Notes: a model not told the origin generated them from the sequence alone. Positions 1 to 17,392 are shown, counted from the first letter of the stretch. The stretch: DNA of 17,392 nucleotides from Spirulina sp. (GCA_051439525.1 JBFRWJ010000253.1:1-17392), one strand, 5' to 3'. Translations and numbers: made by a program.

Positions 1-125
1 GTTATTGGTTATTGGTTGTTGGTTATCCCCCCTAACCCCCATCCCCCCTTCTTTTCCCCCCTTCCCACGGGGGGCTTGGGGGGATGAAGGGGGGATTGGT
101 GACTGGTGACTGACAACTGACAATG
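1..125. repeat. Composite dispersed repeat, copy 1. It is truncated by the window edge. Layout: GTTATTG heptamer tandem repeats, then a C-rich/G-rich imperfect palindrome, then GACTGGT/AACTGAC heptamers. It lies in frame inside the HATPase domain of the minus-strand kinase.
   Basis: The 60+ bp core (tatcccccctaacccccatccccccttcttttccccccttccca then ggggggcttggggggatgaaggggggat) is almost identical to 1856-1928. Heptamer arrays sit on both flanks. The minus-strand translation runs through the element with no stop (VVSHQSPIPPSSPQAPRGKGGKEGGMGVRGDNQQPITNN). Confidence 0.8.
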
Positions 126-3100
126 TAATTGTCCCTTGATGGGTAAACTTGATGGCATTGTTGAGAAGATTGATGAGAACTTGGCGGAGTTTGCCTTGGT
201 CGCCGATGAGATATTGCGGGACATTCTCGGCGCGATCGCAAATTAGCTGTAAATTCTTCGCGTCTGCTTTGAGATGCAGCATCTCTTCAATGGTATCGAG
301 GAGGGCATAGAGATCGAAACGTTCTTCATTGAGACTGATATGACCCGCCTCGATTTTAGCCAAGTCGAGAATTTCATCGATCAAGTCGAGGAGATGTCCT
401 CCACTGCGATTAATGATGTCTAGATATTCCTGTTGTTCTGACGAGAGGGAGCGATCGCGTCCCATGACTTGGGTAAAGCCAATAATAGCATTGAGAGGCG
501 TGCGCAGTTCGTGGCTCATATTGGCGAGAAACTGGCTTTTAGCATGGTTGGCGGCTTCGGCGGCTTCTTTGGCTTCTTGAAGGGCGAGTTCTGCCTGCTT
601 GCGTTCGTGAATATTTTCGATCGTGCAGAAGGTATAATCGACCCGTCCTTGTTCTCCGATAACACAGGGCGTGAGACGCACCCAAATCGGACTGCCATTG
701 GCGTGAATGTAGCGCTTTTCGACTTGATAGTTCTCTCGCTTTCCCGCAATGAGTTCTTCCCATTCATTCTTATCGATCGCGAGATCGTCGGCGTGAATGT
801 AATCTCTAGGGCACAATTGTTGTAATTGTTCCCCCGAATAACCCAAGAGTTTTTGTAAGGCGGGATTGCTGTCGAGAATCACCCCATCCAAACGGGTCAG
901 ACTAATGCCGAGCCCGGAATTTTCAAAAATGGCGCGAAAGCGAGCCTCGCGTTCTTTGAGGGCTTCCTCAGCGCGCTTGCGGGCGGTAATATCTACCACC
1001 ATCGATGCCAAACCGATCGCATGACCAGTACCGTCTACCAATTTAGCATTGTGCCATTCGCATACGATCGCTCTCCCGTCTTTCGTCCGGTTTTCATTAA
1101 TACTGCAAGTGCCTCCCTGCTGTTGGAGAATATTGGCAACAATTTGGTCAACGTGCTGGCGAACTTCAGGGGGAACGAGTAATTCAAAACCGCATCGTCC
1201 GACAATTTCTTCTTTGGTATAGCCAAAAATCATCTCGGCTGCAGAATTCCACGCCACGACTTCGCCATCGGGTTTCCATTCAATAATCCCGATGGGGGTT
1301 TGTTCCACCAGAAAAGCCAAGCGTTCTCGGGATGCGCGCAAATCGGCTTCAATTTGTTGGCGTTCTTGAATTTCTTGTTGCAGTTGGCGATTTTGCCGAT
1401 CGAGTTCCAAACGCTGTTGTTTTTCCTGTTCGAGAAAAGTCCCTTGCGCGATCGCGATCCCCACCGTTGCGGCTAAAGATTCGAGCAATTCGATGTCATC
1501 GGCACTCCACTGACGAAAGCGATCGCATTGATGCACCGCGATCGCGCCATTCGCTTCCCCATGATAGGAGGTGCGCACGACGACCATGGACTTGAGTGCC
1601 ATCTGACGGCACAAAGGCTGCATTTCTTCGAGGAGGGGATCGGCAAAAATATCGGGAGAAACAACGGCAGCATCTTGGTTTAACACGGTTTGAGCGTGAA
1701 TATTGCCCGCGATCGGAATTTCTAGGGGAGTACAAGCACCATAACCCGAAACCACATATTCAGCCGCAATGGTTAGAGTGGGTTGTGGGTTATTGGTTAT
1801 TGGTTGTGGGTTATTGGATGTTTTTTGTGGGTTATTGGATGTTTTTTGTGGGTTATCCCCCCTAACCCCCATCCCCCCTTCTTTTCCCCCCTTCCCAAGG
1901 GGGGCTAGGGGGGATGAAGGGGGGATTTGACTGGTGACTGGTAACTGTTTATAGGTCATAATGTGACAGCGCGTGACCCGGAGAAATTTGCCAATTTGTT
2001 CGGCGGCGGTGGTGAAGATTTCTTCGAGATCCAGACTGGCGCGAATGTCTTCGGTAATATGCTTGAAGAGTAAAATGCGATCGAGTTGGTGCTGAAGGTT
2101 TTTGAGGGCTTCTTGGCGTTCGCTAATATCGGACTGGATGCTGACAAAATGCGTGACGCGACCGTCGCGATCGCGCACGGGAGCAACGGCGATCTCGTTC
2201 CAATACAAGGTATTATCTTTACGCAGATTTCTCAAAATCACCCGGCAGGTTTGCTGTTCTTGCAAGGCCGCTTTTAAGACTTCGAGTTCGAGTTGCTCGG
2301 ATGCTTGCCCTTGAAAGGATAAGAAATTTTGACCCAAAACTTCAATTTCTCGGTATCCCGTGATGGTTTCAAACGCTGGATTGGCATAGATAATGGGAAA
2401 ATCGCTGCCTCGTCCTCGAACGTCGCAGATGGTAATGCCGTTACTCGAGGCTTCGACGGCACGTTTTAATAGTCTGAGTTTATCCCGATTGATTTCAACA
2501 TGGGTTTGTAGGGTTTCGTTGGTTTCCTCGAGTTGGGCAAAGGCAACTTGCACCCGTTCTAGCATGGCAGCAAAGGCTTGCTGGAAAGTATCCAATTCGC
2601 GAATTTTCGCGGCTCGAGTCGGGGCGATCGCTTTGCTAAAATGACCTCGGGCGAGGGTGTGACTGGCAACCTGTAAAGGGAATAAGGAACGTCGAATCCA
2701 AAATGCAGTTATCCATCCCGACAGCGCAGCGACTCCGACGGCTACCGTGCAGATGAAGAGAGTATTGCGCCGACCAATTTGAATCGCACCGATAAATTCG
2801 CGGCGAGGAACGATCGTGACGATCAGCCATTCTAATTCTCTCGACCCCTGAAAGGGGACGACGCGCAGGTATTGTTTTTCGCCGTTGAAGGCAATCTGCA
2901 AGTTTTCGGGGGTTTCTAGATTTTGCCAACGGGGTAAGAGTTCTTCATCAATGCGTTGTAAGACAGGATCGCTGCTATTTTGCAGGGTCAGTCGTTTGGG
3001 TTGGGGAAAAAGGGTAACGGGTAATGCGGGGGTAGAGGTGGCGATCGCGTTCCCTTGGCGATCGATGATGTACGCTTGACCCGTCTTGCCCAAGTTGAGT

Positions 3101-3819
3101 TGGCGCAGGAGTTCGTTGAAGGGATGCAGGGAAATTTCCGTTGCGATCGCGCCATAAAATCCCGTTTCATTATAAATGGGCAGGGTGGCTTTGAGGGTTA
3201 AGCGCGGCAAGGTTACGGCGGGGGTAGGAACGCCCCAAGTGCTGGTTTTGGCGCGTTTGGCGGCTTCATACCAAGGAAGGGTGCGGGGATCGAATTCGGG
3301 ACTCTCGAGAAGTTCTTCGCGATCGCCGGGTTGAATGGCGAGATAGCTGCGTAATTCGCTGGCGGTTTGTTCGCTGCGGAGGATGGCGAGGAACGTGCGT
3401 TCCCTCGGTGTTGCGGTATGGCTTTGGCGTTCGATGCTGATATATTCTCCTTTTTCGTTGGCGAAAGCCAGACTTTCAATATCGCTACTCTCTTGCAGTT
3501 GATACCAAAAATATCGTTCGAGGGCGGTTAAATCTTCTAGGTTGAGGAGTCCGCTGCGCAGGTGGGCGCGATAGATTTGTTGGAGAAGATGGGGAGAATT
3601 GAGAGAATAGTGCAGGTTTTCTCGAACGCGATCGCTGGCTTCTTCGAGGAGATCTTCTGCTAAGCGATCGGCAATCCCTTCACCCTGCTGTAATGATAAA
3701 AAGCCCGCCAAACCCACCGCGATCGCCATCTGTAGCGCCAAGGGAACGCTAAGAATCCAAGAGAGAGAGAGTTTTGGGGCTGTTTTAAACCATCGAGCAA
3801 GGAAAGGTTTGAATGGCAT
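1..3819 (-). CDS. Multidomain sensor histidine kinase. It is partial: the ATG is at 3819 and the stop lies beyond the left edge, so it is longer than 1273 aa. Domain order: TM, periplasmic Cache-like sensor (RTLPWYEAAK motif), TM, HAMP, LOV-like PAS, GAF, PAS, PAS, HisKA, HATPase.
   Basis: I translated the minus strand codon by codon from 3819 to 1 and found no stop. HisKA is MSHELRTPLNAIIGFTQ at about 470-520. The HATPase N-box is VLINLLNNAIKFT at about 140-180. The PAS motif is FPIIYANPAFETITGY at about 2340-2400. The GAF domain spans about 1450-2040. The ORF track does not list this ORF because it has no in-window stop. Confidence 0.9.
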   Translation of the reverse strand, partial: MPFKPFLARWFKTAPKLSLSWILSVPLALQMAIAVGLAGFLSLQQGEGIADRLAEDLLEEASDRVRENLHYSLNSPHLLQQIYRAHLRSGLLNLEDLTALERYFWYQLQESSDIESLAFANEKGEYISIERQSHTATPRERTFLAILRSEQTASELRSYLAIQPGDREELLESPEFDPRTLPWYEAAKRAKTSTWGVPTPAVTLPRLTLKATLPIYNETGFYGAIATEISLHPFNELLRQLNLGKTGQAYIIDRQGNAIATSTPALPVTLFPQPKRLTLQNSSDPVLQRIDEELLPRWQNLETPENLQIAFNGEKQYLRVVPFQGSRELEWLIVTIVPRREFIGAIQIGRRNTLFICTVAVGVAALSGWITAFWIRRSLFPLQVASHTLARGHFSKAIAPTRAAKIRELDTFQQAFAAMLERVQVAFAQLEETNETLQTHVEINRDKLRLLKRAVEASSNGITICDVRGRGSDFPIIYANPAFETITGYREIEVLGQNFLSFQGQASEQLELEVLKAALQEQQTCRVILRNLRKDNTLYWNEIAVAPVRDRDGRVTHFVSIQSDISERQEALKNLQHQLDRILLFKHITEDIRASLDLEEIFTTAAEQIGKFLRVTRCHIMTYKQLPVTSQIPPSSPLAPLGKGGKEGGMGVRGDNPQKTSNNPQKTSNNPQPITNNPQPTLTIAAEYVVSGYGACTPLEIPIAGNIHAQTVLNQDAAVVSPDIFADPLLEEMQPLCRQMALKSMVVVRTSYHGEANGAIAVHQCDRFRQWSADDIELLESLAATVGIAIAQGTFLEQEKQQRLELDRQNRQLQQEIQERQQIEADLRASRERLAFLVEQTPIGIIEWKPDGEVVAWNSAAEMIFGYTKEEIVGRCGFELLVPPEVRQHVDQIVANILQQQGGTCSINENRTKDGRAIVCEWHNAKLVDGTGHAIGLASMVVDITARKRAEEALKEREARFRAIFENSGLGISLTRLDGVILDSNPALQKLLGYSGEQLQQLCPRDYIHADDLAIDKNEWEELIAGKRENYQVEKRYIHANGSPIWVRLTPCVIGEQGRVDYTFCTIENIHERKQAELALQEAKEAAEAANHAKSQFLANMSHELRTPLNAIIGFTQVMGRDRSLSSEQQEYLDIINRSGGHLLDLIDEILDLAKIEAGHISLNEERFDLYALLDTIEEMLHLKADAKNLQLICDRAENVPQYLIGDQGKLRQVLINLLNNAIKFTHQGTITLSVVSHQSPIPPSSPQAPRGKGGKEGGMGVRGDNQQPITNN
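1779..1952. repeat. Composite dispersed repeat, copy 2. It carries the same core as copy 1, plus a 22-bp internal tandem duplication (gggttattggatgttttttgtg twice, at 1808-1851). It sits in frame in the beta1-beta2 loop of the kinase GAF domain.
   Basis: Direct sequence identity to 1-120. The minus-strand reading frame stays open through it. The translation is YKQ-LPVTSQIPPSSPLAPLGKGGKEGGMGVRGDNPQKTSNNPQKTSNNPQPITNNPQPT-LTIAAEYV. Confidence 0.8.
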
Positions 3820-3870
3820 TCTGGGTTATTTTTGCGCTTTTCTGTCTCTTTTGCATTTTACAAAGAAAGA

Positions 3871-4097
3871 TTGGTTATTGGTTATTGGTTATTGGTTATT
3901 GGTTATTGGTTATTGGTTATTGGTTATTGGTTATTGGTTATTGGTTGCTCCCCTCTTGGTCTCCCCTCTTGCTCTCCCCTCTTGGTCTCCCCTCTTGAGA
4001 GGGGTCGGGGGTGTGTCTGGGTTGGGGGTGGGTCGGGGTCGGGAGCGGTTTCAAGCCTCCCGCTCGCTTCGGTCGGTACTGATAACTGTTTACTGTT
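3871..4097. repeat. Composite repeat, copy 3, a variant. It has ten tandem copies of GGTTATT (3873-3942), then four copies of a 12-bp unit tctcccctcttg, then a G-tract-rich inverted arm, then ACTGATA/ACTGTTT heptamers. It is intergenic, between the rarD stop and the kinase start.
   Basis: The repeats are visible by eye. The architecture (heptamer array, C-rich arm, G-rich arm, heptamers) matches copies 1 and 2 although the core sequence differs. The rarD stop codon at 4090-4092 sits at the element's edge. Confidence 0.75.
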
Positions 4098-5004
4098 CGC
4101 CATTCGCTGAAATGGCAACGGGTTTGCGCCAAGTTATCCACAAAGAATTTCCCGAATAAATTGCCAGAGCCGTCCAAATTAAACTAAAGGAAATGAGATG
4201 AGTGCGAGTAAAAGGTTCTTGATAGAGAAAAACCCCGCACATTAATTGTAAGCTGGGACCGATATATTGCATGAGTCCTAGGGTTGAAAGTTGCAGTCGT
4301 CGGGCGGCATTATTAAACCAAAGCAAGGGAAGGGAAGTCACAATTCCGCAACCGATAAATAAAACGCTCAACAGCCAACTACTCCCAAAATGACCCGATC
4401 GCGCGATCGCCCAGTGTCCCGTTAGGGTAAGGGCAACGGGAGCCACCAATAAGGTTTCTACAGCCAACCCTGCCATCGGTGCGACTGCCGTGACTTTCCG
4501 CAATAAGCCATATAATCCAAAAGTTGCTGCTAAGATAAAAGCAATCCAAGGAATTTGCCCGAAATCCCAGATAAAATTCCCCACTCCCAGTCCGGCTAAA
4601 ATCACGGCTAGGATTTGCCAAACATTCAGTCTTTCTCTGAGAAAAATAAAGCCTAAAAAAACATTAAATAAAGGATTAATAAAATAACCGAGACTGCATT
4701 CCACCACGCGATCGCTATTCACCCCATAAATGTAAGTCCCCCAGTTACAGGAGAGTAACAGCGCCGTCAAAAGCAAAATCGCTAACAGTCGCGGCGATCG
4801 CCACAGTTGTTTTAATTCCCTCAATCGCTTTTGTAAGGCGAGGGCAATGACCAAAAGTACCGCCGACCAAAGAATGCGATGGCAAAGCACTTCTAGCGCC
4901 GGGACGCGATCGAAAAATTTTAAATAAATTGGCAGTATCCCCCAAGAGCCGTAAGCCAAAAGCGCGTAGAAAATACCGGAATTAGAAGGCGAAAAAACTT
5001 TCAT
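4090..5004 (-). CDS. rarD: EamA/DMT-family transporter RarD
   Basis: The 304-aa ORF has about ten TM segments in a duplicated EamA pattern. I judge RarD-like by eye. Confidence 0.75.
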   Translation of the reverse strand: MKVFSPSNSGIFYALLAYGSWGILPIYLKFFDRVPALEVLCHRILWSAVLLVIALALQKRLRELKQLWRSPRLLAILLLTALLLSCNWGTYIYGVNSDRVVECSLGYFINPLFNVFLGFIFLRERLNVWQILAVILAGLGVGNFIWDFGQIPWIAFILAATFGLYGLLRKVTAVAPMAGLAVETLLVAPVALTLTGHWAIARSGHFGSSWLLSVLFIGCGIVTSLPLLWFNNAARRLQLSTLGLMQYIGPSLQLMCGVFLYQEPFTRTHLISFSLIWTALAIYSGNSLWITWRKPVAISANGEQ

Positions 5005-5056
5005 AAATGGTGAAGATGGTTATCGGTAAATCGCTCAGAAGAAGATAAAATATTAA

Positions 5057-6682
5057 TTAATCCGAAGATTCTTTTTCCGTTTTGTCATGCAGCCAAATTT
5101 CCTGGCGATCGAGAGCAATAGGCATTTTAGCACGATCGCAAGCCCGTTTGAGGCGACGGCGAAATTCTCGTCCCACATCCCATTGCTTCAGGGGTTGGGT
5201 CTTAATCCAAATCCGCACGATCGTGCCGCGATTGCTAAATTCATCCAACCCTAAAATTTGCGGTTTTTCGAGAATAAATTCTTGCCAGTCAGGATCTCCG
5301 GCTAGATCGTCGCCGACTCGTTCTACTAATCTTAAAGCCTCGTCTATATCAACGCCATAACTGAAAGGAATTTTAATATCGGCTTGAGCATGACGGCTGG
5401 AAAGATTGGAAACAATTTTAATTTCACTATTAGGAATCGTAATTAAACGCTGTTCGGTATCTCGAAGTTGGGTAATTCGTAAGGTAATATTTTCCACGAA
5501 CCCAGTGACATTACCCACCGCAATGACATCTCCAACCGCATATTGATCTTCTACTAAAATCAAAAAACCGTTAATGGCATCTTTAATTAAATTCTGCGAT
5601 GCTAAGGAAATGGCCACCCCAATTAAACCTGCCCCTGCCAGTAAGGGGGCGATATTCACTCCCAAACTTACTAAAGCCAAAAATATCCCGACGATCGAAA
5701 GCAAAATCGTACTAATGCTTTTGGTCACGCTAGAAATTGTAGAAACTCGCTGTTGTAGCCTTTGCGTGCTGCGTCTGGGAATGAGTTCCGCACTTTCAAC
5801 AAAAGCGGCGAGGGAACGAGCGATGAGAATGTAACTCAAACGAATAGAAATATAAGTAAAGACTAAAATTACAACAAAAGCTAGATAAGATTTAAGTCTT
5901 CCCAAGATCAAAACCTGCCAAATACGAGTTTGAGGAAAAAGAGAAAGAATCAGTAATATTCCGGTCGTCCAGAGAGCCAGTTGTGCGAGCTGTCGGAAAA
6001 GACGACCTATTGCACTTAAATTACGATATTGTCTCAGATTTAAGCGAGTGGTCAGGGGGAGGGCATCAACGGATTCTGGGGAAGAGGGCGATCGCGCGAA
6101 TTGGGCGGGTAAAAGATTTAACGCCAAACTTATCAGCATCACCCCGATCGCGATGGCGATCGCCCATTGCGTTTGTTTCCGCACGTATTCGGGTTGACGT
6201 TCCGCTCGGGCGGTCTGAAATGCCTCCATGAGAGTCGTTTTTAAGGTTTCGGCATAAGTCTGATGCTCGCTTCCCTGCAAGCGAGCATCGAGATGAGTAA
6301 TCGTGAACAGATAGCGATCGTTGATGTAAAGGGTGGGTAAAGAGCGATCGGTGCGAACTTCAATCTTTAAGTCAGCATCTTGGCCTTCGAGATAGTTGTT
6401 TTTGATATTCCGCAAATTCTTCTGCACGTTCCGCACCCGTTCGGGAAGCTCGTTTTTGACACTGGTGATGGGAAAGATTGGTTTTCCATCCAATCTAATC
6501 CAAGCGATCGCAGTTTCCGTCTCACTCTTGGAAGTCGAAATGGTCGGGAGCGTATTTTCAAGGGGTTGAGGGAGAGCAAGTTGCGCGGAAACGGGAGACA
6601 CATCGTACATTCCCATCGCAAGGGCAGGCATTAAGAGCAACAAGCTCATCACAATCAGCGCGCGAAATTTCAATCGTTGCAT
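5057..6682 (-). CDS. Mechanosensitive ion channel, MscS family, with an N-terminal signal peptide and periplasmic domain
   Basis: The 541-aa ORF has the MscS pore-helix and beta-domain region LIKDAINGFLILVEDQYAVGDVIAVGNVTGFVENITLRITQLRDTEQRLITIPNSEI. A GGGAAAG Shine-Dalgarno-like sequence sits upstream of the ATG at 6682. Confidence 0.85.
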   Translation of the reverse strand: MQRLKFRALIVMSLLLLMPALAMGMYDVSPVSAQLALPQPLENTLPTISTSKSETETAIAWIRLDGKPIFPITSVKNELPERVRNVQKNLRNIKNNYLEGQDADLKIEVRTDRSLPTLYINDRYLFTITHLDARLQGSEHQTYAETLKTTLMEAFQTARAERQPEYVRKQTQWAIAIAIGVMLISLALNLLPAQFARSPSSPESVDALPLTTRLNLRQYRNLSAIGRLFRQLAQLALWTTGILLILSLFPQTRIWQVLILGRLKSYLAFVVILVFTYISIRLSYILIARSLAAFVESAELIPRRSTQRLQQRVSTISSVTKSISTILLSIVGIFLALVSLGVNIAPLLAGAGLIGVAISLASQNLIKDAINGFLILVEDQYAVGDVIAVGNVTGFVENITLRITQLRDTEQRLITIPNSEIKIVSNLSSRHAQADIKIPFSYGVDIDEALRLVERVGDDLAGDPDWQEFILEKPQILGLDEFSNRGTIVRIWIKTQPLKQWDVGREFRRRLKRACDRAKMPIALDRQEIWLHDKTEKESSD

Positions 6683-6832
6683 TTTTCTTTCCCTGTTTCT
6701 CTACCCTCGATCGATTGTAATACCAGTCCGCGATAAATAACGTCAACAGATTCAACGGGCTGTTAAAAACGGATAGACCCCACCATTTACGTTTTTACTG
6801 TGGTTTAATCCGGTACGACCTTGACCATGTAA

Positions 6833-6848
6833 GAGTTGAATTCAACTC
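6833..6848. promoter_or_regulatory. Perfect 16-bp palindrome GAGTTGAATTCAACTC in the divergent mscS/brnTA intergenic region. It is a candidate operator.
   Basis: Read directly from the sequence. It lies about 145-160 bp upstream of brnT. Confidence 0.35.
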
Positions 6849-7010
6849 GAGGATGGTGTCGATCTAGATAGAAAACTTTTAAGAGCGAGGCTGGGAGATT
6901 TTGTCGTGCGATCGCATCGATCCTGTAGAATAGGTAAAGCGTCACCCAAAACCTAGGCGATTCTCAATCTTTTGTTTTAAAATATAAAATATGAATCGAT
7001 TAATTTTTGA

Positions 7011-7268
7011 GTGGGACAACGAGAAGAATCTCATAAATCAAAAAAGCACGGTGTCTCATTTGAAGAAGCAAAATCCGTTTTTTACGACGATAACGCCATC
7101 CAGTTTTGGGATGAAGGAAATTCCGAAGTAGAAGACAGATTTTTACTACTTGGTAGAAGCTACAAAATGCGAATATTACTCATCGTTCATTGTTACCGAG
7201 AACAAGAATCGATAATTAGAATAATTTCAGCACGAAAAGCCACTAAAAATGAAAAGAAACATTATTGA
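7011..7268 (+). CDS. brnT: BrnT-family ribonuclease toxin (DUF497/COG2929). The ORF shown starts at GTG 7011. The ancestral N-terminus (ATG 6991, MNRLIFEWDNEKNLINQK) is in the +1 frame, disrupted by a one-A deletion in an A6 run at 7040-7045.
   Basis: It has KHGVSFEEA...IRIISARKAT, the BrnT signature. The FEWD motif is encoded upstream but in another frame. Confidence 0.75.
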   Translation: MGQREESHKSKKHGVSFEEAKSVFYDDNAIQFWDEGNSEVEDRFLLLGRSYKMRILLIVHCYREQESIIRIISARKATKNEKKHY

Positions 7269-7488
7269 AGACAAAGCCATGAGACAAGAATACGATCTTT
7301 CCAAAATGAAAAGCCAACCGAACCCCTTTGCCAAACAGTTAAAAAAACAAGTCACTTTACCCTTGGGAATAGATGTGATTGAATATTTTGAGGCAATAGC
7401 TCAAGAAAAGGGAATCTCTTGCCAAGAATTAATCATTTTATACCTTCAAGATTGTGTTGCCAGCAATCGCGAATTATCTTTTGAGTAG
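7249..7488 (+). CDS. brnA: BrnA antitoxin (CopG/RHH-like, COG3514). It overlaps the 3' end of brnT by 20 nt.
   Basis: The 79-aa ORF sits directly downstream of and overlapping brnT. It has the typical BrnA size and the C-terminal motif QELIILYLQD, which looks like a ribbon-helix-helix. Confidence 0.7.
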   Translation: MKRNIIEDKAMRQEYDLSKMKSQPNPFAKQLKKQVTLPLGIDVIEYFEAIAQEKGISCQELIILYLQDCVASNRELSFE

Positions 7489-7575
7489 CGAGTATTGTGA
7501 CTCTTACCATGCGCTCTCATTGCTCCTTCTCATTGTATTTTGCGATCGCTATTTCTCATTTGACAACTCATGAAA

Positions 7576-7599
7576 AAGAGGGATTTTTCAATCCCTCTT
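7576..7599. terminator. Bidirectional hairpin terminator between the convergent brnA gene and the 7608-8495 gene. It has a perfect 10-bp stem (AAGAGGGATT / AATCCCTCTT) and a 4-nt loop.
   Basis: Read from the sequence. On the minus strand a T-run (CTCTTTTTCATG) follows the stem. Confidence 0.6.
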
Positions 7600-7607
7600 G
7601 TTAAGTT

Positions 7608-8495
7608 CTAAATTTCAGCGTAAGCGCGATCGATGATATGTTTGGCGATGGTTTGCGTTCCCGTATGCTCGTAATAATTTGTTGTCATATCGAGAAAAGC
7701 GGCCAAATAATCGAGCTTATCATCGGCAATTTCAACGTATTTCCCCAACTGTCCGGTAATGCCTTCGACGCTCAACCCTTTAGACTCGACAAAGTCATTC
7801 ATCCATCCCGTGACCGAACCAAAAGCGTTGCCGACAAATGCCAATTTCCCCCCAGAATCACCCCCCGGAATCATCTCGCCAACTTTACTAAAAGTGGAAT
7901 GTTCCTCCAACTCATTCGCACTCAACCCTTCAATAACTTCTCCGGCTTTTTGGATAAAATCGGGACCTAAAGGAATCATGGCATCAAAGCAGATCAGCGC
8001 AGCCATGCGGATTAGCGATTCGCCGCTATAATCGGCCAAAGACTTGATAAAATCGCCGATATTATCTCCGGGAATGCCGTTGATCGAACAAAACGCCAAT
8101 AACTCGACAACTACCTTCAAGCAGAGATCGATACTCTGAGCTTTATCGGCTTTAGGAGTCAGTTTATTTAAAAAGCCGAGAAAACCGATTTTTTCTCCCA
8201 CTTTATTAGCCAGAGCAGCCGCTCCTAATGCCGTATCGGCATTATCGACGGTTTGATAAAGCCACATGGCCCGTTGATAGCCTTCCGATTTGTCATTGTA
8301 GAGCCAAATCACCCGCTCGCCAATTTGATGAACGAGATCGTCATCATCTTCTCCGGTGACTTGGCGAATCGTGTTTTTAAAACCGACAATATTTTCCCAT
8401 TCTCCCGGAACGATAAAATCGAGAGCATTTAAGGCTTTAACGGTGATGTTCCCCGTGGGAAGATTGTCTACGATTTCATAAAAAGGCTTACTCAT
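7608..8495 (-). CDS. Acidic hypothetical protein of about 295 aa. I do not recognise the family.
   Basis: It is a long ORF. GGAGA lies 6 nt upstream of ATG 8495 (MSKPFYEI). The listed ORF starts 4 codons earlier, at 8507. Confidence 0.6.
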   Translation of the reverse strand: MSKPFYEIVDNLPTGNITVKALNALDFIVPGEWENIVGFKNTIRQVTGEDDDDLVHQIGERVIWLYNDKSEGYQRAMWLYQTVDNADTALGAAALANKVGEKIGFLGFLNKLTPKADKAQSIDLCLKVVVELLAFCSINGIPGDNIGDFIKSLADYSGESLIRMAALICFDAMIPLGPDFIQKAGEVIEGLSANELEEHSTFSKVGEMIPGGDSGGKLAFVGNAFGSVTGWMNDFVESKGLSVEGITGQLGKYVEIADDKLDYLAAFLDMTTNYYEHTGTQTIAKHIIDRAYAEI

Positions 8496-8536
8496 TGTTG
8501 TCTCCAATATTGGTGATTTGTTTGCGCAATTTCATG

Positions 8537-9607
8537 TTACTTGACTAATCCAGCCAAGCCGGAAAGATTGAATTTTTTCAACCAATCTTTGCGATCGCTT
8601 TCGCTAAAGGCAGCATCCCGAGAGAGGACTTTCACTTGCAAGCGGTCTTCTACGAGGACTCCCGTTCCTTTTTTACCTTGTTTGGCGACGGGATAGCCTT
8701 GAATTTTTTCCTGGCTATCGGCATATTTGTTTGCCGAAGCCGGGGTGCTGACAATATCGGAAACCGAGAGGACAGCGACTTCTTTCCCGCGTTGTTTTAG
8801 TTTCGCCTGAGCAAATCCTTGCTTCTCTTGAGCGAAAACAACATCGTAACCGCTCCCCGGTTTGGGGAAGAATTTGTTAAATTGCGAACCTTGAATGGCT
8901 TCTTTGGCAACGGCAGTGGCTTTGCGCTTGCTGCTTTCTCGTTGCGCCTCTTTAAATTCTTGCTTGGTTTCCCGCTTGGTTTGTCGGTTTGGAGCCGTGT
9001 TGGCGGGTTTGGCGAGGTTTTGTAAACCGACGAGATCGAATTTTTCCAATAACGCCTCGCGATCGCTTTCGCTAAAGGCGGCATCCCGAGACAGGACTTT
9101 CACCTGAAAGCGATCGCTCACGAGAACGCCAGTCCCTTTGTTCCCCTGACTGGCTGAGGGAAATCCTTTAATTTGGCTCGTGCTGTTGGCATATTTTTGC
9201 GCAGCCGCAGGGTTGCTCACCGTATCGGCAATCGACATGACGGCTAACTCCTTACCGCCTTTTTTCCACTTTGCTTGGGCCAGTCCCGTTTTCTCTTGGG
9301 TATAGACGACATCGTAGCCATTACCGGGTTTGGGGAAAAACTTATTAAACTTTGCCCCCAGGATGGCATTCTCCGCAACAGCACTCGCTCCTCGCTTGCT
9401 GCTTTCTTTTTGAATTTGTTTGAGGGTTTTCTGAGGAGTACCTTCGGTGCTTTCTGGGGTTGGAGTCGTCGTGGTGACATCTTCCTGACGGCTTTCTCGA
9501 TCTGCCTGTGCGAACTCCGACGGCGTTGAGGACGAACAAGCGGTAAAGCCAAACACGGCTAGCAGAATAAAGATCGCGAATATCTTCTTGAATTTAAACA
9601 AGAGCAT
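8537..9607 (-). CDS. Lipoprotein with two tandem domain repeats of about 140 aa
   Basis: GGAGGG lies 4-9 nt upstream of ATG 9607. The signal peptide MLLFKFKKIFAIFILLAVFGFTAC ends in a lipobox cysteine. The two halves are clearly paralogous (FNKFFPKPG[NS]GYDVV...KGTGVL[VE]DR[FL]QVKVLSRDAAFSESDR in each). Confidence 0.75.
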   Translation of the reverse strand: MLLFKFKKIFAIFILLAVFGFTACSSSTPSEFAQADRESRQEDVTTTTPTPESTEGTPQKTLKQIQKESSKRGASAVAENAILGAKFNKFFPKPGNGYDVVYTQEKTGLAQAKWKKGGKELAVMSIADTVSNPAAAQKYANSTSQIKGFPSASQGNKGTGVLVSDRFQVKVLSRDAAFSESDREALLEKFDLVGLQNLAKPANTAPNRQTKRETKQEFKEAQRESSKRKATAVAKEAIQGSQFNKFFPKPGSGYDVVFAQEKQGFAQAKLKQRGKEVAVLSVSDIVSTPASANKYADSQEKIQGYPVAKQGKKGTGVLVEDRLQVKVLSRDAAFSESDRKDWLKKFNLSGLAGLVK

Positions 9608-9760
9608 CTTCCCTCCGTCAAAATTGGACTCAGTTCCCATTGTGGCTTGCAATTTTCAGATTAACGCAATCCTTAACTTTCCTTTACTGGGGATTGCAGA
9701 GGGCGAAAAAGAGAGTAAAAGGGAAAAATAGTCTTGCACGTTCGAGAAACCGAAAAAATA

Positions 9761-11020
9761 ATGCGGATTTTACTTTATTCCTACAATTACTATCCGGAAC
9801 CCATCGGCATTGCTCCCCTGATGACAGAATTGGCGGAGGGTTTGGTCAAACGCGGCCATGAGGTGCGGGTAGTGACGGCAGTGCCTTGGTATCCTAAAAG
9901 TGAGATTTACGAGGAATATCGCGGTCTTATGTATCTTGCCGAAGAACGGAATGGAGTCATTATTCAGAGGTGCTACGTGCGATCGAGTCCGAAGCGAACG
10001 TTTTTCAATCGCGCTTTATTTGAACTCAGTTTTATGGTTTTGAGCTTTTTTCAGGCTTTATTGGGCAAATACAATCAACGACCGGATATTTTAATCTTAA
10101 CGGTGCCGGGGTTGCCCGTAGGCATTCCCGCCTCCATTCTCGGTTGGATTTATAACTGTCCGACGATTTTAAATTTACAAGATATTTTACCCGATGCGGC
10201 GGTTCATGTGGGTTTATTAACGTCTAAAATTGCCATTAAAATTTTTACCCAATTAGAGAAGTATAATTATCGCACGGCGACGAATATTTCGGTGATTTCC
10301 CAAGGATTTACGGAGAATTTATTGGGGAAGGGCGTTCCGGCGGAAAAAATTACTCTGATTCCCAATTGGGTAGATGTGGACTTTATTCGACCTTTATCGA
10401 AAGAGGATAACGATTTTCGCCGCGAGAATGGGTTGGCGGGGAAATTTATTGTTTTATATTCGGGGAATATTGCTTTAACCCAAGGATTGGAAACCGCGAT
10501 CGATGCCGCAGGATATTTACAAGATATTCCCGAACTGGCTCTGGCGATCGTGGGGGATGAAAGGGCTTTAGAAAGACTGCAAGAATATTGTCGGCAAAAA
10601 GGCGTTAATAATGTCATCTTGCGACCGTTTCAACCGCGAGAAAAATTATCGGAAATGCTCTCGGCGGCAGATGTTGGTTTGGTGATCCAAAAAAGGAATG
10701 TGATTTCCTTTAATATGCCGTCTAAAATTCAGGTTTTACTGGCAAGCGGTCGAGCGATTATTGGCTCGGTTCCCAATACGGGGACGGCAGCAAAAGCGAT
10801 TCGAGAGAGTGGGGGAGGAATTGTTATTCCCCCGGAAGATCCCCAAGCTCTAGCCGAGGCCATTCGGGATTTATATGGCGATCGCGAACGGGTGAAACGG
10901 TTGGGAGAAGCCAGTCGCCAGCACGCGATCGCGAATTATGCTTTTTCTACGGCTTTGGATCGCTACGAGGCGTTATTCGCTAAGCTCTTATCTGAGAGAC
11001 GGCAAAAGAGAGGAAAATAG
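9761..11020 (+). CDS. Glycosyltransferase, family 4 (WcaI-like)
   Basis: MRILLYSYNYYPEPIGIAPL is a GT4 N-terminus. The C-terminal half shows a GT-B fold (E-x7-E region). The start is most likely at 9761 rather than the listed 9734. Confidence 0.8.
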   Translation: MRILLYSYNYYPEPIGIAPLMTELAEGLVKRGHEVRVVTAVPWYPKSEIYEEYRGLMYLAEERNGVIIQRCYVRSSPKRTFFNRALFELSFMVLSFFQALLGKYNQRPDILILTVPGLPVGIPASILGWIYNCPTILNLQDILPDAAVHVGLLTSKIAIKIFTQLEKYNYRTATNISVISQGFTENLLGKGVPAEKITLIPNWVDVDFIRPLSKEDNDFRRENGLAGKFIVLYSGNIALTQGLETAIDAAGYLQDIPELALAIVGDERALERLQEYCRQKGVNNVILRPFQPREKLSEMLSAADVGLVIQKRNVISFNMPSKIQVLLASGRAIIGSVPNTGTAAKAIRESGGGIVIPPEDPQALAEAIRDLYGDRERVKRLGEASRQHAIANYAFSTALDRYEALFAKLLSERRQKRGK

Positions 11021-11034
11021 AAGAGAATGGCTTC

Positions 11035-11343
11035 TTAATGCGCTCGGTAGGCTTTCGGGGTCATGCCCGTACATTGTCGAAACTGTTTGCTGAGATGGCT
11101 GTGGCTGTTGAACCCGCACTCTAAGGCGATGTCTACAATTAGGCGATCGCTTTGTTTTAACAACAGCTTTGCCCGTTCTACCCGTTGCTGGATCAGGTAT
11201 TGATAAGGAGAGATGCCCAAGGATTGTTTAAAGAGACGAATAAAATGAAATTAGCTCATGTCTAACAATTGAGCTAAATTTTCCAGTTTAATCTCTCGAT
11301 CTAAATAACGCGCTTTTGTTCTTTTGCCTATTGCAATTGTTCG
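11035..11343 (-). pseudogene. AraC-family transcription factor remnant. Only the C-terminal double HTH is present, with an in-frame TAA.
   Basis: The minus-frame translation is KARYLDREIKLENLAQLLDMS*FHFIRLFKQSLGISPYQYLIQQRVERAKLLLKQSDRLIVDIALECGFNSHSHLSKQFRQCTGMTPKAYRAH. The region upstream of it has stop codons in all frames. Confidence 0.7.
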
Positions 11344-11468
11344 GGATCGGAGCGACTGAGATTATTAGCTTATGCTGTTGTAATGACATCGATCGCAGCG
11401 TTTCTCAAGGCTTTAACAAAAGAACGTTCGAGAATATCTTCATCTAAATAAAATTTCATTTGACTCAT
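11299..11468 (-). pseudogene. DUF5615 (PIN-like toxin partner of DUF433) remnant. It has three in-frame stops and is truncated by the AraC fragment.
   Basis: The translation is MSQMKFYLDEDILERSFVKALRNAAIDVITTA*ANNLSRSDPEQLQ*AKEQKRVI*. Its start overlaps the DUF433 stop as ATGA. Confidence 0.65.
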
Positions 11469-11767
11469 ATCGAGCGACCTATTTTCGCTTCTGCGGCTAA
11501 GCGATCGTATTCGGTTTCCTCCGCCAAAATATCTGCCTCAATTCGTTCTCGGTTGACATAAAAATAAGCAAGAGCAGCATGAACTTGTGCTAGATTGAGG
11601 TGAGGTATTTCTGCTACAATTTTCTTAGCCGTCATTCCCATTTTATACCAAGTCGCAATGCGTTGAACGGTAATTCGAGTTTCATTAATACGAGGACGAC
11701 CTCCACAAATATCTGGAGTAGTCACAATTAATGTTCCAATATCAATAAGCGTTTTTGTCATCGTCAT
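11465..11767 (-). CDS. DUF433 protein (HTH antitoxin-like partner of DUF5615)
   Basis: The 100-aa ORF has CGGRPRINETRITVQRI...GMTAKKIVAEIPHLNLAQVHAALAYF, the DUF433 signature. Confidence 0.75.
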   Translation of the reverse strand: MTMTKTLIDIGTLIVTTPDICGGRPRINETRITVQRIATWYKMGMTAKKIVAEIPHLNLAQVHAALAYFYVNRERIEADILAEETEYDRLAAEAKIGRSI

Positions 11768-11888
11768 AATTTGAGAAGATTTGATTTCTGCTTTCCATTA
11801 GAATCAAAAATTAACCAGTTTCCAATCGGCATAAAAAATATTCAAACCGATAGAAAAGCGATCGCGCAAGCAACGAATTTATGATATT

Positions 11889-12236
11889 ATGAAGATCGAT
11901 GCAAACAAATCAAAAATAATGACGCAAACCAACTCCAAACAAAAACCGAGATATGGGAGAGTGTTTCCCGAAAAACGTCTCTCGCCAGAAGAAATCGAAA
12001 AACGCAGAGCAGAAGATAAAATTTTTGCAGAAAGATGTCACATTATTTTCGATCGCGTCAAACCCGAATTAATCCAAGACTATTACGATTGGTTTATTCT
12101 CATTGAACCCGATAGCGGTGATTATTTCATCGATCGCGAAAAAACAAGAGCTCGGGAAAAAGCACACGAAAAACATCCCAATAAAAAATGTCTGATTATG
12201 CAAATCAATGAAACTGGAGCTTGTGGTAGAATATGA
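11889..12236 (+). CDS. Small basic hypothetical protein (A1). It is the upstream partner of the retropepsin-like protease.
   Basis: The 115-aa ORF's stop overlaps the protease start as ATGA. A paralog lies at 12682-13032. Confidence 0.7.
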   Translation: MKIDANKSKIMTQTNSKQKPRYGRVFPEKRLSPEEIEKRRAEDKIFAERCHIIFDRVKPELIQDYYDWFILIEPDSGDYFIDREKTRAREKAHEKHPNKKCLIMQINETGACGRI

Positions 12237-12598
12237 TTGAAGGAGAATTTAATAGTCGAGGAGAATTATTTTTTGAGATTGATTTAATCCCTGAAGATGG
12301 AGATAGTATTCCAGTAATGGCACTTCTCGATACTGGGTTTACAGGCTGGATTGCACTCGATCGCCAAGATGCTGATAGTCTAGGATGGATTCTTACTAGC
12401 GACCCTCAAGAAATGCAAACTGCAGCAGGAATTGAGCGATTTAGCTTATATCAAGGGAAAGTCGCGATTGATGGGGAAGAATTTACAATTGAAGTGTTAG
12501 GAGGAGACCACCTCAACAATCTTCTTTTGGGTTTGCAGTGGCTGCGATCGCGAAAATTAATTGTAGATTATCCTCGAGGAATTCTGACTCTAGGTTAA
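12233..12598 (+). CDS. Clan AA (retropepsin-like) aspartyl protease, DTGF type (P1)
   Basis: The active-site motif is ALLDTGFTGW. The protein is about 120 aa. The hydrophobic-G-D-like C-terminal segment LLGLQWL matches TIGR03698-type bacterial/archaeal retropepsins. Confidence 0.75.
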   Translation: MIEGEFNSRGELFFEIDLIPEDGDSIPVMALLDTGFTGWIALDRQDADSLGWILTSDPQEMQTAAGIERFSLYQGKVAIDGEEFTIEVLGGDHLNNLLLGLQWLRSRKLIVDYPRGILTLG

Positions 12599-12681
12599 AA
12601 AAAATGAAACGCGATCGCGATGATTTGGTGAGAAAATAAAGATTAATACAAATGCGATCGCGAAAGAAACGAATTGATTAT

Positions 12682-13032
12682 ATAATGAAGATCGATGCCA
12701 ACGAATCAAAAATAATGACGCAAACCAACTCCAAACAAAAACCGAGATATGGGAGAGTGTTTCCCGAAAAACGCCTTTCGCCAGAAGAACTAGAAAGACG
12801 AAAAGCAGAGAGCGATCTGTTCCTAAAACGCTGCCATATTATTTTCGATCGCGTACAACCCGAACTGCTCGAAGAACATTACGACTGGTTTATTATCATC
12901 GAACCCGATAGCGGTGATTATTTTATCGATCCCGACGAACAAATTGCCAGAGCAAAAGCCCAAGAAAAACACCCCGAGCGCAAACGTTTAATTATGCGAA
13001 TTAATGAAACAGGAGCTTGCGGACGAATATGA
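12682..13032 (+). CDS. Small basic hypothetical protein (A2), paralog of A1
   Basis: It is about 75% identical to A1. The duplicated upstream 35 bp place the start at 12682, not at the listed 12652. Confidence 0.7.
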   Translation: MMKIDANESKIMTQTNSKQKPRYGRVFPEKRLSPEELERRKAESDLFLKRCHIIFDRVQPELLEEHYDWFIIIEPDSGDYFIDPDEQIARAKAQEKHPERKRLIMRINETGACGRI

Positions 13033-13397
13033 TTGAAGGAGAATTTAATAGTCGAGGAGAATTATTTTTTGAAATTGGCTTAATTTCAGCCGATGGCGAT
13101 CTTTTTCCGGCAATGGCATTACTCGATACAGGATTTACCGGTTGGGTTGCTCTCGATAACCAAGATATAGAAAGTTTGGGTTGGCAACTTGCCGACAATG
13201 CAACGCGAGATATGCAAACAGCCGCAGGAGAAAGCGAATTTTTTCTCTATCGCGGTAATCTACAAATTGATGGGGAAGAATTTACGATTGAAGCCTTGGG
13301 AGGAGACAACTTAAACAATGTTCTTTTGGGTTTGCAGTGGCTGAGAACGCGAAAATTAATTGTAGATTATCCCCAAAGAATTCTAACTCTGGGTTAA
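13029..13397 (+). CDS. Clan AA retropepsin-like aspartyl protease, DTGF type (P2), paralog of P1
   Basis: It has the motif ALLDTGFTGW. It has the same ATGA coupling to A2 (GRI* / MIEGEF). Confidence 0.75.
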   Translation: MIEGEFNSRGELFFEIGLISADGDLFPAMALLDTGFTGWVALDNQDIESLGWQLADNATRDMQTAAGESEFFLYRGNLQIDGEEFTIEALGGDNLNNVLLGLQWLRTRKLIVDYPQRILTLG

Positions 13398-13422
13398 AAA
13401 ATATTAAATCGCTTTGATAATG

Positions 13423-13492
13423 TTTTCGATCGCGTCAAACCCGAATTAATCCAAAATTATGACGATTGGTTTATTCTCATTGAACCCGATAG
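13423..13492 (+). pseudogene. Relic of a third A-type gene. It is a 70-bp fragment corresponding to the middle of A1.
   Basis: The fragment ttttcgatcgcgtcaaacccgaattaatccaa...gattggtttattctcattgaacccgatag is about 94% identical to 12047-12116. It has no start codon. Confidence 0.6.
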
Positions 13493-13507
13493 TTTTTTAA
13501 GAATTGA

Positions 13508-13533
13508 GGTGCGTTACGTTCCACTAACGCACC
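13508..13533. other. Hairpin with a perfect 9-bp stem (GGTGCGTTA / TAACGCACC) and an 8-nt loop, between the convergent protease module and the MVP gene
   Basis: Read from the sequence. It lacks a following U-run on either strand, so I do not call it a terminator with confidence. Confidence 0.4.
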
Positions 13534-13673
13534 CTACTGGACTATTTCAGCTAATTTAGTGCTTTAGAAAATTGAGTTTGTATTCGCTTTTCAAGGCTTT
13601 TACCCAAAATCTATTGCCCTATTTTAGTCGAAACAGTCCACTACGTGAATTTAAGCGATCGCGTCGAGAAAGA

Positions 13674-16280
13674 TTAAAACTCAGTGTCTTCTTCAGCTTT
13701 CGGTTGTACGATCAACCCATTCGCTGCACTAAACAAATTGATGGGATTTTTGCCATCGGTAATGAGCATACTTTGAATCCCCAAACCTTCCAATAATCGC
13801 GCTTGCATTTCCGGGCCCGCTTGCGCGATCGCGCGGATCGTTTCCGGTCCGATCGCTTCGACTTTCTGACGGTATTCTTCTGCCATAATTTCCGCCATAG
13901 CTCGAGATTTTTCCACCTCCAATTCATTCAAGGCTTGTTGATGGGCTAATTCCGCTTCCTGACGGGCTCTCAATTGCGTTAATTCTGCCTCAGCTCGAAT
14001 GCGTGCGGCTTCTGCTTCTTGCTGTGCCAAATTAACCGCTAATTGCCCTTCAATTTGTGCGGCTTCTGCCTTAGCTCTTGCCTGTGCGGTTGCCGTTCCT
14101 GATGCTTCAATTGAAGCATTTTCTGCTTGTAATTCTAGCAAATTTTTCCGCTCTGTTTCTGCCAGACCGCGATCGACAATTACCTGACGTTCCAATCTTG
14201 CTTTCGCCTCTTGTTCGATGCGATCGGCATCCCGTCGTGCCGCCGCTTCTTGGGCATCTGTTGTAATTTGAATCGCCAATTGTACGGATTTTTGTAGACT
14301 TTTTAAGGTTTCCGCATCGATGGGTTCGACGGTTTGAATATCCACATTGGTAATCACTAATTGATTAGCACTCATCCGGAACTCATCCCGAATGCGTCCT
14401 TGTTCATCCTGTCCAAAAACCGCCTGACGAATAATTCTCGCCGAATTGCGGTGAAATTCATCAAATTGAACCCCTGCAACTGCCCCTCGCACTCGAGATG
14501 CTACAGCCTTGCATACCGCCCCGACAAAATCCGGCACCTGAAACAATCGTGCCGCCGCTTGTTCGTCATGGCGATCGACATCAAAAAACCAGTTATAAGA
14601 CAGTTGCAACTGCAAGCGGGCGTGATCTGATGTTTCCACCGAAAAAATATCCGTCATAAAGTCTGGACCTAATAATAAAGCCAGAGATTTAATGACATTT
14701 GGAAGTTTGGGCTTTCCTCCTGATAAACTCAACACCGTAAAGGCTTCATCGGGTCCCAACATAACCAAATCGGGGCCGAATACCGTCCGCGCCGTTCTGT
14801 CTTTATAATCGTGAATTTGTACCGCCGCGTTTTGGGGAACGTGAAAAACCACCGCCCGAGTTTTATCTCGTTTTACGGGGCGAACTTTGGGCGGTTCGGA
14901 GCCTTCATCATGATGGCGACCGCGATCGCTAATGGGATCGCGGTTTTGTCCTAATAATTCCTCGACGACGGGGGGTAATTCTTTCGCCCACAATTCCTCA
15001 TAAGGACTCAATAAATACGCTTGCGGACCGCTTACGAGTTTTAATTCTCCGGTTTGGATATCCCGCACGTAAATGCCTTCATTTTTATCTAAAGGAATGG
15101 CGCGCCGTCGTTCTTTCACTTCCACTTCTACGGGAGGAATATAGTCCCTCGGTCCGACAATCGACCATAAATCTCCGGGTTGGCGAATGGTTTCATCGGC
15201 TTCGATAAACTCTTCTCTCGCCCGCAATAATAAGGCTTCTTGTTCCCCTAAAACATAAACTTCTTCGATCCCGCTTTCTAAAGATTCTCCCGGATGTAAG
15301 AAAAAAGAAGTGCGTCCCTGACGAATTTCCTGCAATCCCAATTGAGGTTTTCCCTCCCCATCAATGGGATCGACAACGATACACCATTCGCGATCGCTTA
15401 GAGTCGTAATTTCTACTTCTCCCACGACTTCTTCATAAACATCGGGAATGTGAATTTCTGCATCTTCAAACGTGACCAACCATTCATCTCCTGCCTTGCG
15501 CTGTCGTCCGAAAATGTCGTTAAAGGTGCGTTTCGCTTTTAAGTGAATAGCTTTTTGTTCGGTGAGAATATAGGCATCAATGATGTCTTGGACTTCTTCA
15601 TCGACCCCAGGTAAATACGCCCCTTCCTCTCTCACTAACCATTCTTCTCCCGCCCGGCGAGGGATGTCGTTGCGATCGCGGCAATTCTGTCTCGCTGATA
15701 ACCGCAAGGCTTGATTGGGCTTAATGGTAATGGCTTTCACGGTTTCCACCACCACCACTTCCACGCGAGGGATATAAGTGCCGGGTCCTTCAAATAACCA
15801 CTCATCCCCCGCTTGACGGGCGATCGTTTCTTCTTCTTCATCCACAACGAGAGTTTCGCTAAAATCGCGAATAGCACGCAAGCGCACGGCTTCATTCGTC
15901 TCCACCACCGAAAGCCGCGTCACCGCACTTGCCATTTCTTCTCCCGGATACAAAGGAAAGGGATCTTGAGCAAAACGAACCTCTTCATCCCCGTAATGCA
16001 GGCGAATCTGTCCGTAATTATCGGCGATCGGTTCCCCTTCCCCATCCCGCATGACGGGGTTGGCAACGAGGCAATAATGACGGGGCGGTACAATAATCAT
16101 GGGAGTTGGTTTAAGTACCAATCGCTCTGCATCTCCGAGAGTGAGAGTCTGAGGTCCCACTTCCAAGCGAGTTACTCCGGTATTGTTATCGAGAATGTGA
16201 ACGAATTGCTGGGGTTTGAGGCGAATTACGCCACTGGAAACGCTGGGGGCTTCATTTTTGGCAGAGATGTCGGATTTCAT
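13674..16280 (-). CDS. Major vault protein (MVP) homolog. It has the N-terminal MVP repeat domains, the SPFH-like shoulder, the cap-helix coiled coil and the cap-ring. The longest ORF extends to ATG 16406, but I prefer ATG 16280 (MKSDISAK...).
   Basis: Colinear similarity to eukaryotic MVP over the whole length. I estimate about 50% identity to human MVP from memory. Matching blocks include FVHILDNNTGVTRLEVGP, VPPRHYCLVANPV, FAQDPFPLYPGE, AGDEWLFEGPGTYIP, IPLDKNEGIYVRD, NAAVQIHDYKDRTARTVFGP, GPDFMTDIFSVETSDHARLQLQLSYNW, SRVRGAVAGVQFDEFHRNSARIIRQAVFG, and EAIGPETIRAIAQAGPEMQ...LITDGKNPINLF. Confidence 0.9.
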   Translation of the reverse strand: MKSDISAKNEAPSVSSGVIRLKPQQFVHILDNNTGVTRLEVGPQTLTLGDAERLVLKPTPMIIVPPRHYCLVANPVMRDGEGEPIADNYGQIRLHYGDEEVRFAQDPFPLYPGEEMASAVTRLSVVETNEAVRLRAIRDFSETLVVDEEEETIARQAGDEWLFEGPGTYIPRVEVVVVETVKAITIKPNQALRLSARQNCRDRNDIPRRAGEEWLVREEGAYLPGVDEEVQDIIDAYILTEQKAIHLKAKRTFNDIFGRQRKAGDEWLVTFEDAEIHIPDVYEEVVGEVEITTLSDREWCIVVDPIDGEGKPQLGLQEIRQGRTSFFLHPGESLESGIEEVYVLGEQEALLLRAREEFIEADETIRQPGDLWSIVGPRDYIPPVEVEVKERRRAIPLDKNEGIYVRDIQTGELKLVSGPQAYLLSPYEELWAKELPPVVEELLGQNRDPISDRGRHHDEGSEPPKVRPVKRDKTRAVVFHVPQNAAVQIHDYKDRTARTVFGPDLVMLGPDEAFTVLSLSGGKPKLPNVIKSLALLLGPDFMTDIFSVETSDHARLQLQLSYNWFFDVDRHDEQAAARLFQVPDFVGAVCKAVASRVRGAVAGVQFDEFHRNSARIIRQAVFGQDEQGRIRDEFRMSANQLVITNVDIQTVEPIDAETLKSLQKSVQLAIQITTDAQEAAARRDADRIEQEAKARLERQVIVDRGLAETERKNLLELQAENASIEASGTATAQARAKAEAAQIEGQLAVNLAQQEAEAARIRAEAELTQLRARQEAELAHQQALNELEVEKSRAMAEIMAEEYRQKVEAIGPETIRAIAQAGPEMQARLLEGLGIQSMLITDGKNPINLFSAANGLIVQPKAEEDTEF

Positions 16281-16311
16281 CGTTCTTCGGGGGTGAGGTG
16301 CGCTATTTTCG

Positions 16312-16317
16312 ATTGTA
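16312..16317 (-). promoter_or_regulatory. Putative -10 box TACAAT for the MVP gene, about 30 nt upstream of ATG 16280
   Basis: The minus strand reads GGCTACAATCGAAAATAGCGCACCTCACCCCCGAAGAACGATG. The -35 is weak (CTGGAC at 17-nt spacing). Confidence 0.3.
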
Positions 16318-16391
16318 GCCTCTGTTTTCGGTACGTCCAGTTTTAAGGGGATAAAGACTCGAATGCAAGCCTCCGCCTTAAGCCGGAGGAA

Positions 16392-17392: not shown

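Follow-up and report, generated by a model that had tools for sequence, protein, structure and literature searches.

A candidate toxin-antitoxin-like module pairing a retropepsin-like aspartic protease with a small upstream partner protein in Cyanobacteria

Introduction

Among described systems, the type II toxin-antitoxin (TA) modules, such as RelBE, Phd-Doc and VapBC, offer the closest parallel to the gene pair considered here, which consists of a gene for a small basic protein, denoted A, followed by a gene for a predicted retropepsin-like aspartic protease, denoted P. In both cases, two small genes overlap and the presumed neutralizer is encoded first; both are patchily distributed in multiple copies on chromosomes and on plasmids near par genes; and both include orphan "antitoxins" and decayed "toxins", with a RelB-like domain present on some A proteins. 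The A-P pair differs from type II systems in that its presumed toxin has the retropepsin fold of aspartic proteases, and the usual A protein has no recognizable DNA-binding domain. The TA toxins familiar to us are nucleases, kinases and acetyltransferases, and we know of none that is an aspartic protease.

Two other kinds of gene pair are relevant for comparison. In regulator-protease modules of the ImmR/ImmA and Xre-COG2856 type, as in A-P, the gene of a dedicated protease overlaps the small gene that precedes it, on mobile DNA, and the two share a possible cleavage site in a flexible arm; however, these proteases are zinc metalloenzymes, whereas P is aspartic and retropepsin-like, A is not a helix-turn-helix repressor, and no mobile-element programme is evident for A-P. 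In the staphopain-staphostatin, SpeB-Spi and AprA-AprI pairs, a small gene for a dedicated inhibitor that protects the producer adjoins the protease gene, a layout comparable to that of A-P. In such pairs, the protease is a secreted virulence enzyme, usually encoded upstream of its inhibitor, whereas A and P appear to be cytosolic and their pair is mobile and multi-copy.

P itself resembles the clan AA DTGF proteases (TIGR03698, the AF_0612 family; COG5550) in its size of about 120 amino acids (aa), the DTGF motif, alignment over the full length and the retropepsin fold. To our knowledge, the small stand-alone prokaryotic retropepsin-like proteases related to COG5550 and TIGR03698 have been catalogued for more than 15 years without being assigned a role. 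Rickettsia APRc, Pseudomonas RimB and RloA-C share the fold with P, with APRc (Protein Data Bank (PDB) 5c9b) being the best structural match, but they are anchored in membranes, secreted or, in the case of the RimABK complex, involved in ribosome modification, and none of them is known to be paired with an A-like gene. A first-pass annotation of the DNA analysed here had stated that retropepsin-like proteases have no characterized function in bacteria, which is too broad in view of the work on APRc, RimB and Rlo proteins but appears to be correct for the subfamily that includes P. In the available sections of a 2009 survey, "little is known" of the small prokaryotic clan AA DTGF proteases, and a partner gene is not mentioned (PMC2642776).

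Here, we report an analysis of a 17.4-kb contig (17,392 nucleotides, hereafter the window) from a metagenome-assembled genome of Spirulina sp. (locus tags AB4290_115xx), in which two A-P units are arranged in tandem, together with a comparison of related loci. The A-P module is widespread and apparently undescribed: a literature search of 8 million full texts on DUF5678, COG5550, clan AA and TA systems, with most subscription journals outside its coverage, yielded neither a description of the pair nor an aspartic protease linked to a TA system, in agreement with the initial impression that the pairing is new.

Results

Two tandem A-P units and the relic of a third

Small genes and gene fragments fill the interval between a glycosyltransferase gene (9734-11020) and a major-vault-protein gene (13674-16406), the latter convergent to the A-P array, as had been noted at the outset. 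The interval contains a 61-aa C-terminal AraC fragment, a DUF433 gene with a DUF5615 stub, and the two complete A-P units along with a remnant of a third. The DUF433 gene (11465-11767) and the 32-aa DUF5615 (PIN-like) stub make up a decayed TA-like pair on the minus strand (11370-11767), directly upstream of the A-P units, and this pair identifies the stretch as an island of small mobile modules. The GC content of the cassette is 40%, compared to 45% for the window. A comparable DUF433 neighbourhood is found at another of the loci in the collection (L170).

The A-P units and the relic of a third A gene are on the plus strand. A1 (11919-12236), deposited as a hypothetical protein of 105 aa, is followed by P1 (12233-12598), a predicted retropepsin-like aspartic protease of 121 aa with an LLDTGF motif, identified by TIGR03698 (E 1.5e-10) and by Foldseek. 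The second unit consists of A2 (P0002; 12715-13032), a 105-aa paralogue of A1 recognized by open reading frame (ORF), alignment and profile, and P2 (P0125, annotated as "aspartyl protease"; 13029-13397), a 122-aa paralogue of P1 that retains DTGF. Profile E-values of 1e-56 to 1e-59 place the identification of the A and P genes far above chance, and the ORFs are those of the two tandem units proposed in the first-pass annotation. At both junctions, the stop codon of A overlaps the start codon of P in the sequence ATGA, again as originally described. The predicted relic of the third A gene also withstood scrutiny: positions 13407-13493 match the A profile with an E-value of 1.6e-11 and correspond to codons 38-66, VFDRVKPELIQNYDDWFILIEPDS. 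This relic is nearer to A1 (66 of 69 bases identical) than to A2 (56 of 69). No relic of a third P gene was found beside it in the window.

An alignment of the DNA of the two units spans about 800 bp, of which about 45 bp precede the first ATG, a result that bears out the suggestion that each unit carries its own upstream region. In unit 1, this region (11843-11918), which is repeated before unit 2, is conserved from about position 11843, carries a HIP1 palindrome at 11858 and an in-frame ATG at 11889, and is likely to comprise the promoter and 5' leader. Its counterpart, together with the inter-unit spacer, occupies 12599-12714, with HIP1 palindromes at 12611 and 12654. The A genes had initially been started at the upstream ATGs; these are indeed in frame, at 11889 and, in unit 2, at 12685 rather than 12682, but the true starts are likely to be 11919 and 12715 (MTQTN...), yielding 105-aa proteins. 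The downstream starts are favoured because they agree with the annotated start and with the family alignment, in which 82 of 124 homologues have 105 aa. A promoter scan gave nine promoter-like sites against 5.3 expected, none of them convincing; a terminator scan detected none between the two units, and a search for inverted repeats that could serve as operators returned HIP1 palindromes only.

Given that P is in the -1 frame relative to A, we considered a retrovirus-like -1 frameshift that would produce a Gag-Pro-style A-P fusion. We rejected this arrangement because the junction contains no slippery heptamer, the P frame stays open for no more than a few codons upstream (the ORF of P2 opens at 13017), and the ATG of P is conserved in 124 of 124 pairs.

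P is a divergent retropepsin-like protein

The AlphaFold2 (AF2) model of P (pLDDT 88.6) is a single retropepsin lobe, and its top Foldseek matches are Rickettsia APRc (5c9b; E 7e-6, 27% identity) followed by the HIV-1, XMRV and EIAV proteases and the Ddi1 RVP domain. Residues D33, T34 and G35 do not vary among 31 homologues, and DTGF is retained in 122 of 124 unique intact P proteins. Against NCBIfam TIGR03698 (clan_AA_DTGF), P1 and P2 score 41.4 and 33.2 bits, respectively, near full length and below the curated cut-off of 57.35; Pfam gag-asp_proteas (23.1-24.0 bits, gathering threshold 28.2) and Asp_protease_2 (21.1-23.0 bits, threshold 24.3) are likewise approached but not reached. Because the TIGR03698 scores, 41 and 33 bits, fall short of the family cut-off of 57, sequence comparison assigns P1 and P2 to a divergent sister group of that family. 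P is acidic (pI 4.1), and hydropathy analysis detected no transmembrane segment in either A or P; being acidic and free of hydrophobic segments, P is probably cytosolic. Some distant P-like proteins have DLG in place of DTG, and a Melainabacteria copy has NLE, without the aspartate; therefore, proteolysis is not universal in the superfamily.

A has no recognizable relatives of known function

A displayed no match in Pfam, NCBIfam, PADLOC, PHROGs, PDB sequences or PDB folds, such that the comparison with known families proposed in the first-pass annotation pointed to no characterized one; the PADLOC and PHROGs scans gave nothing significant, only a weak peptidase match for P (E ~0.02). In the AF2 model (pLDDT 80) and the alignment, A consists of a basic N-terminus of lower confidence with an RVFPE motif, a long helix (residues 23-51), a beta-beta-alpha-beta core and a conserved tail, INETGACGRI, that is again modelled with lower confidence. 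The N-terminal 20 residues have a pI of 11, and both the strongly basic N-terminus and the conserved C-terminal tail (N97-E98-T99-G100) are as first described. Conservation extends over the whole length of A. The motif R-[VIL]-F-P-[ED] (R14, F16, P17) is present in 116 of 124 A proteins; C40, Y56, W58, E63-P64 and the tail residues N97-E98-T99-G100, within the pattern NETG-x-CG-x-I, are also invariant or nearly so.

No DNA-binding domain was recognized in canonical A by Pfam, sequence or fold comparison, and autoregulation by this form is therefore unsupported. Two rare variants among the homologues (P0006 and P0057) have a RelB-like antitoxin domain at the N-terminus (32 bits, with a Pfam cut-off of 27) that is joined to the A core via an RRGR-x-FPE motif, and P0057 is followed by an overlapping P gene. 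One source labels the A homologue P0090 as "DUF5678 domain-containing" (PF18929), but hmmscan of A1, A2 and P0090 gave no match to this family; the best score belongs to a distant relative, P0346 (E 0.045, 14 bits, below the cut-off of 23.2), and, among the matches listed, none of 240 A-family and A-like homologues has a precomputed DUF5678 assignment. A DUF2281-like N-terminus in the variant P0270 (E 0.079) was below threshold and was set aside.

The pairing is near-obligate, ordered and asymmetric

We examined 160 related loci, comprising 80 genome loci chosen by A and 80 metagenome loci chosen by P. Across these loci, the pairing of A with P is near-obligate, ordered and asymmetric. The ATGA overlap occurs in all 124 unique intact pairs. 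Among 96 evaluable intact A genes in the genome set (the best 80 loci, by A), 65 overlap a downstream intact P gene by 4 nt, 20 precede a P gene interrupted by premature stops, and 11 have no P; conversely, all 64 intact P genes in this set have an intact A. The metagenome set (the best 80, by P) contains 72 evaluable intact P genes, of which 67 come after an intact A and five after a partial or divergent one. When the sets, which were sampled differently and each represent the best 80 matches, are pooled, 37 of 170 intact A genes are without an intact P, compared to 5 of 136 intact P genes without an intact A (Fisher p = 3e-6). An intact P without any A-like gene was never observed (0 of 136; 131 with an intact A and five with a partial or divergent one). 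The third A gene of this Spirulina genome (P0003) is itself an orphan. Of the 80 genome loci, about 14 have arrays of two to three units or the order A-A-P. Mutual information between A90-92 and P47, P56 and P101 exceeds a shuffled-pairing null, a signal that is confounded by the shared ancestry of linked genes.

Distribution in cyanobacterial plasmids and distant phyla

When 1.84 billion representative proteins were searched with a profile, only 297 A-like clusters were retrieved. A scan of GTDB species genomes yielded 499 relatives, with several loci per genome; the best 80 of these 499 are all cyanobacterial. Distant A relatives of 80-100 aa, in which the basic arm is missing and the helix and an "AIEP-SGDYF" core are shared, were found in Melainabacteria, Fervidibacter (Armatimonadota), Anaerolineae (Chloroflexota) and Planctomycetes. 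These again precede P-like genes of about 120 aa (loci L081, L084, L165, L168, L169 and L184), in varied arrangements: A-A-P at L084, three tandem units (L165), an arrangement seen in Fervidibacter, A-P-A-A (L184), an arrangement seen in an Anaerolineae metagenome-assembled genome, and a double-A fusion at L169, whose P reaches 59.2 bits and passes the TIGR03698 cut-off. The Planctomycetes copy is an orphan A. The expectation that A-like genes lie upstream of DTGF proteases was accordingly borne out, with conserved overlap, in distant phyla as well as in the 160 related loci.

At least 22 cyanobacterial plasmids carry the cassette, from 22 by P to 27 by A, and Tolypothrix PCC 7601 has it on four plasmids. 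On small mobilizable plasmids (34-43 kb), it adjoins ParA divergently and/or a tyrosine recombinase, within the maintenance region. A 29-kb Gloeothece plasmid has an orphan A by a recombinase, with a PIN-domain pair nearby, and on a 474-kb plasmid the flanks of the cassette carry IS200/IS605 genes and a reverse transcriptase. Chromosomal copies are located among other small toxin-like modules, such as DUF433 pairs and an EndoU fragment. Neighbourhoods differ between loci, and no conserved flanking target, exporter or modification genes were seen; phage or viral copies of the cassette were not found.

A toxin-antitoxin-like reading and its rivals

We class A-P as a TA-like module composed of toxin and antitoxin families that would be new to that role, and rate at about even the chance that it is an addiction module in which A neutralizes the cytosolic aspartic protease P. 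The signature is TA-like because an ordered, translationally coupled pair shows a patchy, multi-copy, plasmid-borne spread and is sited near partition genes; because P is in no case retained without A, whereas A outlives it; and because arrays of diverged pairs coexist with occasional fusions of A to an antitoxin DNA-binding domain. In the terms used for type II systems, the genes are small, overlapping and co-oriented, their spread is mobile, patchy and multi-copy, and the toxin gene decays more readily. The likeness to TA systems raised in the first-pass annotation is strengthened by this asymmetry of orphans and decay, by the plasmid copies near partition genes, by the RelB-like fusions and by tandem multiplication. 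We also counted in favour of the TA reading the low-confidence termini of the A model around a confident core, as the binding regions of antitoxins often look this way, along with the combination of a basic A N-terminus and an acidic P, the purifying selection on both genes (see below) and the location in an island of lower GC content that includes a decayed DUF433/DUF5615 pair. Weighing against it are the missing DNA-binding domain of canonical A and the lack of operator-like repeats, the PADLOC and PHROGs scans, which gave no significant match, the lack of phage copies, the distant P-like proteins devoid of the catalytic aspartate, and the different sampling of the two locus sets behind the asymmetry.

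Under the TA reading, A would be translated first, with translation of P coupled to it through the ATGA overlap. All retropepsins homodimerize to form one active site, and P, by analogy, would do the same. We infer that A binds P and holds it inactive, most likely by means of one of two conserved flexible peptides, the N-terminal R-[VIL]-F-P-[ED] arm or the C-terminal NETG-x-CG-x-I tail, acting as a pseudo-substrate or as a blocker of dimerization; either peptide could fill the cleft of P or prevent its dimerization. Retropepsins of the HIV type cleave Phe-Pro and Tyr-Pro bonds, Phe-Pro being the classic site, and their dimer sheet is made of their termini. The invariant Phe-Pro of the arm would make A either self-cleaving or a pseudo-substrate inhibitor. 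Upon loss of the cassette or depletion of A, P would be set free to cleave the proteins of the cell and halt its growth, and arrest on cassette loss would stabilize the plasmids and genomic islands that carry the pair.

The RVFPE arm also lends itself to a different reading, in which A is a regulator and P its dedicated protease, as in ImmR/ImmA and Xre-COG2856 modules, so that P cleaves A at Phe-Pro on a signal and switches a programme instead of poisoning the cell. The order of the overlapping genes, regulator first and protease second, is that of immR-immA, the motif sits in a low-confidence basic arm, with a pI of 11 for the N-terminal 20 residues, and in the RelB-fused variants it falls exactly between the DNA-binding domain and the A core. 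A simple switch of this kind is nevertheless unlikely, with canonical A having no detected DNA-binding domain, distant A members that lack the arm still keeping P, neighbourhoods varying by locus without conserved flanking target genes, and orphan A genes and arrays of pairs occurring in a surplus that it would not predict. It is decidedly doubtful that A is instead a chaperone, activator or trans-acting prodomain that folds or activates P for a benign task, such as turnover or substrate processing: this would account for the constant company of an A-like gene and the tight translational coupling, and characterized retropepsin-like enzymes such as RimB are reported to act on specific cellular substrates, but the decay of P with A retained, the arrays with orphan A, the patchy multi-copy presence on plasmids and the siting by partition genes would all be left unexplained. 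Finally, the conserved terminal peptides on either side of a folded core, and the Phe-Pro site, are what might be expected if A were a precursor from which P releases a signal or bioactive product, be it the basic N-terminal 16-mer or the conserved tail at the C-terminus. This is highly improbable in view of conservation over the full length of A rather than in a core peptide alone, the lack of conserved exporter or modification genes nearby and of transmembrane segments (by hydropathy) in A and P, and the absence of the N-terminal peptide from distant homologues.

Returning to the addiction module, a broader proposal, to which we give somewhat less than an even chance, is that A-P founds a TA family consisting of a retropepsin-like aspartic protease toxin and an antitoxin of a previously unseen fold, spanning Cyanobacteriota, Melainabacteria, Armatimonadota and Chloroflexota, with Planctomycetota contributing an orphan A-like gene, and stabilizing cyanobacterial plasmids. 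One large branch of the small retropepsin-like proteases is always encoded downstream of a particular partner, with which it forms a pair whose behaviour resembles that of an addiction module. If the proposal is correct, it would add aspartic proteases to TA biology as a new biochemical class of toxin, along with an antitoxin of new fold. It would also account for an element that recurs on cyanobacterial plasmids and in genomic islands, provide for study a natural protein that inhibits a retropepsin, and give the ancestry of retroviral proteases a cellular context.

Divergence of the two copies

Protein identity between the copies is 77% for A1/A2 and 74% for P1/P2, close to the 75-80% first estimated for the units as a whole, although that single range conceals a mosaic of identity along them. 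By the Nei-Gojobori method, dS between the copies is about 0.7 overall and dN/dS is 0.20 for the A pair and 0.28 for the P pair; therefore, both pairs of paralogues are maintained by purifying selection. Synonymous divergence (pS) is 0-0.2 in certain tracts, namely, A codons 1-20 with the leader and, in P, codons 1-15 and 95-121, and about 0.5-0.7 elsewhere. This mosaic points to gene conversion between old copies; we interpret the tracts in this way, and not as functional constraint on the nucleotides, because P0003, the third A gene of the same genome, differs there. The tandem copies would then be diverged cognate pairs that arose by unequal recombination and were partly homogenized by conversion. 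HIP1 palindromes, of which there are 35 in the window, are located at the borders of the A-P units, where they may promote recombination.

Genomic surroundings of the A-P cassette

Directly upstream of the cassette of tandem A-P units, in which a small A protein is paired with P, a retropepsin-like aspartic protease, a minus-strand locus (window 11370-11767) consists of a 100-aa DUF433 gene (E 1e-20) followed by its usual partner, the PIN-like DUF5615, cut down to a 32-aa stub. This locus is a decayed toxin-antitoxin-like pair. A 61-aa open reading frame at 11035-11220 (minus strand) retains only the C-terminal HTH_18/AraC domain of a regulator and is accordingly a truncated gene fragment, which adds to the "junkyard" nature of the 11.0-13.6 kb region. 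Two further minus-strand reading frames, at 7608-8507 (299 aa) and 8537-9652 (371 aa), yielded no Pfam match at E <= 0.001.

The cassette is convergent with a gene at 13674-16406 (minus strand) whose 910-aa product is homologous to the major vault protein of eukaryotes and matches every repeat type (Vault and Vault_2/3/4) as well as the MVP_shoulder domain (best E 1e-62). HIP1, the cyanobacterial palindrome GCGATCGC, occurs at 35 sites in the 17.4 kb window (among them 11858, 12544, 12611, 12654 and 13655), against approximately 0.3 expected by chance. It flanks the repeat units of the cassette and may have a role in their duplication and gene conversion.

Distant and rearranged A-P modules

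Among the distant versions of the module, the Fervidibacter locus (L165, 4001-6044) comprises three tandem A-P units, in two of which DLG replaces DTG, and the P-like protein of Melainabacteria (L168, 1462-1875) reads NLE at the DTG position and is thus probably non-catalytic. At 2565-3486 of L169, a 190-aa protein consisting of two A-like domains in tandem precedes a P that scores above the TIGR03698 (clan_AA_DTGF) cut-off. Two HicAB pairs are present near this locus on the same contig.

At L170 (6001-7210), the P of an orphan A has shrunk to 17 codons, and this A is followed by a 109-aa fragment resembling the polymorphic-toxin nuclease EndoU_bacteria and by a 160-aa gene, an arrangement that looks like the replacement of one toxin module by another. 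A DUF433 gene (weak Pfam match) with a small unannotated partner is located a few kilobases away from a cassette in L170.
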